The translations under genes and the position numbers were made by a program. Source: Laetmonice hystrix (Eukaryota). From it: a stretch of DNA of 64,000 nt. Every line of letters starts with the position of its first letter. The first letter of the stretch is position 1. The notes beneath the pieces were generated by a model. The model was not told the origin of the DNA. It was given only the letters and a program-made list of their open reading frames with translations, and searched no databases. Of the stretch, positions 1 to 64,000 are shown piece by piece. The stretch lies in the NCBI GenBank assembly GCA_965235115.1, contig OZ249447.1:22196001-22260000 (forward strand), in the 5' to 3' direction.

Positions 1-643
1 ATGCCTTGCAGACTTGTCATGGCTTCACCTGGTCACATAATGTACGACAGAAAGGTACAGTTGATGATGATGGGAGTAAAGAATTGGTTAATGACACATG
101 TTGTTGCCATTTGACCAGGACGATATTTGAAATGGACTGGTCACTGATGGAGGTAGAAGTTCCGGCACTGGTCTGTCTGTTGGTTAATTAGACCGCTTAC
201 CGACTGTCTTCGTTTTCTTGCCTCATTTCCGCTGAGGGTAACGTTTCCCTTAATGATCGGGCTCAACAGCTAGAAATAGTAACTGTTGTTAGCAATCACT
301 TATTAGCAAAACGTCACTTGTATTGAGAACGCAAGCACAGTGAGTGAATGTCTGGAGAAATGTAGACAAAATATGGTGTGAAGGTTTGGATATCAGAGTG
401 TAACTGAGGAAACAGCCCGAAATTGAAGTTGTGAGATATTTCCTGTTGACGAAGCTCACTCCAGAGATAGCTTATAACTGTCTGAGAGTGGTTTTCATGA
501 CATTTCATTTCTATGAAAACAGCAGACAGAACGAACGATTTAACCTATTAATATCATAGATATTTTTGGAGGTCTGGCGTGTTTGTATTGACACGAGTTG
601 AAAGAGTTTGTTGGAATAGTTCCGTTATCGATCCCATTTTTAG

Positions 644-780
644 GAGACATTAAGCTGACCGGGTTAATGACCTTTAAATGAGGAGACGTTATCAGCTAGC
701 CCCTGCCGGGGCCTCTACCCCACCACACCAGTGGTGTGTAATCAGTTGCTGGCGCGCAGCGCAGGAGTTTAGACTGGCTT
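644..780 (+). repeat. Terminal repeat A1 (137 bp)
   Basis: GAGACATTAAGC...AGACTGGCTT, identical by eye to 4808-4944. Confidence 0.95.
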
Positions 781-808
781 TCGTCTTGCTCCATCCCGTA
801 CTTTGAAA

Positions 809-1993
809 ATGGCTGAATTTGACTTTGCTACGTGGTCTTCAGACAATGGTTTAAAAAGGAAGACAAAAGACGCTCTGACCAAACAGGACTTTACGGGCAA
901 GAACGCTCTCCTACTTATGACGCCTGGAGATGTTGCGGCCCTGGACATCACGGGCGGTCAGGCCAGGGTGCTCCGTGAGGGGCTGAAACAACTTGGAAAC
1001 CCAGCTTTCCCTCAAACCGCTGCCGTGGCCACTCAAGCCACTGCCGTGGCCTCTCCAGCCAATGCCACTCAAGCCACTGCCGTCGTCCATCAGGTTGGAA
1101 ACCAGCCGGGTCCTTCACGGCCTGATACTTCTGTGGGCGCCGCCGATCATGACGAGGGATCACGTCCTCCCATGGATATCGGTGGACAGTCAGAGGAGGA
1201 ATTACGGAGGGCAGGTGAAATTCTCGACAGAATACTCAGGGAGCCGGGCACGGACCTGCCACCACGTGAGCGCCAGGAGGACGGTAGGGCCCGCCCCGTG
1301 ACGGACGGCGGTCATAGGCCTACTGTAGCTAGGGCCTCAGCCTCCGATAGCTACGACCCCCAGGCGGTCCTCACCATTAGGGCAACTTCACGCAAGGCTC
1401 TACACGCCAAGGACTTCGTCCCGGAGCAGGTGAAGCAGCGGCTTCTAAGAAAGAGGAGAGAGACGCTACGCTGGGTGGAGACCGATGATGGTGCGTTCAC
1501 CATCCAGGCGGACGACCAGGGTCTCGCCTACCTGACTCAGGCGGAATGGGGAGCGGCTAATATGCGGATAATGTCGCATCTCCTTGGTACAGGTGAACTG
1601 GAGAGGGGGCGTGTCGAGGATTACATGGCCTATACAGTTACAGTTCATGAACTGGCGTCCCGTTACGACTGGGCGTCGGTTCTGGACTACGACACCAGGT
1701 ACCGGGAACAGCAGGCGGAACACGGCCACCGCTGGGGTACCCCTGCGCGACACCTGGAGTCACTCCTCCTGATGCCCAAGCGCCGGGATCAGCAACCAAC
1801 GCAGGCGTCCCAGGGGCGCCAACACCAGCGCGGGAAACTAGGTGGCAGGGCTCCCAGGATCCCTAGCACCACGGGACAGCAACAGGGGCCCAATGGCCAA
1901 GCCGCGGCCGTGGAACCATGCCGCCAGTTCCTAACAAAAGGTGTGTGCTCCTTTGGTGAGAGGTGCCGCTTCAGTCACGTCAACCAGGCCTAG
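809..1993 (+). CDS. gag: Gag-like ORF1 (394 aa) with SAM-like N-terminus and C-terminal CCCH zinc finger
   Basis: ATG at 809 in AAAATGG context (the track start at 803 is a TTG). Core motif DWASVLDYDTRYREQQA...RWG resembles DIRS/Ngaro Gag. C-x8-C-x5-C-x3-H at 1919-1978. Ends at TAG 1991-1993. Confidence 0.9.
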   Translation: MAEFDFATWSSDNGLKRKTKDALTKQDFTGKNALLLMTPGDVAALDITGGQARVLREGLKQLGNPAFPQTAAVATQATAVASPANATQATAVVHQVGNQPGPSRPDTSVGAADHDEGSRPPMDIGGQSEEELRRAGEILDRILREPGTDLPPRERQEDGRARPVTDGGHRPTVARASASDSYDPQAVLTIRATSRKALHAKDFVPEQVKQRLLRKRRETLRWVETDDGAFTIQADDQGLAYLTQAEWGAANMRIMSHLLGTGELERGRVEDYMAYTVTVHELASRYDWASVLDYDTRYREQQAEHGHRWGTPARHLESLLLMPKRRDQQPTQASQGRQHQRGKLGGRAPRIPSTTGQQQGPNGQAAAVEPCRQFLTKGVCSFGERCRFSHVNQA

Positions 1994-3562
1994 GAGACGT
2001 GCCGCTCAGCACACGACGGCTCGCTCCGCCTCGAGGCCTGGAAGCGGCGCCTCGATCCATCGGACAAAGACTATGACTTTATTGTTGATGGAGTCCAAAA
2101 TGGCTTCCGGATTACGAACAAAGACACTACCGGGGCAGGAGCCTTCTATTATAATCACAAATCTGTGCTCGGCCGCAACAAGCCAGTGGTAGAGGCACAG
2201 ATTAAGAAGGAACTCATTAACGGCCGTTATAAAGTTGTGCAAGAGCGGCCAACGATAACGTCAGCCCTTGGGGCCATCATTAAAGATGATACGGGCAAGG
2301 TCCGGCTTCTCCACGACGCGTCGAGACCATATGGCCGGGCCCTTAACGACTTTGCCCTCAACAAACGGTTTTCTTACCAGACTCTTTACCAGGCAACCTC
2401 ATCACTAAGGAGAGGTTTCTGGCTAGCCAAGCTGGATTTGTCCGAGGCTTATCGGAGTGTAAAGCTACATCCAGCAGACCATCACCTGGCAGGGCTACAA
2501 TGGACTTTTAATGGCAGTCAAAAACCAGTTTATCTCCAGGATCTGCGGCTGCCTTTCGGCGCTCGTCTGTCGGCGGGCATCTTCAACACACTGACCCAGG
2601 CTGTCAGGCGCATCATGGCCCGGGAAGGCTTTCCGTGCATGGTTGTTTATCTTGATGACTTTTTAATTTGGGCACCCGATAAGGCCTCCTGTCTCCGAGC
2701 TCTGAACCACCTGATGAGGCTAGTCAGAGAACTTGGCTTTGCCATTAACTATTCCAAGGTGGTCATGCCGACAACTTGCCTGGACTTTCTCGGTATCAAC
2801 ATCGATACAGTTCGTTACGTCTTATCTCTGCCACAGAGCAAATTAGCCCAGCTACGGTCCGAGCTAATGAAGGTGGCTGGCATGAGGACAGTAAGCAAAC
2901 AGCTGTTGCAGTCGCTGGCTGGCCGCTTGAACTGGGCGGCGCAGGTCATCCACGGAGGGCGGCCACATATGAGACGTATCATTGACCGGATTAACACCCT
3001 GCAGCGTCAGACTCATCACACTCGTGTGAACAAGTGTATTCTCAGTGACATTCAATGGTGGTTAGATTTTCTTGATGTGTTTAATGGCATCGCGCCCATC
3101 ATCGAATATCGGCGTTACACACCTGTACAAATCGACGCGTGTCAGACGGGGGCAGGAGGTTATTATAACGGGCAATGGTATCACTTAAAATGGCGGGACT
3201 GGCCGGACACCGAACAGCTCCACATCAATATGAAGGAAGTTTTGGCGCTCGAACCAGCGTGTTGGTTGTGGGGACCTCAGTGGAGAGATCGGCAGGTAAA
3301 TGTCTACAGTGACAACACCACAGCCGTCTCAATCATAAACAAAGGATCCACTAAAGATCCCCGGATCATGAAATCCCTCAGGAATATCTTCTGGTTTTCG
3401 GCCATATACAACTTCCGCATCAAAGCGTGTTACTATCCAGGCTATCGTAACACCCTGGCCGATGCTGCCTCGCGCCTGAGTGAACCAGGAGGGTCTGCGC
3501 GTTTAGAGCGGGAGCTGGATCGCCTATTGCCAGCGGCGCGATATGGATGTGCAGCAGCTTGA
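1994..3562 (+). CDS. pol: Reverse transcriptase / RNase H (522 codons plus stop; open from immediately after the gag TAG, longer than the ORF-track call)
   Basis: No stop 1994-3559. N-terminal W..L...D.DFIVDGVQNGFRI motif; RT motifs LDLSEAY, LPFG and YLDD (2648-2659); RNase H acidic residues in IDAC, MKE, YSDN and NTLADAASR. Confidence 0.93.
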   Translation, partial: ETCRSAHDGSLRLEAWKRRLDPSDKDYDFIVDGVQNGFRITNKDTTGAGAFYYNHKSVLGRNKPVVEAQIKKELINGRYKVVQERPTITSALGAIIKDDTGKVRLLHDASRPYGRALNDFALNKRFSYQTLYQATSSLRRGFWLAKLDLSEAYRSVKLHPADHHLAGLQWTFNGSQKPVYLQDLRLPFGARLSAGIFNTLTQAVRRIMAREGFPCMVVYLDDFLIWAPDKASCLRALNHLMRLVRELGFAINYSKVVMPTTCLDFLGINIDTVRYVLSLPQSKLAQLRSELMKVAGMRTVSKQLLQSLAGRLNWAAQVIHGGRPHMRRIIDRINTLQRQTHHTRVNKCILSDIQWWLDFLDVFNGIAPIIEYRRYTPVQIDACQTGAGGYYNGQWYHLKWRDWPDTEQLHINMKEVLALEPACWLWGPQWRDRQVNVYSDNTTAVSIINKGSTKDPRIMKSLRNIFWFSAIYNFRIKACYYPGYRNTLADAASRLSEPGGSARLERELDRLLPAARYGCAAA

Positions 3563-4541
3563 TGGTCTTGTGTCATCCTACCAGGAGATGGCCTTTGCTG
3601 ACAATACAAAAAAGGCCTATCGGACTCATAGACGCTCCTATTTGTCATTTTGCGCCAGCCTTGGATATGCTCCTGTTCCAGCCACCCCTATGTTGTTGTG
3701 CAGGTATGTCGCTTACCTGTCAACCAGGCTTCGTTATAATTCCGTCAAGCAGTACCTGAACATTGTCTCACTCATCCATAAGGAGCGAGGTGTGCCTAGT
3801 CCTTTAGAGAACTGTTTCCCGTTGTCCCTTACGTTGAGGGGTATCCGCCGCTCGTTAGGAGATCGAGTGACACGTAAAGCACCCATCACTCCTCGTCACC
3901 TGTATGCGATACTCAGGGGACTGAATATTCGGTTACCGAGGGATGCTGCGACTTTTTCGGCGTGCCTCCTGATGTTTTACGGCCTGCTGCGCAGATCCAA
4001 CGTTCTGCCTCCTGCTGGGGGCGGTTTTGATCCCAGTCGACACCTGCGTAGATCAGATGTCACCTTTACGCAACGAGGAGCCAAGCTGTTTCTTCGCTGG
4101 TCCAAAACGGATCAGTTCAGATCGAGGCCCAGGGTCATCCCCTACCCGCGGATAAGGGGACACCCTCTCTGTCCAACCCAGGCGCTTTTTCACGCGTTGT
4201 CCCTCACCCCGGATGCGCCATTGGACGGGCCGTTATTTGTTACCAGCGCTCGCCAAGCTTCGCCCCTTTCTCCTGAGATGTTCTCCAGGACATTCCTTTC
4301 GGCTTTAAAGAATTCTTCAGCTGACACAGAGGGCTTAGCCAGCCATTCGTTTCGGCGCGGAGGTGCAGTATTCTTGTGGAGCTCGGTGGGCCTGGATGAG
4401 GGGCGCATTCGTGAGCTAGGGGACTGGGCTTCTTCGGCGTATACAGCTTATGTAATCAGTGACGAGCAGGGACTCTCGCATACCTTAACTGCCATGGCCG
4501 AGGCCCTACCTTCGCCTGCCGAGCTCAGCGACGTTCCCTAG
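3543..4541 (+). CDS. Tyrosine recombinase (332 aa)
   Basis: N-terminal T.KAY...YLSFC binding domain; catalytic R (LLRRSN), K (SKTD), H-x-x-R (SHSFRRG), W (GDW) and Y (AYTAY). Overlaps pol by 20 nt in another frame. Confidence 0.95.
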   Translation: MDVQQLDGLVSSYQEMAFADNTKKAYRTHRRSYLSFCASLGYAPVPATPMLLCRYVAYLSTRLRYNSVKQYLNIVSLIHKERGVPSPLENCFPLSLTLRGIRRSLGDRVTRKAPITPRHLYAILRGLNIRLPRDAATFSACLLMFYGLLRRSNVLPPAGGGFDPSRHLRRSDVTFTQRGAKLFLRWSKTDQFRSRPRVIPYPRIRGHPLCPTQALFHALSLTPDAPLDGPLFVTSARQASPLSPEMFSRTFLSALKNSSADTEGLASHSFRRGGAVFLWSSVGLDEGRIRELGDWASSAYTAYVISDEQGLSHTLTAMAEALPSPAELSDVP

Positions 4542-4570
4542 TCCTACCCCTACAGACTTGTGTGGAGTTT

Positions 4571-4807
4571 GGAGTACGCTCATTTGGGTCAGCGCGAACA
4601 TTTATTTTACTGTGTGACTTTCTCCATATCCTATGTCATGTACGCAAATCATGCTTAACATGTTTCTATCATTTGATAGTGCGCCAATTTTGTTTAACAT
4701 GTTTCCATGTTGTCAGCGCGCGCGCAGCACTTATTATTGTAGTTAGTGTGTCAATAAATTTGACCCGGTTTTCTTCTCCAGCTCTGTGTTGTAGTCTCTG
4801 AATTTAA
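4571..4807 (+). repeat. Repeat B1 (237 bp)
   Basis: GGAGTACGCTC...TCTGAATTTAA, identical by eye to 4993-5229; abuts A2 directly. Confidence 0.95.
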
Positions 4808-4944
4808 GAGACATTAAGCTGACCGGGTTAATGACCTTTAAATGAGGAGACGTTATCAGCTAGCCCCTGCCGGGGCCTCTACCCCACCACACCAGTGGTG
4901 TGTAATCAGTTGCTGGCGCGCAGCGCAGGAGTTTAGACTGGCTT
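4808..4944 (+). repeat. Internal repeat A2 (137 bp)
   Basis: Copy of 644-780. Confidence 0.95.
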
Positions 4945-4992
4945 CCACCACCCACCCCTCCTCCAGATGAACTTTTCTTGCAGGGGAGGGGA

Positions 4993-5229
4993 GGAGTACG
5001 CTCATTTGGGTCAGCGCGAACATTTATTTTACTGTGTGACTTTCTCCATATCCTATGTCATGTACGCAAATCATGCTTAACATGTTTCTATCATTTGATA
5101 GTGCGCCAATTTTGTTTAACATGTTTCCATGTTGTCAGCGCGCGCGCAGCACTTATTATTGTAGTTAGTGTGTCAATAAATTTGACCCGGTTTTCTTCTC
5201 CAGCTCTGTGTTGTAGTCTCTGAATTTAA
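4993..5229 (+). repeat. Terminal repeat B2 (237 bp)
   Basis: Copy of 4571-4807. Confidence 0.95.
5175..5180 (+). terminator. Putative polyadenylation signal in B2 (also 4753-4758 in B1)
   Basis: AATAAA followed by a T/GT-rich tract, about 50 bp before the element end. Confidence 0.5.
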
Positions 5230-6159
5230 CCTGATGTAATATCGCCCAGAGAGTTATAAAATATTCACGTCACAAAGTCTTGGCTGGATCATGGTGTTTA
5301 ATACGCCTGAAATTAACAAGGTGCTCATCCACAGCGACATGAGATTCAGCCTTGTCTAACTAAACCTAAATGATGGTGGCTTAGTCTAATGGCTTAGTTC
5401 TCATTGTTCTCGGTGAAGTTTATGTGTTGGACGAGTGATGCTGCAGAGCTGGGTTATGGACCTACCATCCGTCCAGCAACCTTGTACGTATCCACTATGA
5501 TTAGTCACGACGGCTCAATGCATGAGTCTGTCAGACAGGAGGGAATAAATGAGTGACAGCCTGTAAGACGGGGGATTCTCTTGAAGACAATGCAATGAAT
5601 AAACATAAACGGTGGCTTTCATTTAAATCAGGAAGTCCACGCAATGTCATTGCAGGTCAAACTTAGGGATTTCTGAATCCACCAACATGATCCGAAAATT
5701 TGGAACAGGTCTCTGCAATAAAACCGAAGCGACAAATGTGGAACTTTCTCGACATAACATGGGAACATATTTGAAAAAATATATAAACCCGGGTCCTCGC
5801 GGGTATATCAGGGGAGCTTACTGTGTGTAGCTTTGACGTGGATGAAGGTAGAGCAAGGTTGGGTTTGGTGACTATAGCGTATAATATCGTTATTGAGAGG
5901 GTGTGATGAATGTAGTTGGTGTATGGATACCTAATTAATGTTACGTCACAGATCGCAGCTCTGTTTATGTCTTGAGCGATGTCCGTCAGTGCAGGCCGTA
6001 CAGTATGTCGGTGATGTAGTGTTGACTTTGAGCAGGCCGCCACCATTCATCATCAGTTTGTCGTGATCGGTCAATTTGTGCTTACTGACACTTGTCATTG
6101 TGATCCAGGCAGGAGGAGGCGGACAAAGGTAGGCTTGGCCTTTGTGTCGTCTGCTGACT

Positions 6160-6172
6160 TGACCTTTGACCT
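6160..6172 (-). promoter_or_regulatory. Perfect DR1 nuclear-receptor element
   Basis: TGACCTTTGACCT = AGGTCA-A-AGGTCA on the minus strand; motif match only. Confidence 0.3.
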
Positions 6173-6582
6173 CCGGCCCACACCAGCGCCTGTCAACGAT
6201 CGCGGGAGTCGGGCGACATCTGACAACCGGCTATTTCCACCAACCCTACGTCATTTGGTGACATTTCGGACGTCATCTCGGCAACTTGCTCGGACGACCT
6301 TACTGTCCGTGGAAGGTCATTTCTTCACGTGGGCGGATCGGGCGTCGTGACGCCGTGGGCACCGATCTAAATATAGTCGAACCACTTAAAAAAACATTAT
6401 AGCTGCACACCTGAGCCAGCATGAATTTGTTCTGTGGCACTGTAGAAAACAGTGGATGTGCCTTGTGTGGTACATCACCTGTGATAAAACCCACGAAATT
6501 TGGTCGAAAGTAAAGATCCATAGCCCTGACCTTATCACTAACCCCTAACCCCGGTCCCCACACCTCCCAAAACATATCCCTA

Positions 6583-6953
6583 TCCTATGGACCGACCACA
6601 GCCGAGTAGTTGCTCCCATGGACCGAGTGGAGATGGTTGAGTTGCTCCCATGGACCAACCCCAGCCGAGTGGAGATTCTTGAGTGGCTCCCATGGACCAA
6701 CCCCAGCCGAGTGGAGATGGTTGAGTGGCTCCCATGGACCGAGTGTGATGGTTGAGTTGCCCACATGGACCAACCCCAGCCGAGTGGAGATAGTTGAATG
6801 GCCCACATAGACCAACCCCAGCCGAGTGGAGATGGCTCACATAGACCAACCCCAGCCGAGTGGAGATGGTTGAGTGGTCCCATGGACCAACCCCAGCCGA
6901 GTGGAGATTGTTGAGTTGCTCCCATGGACCAACCCCAGCCGAGTAGAGATAGT
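6583..6953. repeat. 42-bp minisatellite, about 9 degenerate or truncated units
   Basis: Unit CCCATGGACCAACCCCAGCCGAGTGGAGATGGTTGAGTGGCT. Confidence 0.9.
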
Positions 6954-9886
6954 TTACTGAGTGACTAGTCTATAGCAGGACTAATCATTGTGTTGGCACC
7001 ACACAGAGAGTGTGAGGGAGCAGCTGGTCGGACGTCAACACAGTCGGTCCATGATCAACAAGCACATGACAATGGTGTCGAGGTGACGTCTTGTCAGCCG
7101 TCCTTAGGGGAGATGATCAAAAGACAAGACGGTAATGAGCATGTCCCTGGGAGGGAAGGCGTGGTCGTGTCAGCATCACGGCTGCTTCACATCAATCACT
7201 GATCGTCTTCAGTGAGGGCGCCACCTGTACTACTACCCCAGTCACATTACTTCCGGCCCCCTGCACGCCGGGAAATAAGGATATCAAAGTATCAAAGATA
7301 CCGAACTGCGTCATATATATTTTCGGATTTTTTTTTCAAAGTGAGTGTAAAGTGTCCGTAACGATTTGAATCTGTATTATTTTCATGTTTAAAAAGGTTT
7401 CATTATGATCAGTTCAGATGGAAGCGCAACTTTACTGAGATAATTATGTGGATCACGATCGCGATATTGAACTCTATTGAAGTGCTAAACGTCATATTTT
7501 ATTGTTAACGCCCGCCCCCGCTTGTGTTCTGGCCCATTTTCTATAGTAAGCCCACCCCACCCCTCTCTATCAGTAGTAGGGTGACAGCCAACACCCCTGT
7601 GTCTTCTCACAACATCCATGATAATTACCCTTGCATGATAGAGCTTGCAAATCGATGAGCAGATCAACAATTCCGACCGTTTCATCAGCAATAAACTTGT
7701 TAGTGCACATGTCCATTGCAACTAAATTTGGTGCAATTTATGCATTGGCATGTCCCCAGTGGTGATTAGGACACATTGGTCACTTCTCCGACAGGTTATT
7801 ATTGTTTTAATGACGAGTCGCCAATTAATACCAGGCAAGATTAGCAACAGTGGAGCAAGGCTGTTGTGTTGTCGTGGAGGAGTGAGTCACAAACCTCCCA
7901 GAGGTTTTCCATACCTCAGCTCACTCGATATCCACGCTGACACCATCCTATTCCGCCTTCTCAACATTACTGGGTGTTAGGATGCAGTCACGAGATGGTG
8001 GGACAAACGTGGATAAAGTTGTATCCAGTGACTTAGAAATGCTACCGATACGTTGATCCATTCATATCGGACTTGCCACTTGAGTTATACGAAGGAATGT
8101 GTGTCATTGAAGTCGGTGATCAGCTTTGTCCCATTTCTTGCCAATGATGATAGACAGCTCTCTCGTGATTGCAGTAAAGACCTAAGTGTAACTTGCCATG
8201 AAGGCTCCCGAATGAAATCGGTGAGAAATTTGCTGACTCATCGGATAATGATGCGGTTTGTTTAGGGTCATGGAACCCCCATGTTTTGTTGTACGTCGGC
8301 AGTCTACCAACCATCGATCACACAATCACTGAGGCTTTTAGAGGTTTTGTCGTTTTTCTAGAAATTACATCATTTTGCTCTGGGTGGAAGATTGAAATTT
8401 TAAGTATAATTTATGACCGTGTACCAGAGCGGTGTCATTGCTAACATAAACCAGGCCCACAAGTGTTTTCTGTCAGTGCATCTAATTACGATTAATTGCC
8501 AATAGCCACATCAATAATGATAGGTTGTGGTCTTAGAAAATGAGCAACCCTGGAAACGTATGCCTTATTGGAAATTTGATAGGGTGTAGTTACGTTGAAT
8601 AGAGTACACGTAAGTACAACCGCCCTTTATAACATGTACTTCGAGAGTCTGTAGGTGGTTTTTGGCGGGGGAGAACCTTGCCTCTAACTTTGACACAGCA
8701 TCAACCCGAGCGATAGAAGGGATGAAGTTGTTTACAAAGGTTGGAGGTTTTCATTGTGATGCAGAATGAGGTCGTCTAAGCTGGGCGGAAGCTGTTCAGG
8801 CTTCACAGAGTTGGATTGTTATTCATAGAGTAGGGCGGACTAAGTGACGAGGATCACTACGATCAGGGGCCACCGATCCAGGAAGAGTACATGTACTACA
8901 ATATGGACCAATTTACAGCGGACTCCGAAATTTGAACATGTTACTCAACTGAAAAATTCGCAAGGAGCGCTGCAACCGATCTTGTATTTGGCCTTGAATC
9001 ATTGGTACGGCTGTACATCTGTCAGAAGATGTACCTTTTAACAGGGACAGCGCATGCCATAATGTTGTGGAAGTGTTTCCGAGACTTTAATAAGCTACAT
9101 CAGATTGGTGAGGTTGTTTCCTTTTGCCCAGTTTTAATACCCACGTGGTTCAGATGAACATGGACGAAAGTGTGCAACACAGAGTCATGGACCCCGTAAC
9201 GGAGAACACGGCATAATGATCATATAGACAGTTTGGATGGAGCAGTGCCATAACTGGACAACATGAAATACTTGAGTGGTCGATAAGGGCCAGGGACTTT
9301 ATTGGTTGTCCTCTATGGTGGTCATAAATTTCCAGGTGCAAAGAGCTTCATGTAGCTGTGTCCTTTTAATTGTCCTTGCCAATCCATGCACATATTGATA
9401 GATAATTAGGGATGCCGCCAATGCAAATGAACGGCCTCATTATTAGAAATGTCTAATTTCTTAATTGTCCATAAATCAGGGGGTGATTGGGACAGTGGTG
9501 AGGCCATCAGTTGGTGGGCATACTGATCGGGAACAAGCTTGTCCTGTGGAGATGCATGATTTATGAGTATAAACTGTTGTTGTAAGGACCAGTGGAGGCG
9601 GCGCAATGGCTGGCCAGGTCATACATAACTGGTGGAGAACCTCGAGCACCAACTCGGAACCCCGCCCAGGTCACCGTAATGAAAAAGGTGGAAGAATTAC
9701 ACCCTCACCGGCCTCATTCAGACTGGCGGCATGGACTAGTAGGTTATAACTGACAGGGGATCAGACACTTTGATAGCCCGTCATATTTTACACCATGAAG
9801 GAGTCCGCCAGGCGAGGCGTATTGAGGTGATTTAAAGTAAATCCTCAAGACTTTAGGTGTAGGTCATGAGGGGAAAGGATGGTGAA

Positions 9887-10082
9887 CGTTATGGGTGGCA
9901 CTCGTATGTATTAGAAAGTACATGGACTGACGGCACGTTATGGGTGGCACTCGTATGTATTAGAAAGTACATGGACTGACGGCACGTTATGGGTGGCACT
10001 CGTATGTATTAGAAAGTACATGGACTGACGGCACGTTATGGGTGGCACTCGTATGTATTGGAAAGTACATGGACTGACGGCA
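9887..10082. repeat. 49-bp tandem repeat x4
   Basis: Unit starts at 9887, 9936, 9985 and 10034; near-identical. Confidence 0.95.
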
Positions 10083-13000
10083 TATCATGTGAAGAATGGA
10101 TACTCATTAGGGTTACCGAGTACTCCGGAATTTGTATCTAGTCTCACGGTAAGGCTAATGTAGACCCGACCGAGGCAACATTTTCAGATTTGTTACAATC
10201 GTGGAATGCAGTTTCTGTCAGGGTGCGAGTTGCGATCATTAATCTGTGTGGTCTGATGTTTGATGTGTTCTCTGGTTACCACGGCCGGGTCAGCCCCACC
10301 TGCCCCGGCAAGGCTCGCCTACCCACCAGGGTAAGGGCACTGCCCCGCCCTTGTCACAACCACGCCCTCAGACTAGGCGTCCCCGGCTTCCACACGCTCG
10401 TACCCCACACGTGCAATATGGGGTAATAATTACATCAAGCCAGTAATGATTATTAGGCAAATTCATGGATGCCATAAATTGTTGGCGCCAGACAAGGCCG
10501 GCGGTGGACAGAGGGTTGGGGGTTGACAGGCCGGGTTGTGACCTGCTCACCTGGCCACCGCCTATCGCCACCTTAGGGGCACCACTCCCCCACACCTCAG
10601 CTCACCCCAACATGTGATGTATCCTCCTCGAGTTGGGCCCTGACAGAACGACAGCCTGCCATCGGCGGTAAACCTGGCGGCATGTGTTCAATATACCTGT
10701 AAGTATGTCAGAGTCTTCAGGATGTCATAGCATCAAGAACCTCATGCCACAAAACTTGTGTCGCAACTGTTCACGTCATTTGTAGTTCACATCGTCTTTT
10801 ATTGCTCGTCCGCATTGAGATTATCCTCTGCTAGATAGATATTGGCCGTGAACACTTTGTTTCGAGTTGTAGAAACTGTTTTCTTTGTTGTCAGCTGATT
10901 TTGACATGACTCATGATTTCTTTGTGATTTGTTGACAAATGTCGTCCGATCTCAATTGACCTTTTGGCTCGGTTAGTGCTGCAGAGACAAGCGTCGTGAG
11001 ATATTGGGTTAGCACCAATTGGCCCGGGGTGAACCAGGGTCATTGTCTGGCCCACAGAACAGTATCAACGTCCCAAATATGAGCCCGACTTCTTATCGCA
11101 GTGCTGCTTCACAAAGGTGCCATTTAATACCATTGCCATCAGCCGTGGAACAATGGACATTGTCGGTGGGGCATTAGTTAGACTGACAGTCAATCAGAAG
11201 GCTGAGATGAAGCCAGCGTCTCAGCCTGCAAATCTGGCATGGCTTGGATCCGGTGGTGAGGAAGATTACAACTATTCTGGTCGATAGAAACCCGGGATCC
11301 CAGTCACCATTAGGTCTTGCCAGATGAGGATAAGGTTTTTATCCCCCCGTGTGGCCGTGAAGAAGTTTTTATCACGGGCTAGGTTGCCACACCACGGTGG
11401 CGGTGTTCTAGGCAGGCAGCGCTGTTATACTACAACAGGTCTGCAGCGACTGAGGGCATTACGGAGGTTTGTAACGCCAAGGCCCGGCGATTCAGTCGGC
11501 AATACTCGACTGGTCATTGCTGCCAGGTCATCAATCGGTCCCCTTATCAGGTGCCTGCTAGTGACTGTAGCAACTGCCTCTGATGACCAGTCAGTTGATG
11601 CTAGCGGGAGCGAGGAATGGACCCGGCCACTTGAAGCCCTCACCAGAGAGGGCCGCCAGCCACTTCCATCTATTGGCTTTCTGTCAACTACAGCCTCGAT
11701 GGCAGACACAGAGGCACCAGCAATGTCTCACAGATCCAACACCGGCATTGGAAAGACTCGGAAATAGAAAACAGAGAGGTCTGTAGGACATCACTGTTCA
11801 CGCACAATAAACCAGATGTTCTAACAAGACGACATGTGATAGCGGTGTAAGTTATTATGTAAGCCTGGCAATTCTTACAAGGACAAGAACGGGGGAAACA
11901 CATGGTTAGGCGTTTGTTTTTATATCTTACAGGATAACTGAAAGTTTCATTTTTCTTTGAACTTCATTGATTTATTCTATCATTTTGTTATTTCACGTTT
12001 TAAGTCTTGGCTCAAGGAAAGTGAAGCCAGTCGTTTAGTAGCACGGAACATCGGAGGTTACAAGGGGAGAGACAATAATGCCACACAACAGCCATAAATG
12101 TCTCACGTAATTTCCGGCCATCGGGGACGAGTCTCACTTTGACAGGTGCTGTGGCCAGAGGTCAAGGCAGAGACAATGAAGAGGTAATGTGCTGGTGGGG
12201 GATGACCAAGGGGACACTGAGTGATAAAGTGGAGGAGAATCCCAAGCGATGTATCAGAGACACCAACCGGCCCACCTGAACCCAATAAAACCTCCTCCCA
12301 CGGACAAGGCCAAGGAGTCCACATCTCATCCCACTTGATGAGTGGACACATTCCAGCCCCGCAGCCCAACATATACGCTTTGTTGGATGTGATCGATGTT
12401 TAGCAATGATGAACAGTTCCGTGAAGAATGATCTCAGTTGTACTCTGTTCCATGAGACAGGCTTGTCCTCAGGTGAAGTATGTGAAGGTTCTTGGGCTCA
12501 CAGAGATGGGATAGAATGCAGTGGGGTTCGGAGTTGATGTTCTGAACCTTCCACTAGTTGTTTTGCTATCTCCGGGTTGATAATGCAACTAAGGAAGTTG
12601 TATTTCTCTTAAGTAGTTCGACATCTGTAGTCCCCATTAGGGCCCATTAGCAAGCCTGATGGATACAAGTAACTGTCCTATGTTAAATTGGCATGTTGTG
12701 CATTTCTTCTGCCGTTAAAGAGAAGAGAATGGCGTGTGTTTCTTGAGAAAACTGCATGTTTAGATAAGTGTGCTGTGAAATGAAAAGAACATATGCGTTT
12801 GAGGCTGGAATCCGTTGCTTGTCAATCAGATGCTTTGCGCACGAGTCTTTGTCAGGCGGATTCCCGCAGTTTATGGCAAAGCACATACTATTCCGACAAG
12901 AGAGTTTACAGGAGAAATGCAAGCCGGAATAAAAGTCGGGAGATAATAGATGAGGTGTAGTCAGTAAGAACTGTCGGAGAAAGGAGTCGGGAATACCCAT

Positions 13001-13292
13001 GGGAAAAAGGAACTGACAGCTGGTGGGATCCATTGTGTTAGCACGTGGCCAAGGAAAACGGCACCGGGCCTGGCGCATTCTGCAGGAGGGTGGGGCAGCA
13101 TGAGAACAGGCAGCGGTTGAGTCCCCTCTAAAACAACGCTCGTTATCATTCAGCTTCAACCAAAGGCAATTGTTGTAGACAGCCGGACAGTTAGTGATGC
13201 TGACGTCAAGTCTGTACCTACTAGTTCCTCCTGTTGGATGTCTGTAGGGTCGTTATCATGCAACTAGTCATCAAGTCCTTCCTTGTCTCCAG

Positions 13293-13379
13293 GACAACAC
13301 AAAGGTGTGGAGGAAGAGAATGGCTGCGGCCAAGGCAGCCAGGGAGTCGGTGGTCATTTCCTTGACGGACACAGCTTAA
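13293..13379 (+). other. Possible terminal coding exon of an unidentified gene
   Basis: Acceptor TCCTTCCTTGTCTCCAG, then DNTKVWRKRMAAAKAARESVVISLTDTA*; no homology recognised. Confidence 0.2.
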
Positions 13380-13496
13380 TGTCACCAGGCAGGGCAGTGT
13401 CCATGGCACGCGTCCACTGACGACCCTTGTGCCCTTCACATCCGCAAGGTCATCGACTGGCGGCGACTATTGCCGCCAGATGAACTCATTCCCAGA

Positions 13497-13798
13497 TTCT
13501 TCTTCTTCTTCTTCTTCTTCTTCTTCTTCTTCTTCTTCTTCTTCTTCTTCTTCTTTTCGGTGTCCCTCAAACTGCTAATGTAATACCCGTTCCTTAGCAA
13601 GGGATATCTAACTGTTCGGCCCTCACCTTCCCATGTCTTCTTCTTCTTCTTCTTCTTCTTCTTCTTCTTCTTCTTCTTCTTCTTCTTCTTCTTCTTCTTC
13701 TTCTTCTTCTTCTTCTTTTCGGTGTCCCTCAAACTGCTAATGTAATACCCGTTCCTTAGCAAGGGATATCTAACTGTTCGGCCCTCACCTTCCCATGT
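13497..13798 (-). mobile_element. Tandemly duplicated 3' end of a non-LTR element or SINE with (GAA)n tails
   Basis: Plus strand: (TTC)19 at 13497-13553, 83-bp unique segment 13554-13636, (TTC)26 at 13638-13715, identical 83-bp segment 13716-13798. On the minus strand each 83-mer runs into a (GAA)n tail. Confidence 0.55.
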
Positions 13799-15652
13799 TC
13801 TGGACCAATACGGTCAGCTGTTGCAGGCAATCGGCGTCAGGATGCGTCGGCACCATGGTAATTAGTGTATGGCGGGAAGCAATGGGAGGTGGGCAATTCC
13901 CGAGATAGTGTGGATGGTCTTTGGACATATCAATCCCCTGCAACGGTCTTAAGACATACGCTGGAGGTTTCCTGGAAATTGGCATCCTGGCCACGTTTCT
14001 CGGCTCGCTCAATATATAGCCTGATGACTGAGAGTCTCATAAAGAGGTAAATGTGCGGGGAAATGACACTACTTAGTAGTAATGTATATGGCGCCAACAT
14101 CTATAGGAAACTGGCTATTATGGGGATAAATGACCAAGTTGGATACTTTCCGCAATTCACTAAGCCTCATGCATGCCCGTCCTAATTGATGTCCACCTCT
14201 TAGACCTCACATAATAGAAGGTGACCATCTTACTGCGGTGAAAACGGCAGGGGCACCGTTTCCAATCGCCATGCTGGCCATGCAGGGGCTAAATCCCAGG
14301 TAATAGATAGTGCTGTCTGATGTACATTTGTACTTATTTTTTTCTGTTGTTCCTTAGCAAGTATTTGCCCAGGGAGTTGATGAAAGAATGGAAGGCTAAT
14401 GGAGACCACAGTCGTTCATTTGTATCTCACACGAAGGTGAACCACTGAGAGGCCAGTTGATGAGGGGGACGGTATTTTTGTGGGAAGGTATCTGGTCATC
14501 TGGTTGTTAAGGAAACGCAGTGATGGCTTTGGGCATGCAAAGCTGTGGGTTTAGGCCTTCAGGTTGGCAGTAATGAAGCTGTTGTGGCTGGGAGTTGCTA
14601 CAGCAGTCATGATGGAAGGGCATTTGGTCTGGTCGGCCGTGGTCATCAGCGTGGGCCATCTGGCTGACCGTACAATGGACCAGGGGCCACCGATACACCG
14701 GGCGGCCCGATCCTCGGCCCAGATAACAGACCTCGCCGCCCGCCTACATCCCGGATCATGGGTCGGGGATCTCACCCGTGCAAGCGATGGCCAAATAATT
14801 CCACGTCTGTTACCGTGCACGTCTACTATGTAAGCCAGGGATTTCTCCGGTTTTTTTATTAACCACTGCGGGTCTTCAATAGAGAAGTTGGGTGATTTAT
14901 CATGAGCTGCTGTATAAGGTACATGGTTGGTATTTGTCAGTAACTAGGCGGTATGGTCAGAAGGAGCAGTGTATTCTGGCGGAGTTAACTGGGGGCGGTC
15001 AGATGGGTTACTTCTACACTATTAAAAGATTGATCCTGCAGGTTGACCCAATCATATTGCGGGGCAGTTCCCCCAGCCACCTGCTGCGACTGGCAGACCT
15101 CTGCCAGGCATGGTTTGTCTCAGCCTCATCACTGAGACAAAACAGGCACTAAACAAGGTATAGAGCTATAGTTGGCGATGACTCTGCATGCCGGCCCATG
15201 TCATGTCACATGCTTTCTGCTGTGTTCTCGGGGAACTCCGTAGAGGCGGGAATTGATCCATTGATCATTGCTGCTCCAGGCTCCGGGAGGCGGGCGGGGG
15301 AGGGGAGGGAGGGAGGGAGGGGAGGATAAGGCCTGATGGCCGTATCATCCCGCAGAGAGGATCCACCAGGATTTACCAATCCTGCCGCTCAGACGAGCAG
15401 CCCCGGAAGCCTGCCTCACCACTCCCCTGCCCGCTTGCATGCCACATGGCTCTGTGCACCCCCTGGAAACTTTTAGTTTCCTTACAACACAGATTCATCC
15501 TCACCCATGCACAGAGCGGTCTGTGTATACCCGTTTGATGTTAGTTACCTATGAATTGAAGTTCGTCATGAGGAAGCCTGAGAGTAGAGGACGTCAGGTA
15601 GTTTGAGAAGATCCGTTCTGGATGGGAATCAGGTCGAGGGTATTAAATTGAG

Positions 15653-16129
15653 TTAGCATCCATCGTCCGCATCCATGCAGGAGTGCCGGGGATAGTGACA
15701 CTGATGAAGATGTTCCAGATCATCATTTCTGTCCTGTGTGGTGGCATGCACCAGCACCAGTAGGCCAGTCCCCTCATCAAGCCAGCAGCAGCAGCAGTCC
15801 ACATCCTGCACCCACTGGATTACATCCACATCACAGGACGACACAAAGTCCTCCCAACTGAAAACCTCGCCTCCGAACTTGATGAGGCAATCGAGGACTG
15901 TTTGATTAACATAGACTTTACTTGGAGCGACTGGAGACGGTGTACGGGGATAGAGCGAGTGGTAGGAGGACTGTGAGCAGATCGTAACACCCCACTGGAT
16001 ACAGAACAACAGTAGCACACTTTGGGGAGTACAGGCCAGGACATCACTGGAGACGTTATGGCTGAGACGGTGTCCTCCTGGAGCATTCTCATGCCCCTGC
16101 AGAGTCCCCACGGCATCACACAAAACCAT
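15653..16129 (-). other. Unassigned 158-codon ORF in non-repetitive sequence
   Basis: ATG-initiated; TATATAAG at 16151-16158 (minus); no recognisable domain. Confidence 0.15.
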
Positions 16130-17916
16130 AGCAACAAGGTACTCGTCTCTCTTATATAGTGTCAGGTAAAGAGTCTGGAGTTTAGATTAACGTTGTGTTA
16201 AGTCAATATTGTTTCGTTATGTTGTAATGCGTCCAATCGAAGCAAAGGCTGCCTTTGAAAGTTCAGGGACAATTCCGAGGAGATATGGGATTGGTCAGTG
16301 GAGGGAGCACCATTCTCTGGCCCCTTGGGATCAAGATGGCCAAACCTAACCGCACACTATCCCGGGATCTTTGTCACTTTGCTGTGGGCCAAATGTAAGT
16401 AGTAGCCATAAAATGTGCCAGATTGACTATTGATCTAGGGCCTCAGCCCATGAGCATGTCTTGAAGATGGCAATTCAGATAGCCGGCCCGTGGAGGCCAT
16501 ACATCTTCTGGTGCTGGGGTGAAGTTGGAGAAATATTGAACTGTTGATTTTCACGGCTACCATCGCCGCTAAGGTCGCTTACATTACGGCAAATTCGAGT
16601 CAGGCAAGGCAGCAATGGCTTACTATAGACTGGCCTTTGCCTGTGTCTAGTGAAGAAGGAGGTTCGACACATAGGCATGGGTCCACTGTCTACTGGTTCC
16701 ATTAGTGTACAGCTATAAAACTTACATTACCGCTTGGTCCATCAGACATACCAAATTGGAAAGGTTTATTAAATATCTCACGGGTTGGCGAGTAACAACA
16801 TAATTAGAATTATGGAATAGTTTATATCACTTTTTAAACGGGTACATTAACGTATATATTTATGATTTGATGGATTACGTCTATATATAACTTTTTTTTC
16901 CTCCTCTGTAGTTATGAGCTAGACGTGTTGTGTGAATTTTTATATTGGAATGTTTGTAATAAAAAGGTAAGCACCGCCGTCATATACAGAGTGATTACCA
17001 TGTGTATGATTCATTTGATTGCGAAGACCAAGTTGTGGATGTTTACAACTCAGTCTTCCCGAGGGCTGTGAATCAGTGTGATGGCCCTCCATTACTAATG
17101 AGGACTATTATTACAGGCAGGTTAATGAGCCTTGTCTCTGTCTGTGTAACTGTGGACATGGTCCAGACTGGGTTGGACCGCCACTGTTATTACTTTATTG
17201 CATGTATACTGGCAGTGGGTCAGGTAGTCACAAAGAGTGAGGAGCACCCCTAGGGTAGCGTCACCGCCGCGGGCTATCGGCCCACTGGCTGGCGTTCTAC
17301 GGCACTCTCTCAACAATAACGTCTTCATTACACCGTGAAACTGGCCACATTCAATTGGCTTTTCATTTAGCAAGCCAATAAAGTCAGAATCATGTTCTCA
17401 TCAGTCGCTAGGGATGTTCTGTGTCGGGGGAGGGGGAGGGCGTCATCGTCAGCTGGGTCGTGGATTGTTGGACAGATAACATTTTGGTGTCCATGACCTT
17501 CTCATCATGACATCTCATAATCCGGTAACAATTAGTAGCTCCTCTATTTAATCCATTATAATCCAGGCATTTTGTTGATTGTGGGGGGTCAATGACCGTT
17601 TGTAAGAAATCCGTCCTACAAAAAGTCAGTTCCGATGTAATGGATGTGTGGATGATCAGCTTACAGGGAATACACTGATTGGAACTGCTGGTTGTACGAG
17701 TGTTATACGATATACATTGCGAACTATGTTCTCCGTTCTTTGTACATGTTGTTATCTATACAAATGGAGCTTCTCTAAATTGCTGCTGTCATCTCATAGT
17801 GTAGTTGTTGATGCAAATCATTTGCATTTGTTGTCAAAGTGTGCTTCATTCATGTAGATCTGGAGAAGGAATAATTTCAAATTTTAGGAATATTTTATTA
17901 TTAGCTGGAATTAATC

Positions 17917-18580
17917 AACGTTTTCTATAACCAGGTGAGGGTAAGGGGACTGTTGCGGGTACTTGTTAAGTTTGTCTATATCTGTCTACGTACACACACA
18001 AACTGTGAGAGATGAAGATTGCAGACAGATAACGTTTTCTATAACCAGGTGAGGGTGGACTGTTGCGGGTACTTGCTGAGTTTGTCTATCTGTCTGCGTA
18101 CACACACAAACTGTGAGAGATGAAGATTGCAGACAGATAACGTTTTCTATAACCAGGTGAGGGTAAGGGGACTGTTGCGGGTACTTGTTGAGTTTGTCTA
18201 TATCTGTCTACGTACACACACAAACTGTGAGAGGATTGGAGACAGAACCACGTTTTCTATAACCAGGTGAGGGTAAGGGGACTGTTGCGGGTACTTGCTG
18301 AGTTTGTCTATATCTGTCTGCGTACACACACAAACTGTGAGAGGATTGGAGACAGAACCACGTTTTCTATAACCAGGTGAGGGTAAGGGGACTGTTGGGG
18401 GTACTTGTTGAGTTTGTCTATATCTGTCTGCGTACACACACAAACTGTGAGAGGATTGGAGACAGAACCACGTTTTCTATAACCAGGTGAGGGTGGACTG
18501 TTGCGGGTACTTGTTGAGTTTGTCTATATCTGTCTGCGTACACACACAAACTGTGAGAGATGAGGATTTGAGACAGAACC
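17917..18580. repeat. 108-114-bp tandem repeat x6
   Basis: Units start near 17917, 18031, 18139, 18249, 18359 and 18469; (CG)TTTTCTATAACCAGGTGAGG recurs in each. Confidence 0.93.
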
Positions 18581-19129
18581 CAGAAAAGTGCTTTTTCTCT
18601 GGCACAATGCTGTAACTGTTGATGGCATGAGATGATCTTCTAAATCAGCCTTTATTATGCATGATAACTGGTTGGAAAGCTGGCGAGTTTCGTGCTTCCC
18701 GCCCATATATCCTAGGGCTTTGCTATTATTCTTTCATTACGGCCATTGTGATGCTCACCGCAGCACCAGCATCCATCACCTGGGACGAGCTGAATTAAAG
18801 GTAATTAAACTTTGACGAGAAACAATCAGCGTCCGGGATTTGGCTCGGGGTCTCGGTGTGGTCCCCTAGCCCAGACCCTCCCCATTTAAACCGCCGATTT
18901 CATGCGTGGTGCCCATACATCGCCCGCCCATGATTCTTTCATTGCGCCAGGGCTATGTGTCGATGATGGCGAGAGAATTGCCGTCCGACTCCAGTTTTGC
19001 CGTTATGACAGCCATTCGGGGTTGGTGTCTCCGTGCTTGATGTTAATCTGACGTGGAGGTCACCGCATACAGACAGAACATGTAGTACCAGCCATGAAAC
19101 CGTCATATGACGTAACGTAATGTTAGCCG

Positions 19130-19310
19130 TGACGTTATACTGAGGCGCTGACGTCATACCGAGGCGCTGACGTTATACCGTGGCGCTGACGTCATACCGA
19201 TGCGCTGACGTCATACCGAGGCGCTGACGTTATACTGAGGCTGACGTCATACCAAGGCGCTGACGTCATACCGAGGCGCTGACGTCATACCGAAGCGCTA
19301 ACGTTATACC
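19130..19310. repeat. 19-bp tandem array (9 units plus a partial) built on the CRE palindrome
   Basis: Consensus TGACGTCATACCGAGGCGC; perfect TGACGTCA at 19149, 19187, 19206, 19242, 19261 and 19280. Confidence 0.95.
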
Positions 19311-19339
19311 AACGAGTATAGAATTCTATACTCGTTGGT
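19308..19339. repeat. Perfect 32-bp palindrome
   Basis: ACCAACGAGTATAGAA|TTCTATACTCGTTGGT. Confidence 0.95.
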
Positions 19340-19403
19340 TATACCGACACCGAAGACGCTCACTTACTCACAAACAAATCCCGCCGTGTAACGGGACCTG
19401 CTG

Positions 19404-19663
19404 GGCCCGGTTTTTTTGTTTACTTTTTCACCGTGAGCAAGGGTGAGCTGAGCTGAGCAAGGGTGAGCAGAAGCTCATGCTCACTGTTTTGCTCCCGTTT
19501 TAGTTTTTTTGGTGTTTTTCCGTGAGCTTGCTCACCATGAGCACGCCTCATGGAAAAAAGCAACCCAAAAATACACGAAAACGATGAGAATGAGCTCATG
19601 CTCACCCTTGCTCAGCTCAGCTCACCCTTGCTCACGGTGGAAAAGAAACAAAAAAACCGGGCC
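19404..19663. mobile_element. 260-bp foldback MITE, PIF/Harbinger-like termini
   Basis: About 75-bp imperfect inverted arms starting GGCCCGGTTTTTTT, with internal TGAGCAAGGGTGAGC subrepeats; flanked by CTG and CAG. Confidence 0.75.
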
Positions 19664-20206
19664 CAGACCCACCCGAACCCTCCCCTGAATGCCTATAGGA
19701 ACGAACCCCGCACCACGTTGACCCTAGACCGATTATTAAACACCTTGCGAACAGAGGGCTAAGTGGAGTAAACCGTACACGGATTACTGCCAGGCAGGCG
19801 AATTACACAACCGAAAAAGAAAATCAGTTGTTGGACTAATTCCGTTGGAGCTGGTTCAGGGGGCCAAATGAATTTGGGAGCGTCGGTGACAGTGATTGTA
19901 GTTTCAGCGGCCATTGAATGTCGAAGAATGGAATGCTGATCGAATTAGAGACATGGGAGACGGGCAAATGATACAAGTTAGAAGGCGGTGTAATTAGTTG
20001 GATGATGAATCCAGTTGAGGAGCTGACGGAGCACCAGTTGCGGGCCCCCACCAACTGACAAGGAATGGGATTGTCAAGTGTTGGCCGTGAAATGGATCAC
20101 ACCCTCTTCAATGAGAAACCTGAGAGGAGGCAGAAGCCGTTTTTTAATTGCTCTTGTCATGGAAGGGCCATGGAAGGAACCGATGGAGGTGTAGCTGGGA
20201 GTTATA

Positions 20207-20868
20207 GAGGTTGGGGGAGAGGAAGCTGTACCTGTGGTAGCGTGGTGGACTGGTCTTACAGAGGTTGGGTGAGAGGAAGCTGTACCTGTGGTAGCGTGGT
20301 GGACTGGTCTTACAGAGGTTGGGTGAGGGGAAGCTCTACCTGTGGTAGCGTGGTGGACTAGTCTTACAGGGAGAGGAAGCTGTACCTGTGGTAGCGTGGT
20401 GGTCTGGTCTTACAGAGGTTGGGTGAGAGGAAGCTGTACCTGTGGTCGCGTGGTGGACTAGTCTTACAGGGAGAGGAAGCTGTACCTGTGGTAGCGTGGT
20501 GGACTGGTCTTACAGAGGTTGGGTGAGAGGAAGCTGTACCTGTGGTAGCGTGGTGGACTGGTCTTACAGAGGTTGGGTGAGAGGAAGCTGTACCTGTGGT
20601 AGCGTGGTCGACTGGTCTTACAGAGGTTGGGTGAGAGGAAGCTGTACCTGTGGTAGCGTGGTGGACTGGTCTTACAGAGGTTGGGTGAGAGGAAGCTGTA
20701 CCTGTGGTAGCGTGGTGGACTGGTCTTACAGAGGTTGGGTGAGAGGGAGCTGTACCTGTGGTAGCGTGGTGGACTGGTCTTACGATGGTGTGAGAGGGAG
20801 CTGTACCTGTGGTAGCGTGGTGGTCTGGTCTTATAGAGGTTGGGTGAGAGGAAGCTCTACCTGTGGTG
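20207..20868. repeat. 54-bp minisatellite, about 13 units, including 46-bp variants
   Basis: GGAAGC unit starts at 20221, 20275, 20329, 20375, 20429, 20475, 20529 ... 20850. Confidence 0.95.
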
Positions 20869-21399
20869 GTCTGGTCTGGCAATCAGTGACAAAGCTAAAC
20901 AGATGAAGGAGCTTCTTAAAATGAATGTCAGAAACTTGCCATATTACTGAATTATTTACACCGAATAAGAACAGTAAAAATTGGCCTGAAGAAGGAAGTT
21001 CTCTAGGTTCCTACATGTGTGTTTGTGATTGATATAAATGATGATGATAGTATGTTGGAGGAGTTGTGTATGTGTTAGGAATGAATGATTATTGCCGCTT
21101 GTTAGGACGGCATGAGTCAGAAGGAATCGGTGCACGTGAAACGAGAATCAGGATGAATTGTCTGCCCGGATGAGGAGTTACAAATGATAGGATATTTGTT
21201 CAGGTAATAAATCTATCTTAGAATGGCAGATTTTCCTGGCACCAGTAGGGAAATGTTGGCCCGTTGCCAGTTGTCTGTACAATTCACTGAAGGCTTCTAG
21301 TCCAGGGCAGTAAACTGCTGATAGGAAAATAAAATTCATAAGTACAGTATTGTTTGTAATTAGTGATGCCGTCCCCTGGTTTTGTAATCAACCTCCATT

Positions 21400-21760
21400 A
21401 TAGGAACAGATGATCATGTAATCCAGGTTTCTAGATTTTCCATGTAGGTCAAGTACCTTGCAAATACCTCTTTACCGATTTGTTCAGGACAATTGGCTCA
21501 ATGGTAAATTTCCAGAGCGAGAGTGTGTATTTGAACTAAATACGGAGGATAACAAAATTCATTACTTGTGTATGAAAACTTGCGAAGCAAGCATCCGTTA
21601 TTCGTTGTTTTCAACTGCCACGCAAATGAATCCTGCAGGGTGGCGAGTGCAGCATGGCAATTCCACCCGAACTGCCAGTTCAGGATTGTTTCCAAACAAC
21701 AGCGCTCAGGCTAAAGGTGCAAAAAACCGACCGATGATTAGCACTGCAATTTGATGTCTT
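21400..21760 (-). mobile_element. Possible decayed Penelope-like GIY-YIG endonuclease remnant
   Basis: One minus frame reads CRIHLRGS*KQRITDACFASFH...F...SLWKFTIEPI, followed by PGLH. This loosely parallels the PLE pattern C..QYVGETK..L..RF.EH...HF...HS..D..I.PI...P.GLN. Multiple stops. Confidence 0.3.
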
Positions 21761-22869
21761 AAAGCCGAAAAACATGGAGAGGAAATTCAACATTGATTTT
21801 GAAACTGATGCTAGCTTATCATGGTGCATTGTTAGTAGATGATTTACTATCAGTGTCAACAAAGGTTTTACCTGGCGAAGCATTCAAAATCTTCGATGGA
21901 AATATGCCTACGTCATGCTCGCAATTGTTGTTTATCATGTCAAGAACCAGTAACCCTTCCGCATTGTGCAATCAGCGCAACTGGCAGGGACAAATACTCA
22001 ACGGATTTTATCTAATAAATTGACGTGATGAAAAATCGCACCCAAATGGAACAAGCAATTTCAACTGGAGGCCTCAATTAGAAGGTGGCCTGGAAGATCT
22101 GCTCCTCATTTGGATTTTCTTAAAGAGAAGTTTAAAAGAACAAGAATGACTTTTTAACGCTGCCATTTTAAGGAGTAGATTTTCTTTGTTTGGGACCAGT
22201 ATTGTTGGGCGTTTAAGGAGTGTTTTCTCCGTGTGTTCCAGGAGGAAGTTGGAGATTACAGAAACAGCCTTTTAAGAAGCTTTTAGTGTAGCACACCATC
22301 TGTTACTGGAGACAATGGGTTACTGTCTCCTCCCTTGTCGTCAAGCTACAGTTTTAATACAGTACCTACAGAACAATGGCACACTGATCCGTATAGAGTG
22401 TGAGGCCCGATACCCTACCACTTCAATCCTACCGTAATATGTTAAATATGTAAACACTGGGATTGCAACACGATGAACGTCTTCCAGACTATTAAGTTAT
22501 CATGTGTATTAGCTTCAGGGGAGTAGAATGTAGAGGGGGTTGTGTTATTGCCCGGATAAATTGTCTGCTGGCCTTGAGGCGGCCTGCTTTCATGGAGCGC
22601 CGATTATAACGAGGGACCAGCACAGACTGGTCGGGATACGGAGGGTGTTAACCAACAGGCCATTTAGTACATACTTCCTCCAGGCAGTTAGGTCTCACAA
22701 CTCTTGTGTGAACCGTAAGCGGTTTGGTGAGAGAAATGTGAAGAATGTTGCGCAGCCTTCCAGGGGAAACATCTGTATAGGCAGAACCATACTCCCAGGT
22801 TTGTTCACATTGTCCAAGTTTCAGGTGTCCCTCAGAGGGTGTTTATAACTTGTCGGTTTCTCCAGTAAT

Positions 22870-22998
22870 TCCGTACTCGTGTCCGTTGGGACCCGTGATA
22901 AAATAGGTCCCTTTACTCGATTCTTACTATGTTTTCGCCGTGAAGATGGCTTTCGATACCGACACGGCGTAAAACCACCATTACTCACTCACTCACTC
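22870..22998 (+). mobile_element. Probable SINE 3' end with (ACTC)n tail
   Basis: ...CGATACCGACACGGCGTAAAACCACCATT followed by (ACTC)4; no tRNA head seen. Confidence 0.3.
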
Positions 22999-23109
22999 AA
23001 ATTCTCAATCCCACGAACATGACTCTACGTTCATCAAATCTAGCGTCTCTTACAGTTCAAACAGACAAACATGAAATGAAGAACGTTTTTCAGAGCAGAA
23101 GAGAAAGAG

Positions 23110-23584
23110 TTGTGTGGCACACGATTGATGGCTCAATGCCTCCATGTATTCTCCAGTACCAGGCCCGGGGTTCGAACACAGGCGGGTTTGTGTGGCACAC
23201 GATTGATGGCTCAATGCCTCCATGTATTCTCCAGTACCAGGCCCGGGGTTCGAACACAGGCGGGTTTGTGTGTCACACGATTGATGGCTCAAATCCTCGA
23301 TGTATTCTCCAGTACCAGGCCCGGGGTTCGAACACAGGCGGGTTTGTGTGTCACAGGATTGATGGCTCAAATCCCCGATGTATTTTCCAGTACCAGGCCC
23401 GGGGTTCGAACACAGGCGGGTTTGTGTGTCACAGGATTGATGGCTAAATGTCTCGATGTATTCTCCAGTACCAGGCCCGGGGTTCGAACACAGGCGGGTT
23501 TGTGTGTCCCACAATTGATGGCTCAATGCCTCCATGTATTCTCCAGTAACAGGCCTAGGGTTCGAACACAGGCGGGTTTGTGTT
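23110..23584. repeat. 78-bp tandem repeat x6
   Basis: Unit starts at 23110, 23188, 23266, 23344, 23422 and 23500; each contains GGGGTTCGAACAC. Confidence 0.95.
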
Positions 23585-25803
23585 TCTCTCGAAGGTCATT
23601 GAGATCGTTTGGAGGACGAATGAGAGAGGGAAGCCCAAGGATCTCGATGACGAGATGTCTTTGAAGATTAAAGGAGACGTTTTGAAATCAGCGGCATCCT
23701 TAGAGACGCTGCCAGGCACGGGCTCCTCATCACCTGACAATGCTATTGTTGCCAGGTCTATTTCTTTGATCTCTGTCCATGTTGGCTGCATCATACGCGG
23801 AGAAATCCACTGAGTTATTATTTTCATGTTAAACCATAGTTGAGATGTATTGGGTTGAGATACCCCTTGTAAGAAAACTTATTTTATTAAAACAGACTTG
23901 TTATGATAATTCACTGGTAAAACATGAGATCATTTGCTGAAGACGTAATTCGTGGTCATGCTTCATAAGAGACATCCTTGGACAGAGAAAGGTTTGATTT
24001 GTGTCAAATGGCGCTTAAGTCTACCAAATATATTTTGATTTATGTACGGAGAATGAATTTATTTGTAGCGCTGTGTGGTCAGTATGTAAGGGTGTGCCTC
24101 CTGGGGATTACAGAGCTGTCAACACGATCACATAATGTGTACGTATTAAAATGGTTTATGGGAAAGTTGTAGGACAGAATCTGAAATTGAAATCTTTGTT
24201 TAAACGTGTTATATGTTTGTTGACACGTATAAATGCAGATGCATGCATGCTGCGATGTATGAATAGAAAGATATATTGAAAAGTGGCGTTTTCTTTAACG
24301 ACTGCCGTCCGTCGCCATCGATTTAATGTGTCGTGAAGCCTTACAAAACGGAACATTTGTCTTCTTTTGATGTGATAGCAGCGCTATCACCGTATTATAC
24401 GTTAGCTGCCCTAAAATGAGCCCATATTGACCGAGCGACACAAAACATTTGGTTAAGTTACGTGTAAGGTGACTGGATGGCGTCAGTCGCAGTAATCTAC
24501 AGCCTCCAGCATCCAACTGTCGCCTTGTATGCCTGCCAACAACATCTTCTACACTCTGAATTCATTTCATCGCTGAGAAATGCATTCAGTCAGTCTCCAA
24601 ACTGTGACATCCTTTCAGGGTGGCCTTTCATTGCGGGTCCTTCCTGTATCATTTTGCCATCGTGCCAGAAAAATGTGAATGCAACAAAATTAGTAACAAA
24701 CCCAAAATGTGTCTTTAGACATAGAAAGGTATGTGTTCATTAGGTTTTCGTAACTGAAAGAAGACAATAAAAACATACATCAGTGAAAGGCTAGTTCTTG
24801 TCAGAAAATAATATCTAAACAAGGTTTAATTATGGGGAATCAGTGAACTATTTCAATGTTAAGACTTGACTGAAAATGTAATTGAAGTTTGTGAAGTAGT
24901 ATTATTATATGGCAGACCAACCCGAAGCACGTTTTCAAAGATTGCTATCTGCCGCCTCCCGCACCCCTACCACCCGCCACTACACAACACACCACGTCAT
25001 TCCTGGCGCCCAACCGTCAACAGTCGTCTGCCATCCAATGGAACTATGTTCCACTGAATACCATGAAACTAATGTTAAGTTCATTTACCATACTTTAAAT
25101 TAGCATCTCTGGAAATGCCTAACAATGTAAAAAGTAAGCAGACATGGTCTGTTAATGAGAATATGAAGGTACATGTTTATGCATGTCAATGTCTCTGGGG
25201 ATATGCTGTGTACACATTTTTGATTGAGTTTAGAACTTCTGATGAAAACTTTATATTGGGTCAGTACTAGTAGCAATAACGTGACAGAAATTGAGACATC
25301 TCGTATAAGATGTAGACGATATCGGACAAATTACTGACAGTTTACTTAGCCTTCCGGTTTGTTCATCTCGTTCCAGACGGACTATTTCCCACTGGTGAAC
25401 ACATTACATTTTTAACTGAATTCAAACACGTCATTAATCCCAAGGCAATGGAACGAACCAACTCGGCCTTATCTCTGATATGGAATTTATCTCCATGAAT
25501 CCATTCCATCACATAGGGCCAATTTCTCTTATTCATACAGACCATTTCCACCTTAATTCCTGCATTCTAATTTCATGAAATTGATTGTAAATGTAATGAT
25601 ATTTAGCTGCTAATTAGAAAGTCCTCAGAGTGAACACATGACATGGTCTTCATCTGTGAGCGCCTGGTATTGGGCATGAAATAACATGAGTATTTATAGT
25701 TCTGGCTCTGGGACACACAGGAGAGATGGCACCGGACGCCACAGGAGTCAGCCAGCTACGGTCCCTGCTCCAGCTCCAAACGAATGTGTTCTCCTGATTA
25801 CAG

Positions 25804-25992
25804 CCTCCAGCATCTGGTCTGGAGGAAAGTGAAGGAGCGGGTGAGGTCTGCCAAGGCCTCCTGTACCTGTCATAACCCTGGAGGAAGGTGGTTTGTCTCC
25901 CGTACCCGGGCCGGTGGTCAGGAGGAGGGGTTGCACCCAACTCACCTTTGTCAGCGGAGCCAGCGGGGCGGGCTACTGCCGACACGATACGG
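25804..25992 (+). other. Possible 189-nt symmetric internal exon
   Basis: Acceptor TTCTCCTGATTACAG, donor GG|GTGAGA, one open frame (LQHLVWRKVKERVRSAKASC...); no homology recognised. Confidence 0.2.
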
Positions 25993-28900
25993 GTGAGAAA
26001 TCACCGCGGCCCCATGATCTGCCCACCTCAACTGTTGTCACTGTCATCTCTCCAAACTCATGCTACACTCCCTCAGTCAGGGCCGTTGGTTTCAGAAGTA
26101 GAAGAATGTAAGTTACATGAGTTTGGTCACAGACCTTGTCAAACGTTGCGAAGTTGTCCGTATGCACTTTGAATAATTTTGGCCGCGGCCATAATTGCTT
26201 TGGGATTCTGCCGAGAAACTGACATGGTTATGAAATATGACTTTAGACAAGTTAGAGGCGGGGTTGGCCAAGGGGCAGTCTGGCCTTCACGGGAACTTTT
26301 CAGTCTCCATGACAACCACGGGTAATGTCAGGGAATATGGCGATCCGACCTGTCAGCCGACTTGACAAGGACTGTCTGGGAGCATGATGAGGAAAGCTTA
26401 GCCAGGAATCAGCCGCGATGAAAGTCGGTGGAAATGGCGGGAAGGGAGGGGGGAATGGGTGACAGGAACAGCTGCCGCTGTTGCATCAGAAGGACAAGTC
26501 CTTGGGTAGATGTAAAAAGTGTTCATTGCGTTGTTGACCCGAAGGTCAGATCTCGGCTTGAACCGAGGGTCTGCAAGGTCAATGTTCTGACCTTTCATAT
26601 GGTCGTCAGATGTTTGGGGTAGAGGGACATGTCAAGACATCATGACCCCCAGTGTCAGTGATGTGCCAGGGATGCTGCATTCAGGGGGGCATTAACCAGG
26701 ACAGCCAGGGTAGAGAGCGGGGAGTAAGGAGGCTATAGCCGTGCTCATCTCCCTCATCAATTATCTGCTACATGACCTGTCGCATGGCCAATCCCCAGAA
26801 AGGCCATGCTGCATTGACCAGGACACAGCGCTCTGATGGCCGTCGTCATGGGCCAACGTCTACCTAATGGCCGATTGATGGCCAGCTGGACCGTAGGGTT
26901 GTGATCACAGGGGGTTGGACATGGTAAGGGCTGACCGCACTCAGTCCACAACCCGCCCGCCCGGTCGTCTTCAGGACAACCCGCCGATTGAGGGGCAGTT
27001 TATGGATATTCTGTCATATCAGTGAGGGGCTTGGGGTCGTCGGCTCTATGCAGTATTTCGACCTAACCTAATGTGTCAGTGTCTCAGTCTTGTGTGACTA
27101 GATGGGTATCAGCGAACATAAAAATGATGGTTTGTTGAGAGTTCGCCCCACACAATCTTTTGACGATCTATCATGAAAGTGATTTTCATTTTGTATGACT
27201 TGACTGGATTTTATAAGGTTTCTGTTGAGAGCAAGCTGTGGTCAAGTGTAGGGTAGGAGATTTACCGTGAGTGACGTCACCACCGCATCACGTGACCGTG
27301 GTCAGCCAATCCTGATGATCTCGAGATATTTGATCATACGGCTAGATTTCTTTATCACCGGTTTTATAAAGCGGACCAGTGGTCTTGACGTATGTTATAA
27401 TGTACTATCAAACTGTGAATAGATGTTTCTAATTTTTTTATTTTTCCTAAACGGATAGAGCCACCTGTATAGAACTTCTTATCACACTAGGCAGATCTCT
27501 TTCGTTTATACCACATTGCATCTAAAGCTATAAATACAAATGAGGTTAACATCTTTTTCAGGGTAAGCGATTTAAGATAGCGACAGAAGATAAAAATAAT
27601 TCAGAAATACTTCAAATTGTCGAGATAATGTGGCCGCTGTGACTATACCCTTTAACACTGTCAGCTTCTGTTAGTTCTGTTGTAAATTTGTTACAAAATT
27701 TGGTCGGAATAAGTCGCTATATTTAAGTCCAAATGTGTCAAGCAAGATTTGTAAGTCGAGCAATCTGAAACCAGACTCCTCACTAAGAGCCGAGTGATCA
27801 AGGCCTGCAGCATATTGATAGAGTCAGGTCTCGTGGACTAATCTTATCAAAGCCAGAGATCTGCTGGAGTTGTCTGGGAGTGTCCATTGGTGGTACAAAG
27901 GCCAACCTCAGTCACCCTCATACAGTGAGGGGATTTAGGCTGGGGTGTTGGGTAGGGGGTGGGTGTATTGTAAGGCTGGCCGACAAGTCTCTGGTGCCGC
28001 CAGGCCCAGACTTCAAAGGGCGGTCTCGTGTTATCGGGGCTGATTATCTTTGAAGTTGGATTAACCGTTATGCTCCATTAATGAATGTCTTTTAACGAAC
28101 ATGTGCTTCCCACGTTCCTTGTCGAAGCTTCTGGAGGGGATTTGAATTTTAAATCATTACCGGTACATCTTGGCCGCGCTTCTAATTAACTAGGAGGGTC
28201 TTGCCTGTTGGGAGTGGGGGGTGGGGGTGGGGGGGGGGGTAGACAGGGAGGTAGGGTCAGAACTCTGGTTACCAGCTGCTTTCACAGCGTGTAAATCCAC
28301 ATCCAACATACCATACTTTAAAAGTAGCCTTAGGTATTTACTTTCCGTGCTGTTAAAAAGTAGCAACGATAGGGATGAAGATTTGGTCCTTCCAACTTCA
28401 GTTTCTATGGTCTGTACTTTGATGGTGTTCAGAAGTTAGTTTGAAGTTGGAGAAAAAAGAAAAAAAGGTCACCCTGGAGGCTCGCCAACCAATTCTGAGA
28501 GCTTCAGATCCAATACTTATCCTGACCGAGTACCTTTTGAACCAGCCAGATGATATAAGATGAGATTGCGAAAAGAGAAAGTTATTCCCTAATGGCTCGC
28601 TCTCTCTTGCCCCCCTTGCCCCCCCCCTGCCCCCCCCCCCCCCCGCGTCTTTCATCACCAGTGTATGGAGCACAGACCCGGTTGCCCTCCTCCCCCGGCT
28701 GACTCAACCATGAAATGTCACATTACCATGCTGTGTTAGTATCGGACCTACCATGTGGTCTTACTTGGGGTACAGTGTGAACTAAGGACAGCTGTGGCAC
28801 GGCTCGGCCAAGGTCGATAATTAAAACACAGAAAATACTCTCATCTTCTTGGTTATCTTGGATAAAGAGAAAACAAGAGGACAGAGAAGAAAACCAAATG

Positions 28901-30024
28901 AAAAGTTTTTCATTCTAACACAATGTTGTCAGCAGACATCCTGATTGGTCTGTCTGTCGCGGTGTATGACGTAACCATGTCGACAAAACAACATCATAAA
29001 ATGTCGCCAGTATTTTAACAGGAAAGTAAAGAAGATATAAGGGACATCATCAAAGGTCCAACGTTTGATTAAAATGTGTCTCTCGTTGAGTTGAGTTGAA
29101 GCAACGAGACTAGACACTGAAGGTATGGGGCAGACGGTGTGGGTCTGGGATTGATTAAGTCTGTATTAACTCTTCAGGCTGGGACCGACATTAAACATGT
29201 CTCCCAGACACTAACGGTTACTCTGACCCGTATCTCACGTTTCATTCAGGACACCAGAAATACCTGAGTCATAGAACCGAACCTCAGAGACAAAGTTTGT
29301 ACCACATCAACTTGTGTCTGAAAATGGATTATTGTAGTGTTGAGGTAACGGAGTGGAGTGGAGTTTGTCTCTCTATGATGAGCCAGGCTTCAATCTCTTT
29401 ATGTGTGACACTTTTCAATATGAAGTGATCGCTGGAGTGGTGCAAAGGCAAGCTTCTAATCTTAAGACGTCTTCAATAACAGCAGGGTTTTGTGTCTCGT
29501 TCTCCAGTGCTAATTAGGTGACCAGCTTTTTACAATTAAAGGCTAACATCAAAGGAGTGGCAATTAGTTAAGAGACTCAGTCGCTACTTACGCTAGCCTG
29601 GGAATCATAGACATCAAAGCGTTCAGTGTGTAGGCTATTTACCGGACAAGAAAACAGGATCATCCCTTTATTTAGTTAAGGCACAGCACGCGACATTGGG
29701 GCGAAGCGTGACTTGAGCGAAACGCCATTCTGTAGGCAGTATGACAATATTATTTCTGGACATGTGCTGTTAATCAGAAAATTATTATTGCCATTTCACA
29801 CCCCCACGAGACTTGTTTTAGTTTTCCACAGATTTTTTAAATTGGAACCGCATGAGTCGTCTAACTCGTGATGTATTGGTTTCAGGAATTTATTGGCTTA
29901 CTCTTAATTAGATAATGATCTGAATAGAGTTATCAAAACATCGATGTCCTGTTGTCACCGTAGCTACATAGTAAACTTTGTATTCAAATATAGTAGAAAC
30001 TTTGAAAACGGTTCGGTCATGAAT

Positions 30025-30243
30025 ATTGTAGGAATATGGTCGCATTATAGAATCGCGGGAACAATTAGGTGTAAATGAAGATTGTAGGAATATGGTCGCA
30101 TTATAGAATCGTAGGAACAATTAGGTGTAAATGAAGATTGTAGGAATATGGTCGCATTATAGAATCGCAGGAACAATTAGGCCTAAATGAAGATTGTAGG
30201 AATATGGTCGCATTATAGAATCGCAGGAAAAATTAGGTGTAAA
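30025..30243. repeat. 56-bp tandem repeat, about 4 copies
   Basis: Unit starts at 30025, 30081, 30137 and 30193. Confidence 0.93.
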
Positions 30244-30802
30244 GTGATAACCTGAACATACTGACATCATTTAGAATTTGTTCTACCTTCTACATTTAGT
30301 GTTTAGTATCAACTTGTTAATATGTATGTAGGAAACATATGTGGAGTTGACGTAGTTTCCCATTCTACAGCATTTTCACATTTTCACTTGAAGCCAATCG
30401 AGTGGTACTGACCTCGAAGGACATGAGGCAGCAGTGGTGGCGGTGGCGGTGGTAGAAACCGATATATAAGTTGATAAGAAGTTAAAGTAGACAGGATTAA
30501 GTGAGATACGGTGTAGTAGGTGAAGCCTTCGTGAAGCCAGTAGATTCGGCATCGACCCATCCAGACAACCCCCACGGCTGCCTACTGGTACAGGCCAACA
30601 AACACAGAGCCGGGCTGCCCAGTATCAGATGGTATCTCCAGGGAGAAGGCCAAGCTCACTCTGCCAGAGTTGGCCAAGCAAAGCTAGCTTGATCAGGCAC
30701 CAGACATGGGCTATACACGGATTCGGCAGATGGGGATGGTAACAGTAAATACGATTGAATCTCAGGCCTGGTCACGGGTTGGTGTGTGTGGTAGCGGCGG
30801 CT

Positions 30803-30853
30803 GGGGTTGGGGTTGGGGTTGGGGTGGGGTGGGAGGGGTGGTAGAGGGTGGGG
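30803..30853 (+). repeat. (GGGGTT)n-like G-tract cluster
   Basis: GGGGTT x3 followed by further G3-G4 runs. Confidence 0.8.
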
Positions 30854-33440
30854 TGACGTGAGCAGGGATAGGATGATTCAGCATGGCGATTGCATGTGAA
30901 TGTCCCATTGAGGTGAAGTGATTGTACAGGCCCCGCCTCCGCACACCTGAATGGCGTTGTCAAATTGAAAGGACATACCAACACAGAATGTTACATCAAC
31001 AGGCAACCATGGTGAATTCTGTGTGAAAATGGCTATTGTTATATGAAACTAACAAATACTGTCCGCAATTCCTCTCCGTGTCACCCAGTTATATGATTGC
31101 ATGCTTCACATGACTTTTAAACTCTTTGAAATGAACAGAATGGTACCATTACCTGAGCTTACCAACCTGGTATTCGCGACAAACTTAACACGGACGTAGT
31201 ACTATCAACACTGACGTGATGACCGATGAATGTGAGAGACAGTAAATGAGAAAGAACTCTGGAAACGCTAAATATCAACAAGGGACGTCAATTGTTCCTA
31301 TAGCATGTGAGTAAAGTAAAGTGTTAGGTGGTCTACTACCACATTGGCTTGTTCAATCTGCAGAACAAGGATTGATTTCGAATTTATTTTACGGAGTAAA
31401 TTTTCGGACGGACTTTTGTTAAGGTACATCCTGGCAATGGATAACAGAGAGGGATATCTGTGTCTGGGATTGTTACACTTGTAATAAAATAAAGTGGTCA
31501 GCCGGGAAGGTGGAATGGTGTAATACTTGACTCTTCTCTTTCCGACATATTTTAAGTGCTGTTTACTGACACTGGTCTGAGAGTGTTATATTGTCGGATG
31601 TGCCCTGAGTCAGCGTGTCCAGTAGCAGCCGCCTGTACAGTCTCCCACCGTCCGTTGACCAATGAAATCTGCCACAATGTCAGAATATACTAGCCACAGG
31701 TGCCATCCAGTCCGCCTAATATACCACAGCCATAGCTGTTCTTTATCCAATCCCGTCTTCATTTATCAAACTCCTATTGCCTAGAAGAAGTTAAAGGATT
31801 TTTGTCTAACACTTGCCCCCTTGTAGACTAAAAACGTTACCGGTTTACCCTGGCGCCGTCTCTGATCCGTCTCTCCGGAGAGTGCCGCTGTGGCCAGAGG
31901 CATGCCCAAATAACTTAATTTGATATTGAACTGAGCTATCTGGCTGAATCTGCGAACACTTAGGACGTATCATCGGCCTATTGCCTCGTCGTAAGACCCA
32001 TTAAAGTGGGCGCTGTTTTGTCTCAGACTTTGACCGCCTCCTGCCGCGCTGTTTTTCGAGAGTCAGAGTGCAAAGACATGAGGTCTCCTGCTGTCCAGTT
32101 CGGCGTTATATTGTAATATCTACAAATGGAAGCGATGATTCATCAAGGCTTTAGGGGAAATGAAGAGAAATGGAGAGGAGAATGGCAGACCAGCACGCCG
32201 CAGCCCTCGGCCTGGAGCCGGGTCCATTAGGACTCGGAGTCCATGTGTCCCAACAACAACCGCTCCTGTGAGTTAGCGGCAAGTCCTAATGCAAATAGAC
32301 TTGACCCCCATTGGTAGATCTTAATGGATGCGGTCGTCTTTAAATTCACTGAATCAATTGGGTGTAGTCATGTGCTCTGGTATCATCTTGGATATTGAAG
32401 GCCTGCGTAATTGACCGTTTAGATCCCTAGCAATCTTCAATTATCGGGAACCAGGAGAAATGGATCAGTGCCACTTACAATGTAAGGTGACAAAAGTAAA
32501 GGGGGGTTGCTGAACACCCGTTATTACAAAAGGTGAAAGTTCACCTTCCATGCCTTCACTCTCTGCCCGGGAATTAATTTCCAAATGAGAGGAAAATGAT
32601 GGAGTTTTTGTGTGAGACCCAAGCTTAGGTTTCTGCATGCAGAGATAAGACCCCCTCTGACTCACACTAGCATCTCTCCGCATTTTTTTTAGAGTCATTG
32701 TCTGTATTGGAGTCACCTCCGAAATCGATACCTGATGATTTGCAACACAAGGTACACCTTATCTGTAACAGTAGATAAAACTGTAATTGTGCATTTAAAT
32801 GTGATGACAGACTTCGCAAAACTTATATTTAGGTTGAAGGATCGGGAATCAGGGGGGGTTTCTCTGGTAGCGTTTTAATTTCTGTAACGTGGTGAAGAAT
32901 CCTCGGAAATGCCCTTTTCAGGCCTCACACAAAGCTATCCATTTCAAAAATGCATGAACAAGCAACAAAAAGAATTGACCAAATTATTTTTATGAGAACA
33001 AAATCTTATTTCTTAGGTTTCTCCTGATTACAATAACACACACGTCATCAATATGCAAATAGAATGCTAATTGTTTTGTAATTATTATTCATAAAAGGCA
33101 AATGAGCCAATAATATGCTTTTGCATTTGAAGCGTATCAGTGTGACCTTAGCAGTTGCAAGTCGTCTTCAAGGGTCACAGTGGCCCCCCAAGCGGTGGCA
33201 GACTAAATTGGCGAGGCACTGAATCATGGCAAGCTAATTTGTCAGGTACATGTATGAAAGGGTCCAGCTCGCCCCCGGGTCTAAATCTGCCTTCTATCAA
33301 ATCGACGGCAGTCTAGGATTGAAGACAATCCGCCTTTCAACCATTGTATTTGTACCGAGATCCACTGAATTCGTGAAGGTCAATGGATTACAGGTCTCCT
33401 CGTGTGGAACAATGTTTTCCAATCATCACAGCCCTAGGGC

Positions 33441-33842
33441 TTCACCATTGTGAAGTCTGTCCAGGATCTACTTCAAAATACCAAACTTACCGCTGCACGT
33501 CTCTCCATTCACCATTGTGAAGTCTGTCCAGGATCTACTTTAAAATACCAAACTTACCGCTGCACGTCTCTCAATTCACCATTGTGAAGTCTGTCCAGGA
33601 TCGACTTCAAAATACCAAACTTACCGCTGCACGCCTCTCCATTCACCATTGTGAAGTCTGACCAGGATCTACTTCAAAATACCAAACTTACCGCTGCACA
33701 CCTCTCCATTCACCATTGTGAAGTCTGACCAGGATCTACTTCAAAATACCAAACTTACCGCTGCACGGCTCTCCATTCATCATTGTGAAGTCTGACCAGG
33801 ATCTACTTCAAAATACCAAACTTACCACAGCACGCCTCTCCA
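33441..33842. repeat. 67-bp tandem repeat x6
   Basis: Unit TTCACCATTGTGAAGTCTG...CTCTCCA, 67-bp period; each unit starts with a TTCAC-CATT-GTGAA mini-hairpin (one variant). Confidence 0.95.
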
Positions 33843-36023
33843 GAGTATAAGTTCTTTAAACTGTTTACAAAGGAATGATACCGTTCAAGTTAGGAGGAGT
33901 CCTCAAGTCTGAAGTACTTTATCAGATGTCTTATATAATTGGCCGCATTGGTTGGAATCGAGGACTCCTCACTAACCTTTGTCTTGTGCCGGGTGGTCGG
34001 CAGGTATCCCCTGTAGGTGTGTCTGGTGGGCGGGGGACACCTGGCTGGGATTATCGACGCCTCACTCCACTCAGTCACACACAGATACAGCCCGATGAAC
34101 ACGGATAATCTCAATCCTCAATGGATTAATGCGTGCGTGGTCTGTCAGAAGAGATGGTGGAGCTGCCTGACGAACTGACATCTCAGCTGTACCCTTCACT
34201 TCACCTGTTTGATGTTCCAAACGCCAACGAGGTTACGAAAAATTGACAGTGGACTATTGGTACACAAAAGTATACAGATTGAAATTTCATATGTGCTGGA
34301 AATCGTTGGCAATTCAACGTATCGAACCGTTTAAGGTCTCATATCTTTGTATTCTTGTTCACCTCATTTATAGATTAACATAATGGCCTTCTTAATGTCC
34401 GCAATTTCTGAGTGACTGAGTTAACTGCCATTATTGAATATAGTTCAACAATTTAATACTCCTGCTGCAGGTTCTATGACCCTGTCTCGGAATCACTCCA
34501 CCAATTGCCCTGTGTAATTTACTACTGATTGAAAGTATTGTTTACGTAACAAAGTGTAAACTCAATGAGCTAATATATTGCCCCATGATTTCGGAGTGGT
34601 TATTTGAAGACGTGTTGTGTGTGTGTTTGGTGGGATGTGATTCATGTCGTATCCAGCAGGATCGCGACTGGTGGCTTGGATTTACTGAATTGTTCTGGAG
34701 GACGTGTATGGGTGGGGGCCACACCATTGTATGTAGCAGACTTGATCAAACACCGGCACTGCCCTGTAAAGTGGCGCATAGATCAAGTTTGGTATCTGGG
34801 AGGTGGTCACCGTTAGAATAGCAAACACTGGTGTGTCAAAGGTGTACTTTGAACCCCGGTCTGATATATGCGATACGTCGTGATCAGCAGTCGAGACACG
34901 TCCTGCATGGAAACCAACCACACTGTGGACCAGCGGGGACCGAATGACCGCACAAAGTGACATAAAATTCATGTTCTGGGGGCAAGGGAACATGGTGAAG
35001 ATTCGTGGCGTTTTGTCAGCTGTCCAGAACCAAATCCTCTGTTCAAAACGCTTGGTGCGAGGAGAAAGAAGCAGTTGGCTTCTTCCTTAAAGTTCTGTGA
35101 CGGATGGTGTCTGGGACCTGATCCTGTTTAACTATTGATTGTGCTTACAGCCCTGCCATCCATTACTGGCGTCGTCTCATGCAGAAAGCGATATGCGTTA
35201 GGATTGTTGTCAAGCAGTACGGTCACAATGTGCCTGTAATGTGAAGATAATAGTTTATTGACATGAAGAGGGAGGCTAACTGAGAGCCAGTGGCGTACAT
35301 GAACACGGCTTTGTAAATACAACCAATCTTCTAGTATTCTTGGGCACTTCAGAGATCATGATAGACTAGTGTCTCTAGGTGGTTGACTTCACTGGTTAAT
35401 ACTGGTCTCAGAGAACGGACGAGACGTTAACGTGATGACCAGAGGTCAGCCTGAAGGTGATCTCAAGGTCAACCAGACGTTAGAAAGGCTGCTGATACCA
35501 GGAGTATGCTGATAGTCAGATTGTGACGGAGGGCCGAGGTAAAGGTTGGGAGTTCAGATGACCTCCTTGGACCGGCGTCCCTCTAATAGCAATGTCTCAG
35601 TCCTTCAGTAAGTAAGAATAGAAAAGGTTTCAACATCAGTTTTTAAAATAATCATCTCACAGTGTACTGTCACCGGCCTGGATCTGGTGTACAACTGGTA
35701 GAAATGAGTTGAATTGAGTACAACAGGAGAGAGCACATAAAAACAACGAGCGATAGAATACTCGTCAGCGTGAAATCCTAACACGGGAGGGGCCTGGAGT
35801 GATGCACTGTCTTGAAATCACTGCTGTGTTTTTATAAGAACAGGTGGTCTGGTTTCGCTGTGTGTCTCTGCCGTATTGGAAACTGAGAAATAACGGAGAG
35901 ATTGATGAAAGGGACGATGGAGACGGAAGATAATTTTATTGTAACAAGTCATGATAGTCATCAGTCATGGTGCTTATTGTGATAGAGGGAAGGGTGCAGG
36001 GAGGTATTTTTCGTATTTGGTGG

Positions 36024-36506
36024 TTTTAGTTTTCCTTTTTGGTGGTTGAGTTTTCCTGTTTGGTGGTTGAGTCTTCCTGTTTGGTGGTTGAGTTTGCCTG
36101 TTTGGTGGGTGAGTTTGCCTGTTTGGTGGGTGAGTTTGCCTGTTTGGTGGGTGAGTTTGCCTGTTTGGTGGGTGAGTTTGCCTGTTTGGTGGGTGAGTTT
36201 GCCTGTTTGGTGGGTGAGTTTGCCTGTTTGGTGGGTGAGTTTTCCTGTTTGGTGGTTGAGTTTTCCTGTTTGGTGGTTGAGTTTTCCTGTTTGGTGGGTG
36301 AGTTTTCCTGTTTGGTGGGTGAGTTTTCCTGTTTGGTGGTTGAGTTTGCCTGTTTGGTGGTTGAGTCTTCCTGTTTGGTGGTTGAGTTTTCCTGTTTGGT
36401 GGGTGAGTTTGCCTGTTTTGTGGGTGAGTTTGCCTGTTTGGTGGGTGAGTTTGCCTGTTTGGTGGGTGAGTTTTCCGGTTTGGTGGGAGAGTTTGCCTGT
36501 TTGGTG
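36024..36506. repeat. 21-bp minisatellite, about 23 copies
   Basis: Unit GTTTGGTGGGTGAGTTTGCCT; stop-free in several frames (HQTGKLT repeats on minus). Confidence 0.95.
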
Positions 36507-37783
36507 GGGGATGTCGTGAAGCAGTCGCCGTCGAGTAGGGGATCCTATGTCGGCATGACTGAGACTCGTGTCGGGGGGCGGGGCCGGCACAGCGCCTAGT
36601 TTATGGCCTTTTATCATACAAACGCCTTGTCGCAACGCAAATGTTCCACCCAACCAATACGGGCGGGGGAGGGGAGGGGGGATGCGTTCCACATCGTGCG
36701 CCTGACTCCCGGCATCGCGCCTCTTCCTACCTGAAGCAATCCCTCATCAGGGAACTCACCGACAGGTATCCATTCATGGAAGCAGTGGCCCCCGTTAGGA
36801 GTGCAGTCGGTCAGTCAGCCATCACAGGGACTTTCTGATGATGCATGCCTGTACTTGTGATGCACTCGCAGATCGTGACGGAGGGCAGCAGAAGCAGTTG
36901 ATTTGTTATCTCGCTCCAGGGCGTGCGTGAATGGGGCAGAGTTAGCAGTTTTAGTTAGCATTGATCAGTTGTGGCCGGCTGTACGAAGCTGTTTGTGGCA
37001 GTAGTAGCAGTCGTACCGTAGCAGCAGAAGAAGCGGCAGCAGTTTGAATGACGAGGATGGGGCCCCAGAGACGGTGATGGGGAGATGAGATGGTGGGACA
37101 GGGTGCTGGCAGTGGCACCCAGAGACCGACCACACCACCACCACCACCACCGTCCAGCCACAGCCGTCACCAGGAACCAGACCGGCGGCCGGCCAGCCGA
37201 CCCGTCCGGTCAGACCGTCCGTCAACCTCCGTCCGTCCGTCTGATCCCACCCGTCACCGGATCAGCACCTACCTGTCTTAACTTAATCATGCAATGGAAC
37301 TGATCTGCTGTGGATTAATCCGAGGTGTGGATTACCTCTGGGAGAGAAACATACAGGTAGGCTCCAACTATCGGTCCTAGCACAGAGAATTATCTATCTA
37401 CTTAAACCTCCCACTTTCATCATTTATTGCTCCACGTTCTCAATGCTAAAACAAGAATGTGCAATTTGTCAAGTAGAATGACGGTAGCAGGTTTGGCAGT
37501 GTTTACTGAGGCTGACCCAGAAGTAGGCCCCAGATAATGGTATCTCGGTAATTATCTTTCATGTCATTATGATGTTGTTCCTGGCCACTCCCATGATTGA
37601 TACCCGACATTAAGATAACTGACCTGCCTTTGACCACCCTGGTTTATGGTCGACACTCTACTCTTTGCTTCCGAGATATTCCAAGGTGAAGTGGGTTAAA
37701 ATTGAAGGTAGCCGTGGTATTCGGGACAAGGTAAGCACTGTGGGGCAAGATGGAGGGTTGACTCTGGGACCACCTCTGTGAGC

Positions 37784-38016
37784 GGTGGCAGGTCGGGGAA
37801 GGAGGACTTCGGGTAATGGAGTGAGACTGGTGCAGGTCGGGGAGGGAGGACCTCGGGTAATGGAGTGACACTGGTGGCAGGTCGGAGAGAGAGGACCTGG
37901 GGTAATGGAGTGAGACTGGTGGCAGGTCGGGGAGGGAGGACCTCGGGTAATGGAGTGAGACTGGTGGCAGGTCGGGGAGGGAAGACCTCGGGTAATGGAG
38001 TGAGATGGCAGGTCGG
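37784..38016. repeat. 45-bp tandem repeat, about 5 copies
   Basis: Unit GGTGGCAGGTCGGGGAGGGAGGACCTCGGGTAATGGAGTGAGACT. Confidence 0.9.
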
Positions 38017-39419
38017 TATGACAGGTTCTTATTGAAAGGATCGTTCAGGGCTGATAGAGTGAAAGGGTTCACCGCTAGGTGTCCGATAAGACATGTCAGA
38101 TCTTAGAGAGGTGTCTTATGATAAGGTGTTTGGATTAATTTGTGATGGGTGGAGTTAGAGTGATCAGGGCAACTTGGAAATACCATCCACATCCAGAGGT
38201 GTGTCATCAAATAGGTGTTGAAATGTATGATCACGACACACTGCTTAAGACGGCCAAATACATTATCAAGTATTCATGATCAACTATTCAATATTGAAAG
38301 TAGGAAGTGGTTGATTAATCTTGCCGAATTTGTTAAACGAATTATGTTTACGTTTAACCTATAGAGATCAGCGTCATGTATTTTCATATTACACCTACAG
38401 TCCTATTGTCACTGACACGCCCAACTATTCTGAATGTATTGTTTCTCCCAAACCCGCGAAAGGGATTTGCTCTGGGAAATAAACCAGACCAAGGAAAACC
38501 AAGGCTTAATTTGGTTAAATAAATTAATAACGAAATAGTTTTCTATGGCCTATGGGGTATCTGGGGGTTTACCCAAGAAAAATGTTACAGAGGGTAAGTT
38601 TATCTTCTATCCATTACGAGCGTAAAGAAAGAGGACGTGGTAAGGGGACTTAGGAATGTCAGAAGAGAGATGTTACGGCCTGGGTACGGCAGGAGAGGGC
38701 GAGAACCGTAAGACATGGAAGTAGAGGGTTAGGTCAAAGGTTGGAAGGGCACCAACCTACCCTGCCAGGCTGCCAACCCCCCTTTTACACCCTAGCCTGT
38801 CTGGCCTAATGAGATCTACACCGCCTGCCATTAGAAAGGTAAGCAAACCTGCCCAGGCTCACTTTGAAGTACGGCCAGACTCTGCAGCACGGCTGCGGCC
38901 AGCACCACTTGAGGGTCAGCTAGTTAAAATAACTGTGGTTGGGTTTATTGGATCTTGACATATTGAGGATGGCCAACGGATAGGTCACGTCGAGTTCATT
39001 GTGGTTTGATTCTTCGTGTATCTAGGACTTGGAGTTTGTAGTACGTGGGGAGCATATTAATAATATGATAATATTGATAGATACGTATTATGGCAAGGAT
39101 GAAATCTATGAGTCTAATCAACACTTTTGATGGTGTTACTTAGTTTTAATTAGTAGTTGAGATATGTTTGGGTATTAATGACTTTCCAAGCGAAAGGTTC
39201 AATAAAAAACCGTTCTTGCTGTAGCTGATTAACCCAGCGGCCCGTGACGTGACAGACTAGGACCGAGCTGAGATAGTCTTAAATAACACTGATGAGTGAA
39301 TTGTGAGAATGTATGACTGGATTAATGGCTTGATGTAAGAGTGTCCTCCTGTGGATTACATCAGGTTAACGGGCTGATCCAATCAGAGCACAATGAGGTT
39401 GATTTTCTGGTCGGTCGGG

Positions 39420-40383
39420 AGGCTGGCCTGGCTGGGGCCGGGACAGATTCTGGGCCCGTGTAGGTGAGGCTTGCCTGGCTGGGGCCGGGACAGATTCTGG
39501 GCCCGTGTAGGGGGGGGGGGGGGGGGGGCTGGCCTGGCTGGGGCCGGGAGAGATTCTGGGCCCGTGTAGGGGACGGAGGCTGGCCTGGCTGGGGCCGGGA
39601 GAGATTCTGGGCCCGTGTAGGGGACGGAGGCTGGCCTGGCTGGGGCCGGGAGAGATTCTGGGCCCGTGTAGGGGACGGAGGCTGGCCTGGCTGGGGCCGG
39701 GAGAGATTCTGGGCCCGTGTAGGGGACGGAGGCTGGCCTGGCTGGGGCCGGGACAGATTCTGGGCCCGTGTAGGGGGGGGGCGGAGGCTGGCCTGGGGCT
39801 GGCCTGGCTGGGGCCGGGAGATATTCTAGGCCCGTGTAGGTGAGGCTGGCCTGGCTGGGGCCGGGACAGATTCTGGGCCCGTGTAGGTGAGGCTGGCCTG
39901 GCTGGGGCCGGGACAGATTCTGGGCCCGTGTAGGTGAGGCTGGCCTGGCTGGGGCCGGGACAGATTCTGGGCCCGTGTAGGTGAGGCTGGCCTGGCTGGG
40001 GCCGGGACAGATTCTGGGCCCGTGTAGGTGAGGCTGGCCTGGCTGGGGCCGGGACAGATTCTGGGCCCGTGTAGGTGAGGCTGGCCTGGCTGGGGCCGGG
40101 ACAGATTCTGGGCCCGTGTAGGTGAGGCTGGCCTGGCTGGGGCCGGGACAGATTCTGGGCCCGTGTAGGTGAGGCTGGCCTGGCTGGGGCCGGGACAGAT
40201 TCTGGGCCCGTGTAGGTGAGGCTGGCCTGGCTGGGGCCGGGACAGATTCTGGGCCCGTGTAGCTGAGGCTGGCCTGGCTGGGGCCGGGACAGATTCTGGG
40301 CCCGTGTAGCTGAGGCTGGCCTGGCTGGGGCCGGGACAGATTCTGGGCCCGTGTAGGGGGGGGGTGAAGATTCTGGGCCCGTG
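39420..40383. repeat. 47-bp GC-rich minisatellite, about 20 copies, two subtypes
   Basis: Unit GGGGCCGGGACAGATTCTGGGCCCGTGTAGGTGAGGCTGGCCTGGCT; left block carries a GGGACGGA variant and poly-G inserts. Confidence 0.95.
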
Positions 40384-43300
40384 GGGGGAGTGAGGCAGCC
40401 TATGCCCCACCATTGTCCTCTATTTGATTCCGTATCATCAGAAGGATGTCTATTAATCAACCTTTCTCTCATCGAACCGGCTGGACAACAGCCAGGCTGA
40501 GATTACCTCCCCCCTGACCGCCCGTCGCCTTCCTTGACTATAGGCTTTATATACTTCTTGAACCATGTACATGATTAGCTTGGAGACAGGGCGCCCGCCG
40601 CAGACATATCATCCACAGCCAAAACTCATCATAGACTGTACTTTAGTGTGTCTAGACGTCATCGTTAGGACAGTTTGAGTGGTTGGAACGTAAAAAATAA
40701 TACTGATGTTGTTGTGATATAATGAGGTACAATCCGGCAGAGCGATGTGAAAGGGGTCCAGACATTATAAATATGACAGGAAGCCAGACGGACCGTGAGC
40801 CATCATTATAGTTGCTACCAGTGAAAAACCGACCAGATAGAGACGAAAAGAAATTAAAAGAACGGAAGAGTGTATCTAAAGTGAATTAGTGTTTGTAGTG
40901 AACACATTTGACGAGCGGAGCTGCATGGTAATGAGCTGTTTCTTTATGTCCGAGTGTGGCAGTATTTGTAGTGAACACATCTAACCACGGTGATGCATGG
41001 ACGATCAGGTGTTTCTTTGTATTACGAGCCTTTTGTCGGTCCCTGGCGTGGCTGAATGGTTGCAGGATTCTGGCTTGAGACCATGAGATAAGACAATGCC
41101 CCTGCTGCTCAGTAAAGTAGATACTAGCCGACATGCCATCACTTGGGAGAGTTGATAGTAGTCGGACAGCGTCATCACTGGACCCTCAACATTTACCACT
41201 GTGGGGACCTTGTGTGGGACGGGTCCCGCAGAGGGTTGTCGGTGGCATCCGGGCGTGAAGATAAACACGTCGTCAACGTATGCCAGTCACTGCACACTAT
41301 TTTCACTGTCTACAGGGGAGAAGAATAAAGTCTTGCCCGCATCCCTGAAGGACGGAAATACGTGGGTAGAGGCTGACAACCACCTGAGCTGGCAATATTG
41401 ATCGCCACATGTGACAAGGCGTTCAGTGCTGAGTTTTTGTCAGGCCGGAACAATTGGGATCTGCCTAACATACTAGTGCCCAGACTTACTATCTGGAAGG
41501 AGCATGTGTCCCGGGGTGCTGTTAATCTCACAACATTCCGAATATCCAATGTATTAGCGTGGTGGAGGGGAGAAATGGAGAAAAATAATTATAAAAGCAA
41601 TGTTATAAAAGCGGTGGCTGCAATCGAGCAAAAAGATGATGCGATGTAGAGATCTCTTAGAACGAGCTTTTTTCTCGACTTAAGCAAAGTATACACAGTT
41701 GTTTTTAGCATACAGCTCTATGATCAAAACAAGCGTTATGACAGGTCCCTTGTGCCACAGACCTAACGTGTTACCATTATTGTCTCAGGGGCCCAAATAA
41801 AGCAGACTCGGTTATCATTCCTATACTCTTGCTGTATCTCTCCTTATATTAGCATTTAACGTGGAATAGCAAATGTTGCAAATTGAAATAAAAGTTGTGA
41901 TTCTTACCAGAATTTTATGCGCCTATATGTTGAATGCTTGCATGGCATCGACATTAAATAGAAAGAAATATCAGTGAATCCATGTTGACTGAAGTCCTTT
42001 GTGGTGAAGATTGTTTTACATTATTCTAATAAGGCTCAATCTATGATTACCCTTTCTGTTTTCAACATTAGTCAATAGACATTCAGTTCATATTCCGTCG
42101 ATGGATTGGTCCCCTCATTACCACGTGTCTCCCTAGTAAACATTCATTCTGACAGACTAATGATAGTAAGGTGTTTCCTGACCTTTTACAAATTTGGTTA
42201 GCCTTGGCCGAGATCCATGCTAACACAAACATTGGCATATTTAATATACAGGCCCTAGTTGCTGTTCTCCCCCAGGGTCAATTGTAATGATTCAGACCCC
42301 AGAGTAATTGTCAGGAAGCCTCATCAATAACCTGAAACCAGCAGAAGAAAGCCGTTGAAAAATTTGTCAAAATTTTAATGAGCCCAAAATTGAAATTGGC
42401 TCTAGGAGGCCACATCAAAAACAAGCATCCAGTGATAAGTGCTACAAATCTTTATGCTTTCATGCCTTGTAATTAGGAGTGAAAAATTGCCGATGTAACG
42501 GCTTCATGATTTTTAATTAGTGAGGGAGTGATCGTAGATATGATCGATGGGGGTTTCAGCAAGCCTTCGCGAAAACTGAGACACTTCAGCTATTGAGGAG
42601 GCACGCTTCCTTTCTCTTTTATTGTATCCCCATGTTTTCCCGGATAGACATTGCAGATCTTTCTTTTACATTTTTTTCAAGTTGTTGCTAAATTTTGTAA
42701 CTGATCCCTCTACTTCAGTGGCATATAGCCATCAGATCATTAGTCTTTCCCGCGTTGTTAGCGATTAAATTCATCACGATAGTCTTTCTAATTGCGTTGT
42801 GTCTGCGATCTCTGAGAGGCAAGGTGAGAAAGCCAGTTCCTAATGATACGTTTTAGGAGAATATCACGGTTGAATTATGAGAAGGATCGTTTTCATCCGA
42901 GGAGCTGATACTGCGTGTTTCCATGGAGATTGGCTCTAGGATTCAGTTTTGTGTTTTCATACTTGATCTGATCCTGTCCTGATTTCGATGTCCCAGAGAA
43001 TTAACCAGATGAGTTTACGGTATGTTTGTAATAAGTCTATTGAAGGGAAATGATCCAGATGATGTGTGATATACCCAGAATACATGTACTTATGAAACCT
43101 TTTCTTTGTTCTTTTTGTAGGTGAGTAACCGCATAGATGACTTGAGCATGACGTCGGTGGTGAGTCCATTGTCACTGTGTCACTAAGATATCTACACAAA
43201 AATAAAGGTGTCGTACTCGTGTTTTAGCTGGTAATCGCGACGGATAATCGCGTTGTAATTTGAGGAATTGCTTACATATTGACAGGCTGAGGTTTCGTTT

Positions 43301-45161
43301 TCAACTTTTAGTGCTGGCATTCATATACTTGGGATATTGTTACACAAATAAGATTATGTTAAATGTAGTTGAACCCCGAGTTATCGTCAGAAACATTCTA
43401 GTTTAAGATTTGAAGAAGCGTGATGTCAGAAACGGAGACAGCAGGGTGACGCCTCCCGCCTTCCTTTAGATTTACCTTGGGGATTGCCTTAATAAAGAGG
43501 TCCTGGAAATAATGAAAAAAACGGCGCAGTCTGTTTCTTACAGTTTTCCAGGAAATATAAAGATCTATGCTTCTTGTCTAGAACTTGTACTATTGGCGCT
43601 TGTTTTCCACCCCACCCCCGGCCGTCTAGACACACAATGAGGACGGTATGTGTGACCCAGTCACCGTGGCCGGATGTCCTCAACGCCTGCCATTGCAGGA
43701 ACCGAAGCCTCACCTCCTTCAGTCAGCCGGCGGTCCCCGAGGGGTGGGCCTGGGGAGGCGACTTTTGAGGCTGTTTAATTACCTCACACAGTCCAGCGGG
43801 CACGAGTAGGCCAATCGTAGACCCGGCGCCTCTCCCGGGGGACACCTGACTCATCCATGAACCCTCGTTAGGAGCCACACCCTCCCGTCCCGTCTCTGGC
43901 AGCGGGTGGGAGGACGGGCCAAGTGGGCCGAGTCTAAGTGAACATGATCGTCTTTATTGTGTCACCTACACGACTCGATCCCACCACCATCACCACCGAG
44001 CTGTCAGCTCTAGCCGTCAGTCAGCTTTAACGAGCCTGCTGCCCGCGCCAGGATAACGGCTACCTACCAGAGTGGCAGTTCTACTTCTTGTTGTAGGGTT
44101 CAGAACTAGGGGGGTTAACCAAAAAATAGGCAAAGAAAACTAAAAGGGCGAGAGAGAAGTTTGCTCGGTAATCAGAATGCAAGCACTAGACTGACCGCAT
44201 ACAAGAAGTTTTCGTTGTGATTACTAGAAACACATAATAATGTTCCTGTTTTGTTGGATCTTTCTGTGATTATATTGGGAATTAGCCGAGGAACACAGAA
44301 ATTTTATTATATTGACGAGTAGTTGTTAAAAGGTCAGATAAGATGTGGCGAGGTGTGTCTTTTTACCTGTTGGACAGCTCCGTCATGTCCTGACATTGGA
44401 TAAAAGGGACGTGTTGATTTTATAGAACGTATCGCCTGCGGTGACTTTGATCCCTCGTCCTCAGGAACTGGTGGCTAGGCAACTGGTCCTCGTAGATAAT
44501 CTTAATGGTTGTTTGAGAACCGATTATAGAATCACAGAGTTAATCTGTACTACGGGCCAACTTGTATCTCTCAGGTAGTGAAAGCGAGAAGCACATCTTG
44601 TAATGATGTTAATGTTAGCAGTGGCTAGTTGACACACATGTTAGATCCAAGTTAATGGACACAAAAGTAGGCACCAGGGACATGAGCTGTTGATAGTTAA
44701 TCTGCTTTAGAGGTATGAATCATGCTGTAATCTTCCGCCTGTGGATTAACGGTTCTTCTGCCAAACCTTTGCCGTGATTCGGTAATCCACCTGCCAGTCA
44801 GTGCCACACTTACTGAGGCAAGGAGATAAGAAATTAAAGATTATGGGGATTAATTGGCCGGAGATTTCTTGAACGGTTGTCAATGATTGTGTGATTTCTC
44901 GCGGTGTATATTACGGATCCCTGAGCGCGTTCCGTGGGGAGAAGTGAGCTGACCTGTCAGACTGCTGTCAGTCTTACAAAGACGGCCTGGATCAGGAGGA
45001 TGACGGCTGTTACAGGAGTGGAGAATGAAGAACGCTCCCAAGAAACTCGTTGAGAAGGCCGTTATAATTAACCAACTTCCATGATATTAATCAGTACCGT
45101 TTGAACGGCCGCCAAACATGCAGGACTTCACCGGACTGTCGGGGGGGGGGGGGTATATGCA

Positions 45162-45463
45162 CAGGGTTTCCACCGTCATGAAAAGTGGTGAAAAGTCATG
45201 GAATTTGGTTTTCCATGGAAAAGTCATGGGAAAAAGAAAAACGAGGGAGAGTCATGGAATTTGAGATTTCTTTTGAACCACATTTAAGTTTCTGCACGTT
45301 GGGTCTAAATTGCAAAGTTTCACAACGTACTATTATAGGGGGCAATTCTGGGATTTTAGTCTATTTTGTTAATTTTTTCCGGGATTGGTCATGAAATATG
45401 GGAGTTTTGGTCTAGCATGGAGAAGTCATGAAATTTCATTACAGCCAACCTGTGGGAACCCTG
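45162..45463. mobile_element. 302-bp MITE with CAGGG termini and apparent 6-bp TSD
   Basis: TIR CAGGGTTTCCAC / GTGGGAACCCTG; TATGCA on both sides; repeated internal GTCATG(G)AA motifs. Confidence 0.8.
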
Positions 45464-46599
45464 TATGCAGTTACTGCGGCTGGCGGACGGACAACATGAT
45501 GTTGTGATTCCAGGCTGGATGGTAAACAGACGACAGTCCATTAAGACAAACATGTATCTTTATTTAAACTGCTCCTATTCCATGTCAAGCGACTATGAAC
45601 CGTTGGTGGTGGGTAATCGACCATGACCGTCACGTTAACGCGACCAACGTGTAGCACATTTCGCCGCAATCTCAGCCATCAATATGTTCAATCCACCGTT
45701 CATTGATACGGAGTTCTTGACTGCCAGAGAAAACTATATTAGTACAACCACACACCAACATGTTAACTTCTCGGATTATTCCCAAATCATTCAAGGTAAC
45801 CTTCCTGTCATGTCTTTAAAAGTTACCATGTCGTTTTACATGGTCACAGCAGCAGGAGAGAACGAGAGACGGGGAGCGGGAGTCAGCCCGGCCCATCGGG
45901 GACATTGATTAGATCCCAGTGTCCATTCCGTCGGATCCCATCTCGGGCGGCACACATCCCAGCGGTGGGGTAGAGCGTTGTTTGATCCCACACCCCAGGG
46001 ATCAGAAGCCAACTATTTCTTGCTCATTTAGCCACACCTAAATTGGTGGCCTGATTCTGACAGTGATGTGTGTCCGGCCCATCCGAGGGTGGAGTGGCCA
46101 GATTGTCGGTTTCGGTGCCACAGGCGTTGGCCTATTGGTCATAAAACGGGGGGCTTATTGGTGATGGGCTGCGCAGCTCGCTGACAGAGCCGCTGGCTTA
46201 TTGGGAATGTTCAAGGACTGCATTAAGAATGTGGTTGGTGGGCTGACAGACAGCCGTGTCCACATGACAATGCAATGTGGAAGGGCGCCGAGGAAAATTT
46301 GGGAATTGTTTGACTATGGTCTGTGCTGTCACAGAGCCTGATGGTCGACTGTTTGTTTCTGGACTTGGTGTTCGAGTCATACTGAGGCACCAAATTGGCC
46401 GTCCTGATTTACAATGTTTCAGCGTGAGGAGTGTAGGGTAGGGAGAGACACCCACGAAATACGAAATATTTGCCTGACCAGTCGATATTTGGTTGGGGCA
46501 GAGGACTAGATGAAACTTTACTAATAGTATATAACCCCAAGATTTCACAACTTTAACAACCATTACATAAATGTGCAGGAATAGTGAGGATCCACCATT

Positions 46600-47400
46600 T
46601 GTTTCTGAAGAATGGAATACCCGTACAGGTCCGTGAAACGGTCGGTCTTTAATGTCGTGCTGCGCCGAGTAGATACTTGGTAGAGATGCAAGAAGAACTT
46701 TCCTGATTCTTTTACTATTTTCACAGAACCATTAAGGACCAAGAGAGAGGGTATTTCAATTGATGTTTTCTGTAGCAGCCTAAGCACGTTTTGCTCCTTC
46801 TATGATAGGATCAACAATATGAGCAGTAAGGGTGAGATTTGGACTCTTCAATATCACTTATGTACATAGTATACAGTGTACATGTTTTATGAAACAACTG
46901 ACTTAGAGCAAAACTCGTTTGTTGGAACGAGGTCGAAAGATCATTTATATCCTTAAGTTACATGCCCAAACAGATGACCCTGAGAAAAAAGGTCAGAATA
47001 GTTGATGGAATCTCCAGGAATGGACCAGAATAGCAGAACAAGTAGATTCGCCATGGCTGACTTTTATTGAGAAAGTCACTATCAACCGGTCAAACATACG
47101 CGGGATGTGGCCCATAATGCTGTGCGCTGACGTACTGGCCCGGGCCTGCCAGTCGACAATGCACGAGTCCGAAGTGAGTGAATTCCTTGGTATACAGCAG
47201 TGGTCCATTTGTTTATCTGGCCCACAGTCGGGATGAACTCGGGCCAGGCAGCTTTGTACGGAGCCCACTGTGGTTGGGAGGGAGCCATTCCGCGCTTCTG
47301 TTGACCGAAGAGTAAATTGTATGGGGAATCGCCAATGGCAGGCCGGGCTCGTGTCTACACCATGTTCTTACACAGGTTACATTCACTGTCATGGTTACGG
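46600..47400 (-). mobile_element. Decayed Ty3/Gypsy integrase C-terminal remnant
   Basis: Minus-strand AIGDSPYNLLFGQ (about 47301-47340) resembles the integrase TG.SPY.LLFGR motif; RPFHGPVRV (46618-46644) resembles the GPY/F motif; many stops and frameshifts. Confidence 0.4.
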
Positions 47401-48412
47401 TGGCCGTGTTATGGCCTCGGCTGAACACGACCACCAGTTGTCAATGCCAGACCTCCATACACTCTTCACTTGAACAGCTGCTTGACCTTTAAGCGGACCT
47501 CCTCTCAGAGAAATACAAAGAGTACCCCCAAAAAAATCCTCTGCCGCTCGGACTAAAATACTCTCGTATTTCAGTAACAGAAATAAGACTTTTTGGAGAG
47601 GTTCCTTTGTCTCAGTCAGATCAGAGAACATTAAATAGAACGGGTTCGTTACTGAGGAATCGATGTCAACTTTTCTTAGTGTGGAACTCTCCACTCAGAA
47701 GATGATGGCCAGCCTCATTATCGTGCCACCACCAGAGGGCCACCGCTACGTCAGGCATCACCATGGCAACAAGTGGCAGGAAAGTATGTGGTAATGAAGA
47801 GCCGAGAACTCTCTAGATCTTGAGGAGCTGGTGAAAATGAGGAGATCATTTAAGGGACTGTTCCGGAGGACCCTTTCTTGAAAAAAGTATGCTTGACGAC
47901 GGTGCAAGATTTGATTTAGCGTGGAAGTGAACGGTTCGAATTAAAGTTTCTCGGATAAAACTTAAGTTACACTTTGGAGTTTGCACTAGTAGTCAGAGAT
48001 ACATTTTCAATGAGATGAGAAATATTTTTCCAATAGTTGATTCCTTCATTACGTCAGAGGTGAGAGTAGCAGTATCATTTTGTTTGGAATTGGGAGCTGA
48101 AGTTCTTCAGTAATCGAAGACAAAGGAGGCCTTCCTTACATTCACTGGTGAGGGTTCCTGGACAAATGAGGCCCTTGTGATAACCGTAACAAATTGAACA
48201 GGACCTGCTCTATGATAGGGAGATCCAGTGGTGAGGTCACAGCGTTTACCTATTCATAATCGAGTGAATCAGATATGGCAGAAGGAGCACTCAGAGGGTG
48301 TGGGCTGGTCCAAGTGTAACCTGAAGCAGGATGGCCTTTAGCATCGATCTTTTATTGGACGTATGTGCCAGGATAATGGACTCATGTAGCCGCTTATTCT
48401 CATAGCAACCTG

Positions 48413-48538
48413 GGCCCGGTTCACAAACAAAGTCAAGTCAATTTTAATTGACTTGAAATCCATTTTAACCAATCAGATTCAAGTAAAATTGACTTCAAGT
48501 CAATTAAAATTGACTTGACTTTGTTTGTGAACCGGGCC
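48413..48538. mobile_element. 126-bp Harbinger-like MITE, perfect 45-bp TIRs, CTG TSD
   Basis: GGCCCGGTTCACAAACAAAGTCAAGTCAATTTTAATTGACTTGAA and its exact reverse complement around a 36-bp core; CTG at 48410-48412 and 48539-48541. Confidence 0.88.
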
Positions 48539-50912
48539 CTGAACACACTAACAACACATACCAAACTAGCCACTTCTGGCTTTCCAGTATATTTATTTTC
48601 ATTTATAAAGTATTACTAAATGGTAAAATCTCCAGGAGATATGTGTAAGCGATCGAGATTAGGCTTAGGAGCAGCTAGGGCTAGGTACAGTGTAGGGGTT
48701 AGAAATCGGTTCAGGGCCTGGAAGGAATGGATTACTTCTTCCCACCAAATTTTGTGGGAACGTTACATGGAGATCTGCCTATTTATAAAAAATTGCGAAT
48801 TTTTATAAAAGTGGTACCGTAACTTGCTCTTTCAACAGTAAGACTATTAGTTCAAGTCAGTGAACTGCCGTATCACTCCCATACCATAGCGTTACGAAAA
48901 CGGAAGTCCTTCCACCGGACTATTCGGCAGCCTACTGACTTGTGCCAGACTATTGGTGCGTTTTTCTGACATGCAAATGTTGTAACTTTGTGGAAATACA
49001 ATTACACTTACTGCTTGACGTGGAGTTGATATCTGTCTCACTGTCTATTGAGTCGGAACACGTGAATATGAAGCCGACTGACCGTGTTGGGAGTAGTTTG
49101 TTGTCAGAGTTTGTGAAAGGTGCAGCATTCAGCGCGACCACGGGGCCCAGCTGATTGAGAGGAGACGTGAGGTAGCACAGAGTAGACCGTATCATATGAA
49201 GGGTCTGCTGCCGGGACTGGTAATAGCAGCTAGTCAAGTGTTCATGTATTATACACAAGTGTCAGGTCCTTCTAACAGTAGCAGTGGGACTGATTGATGT
49301 GATGATGGTAACACTGAGGTTTACAAACAACCAGGCCGCGAGCCGCCGCTCTGGTGGCTTCATAACGCACCCGTAACTGGCTTTGGGTCCTCGTCGACCC
49401 ATCACGGCATTATCCGGGAACTGGCGGGGGAGGCTTTAACAAACATTGCTAGCACGGAATGTCTCTAGGAACGCAACGGTAGAATGACTTGTGCTTCATC
49501 TGTAAACTGTAATCTGTGAACAAAAATATCAAAGGCAAGACAAACCTGGCGTTCAATGTTGGAAAACTGGAGGTATGCGTGATAATATGTGACCCACACC
49601 TACAGGATTGGTTGGGTTAAAGTCTAAAAGAGATCATGGATTTTGCCTTGCCTTTGTGAAAGATTTCTTTTCCATGTATTTTGGTTTTCTGTGGAATATT
49701 GAATGAACAAGAAAAAGAGGATCTCTCAGAAGAGATTTCGTGATATGGGATTTGATGTAGAGATCGTCAATACGAAGAAACGTCGCCTGCAGAAGTGGAG
49801 TAGTTGGCCGTTTCCGACATGAACGAGCTTCAGATGTGGCAGTGGAGCTGAAGAAGCTTTCGTCGATAGAAGCTGACGGGATGGTGCTGGTCGGTGGTGG
49901 TGAGCTTCCACAGCGACCACTAGCGTCGTGTTGAGAGCTCGTTGCCTCACCTGCTGCTGTCCACCACTTGACCGGTGGAGTGGACACGGGGAGGTCGCCG
50001 ATACCCCCCCCCCCCCCAACACCACCACCACCACCACCGCCACCACCACAGCGAGGAGAAGGAGGAGGCTTCGATCGCCTTGACACGGCTCTCGTGTGGG
50101 ATCCCCGGCCCGCCTGGTCCCCAGAGCGACCCTCGAGGCCTCGTCAGGAACTGCCTCTCCTGACCTCGCGCGGCCCTTTCCTGCTCTCAGGCCCCGTTAG
50201 GGCACGGCTCTTAAGATCCACAGCTTGCAGAGATGTATTGGTGTGCTAAGTGCTCTTGACGTTCAGCCAAATTAAGTGGCTGCCTAGAGTGGGACATAGA
50301 GTCGCAACTTGTGTGCCAAGATGGACTCGAAGGACATGTCCAGCAGGGCTCTTGTTTTACGACATGTCGCGGTTATCGTCACTCAGTCGTTTCGTTTTCT
50401 CACACAAGGGTTCCAGAAAATGTTCACCTGGTCAGCCTTGTCAAGTCTGTTGATGGCATTAAAGTTAAGGAGGGAGTTAAGTACAGACCATCCAAATTTA
50501 AAAGGCTAATAAATTAACATACGGTACATTACAATACAGTAATTGAAGATATCCAAGACTCTATTTCAACTAGCGTTGTAACATGTATCACTGGTTCACG
50601 GGTCCATGAAACATGTATTAAAGAAAACCCGAGACACGGGCAGTGGTTCTAGCCCTCCAGATTCAATACATTAACATACGGCAACCTTGTCGTATCCTTG
50701 GCCTCCAACACAAGAGGAGACCAGCAACCCCATCAAGTACTTGGATGACTTATTAATGATCATATCTCTACATCACCCCCACCTCCAACCCCATGTGGGC
50801 CACGTAGATACTTCTCTGAACGTCTTCCCACCCAGGCGGCCACATGAAAGGCTAAAGATCACAGTGTCCGACTGGTACATATTTATAGCTTTGTCCCAGA
50901 TTTCTCCAGTCT

Positions 50913-50977
50913 ATGATTTGAGTGAAGTGAGTGGCATGAATATGATGATTTGAGTGAAGTGAGTGGCATGAATATGA
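50913..50977. repeat. 32-bp direct duplication
   Basis: ATGATTTGAGTGAAGTGAGTGGCATGAATATG x2. Confidence 0.85.
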
Positions 50978-51666
50978 AGATTGAAACTATAATTGGTGGA
51001 GTGTACGGGTTAGGTCGTAATGATGACGGGAATGATACCAGGGGGTTAGGTAATCACCTGGCGCTGATGGATGAGATATCAGGCTGATCGCATTTAGAGC
51101 TGAACTAGGTCAGAGATGACCACTTTCAATGTAATCTTGGAAGAAAGAAGGGTGAAGAAAGAGAGTGAGAGAGTAAATTATTCATGTCATTGGAGCATAC
51201 CCTCTCAGCAGGCAGAGTTGATCATAAGGTGGAACGGCAGTGTTCTACTGTACCAATAGCTCATCTTCTAATCTCCTTCTGTAAGTCTTTTGTTGTGGTT
51301 TTCTGATGACTTTTAAGTGTAACCGTTATTGTAAACTCAAGAGGTATATGAAATCTGTAAATCCGTTTTAGAGATCTGCATTTGAATTCAGTTGATAACA
51401 TTACTTAATGTATCCCTGGATATAATCGGTAGTCTTTACGTGTCTGAGCAGTACCACCTTTATATATATTGGGTGTATGAAGCTGTGCGAGATAATTTGA
51501 CGTAAATTGACCGTGGCAAAAAGAAGGTGCTAATAATGATCTTGGTTATTATACGCAGACGTAGAGACGTCGGGGGGTTGGATGATAGAAGTGTGTCAGG
51601 GGATAGGTATGTGTTGACGGATAGACACGTGTTAAACATATGGCCTGTCCTGACTGATGTACATAG

Positions 51667-51757
51667 GTCCTCCTCCTGCTCCTCCTCCTGCTGCTGCTCC
51701 TGCTCCTGTTCCTCCTCCTGCTCCTGTTCCTCCTTCTGCTCCTCTTCCTCCTTCTGA
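51667..51757. repeat. Degenerate (CTC/CTG)n low-complexity tract
   Basis: Pyrimidine-rich triplet repeat; reads as an E/Q run on minus. Confidence 0.8.
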
Positions 51758-51791
51758 CTAAGGACTCCTGTAGGTTGTGTCGCAGCATTCA

Positions 51792-52434
51792 AGACCCACA
51801 CAGAACTGGGGGTGGTCCACTGACGGGTACGAGACCCACACAGAACTGGGGATGGTCCACTGAGGGGTACGAGACCCACACGGAACTGGGGGTGGTCCAC
51901 TGACGGGTGCGAGACCCACACAGAACTGGGGGTGGTCCACTGACGGGTATGAGACCCACACAGAACTGGGGATGGTTCACTGACGGTTACGAGACCAACA
52001 CAGAACTGGGGATGGTCCACTGACGGGTACGAGACCCACACAGAACTTGGGGTGGTCCACTGACGGGTATGAGACCCACACAGAACTGGGGGTGGTCCAC
52101 TGATGGGTACGAGACCCACACAGAACTGGGGGTGGTCCACTGGTGGGTATGAGACCCACACAGAACTTGGGGTGGTCCACTGACGGGTATGAGACCCACA
52201 CAGAACTGGGGGTGGTCCACTGATACAACGGGTACGAGACCCACACAGAACTGGAGGTGGTCCACGGACGGGTACGAGACCCACACAGAACTGTGGATGG
52301 TCCACTGACGGGTACGAGACCCACACAGAACTGGGGGTGGTCCACTGATACAACGGGTACGAGACCCACACAGAACTGGGGGTGGTCCACTGACGGGTAC
52401 GAGACCCACACAGAACTGAGAATGGTCCACTGAC
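51792..52434. repeat. 40-bp minisatellite, about 16 copies
   Basis: Unit GAGACCCACACAGAACTGGGGGTGGTCCACTGACGGGTAC, with TGATACAACGG insertion variants. Confidence 0.95.
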
Positions 52435-55400
52435 AGCACGGTTCTGTCAGATGATGCAAAGAACTAAGTAGAGAGACGGACAGTCTACCTCCTCCTGACA
52501 CAAGGAATGGAGGACAGATCTCCAAGGCACAGACCCGGATTGGATACAATCGCAAACTCTGAAGTACCGATAACATGATCCATTTTGAAGTGAATATCTC
52601 CCCCTTTGTAACTTTCCCCGACCACTCCCACGAGAGCCCGTCAATGGACGGCTCTGTTCCTCTGTCACTGAATCTGCCGCCACTGCTGCTGGTCCTCCTG
52701 CTGAGTTTGATGTTGCTCTGGTCCGGCCCATGTTGTAACAACGATTGCCTGCTCTGTGGTAGACCCTCATGATGGAGAATTTCGTGAGGGGCCTGTCCAT
52801 TGTTTTTAGTTTCCATTTATCTCTCTATGTCTGTGGAGTTCAAAGGCTGCTGGTGCTACCGTATTTTTTTCTGTGGATATTGTGGTGGTTCTGTCGGACT
52901 CGCAGCGCTCTGCTGTGAACCTCCTCACACCAAACTCGCCAAACTGGACCCAGTTTTTGTCCAATCTCTGTTTACATTTTAGTGCATGTGGCTCCACAAT
53001 CTCAAACACCTTTGACCTCTATAGCCATTGTCGAGGTTCAGTCAGGGAGTCGAAGCTCTGATGGGAACCTCATCATAGCACAGGCCATGCGATGATGAGC
53101 CAGAGCCATGCCTATACAATGGTTTTCTTTGATAATTTATGAGTCCATGTTTCTGCACTTGAAAAGACGGCAGCTCCGTTTGTGTTTCTAAGACTGGATT
53201 GTTCGAACAAGCCTGAGCTCTGTTGTAAACTTCAGAAAGGTATGCTGTACTATACTGGCGGGTATTGTACCTGTCATTACCTATGTGACTTAGGTCAGCT
53301 ACCTGACCCGCGCCCCTGGAGTGCCCACCCCGCCCTTTAACATGGTATTATTATGTGACATGCAAACTTCTCGTTAAGCTATAAAATCAGTTTAGTTTTC
53401 CTCTCATCATTATGGAAGGACCGGGTATATTGCCTTTCATAGGCATGACTACAGAGATGAAACCCGGCGCACTCGATGTACATTCTCCTCTCACATGACG
53501 AAAACTCGGCTTCATTTGATATCGAGGTATACATCTTTCGATAGACATGAAAGGATTTCTCTGCCATATAAAGTGATTTTTTTTATCTGATTGATGCTCG
53601 CCTTGGATGTTCCGTGCCGTGCCGCAGATTCAGAGCACAGTCCATTGCCATCCAAACGTTCCATCAGATGTTTCCAGCACACAACATACAGTCTGTGTAA
53701 AGTCAGACAACCGAAACATTTGGCCGCTGCAGAAACTTCTTCCGGTCTATAGGGAATTTTTATGTCGGTGTTCCATGGTCATTACATTTTATGATTTTAA
53801 AGTGGTTAAATTTTCAGATATCATAAGATTAGATTAAGGTTTATCAAGTTTGTCGGTAAATGTTCGAAGTGTCCATGAATTCCGACAAGAACCAGCTCGT
53901 CGTGTTCGATCTAGTAAGATGTCGAGAGTAGATGTCGATCTTGACACGCTCAGAGGACATTGGTTGCAGTTCAGGGATATACATGTCGTAGGAATGGTAC
54001 GGAGGTTATTGTTAACGAAACGCCCCCTTGTTTTAAATCCGATAAATTATTGAAATATTCATAGCATATATTAAAATATTCCCGGTGTGGTGGCCGGTGA
54101 GGTGAGAGAAGTTCATTATTTCTCTCATTATATCATGAGTTTTTGTTACCCAGATACTGTTACATAGAGACCTGGACAGAGAGAGGTTCCATGTTAATGA
54201 CTGTCGATGTTAATGAACCTCACCACCTCTGTTAATGACCTCCGGGGTGGTAGGTCACCTTTGATGTCGAGGATCTAGGAGACATTGTAACTGGCCAGTG
54301 CCCCACATAACACCCGGCAGGAGACAATGACAATGATTGTTTTCATTCACACATCATCAGGAGAAACTCGAGGCCAGAAGGTGTCGGCGGTAAATGATTA
54401 GGAACCCGCTGATTGGGTTAGGTTAATTAGTGGCAATCATGAAGGTGTACCCCCTGTGGTGGGGAGACGAGGGTGGATGGGAGGACCCCCTGCGATGGTC
54501 AATGTGTGTGTGTTAGGGGGGCTGGCTTTGTTTGACAGGGTAGGTGGGGCACTGTGAGTACATTCCTCCTCCGTGGCCGGTTTCCATAGTAAGTTATGGG
54601 TGTATCCACACAAAGCCACGTGGGGCTCATTGTGATGTCAGCCAGGGGGGAGGATTCCGGATTCAGGGTTGAAGGGGTGGGGCGGTTGGAGAGCCCTCTC
54701 CAACCCCATACCTGAATACGTCCCCCACGTGCCAGCCCAGGTGGGCCCCACCTGAAACTGACTAAACTTATGTAATAACAACCAACATTTTGTGACTTCA
54801 AACGCTGGCACTCATTGTGGTGGGGTAATTGGGACAGGTGGCCCGCAGGCAGGGGGCTGACAATCGCCTTCCGGCCTCGTCTCGAGATTCTAGTCAATAT
54901 CAATGAACAGAACTCTTGGCCTTCATGTCTTCCCACCATCTGAAACTTTGAGGGAAATGCGTTTTAGATGGTTGGCACAATAATTATAAACGGCCTTTCA
55001 TCTTAACCGATCATTATTGAGCCAATGAAAAGAATCTCTATTCAACCCTCGTAGCTAGAGGTTGTACCGCTACAAAAAGTAAAAAAAAGGAGACAGTACG
55101 TAATGCAAATTACTACATCTGAAAGGAAGAGGCTGAACATTTTTTCCACCCTCATGCAAGGTAAGACGTGAAGAGTCCATGCAGCTTACGTTGGTGGGGT
55201 TCTCCACCATATACACAGGCCATGGTGGGAACCTCCATTGGAATCTCCATTTGGGCCGCCGTCGTTAAGGTAAACACTGGGGTCGTGAGGCGCCAGCCGG
55301 GTGGGACACCCACAGGTGTCGTCTACCTGTACCAGGGGTACACCACAGACAGCGCCACCTACCGAGGAGGACGGCACCTAACCTCAAGGGGACTTATTGC

Positions 55401-55973
55401 AAGGTGAAAGCGGCTCAAGACGGCAAACAACCGTAACTCGTGGACACATTTCTTCCGCCGGTCTTCAAATTAGGAGATACTGCGGGGGAAACAGTGGCCC
55501 GGTGAAGCTAAGCCCAAACCAGGCACGAGGAGCAGTTTGTTTTCTGGGGGTGGTTTTAGCAGGTATTCTATGTAGGGATGGTTCAGGATAGACCAACCAC
55601 AGCTGCGTAGTTTCGCCTCTAACATTGCCCCCCCCCCCCAAAATCTCTGAGGTTATGGGTTTCTACTGAAGATTAAGGAAGTGTATTTGATGTTTCATTT
55701 GGCGGTGATTCTTACAGGTGTTGTGAGAGAAGTGGTTGCAGGAAGTAGCCTTGGCTGAGAGGAAGGATCATAATGGCTGTCTTGTCGTCAGAGATTAAAC
55801 ATAGCGTGTCCTACTGTTAGTAATGGAGGGTAGTATTATAATTGTACGACTACCAAGGTTAGGTGATTTATAGTGTCGGCCTTCTAATAAACTTCTCTCT
55901 CCTTTAATTTACCGTCAGTCGGTGTCTAGAGTATAACGTTAAGGGTATCGGTCCATTGGTGGTTACAGAACGT

Positions 55974-56157
55974 CGTACCCCAGACCCTCGTACCCCAGAC
56001 CCTCGTACCCTAGACCCTCGTACTCCAGACCTTCGTACCCCACACCCTCGTACCCCCGACCCTCGTACCCCAGACCCTCGTACTCCAGACCCTCGTACCC
56101 CAGACCCTTGTACCCCAGACCCTCGTACCCCAGACTCTCGTACTCCAGACCTTCGTA
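55974..56157. repeat. 15-bp tandem repeat x12
   Basis: Unit CGTACCCCAGACCCT. Confidence 0.95.
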
Positions 56158-56332
56158 ACGGCGGCGGTTAAATCAGAGGTTAATTAGGAAAACGGTTGTT
56201 TGAGTTTAGAGAGGGGACCCTCTCAGGTGGGCTGACGTCGTGATCCAAGGTTGGAAGGAAAGTGGGTTGCTCGGTCGTGACGTTCTCCAGTTCAAGTTTG
56301 GCCTGTTGAACTCTCCTCGTGTTTACCTTCAG

Positions 56333-56458
56333 GGCCCGGTTCACAGGCAAAGTCAAGTAATTTTTTTTTAACTTGAAATCCATTTTAACCAATCGGATTC
56401 GAGTAAAATTGACTTCAAGCTCATTAGAATTGACTTGAGTTTGCTTGTGAACCGGGCA
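56333..56458. mobile_element. Second, diverged copy of the 126-bp Harbinger-like MITE
   Basis: Same length and orientation as 48413-48538, with scattered substitutions; flanked by CAG and CTG. Confidence 0.85.
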
Positions 56459-57783
56459 CTGGTCTCTTGGCGTGTGACGGTGAGGTTGTGCCGGGAGGCT
56501 TGAAAACAATACCGGGAGAGGGTCCCCTAATAATGTCGTTGGAGGGGGTGGAAGTGGAGGGGGGGGGGGGGGTTCACTGTGGAAGTGTGCCAACTAAAGC
56601 CTCCCGCCCACAGGGTCAAGTACCCCCTCTACTCTGTGGTTGCGCACAGGAAGGGGCGGTGCCCCACGGGGAAAATCTAACCTTTTAATCACCTGAATCT
56701 ATAGTGTTCACATGAAGAGCTCAGACCTGGTAATGATGGGGAATGGGAGGGCATGACCATCTATAGTCAAGTGGGATAGCCACAAGTAATAATGAACTGA
56801 GGCAACGTCCGTTCTGGCCTTCTGTCACGGCTGTCGTCCAGCGGGGAATGGAAATTTACCACAACAATTTGTGACCTTTGGTAAAATGGTAATTGGGGCG
56901 GAAGTATACTTTTACCTGTCTGATGGAGGAGAATTTGAAAGTTGTTTTTTTTTCACTTTGGATAATAAAATTTTCCCAGTGTTTTGATTTACCTACAATA
57001 GAGGTTCGTTTTCCAGCGATATTGTTCCCTGAAGTGCCGAACAGTGTTTTGATGACTATATTAGTTCACTTTAATTCATTAAGTGTTGACTGTGTTCATG
57101 TCGTTTGTTAAACATCAATACTGTGACTGATGACAGGAGAGTAGCAACCTGTCACAACAACGACACTGCCACAATTAGTACACCAACTGTTCCCTTGCAG
57201 CCCGCACTTAATGAAATTGTAAATTAAACTCTAACTGTGAACAATTAAGGTTTTCAACGCTGCACAATCGAGCTGAAAGTTTGTTGAGGATTGATAGCGG
57301 GTCGGAGTATGAGTTGGTTTGTCATTACTTGAGTTAATCAGACCCCCTCAGCGTGTTAATTCTGACAGCAGATCGGCGGAGGTTGTTAGGCTGCGTGTAC
57401 ATCTGGACAAGTTTCCGATAATTTGAGGGTTCCTGTATGATATCCGTACCTGGGGGCCACGTTAGGGGGCATTTGTTTTTACGGAGCATTGTGAGAGACA
57501 GCAGGGAGGACCAAGAGGACACTGTAAGGGTTTATCGTTTAAAGACCAGCACTCGATCCAAGCCGACTGTCGTTACTGTTTCGCCATCATTGTTAGGAAG
57601 GCAGGTGTTTGTGTTCGCCATGCTGGGGGTCTAACGGTAACAATCAGTAACGATTGTTCCACCCCTACAGTCAGACCAATGTTGGCGACTCCAGCGCTCA
57701 GACATCGTCACAGTGTCTCACAGCTTGCCCGAATCCCTAATCGTATCATCCCACATGCTATTATTGGTCTGTATAATCTTGAA

Positions 57784-57872
57784 GCTGCCCGTAGGACCGT
57801 CTGCTGTGTCTTGAGGCTGCCCGTAGGACCGTCTGCTGTGTCTTGAGGCTGCCCGTAGGACCGTCTGCTGTG
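57784..57872. repeat. 32-bp tandem repeat, about 2.8 copies
   Basis: Unit starts at 57784, 57816 and 57848. Confidence 0.92.
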
Positions 57873-58500
57873 AATACCTCCACCAGTGGCAGTCGGAGAG
57901 TTGTTAAGGGCCACAAACACCCGATTGGTCAACGCCCGGATTCACTGGGGCGTGGAGTGAGGCGTACATGAAGGAGTGAACCCAACCGACCGTGTCTGTG
58001 GACCTCAGGAGTCAGTGAGTTGTGGCCGGAGTCAGGGAGAACAGACGGACAGACCTGACAAGTATCAACCGACCCTCACACACACACCCACACACCCAGT
58101 CACCCCGGACAGTCGGACTCTGATATAGGACCAGATCACTGGTGTAAATACCTGCACAGAATGATGATTGGTCAATTAGACTCAGCCTCAACACTACACG
58201 ATGATGATCCACCAACCTACAACAACTGACCTTTGATTGTTGAACAAAGGCCAACAATGAACACATTAGTGTGACCAACCTCGCAACATTGGCACCAGTT
58301 CGGTCACATTACCCACCAGCCTCCTGCCAGCTTCACTGTGACACTGGACCGGACACGGCGGAGGAAGCATCCCAGACTCGACAAGCCAACTTTTCGGTAA
58401 AGTGCTCTAAACGGATGATTCTACAACACAGGACTGATAATGACAAGGATGTGATTTACCATTGTTCCCGACACAGCGCAGTCATTTTCGTTCTCCGCAG

Positions 58501-58662
58501 ACGACACAATTCGGTGGATATACCATAACTTGTGTTTTTACTCCGAGTTGTGTTTTTCTGTGTGTTTTTCACATGTTTACAATGGGAGCAAGTTTCGCTT
58601 GTGGCGGTCTAAAGAAGAAACCCAGAGACTGGACTTGGCAGTACGTCAACATGACAGCAGTT
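58501..58662 (+). other. Candidate host exon (162 nt)
   Basis: Strong acceptor TCATTTTCGTTCTCCGCAG and donor GTT|GTAAGT; length divisible by 3; open in two frames; internal ACAATGG start at 58582. Confidence 0.4.
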
Positions 58663-59454
58663 GTAAGTTGACGTTTTCTTTCCCTTCGTCGCAGGGGACA
58701 CAAAAAGGGCTTTTGTCTGAGCTGAGGCAGAGGAAGCTTGATAAATGTCATATATTGTCATATAGAAGTAGCCAGAAGGCACACGCTTAGGTTTTAATAT
58801 AATTTGTTTTCCAGGATTAAAAATTGTATAAGAGGGCGTATAAAGATGTCACTGAGTTTTATGTCTAATTTTTTTTTCGGACAAACTTAGCAAAGAGCGT
58901 GTAATGAAGGTCGTGTACCTTGTAGAAGTAACCTTTGACGCACGTACCGTGTGATGGTTCGTGGTCGGCCTCCCCGGTGTAAGAGATGGTTTATTTGTCG
59001 TTAATACCGACTTGGTACAAATAGAAACTACAGGAAGGCTGTGTACGTACATGTATCAGCTTACTTATACAGCCGATAGAGGCACGGCCAAATGAATGCT
59101 AATAACTCGTGTAAGGCGAATACATGATGCGACTCGAGATGTTCTAACCATAGAGAGGACCACAAAGGTCGGACCCAGATCACAGGGGAGGGAAACAGAG
59201 AGAGGGCTGACGGCAGGCTGAATGGATGGCTGTAACCTCGGCTGACGACACTGCTCTCGTGACATGTCCCACCACCCGTCGGTACACCCCCCCGGTACCT
59301 ACCCCCCACCTCCCCCCCGGCTCAGACATCCTCGGTCTGTACGGGGTGACAGTACCATCAGTTGGTTACACTATATCCCGACAATACTCGGGATCGCCGC
59401 CTAATCCCGCAATAACCGAGGATATCAGCGGTTTGAGGGAACTCGGTACTCCTT

Positions 59455-59766
59455 GACTCATTATGTAATGTGGTAACATTGACTGGACTCATTATGTAAT
59501 GTGGTAACATTGACTGGACTCATTATGTAATGTGGTAACATTGACTGGACTCATTATGTAATGTGGTAACATTGACTGGACTCATTATGTAATGTGGTAA
59601 CATTGACTGGACTCATTATGTAATGTGGTAACATTGACTGGACTCATTATGTAATGTGGTAACATTGACTGGACTCATTATGTAATGTGGTAGCTTTGAC
59701 TGGACTCATTATGTAATGTGGTAACATTGACTGGACTCATTATGTAATGTGGTAACATTGACTGGA
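59455..59766. repeat. 31-bp tandem repeat x10, each with ATTATGTAAT
   Basis: Unit GACTCATTATGTAATGTGGTAACATTGACTG; nearly invariant. Confidence 0.96.
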
Positions 59767-60918
59767 GGTAGTGTAAGCGATTTTATGGCCACGTTCTATA
59801 GAAGACGATTGAATGAAGACACTTGATGGCCCGTTGAGCGAAGCTGTCCTGTCATTAAAATGTGTCCTTCCCGCCTCGGGGATAACAGACCCTGAAATCT
59901 TCTGGTAACAGTAGTAATTTAACAAACATTCTGAAGAGTGCTTTAAAAGGAGCGAAACATAGTTGGTGATGCCACGGGCGACCTTCTCTGCAAGTTGTTT
60001 GGAATGAGCGAAGGAGGGGCGGGCTCCCATGAGGGTCACTAGATAACAGGAGTGGGCTCAGTCGGACGCCGGGTAGGTTTCCAACTTTAACTGGAGGAAA
60101 ATGTGATGATGGCATTTTCAGTGTTTATGCACGGTGTTGATTCCGACAGTGGGGCCTGGTAATTCCCGCGGCTGCTAGCGTATCGTTTCCACGCCACGCT
60201 GTCACTCAACTTCTATTGAGACTCTCAGAGGACACCTCTCCGTAGGATACTCCTGCTGCTGGCTGTGCCCTCCATCATCAGTGGAGCTGTATGCCAGGGG
60301 TGGGGGCGGGGGTGAGGGGGGTTAAAACTGGAGGGGTGGGGGTAGGCTAGATTGGCGGGACGCAGGGTGAGTCAATGATTTGGTATCTGGTCCTGGGGTA
60401 GATAGAGGCACCCGGCAGGACGGGGGGCTTAGATGAGGTCAGACTTCCAAAGGTGTGGACCGTACTAGGAACCTCGGTGAGCGTCACATGTGGCCGGCTC
60501 CACAGGGCTTACTGCCCGCTAGGAGTGAGTGAATGAGTGAGTTAGTAGCGATCTCACCGGCCGAGTATCACCACTGATGATGAACCACTGGCTGCCCAGA
60601 CTGGCGGCAGTAAAGATACGGTGTGGTTACCCGAACTGACCAGTTCCACCGCTCCCAGACACGGCCAGTCACTTGGTGAATGTTGGACTTGGCATGTGGC
60701 GGCGACCAGGAGACTACCTCCATCAGGGTGGCGGTGTCCGGTAACCTAGCTCCTCCATTGCAGTTCTCCACGCCGAACTGGACTAACCTGACAAGGTAGA
60801 GGCTATAAGTGAGTTTAAATTCCCACCTAAACTCGCAGCGGTTCAAGATATTGACGGGTTTATACGGGGATAAGTTAGCAGTCGACTACAGTGCTGAGGA
60901 TGGTATACGTGCAGGCAA

Positions 60919-61187
60919 GGTTTGTAGTGGCGACTTTTCATTGATACATCCTCTGTAACCAATGGCTCGGAGTAACAGCAACAGCAGCTGGTGCACCTAC
61001 TCATTGATACATCCTCTGTAACCAATAGCTCAGAGTAACAGCAACAGCAGCTGGTGCACCTACCTTCCTGTTGAGATACGTTCAGTCCAGGTTTGTAGTG
61101 GCTAGACTTTTCATTGATACATCCTCTGTAACCGATGGCTCAGAGTAACAGCAACAGCAGCTGGTGCACCTACCTTCCCGTTGAGAT
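60919..61187. repeat. Irregular triplication of a 65-100-bp segment
   Basis: TCATTGATACATCCTCTGTAACC...GCAGCTGGTGCACCTAC near 60938, 61001 and 61111. Confidence 0.85.
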
Positions 61188-63925
61188 GGAGCAACAAACT
61201 TTATTTACGAAACGGGTATTTATCAGATTTATACAGAGTTTGTTGGTTATTATTGATTGTCATGTAAACCTTGGTAAACTTCCCCACATGACATCGTTTG
61301 GAGATGATGTTAAATATTTAATCCACACTCTCCAGTTGAACCGTTCTGTCAGACCCGTTATTAAACGTTTACTGGTCTCAAACTCGGACACATGGTGTAA
61401 ATTAATCTAACACTCAGAAATAATCCTACGTTGTGTGATGGTGAAGACTAGCAGCAGGTGCTCGTTATCACTGTCTGGGTCGAAGCGTCCATAGCGGGCT
61501 GTGATGGAACGAAAACAGCACATATAGGGGGAATTCTTTACCACTTTTCCTACCACATTTATTTTACTTAATTTACACACACAAAAAAATGTAATATATA
61601 TATTTGCACTGTAGTAGGCCCTGGAACAAAACACGGAGTACATGATAAGATATATGGACATGTTTAGCTCATATTTTATTGACGTGAAATATGACCAAAT
61701 CTAGTCAGAGAGAAGAGGCGGTAACTATACTGTCTCAGAGAGTGAAATGTCGTAGAGGTGTTACAACTGACTTTGTCCCCAAAACTCCATTCATTCTGCC
61801 ATCATTAACTTTAATACCCAGTATTATCAGAAGGTACGAATTGGAATTATCAACTGTATTAGAAAGTGAAAGTAAATCCACATATTGCTAAAGTTCCCTT
61901 ATTATAGTCTTCATGTACACAGAGATTTAACTCGAGTAGTTATGTGTGTGTTTTGGCACCCACTTTGGTAATTACCTGAATTGAGACTCAGAGAAAGAGG
62001 TATTAAAAGGATCCGGGTCACCGAGTACCACTGACCCACAAAGTTGAATAGGGCTAATTGATCCATTAAATTCACACTAAAACGGATCATTAAACCTCTT
62101 AGGGCTCGTATTCAAAATACAGCAGGGCCAGATGAAAAATTTAAAAATGATAAATCCTGATAGATAAGGCAATACTGTTGATGTCTTTGTTCACAATACA
62201 TGTTGGATTGACTCCCCGTTGTTAATCCTGGGAGACTTTACGTTTGATTGAGTCATGTAGGAGGTAAACATAATCAGTATATGAAAGGTGTATTTAATCT
62301 GGAAGTGGTCTCCCTAAATTATGGTATTATTCCCCCAAAGAAAAATATAATCCAGTCTCCAGAAGTCAGGTTAAGACTTTGAAACAGCTGCAGGGATACT
62401 TAGTTAGACTTGGCAATGTCTGAACCAGACCAGTAAGCCAGACTTACAGGTAGGCAGTGAGAAGTTAGCAACCTCCCCCTCCCCACCCCCACCCCATTGA
62501 CCTGACCTGGGTGACTGGGCCTATAGCACGCCGCCACTCCCCCAGCCGTCCCGGCTACCTCCCGGGGTTCCTGCCGGCCAGCCGGTCCCCCAGCCAGCCG
62601 GTCACGGCAGCAATGGTCCGAGGTGTGCGTGTCTGAGGCCCATATCGGCCGACCACCACCCCGGCCACACCATGCCCGCTCACCGCAATGGTCAAACAGC
62701 ATCTCCGCCGTGCCGTACTCTTACATTACGGCTATCAAAAAGTAGACATTACTCTCAGATTTATGTTCCCCTGGAGAACCGATTAATTACGTTGAGAATA
62801 GGCGCGGCCCGTGAAGACCGACCGACCCCCGTGGCCACTTCTCACACACTCCATTCTCCCAGTCATCATCGCCAGTTAGCTGGAACCATAACGCCAAACG
62901 GACACATTTCTCAGCTGACCACTGGTTCTGGCCATTTGTGGGGAAAATGGAAGGGGCCACCAGCTACGAATTATAATAAAATGGGATGAAAGAATGACAT
63001 CAAGAAAAAGACGACCATGAAGTGGGCATTAATTGTCCACATCGTTGGTTTTGATGTGTTTGATCAGTCTCGTGAATTCAGCGTGCAAGCGGCCTCACTT
63101 TTATTACATTTGACACACTCTTTAAAAGGAAAAAAAGGAGAAGTATAAAAAGGGAACATTTTTAAACAGGACAGTTCCAAGTTGAACATATTCGCATGTT
63201 CATTGCTTACAGCGTCGTAAAGCTGAAGTTGTAGTACCCCCTGGGTGTGGAGTAAATTACAGTGCTTTTTTCTGGCAGAAAGAATCGCGTATTAGATATT
63301 TTGTCTAGATTACCTGTTGCCGACACCCAATCTGCACCAAAGCTGTACATATGTAAAGTTAGTTGTTAACCCCATAGAGTATATTGCATCGACTGTGGGG
63401 GGAAAGCTTGAAGGAGTCAAGGATGTTTGGAGAGCGCCTCAGTATGTTAATTAGGTCAGCGTTGCTAATCTTCATCATATGTTCATTATCTAAGACTGCA
63501 TCACAGGGGGCAGGGAACCTGCCGTGTCAGATAGGCTTGATTGAAACTCGGGTGACACGTCACAGGCTGGGTGAGAAAAAGTAATTAAGTCCGGAATGAT
63601 TGGCACGTAGCACCCGAAATAACATGAGATTGTTTGGAAATACATGTACACCCATATATCGTCTGTTTATTGAGAATGTGAAAATCTAATGCCGGGTATT
63701 TAGGACATACTTAGGACCAAATAGCCCAAGATATACGAACACTGTTTCATAGAATAAGTTTTCTTCTTTGGTCTTTTTCTTCAAGTTGGGTGTGTTTGTA
63801 ACACAAAGCACTGAAATATAAGGGTTGACACTATTGCAGGGACAGGGTGATAGATTTGCCACAGACCTCCATGATTTCAAGTGACAAATATTTGGTATGA
63901 GAGATGTTTCTCATGAGGTAAGATT

Positions 63926-63942
63926 TGGCCACCTGGTGGCAG
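63926..63942 (-). promoter_or_regulatory. CTCF-like motif
   Basis: Minus strand GCCACCAGGTGGC matches the CCASYAGRKGGC core; motif match only. Confidence 0.3.
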
Positions 63943-64000
63943 ACCTCGGCGGACGGTTACTTCATGGGGTCAAGTACAAAGAATGGGCGACTAAAGGTCA

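Follow-up and report, generated by a model that had tools for sequence, protein, structure and literature searches.

The closest described parallels to the locus reported here come from retroviruses and LTR retrotransposons in which gag and pol share one frame across a stop codon. In the gammaretrovirus MLV, a UAG followed by G separates the two genes, and the readthrough signal is described as including an 8-nt purine-rich spacer with conserved G residues at positions 1 and 5 (accessible part of PMC13517186). The combination of UAG-G with a 3′ structure is classed as readthrough Type III, and adenines located 5′ of the stop favour readthrough (accessible part of PMC3159437). A single in-frame gag/pol stop is also present in the LTR retrotransposons Tj1, Tosmo1-3, Tcry1, and Tca2, the relatives of which rely mostly on -1 frameshifting (10.1101/2022.12.06.519325, available in part), and the portion of the literature available on Tj1 reports its stop to be essential for transposition. 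Among animal LTR elements, gag and pol lie at -1 in 28 of 51 (PMC5009743, available in part).

Less has been described for retrotransposons encoding a tyrosine recombinase (YR). Structural definitions separating Ngaro, PAT, and DIRS1 are given in the accessible text of PMC4157794, and frameshifting has been proposed for the YR ORF of Ngaro (Poulter and Butler 2015, as quoted in the available part of PMC13003380). We found no literature report of gag/pol readthrough or frameshifting in YR elements; key reviews and the original Ngaro papers lay outside the search, and prior mention is therefore possible. The accessible part of a mechanistic paper on DIRS-1 (PMC7192593) makes no mention of a frameshift, readthrough, or stop codon.

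The window, which is the whole 64-kb stretch of DNA analysed here, contains a YR retrotransposon spanning positions 644-5229, all features of which are on the forward strand. Its split direct repeats are ordered A1-B1-A2-B2, with the internal pair downstream of the YR gene: A1 (644-780, the left end of the element; 137 nt) is identical to A2 (4808-4944), and B1 (4571-4807; 237 nt) is identical to B2 (4993-5229, the right end). The gag ORF (809-1993) encodes 394 aa with a C-terminal CCCH zinc finger at aa 369-391, which was identified by Pfam (PF00642, E=1.2e-7) and is shared with homologues. The pol frame (1994-3562; 522 aa) contains a conserved N-terminal motif at aa 11-40, RT at aa 100-270 (Pfam RVT_1, E=2.6e-17), and RNase H at approximately aa 378-495, and ends approximately 30 aa past the latter. 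RNase H was assigned by homology, as PF17917 was detected in 7 of the 40 aligned Pol members and not in the window protein itself; residues D381, E415, D440, and D490 are conserved in this alignment. The tyrosine recombinase ORF (3543-4541) matched a PHROG integrase (E=7e-4) and Cre (E=3e-5), with no match in Pfam.

The element is of the Ngaro type, an assignment made by structure, as the trees built here held unnamed relatives only. A PAT-like class was ruled out by the absence of a methyltransferase domain (no Pfam match in the three ORFs or in the 40 Pol members), and a DIRS1-like class by the lack of inverted terminal repeats and an internal complementary region; no inverted repeats of at least 25 nt were found in 644-5229. 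There are also differences from described Ngaro elements. Xenopus Ngaro families have overlapping ORFs (accessible part of PMC9210276), whereas gag and pol of the window element abut in frame across a UAG. The window element lacks an extra SGNH hydrolase ORF, and its YR ORF lies at +1 to pol, in contrast to the -1 overlap given by Poulter and Butler (review quoted in the accessible text of PMC13003380). The ATG of the YR ORF precedes the pol stop by 17 nt, and this overlap (3543-3562) may reflect a restart or a second recoding step.

The exact identity of A1 with A2 and of B1 with B2, together with the three uninterrupted ORFs, suggests that the element is an intact copy that was inserted recently. 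No second copy was found within the window. The end of the left flank (639-643) matches the end of repeat B (4803-4807) over 5 nt but for one base, and no target-site duplication was seen at the element flanks, which is consistent with recombinase integration at a circle-junction-like site. The rest of the window (6590-64000) contains many minisatellite arrays (periods of 15-110 nt) and few long ORFs, as is usual in repeat-rich intronic or intergenic DNA of animals. Two short elements with inverted repeats, related to each other and approximately 130 nt long (48408-48543 and 56328-56463), are MITE-like, and a third inverted-repeat element with similar ends lies at 19401-19666.

The gag ORF runs from the ATG at 809-811 to the TAG at 1991-1993, ending in ...CRFSHVNQA, and beyond this stop no other interrupts the frame for 522 codons. 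We confirmed the coordinates on which the original prediction was based, namely a gag and an RT gene in one frame split by a single UAG, as well as its UAG-G context (GCC UAG GAG), which makes this UAG a candidate readthrough codon; a read-through product would be 917 residues long. A shared frame has by itself a one-in-three prior. The constraint on Pol ahead of its first in-frame ATG goes beyond chance. This ATG lies at 2615 (codon 208), downstream of the motifs LDLSEAY and LPFG and of the first catalytic Asp of RT, so the earlier claim that ATG initiation cannot yield a functional RT holds. Constraint on Pol begins 11 codons past the stop, that is, 197 codons ahead of this ATG: L11, W16, and L20 are invariant in all of the rows that cover those columns (22/22, 27/27, and 29/29, respectively). 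Of the 32 columns that are invariant among the 40 aligned Pol proteins, 21, including the catalytic D148, precede the ATG. The predicted starts of the 15 nearest Pol relatives are spread between -367 and 31. The conserved residues upstream of 2615 indicate that pol is translated in some way that does not depend on an ordinary AUG start.

None of six window translations, looked up exactly, was present in the protein collection, and the plasmid and phage collections gave no match. In a protein atlas, the matches fell into clusters without names, in which Mollusca was the most frequent phylum (9 records). Homologues of Gag comprised seven proteins from the Gag search plus P0211 and P0239 from the fused-query search, and the finger is intact in five of these nine (40-58% identity). 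All five terminate 4, 4, 4, 4, and 3 residues past the finger His, their ends lying at most one residue apart, and three of them share the H-V-x-x-A C-terminus of the window Gag; most of the five have no assignable Pol partner. The other four depart from the Gag frame ahead of the finger and appear, in our reading, to be frameshifted or deleted copies. As judged at the protein level, the stop position is thus conserved among Gag relatives, and the sense codon in other copies that would have told against the original prediction was not seen there.

This conservation bears on the possibility that the UAG is a nonsense mutation in what is naturally a single gag-pol ORF. Two copies of TATE, another YR group, are reported as a single ORF (accessible part of PMC6681497), and nonsense codons do arise in decayed copies, as in the related locus L007 described below. 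However, the Gag of all five relatives with an intact finger terminates at this position, and no in-frame gag-pol fusion was found among Pol relatives or fused-query matches. An in-frame fusion of the CCCH finger to Pol was present in none of the 60 Pol relatives with N-terminal extensions, and no whole Gag-Pol of the family stood at the head of the best 150 matches to the 917-residue query, the top match being Pol alone. Alignment of Gag with proteins of 705-2010 aa likewise detected no fused form among 8000 candidates, which carries little weight. The conserved Gag end and the lack of detected fusions make the nonsense reading very improbable.

Several proteins among the matches required separate consideration. 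P0153 and P0222 were rejected as Gag-Pol fusions, as their extensions lack an in-frame finger, and P0049, P0181, and P0255 look like single-copy frame-accident fusions. P0163, P0169, P0171, P0153, and similar proteins have 30-39% Pol identity and long N-terminal extensions without Gag similarity, and possibly derive from gag-less YR elements.

A scan of GTDB contigs yielded 39 candidate stretches, eight of which (L001-L008) encode relatives at 42-49% Pol identity. They are of eukaryote type, lie on short contigs within MAG bins, and presumably represent host DNA. The eight loci sit in three bacterial MAG assemblies, and P0049 and P0080 carry bacterial labels, probably owing to host contamination. 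In seven of the eight loci, pol occupies the -1 frame with respect to gag, and an in-phase X XXY YYZ heptamer is located 0-1 codon before the gag UAG. The heptamer is A AAA AAC in L001 (1692-1698), L004 (707-713), L005 (2482-2488), L006 (1663-1669), and L008 (1607-1613), and C CCA AAA in L002 (1457-1463) and L003 (1668-1674). The seven loci represent about three independent lineages, and 14 nt around the heptamer are invariant in 4/4 aligned sister loci, compared with a mean column identity of 79%. In four of the seven, the first pol-frame ATG lies only 36-82 codons into the conserved region. L003, L004, and L008 carry further frameshifts elsewhere. The remaining locus, L007, is in frame across UGA-C, but its gag carries a nonsense codon and its pol a frameshift; we therefore regard it as a decayed copy and reject it as separate evidence of an in-frame stop. 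The YR ORF is also at +1 in L001, L004, L005, L006, and L008, and at -1 in L003.

Ngaro-type relatives thus appear, from their junction sequences, to use -1 ribosomal frameshifting where gag meets pol, and the slippery sites in seven of the eight loci suggest recoding as the means by which the family produces Gag-Pol. Modest further support came from back-translation of the N-terminal extensions of Pol relatives, which recovered a finger in the -1 frame in 7/60 versus 2.7 in shuffles (4 versus 3.6 for the +1 frame). Minimum free energy folding 3′ of the slippery sites was without signal, z lying between -0.2 and +2.1. A candidate stem or pseudoknot was found at L004:723-761, with equivalents in L005, L006, and L008, approximately 9 nt past the heptamer; 29 of 32 cells pair, and no compensatory changes were detected among these four loci. 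A conserved Trp follows the UAG at 38-44 nt in the -1 loci versus 48 nt in the window, and the window and -1 junctions are therefore equivalent in position. The slippery heptamers in related YR loci are possibly a finding separate from that of the window junction.

The relatives also bear on another route to pol, in which termination at the UAG would be followed by re-initiation at an in-frame near-cognate codon, giving free RT/RNase H. An ACG with G at -3 is present two codons after the stop (1997-1999) and precedes all conserved Pol residues, the predicted starts fall at positions 0-4 in 3 of the 22 nearest Pol proteins, and the YR ORF, with its ATG shortly before the pol stop, has a stop/start-like layout. 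However, the two closest Pol relatives (74-75%) are called from position 31, which indicates that no standard start shared by them was selected further upstream; moreover, an initial M in protein databases may represent GTG or TTG. ATGs near the junction are sporadic in the -1 elements, being present in L005 and L008 and absent from their sisters L004 and L006, and the relatives point to a fused Gag-Pol. We consider re-initiation at the ACG, or at another near-cognate codon, unlikely. Both the ACG and the apparent -1 frameshifting of the relatives are points that go beyond the original prediction.

In contrast to the -1 junctions, the window junction has neither a slippery site nor an overlap. 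After the last -1-frame stop (1957), no in-phase heptamer closer than two mismatches to a slippery site is present, and the one heptamer with a single mismatch (1933) precedes this block. A slip-compatible tripeptide in the last six Gag residues is found in 0/6 (the window and its five Gag relatives) versus 7/7 of the -1 loci (Fisher p=0.0006, for rows that are related and not independent); the Gag P0002 has one such tripeptide, 22 residues from its end. Similarly, an extension of at least six residues upstream of the junction occurs in 0/22 of the nearest Pol proteins versus 14/83 in the surrounding clade (one-sided p=0.03, from a tree of 228 Pol rows and noisy gene-caller starts). Such extensions are expected to be absent where a stop borders pol, and a very short overlap would give the same pattern. 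Both comparisons are compatible, if indirectly, with a lineage whose pol is preceded by a stop. In the tree, the window copy belongs to a clade of eight rows (SH-aLRT 99) nested in a wider group that contains -1 elements; as this was a quick, midpoint-rooted tree, a change in the direction from frameshifting to readthrough is suggested rather than observed. The in-frame layout itself rests on the single window copy, and the nearest relative available as DNA has 49% Pol identity.

It is therefore necessary to ask whether a small indel or an assembly error, specific to this copy, put pol in frame, in which case the copy would make no RT. This would agree with the -1 position of pol in 7/8 relatives with DNA, with the common occurrence of indel-derived fusions and decayed copies among the matches, and with the single copy in the window. 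In addition, a short imperfect direct repeat straddles the stop (1958-2012; copies at 1958-1978 and 1994-2012). Imperfect direct repeats of this kind occur in 4/61 windows, two of which cover this same repeat. On the other hand, the slippery site is gone and yet the Gag end matches its relatives residue for residue, and one indel cannot do both. Nor can the C-termini of the five Gag relatives encode a canonical slippery site, and the copy is otherwise intact. A copy-specific accident is accordingly, in our view, rather unlikely. The repeat may have been left behind when the in-frame layout arose. Either of its copies could pair with the same downstream bases near 2043-2050.

With regard to signals in the RNA, the window junction resembles that of MLV in its in-frame UAG-G, its purine-rich first 8 nt (6/8 purines, with G1 present), and a predicted 3′ structure. 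Folding weakly suggests a run of three hairpins (1993-2092), and a 3′ RNA stimulator is thus possible: z is -2.81 when 110 nt beginning at the stop are folded and -1.29 when 80 nt are, and the junction ranks 8th of 183 windows. There are also differences from MLV. Position 5 of the spacer is C instead of G, the first predicted stem begins inside the stop codon without a spacer, and no supported H-type pseudoknot lies 8 nt downstream; in a crude pseudoknot search, the best junction score was equalled at 19% of the 1198 element positions. Rfam gave no matches. The stop is preceded by GCC, and 5′ adenines are absent. Thus, of the MLV-like signal invoked in the original prediction, the UAG-G context was borne out, whereas the MLV spacer was not and no pseudoknot stood out. 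Furthermore, no protease ORF follows the window stop, RT being directly downstream. The resemblance to Tj1, Tca2, and the other LTR elements is one of layout, in that a single in-frame stop occurs in an element whose relatives mostly appear to frameshift at -1; those elements bear an integrase and use UGA (UGA-CU in the fission-yeast set), whereas the window element bears a tyrosine recombinase and has UAG-G.

Pol might also be translated from an mRNA of its own, produced by a splice acceptor at the junction or by an internal promoter with non-AUG initiation, and the frame match would then be incidental. A study of Tca2 reportedly observed promoter-like activity that mimics readthrough. Candidate AG acceptors are present upstream of the conserved motif, one at the stop itself (TAG|G) and another ending at 2009. 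The mode by which Tca2 bypasses its stop has been called unclear (accessible part of PMC2194720). However, the candidate acceptors have only 44-56% pyrimidines upstream and competing AGs 3-6 nt away, an unspliced internal transcript would have no usable ATG before codon 208, and the relatives show ribosomal recoding signals at the same position. We judge a separate pol mRNA to be improbable, the nonsense mutation alone being a weaker alternative.

Readthrough of the UAG provides the best fit because it would keep both the fusion and the ratio that relatives appear to obtain by frameshifting. In the mechanism that we propose, the full-length RNA would be translated from the AUG at 809, and most ribosomes would terminate at the UAG, releasing the 394-aa Gag. 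A few would insert an amino acid at the UAG and continue, producing a 917-aa Gag-RT-RNase H at a low ratio to Gag, and readthrough would thereby take the role that -1 frameshifting appears to play at the corresponding junction of its Ngaro-type relatives. The original prediction had already posited Gag plus a minor fusion product of this kind, a proposal now strengthened by the conserved stop, the lack of an ATG start, and the signs of recoding in seven of the eight related loci. We infer frameshifting in the relatives, readthrough here, the in-frame layout in close relatives, and any RNA stimulator. On balance, it is probable, though by no means assured, that this sublineage uses UAG readthrough in place of -1 frameshifting. 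We put forward more tentatively, at somewhat short of even chances, the broader proposal that Ngaro-type YR retrotransposons generally recode a UAG-containing junction and that a whole clade (approximately 8-22 Pol clusters) has switched from -1 frameshifting to a UAG readthrough that is not MLV-like.

This locus and its relatives offer two short, testable signals at one junction that bear on how the RT gene of a YR element without a usable start codon is translated. The mechanism itself is already known from LTR retrotransposons, and the variant described here is its possible occurrence in a YR element. If true, a clade-wide switch would parallel those known from retroviruses and LTR elements, and would concern an element without a protease ORF to cut the fusion. 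If confirmed, readthrough at this junction would add one more animal UAG readthrough signal, would show that ATG-based annotations of Ngaro pol are truncated, and would extend the control of the Gag-Pol ratio by recoding to a third major group of retroelements.
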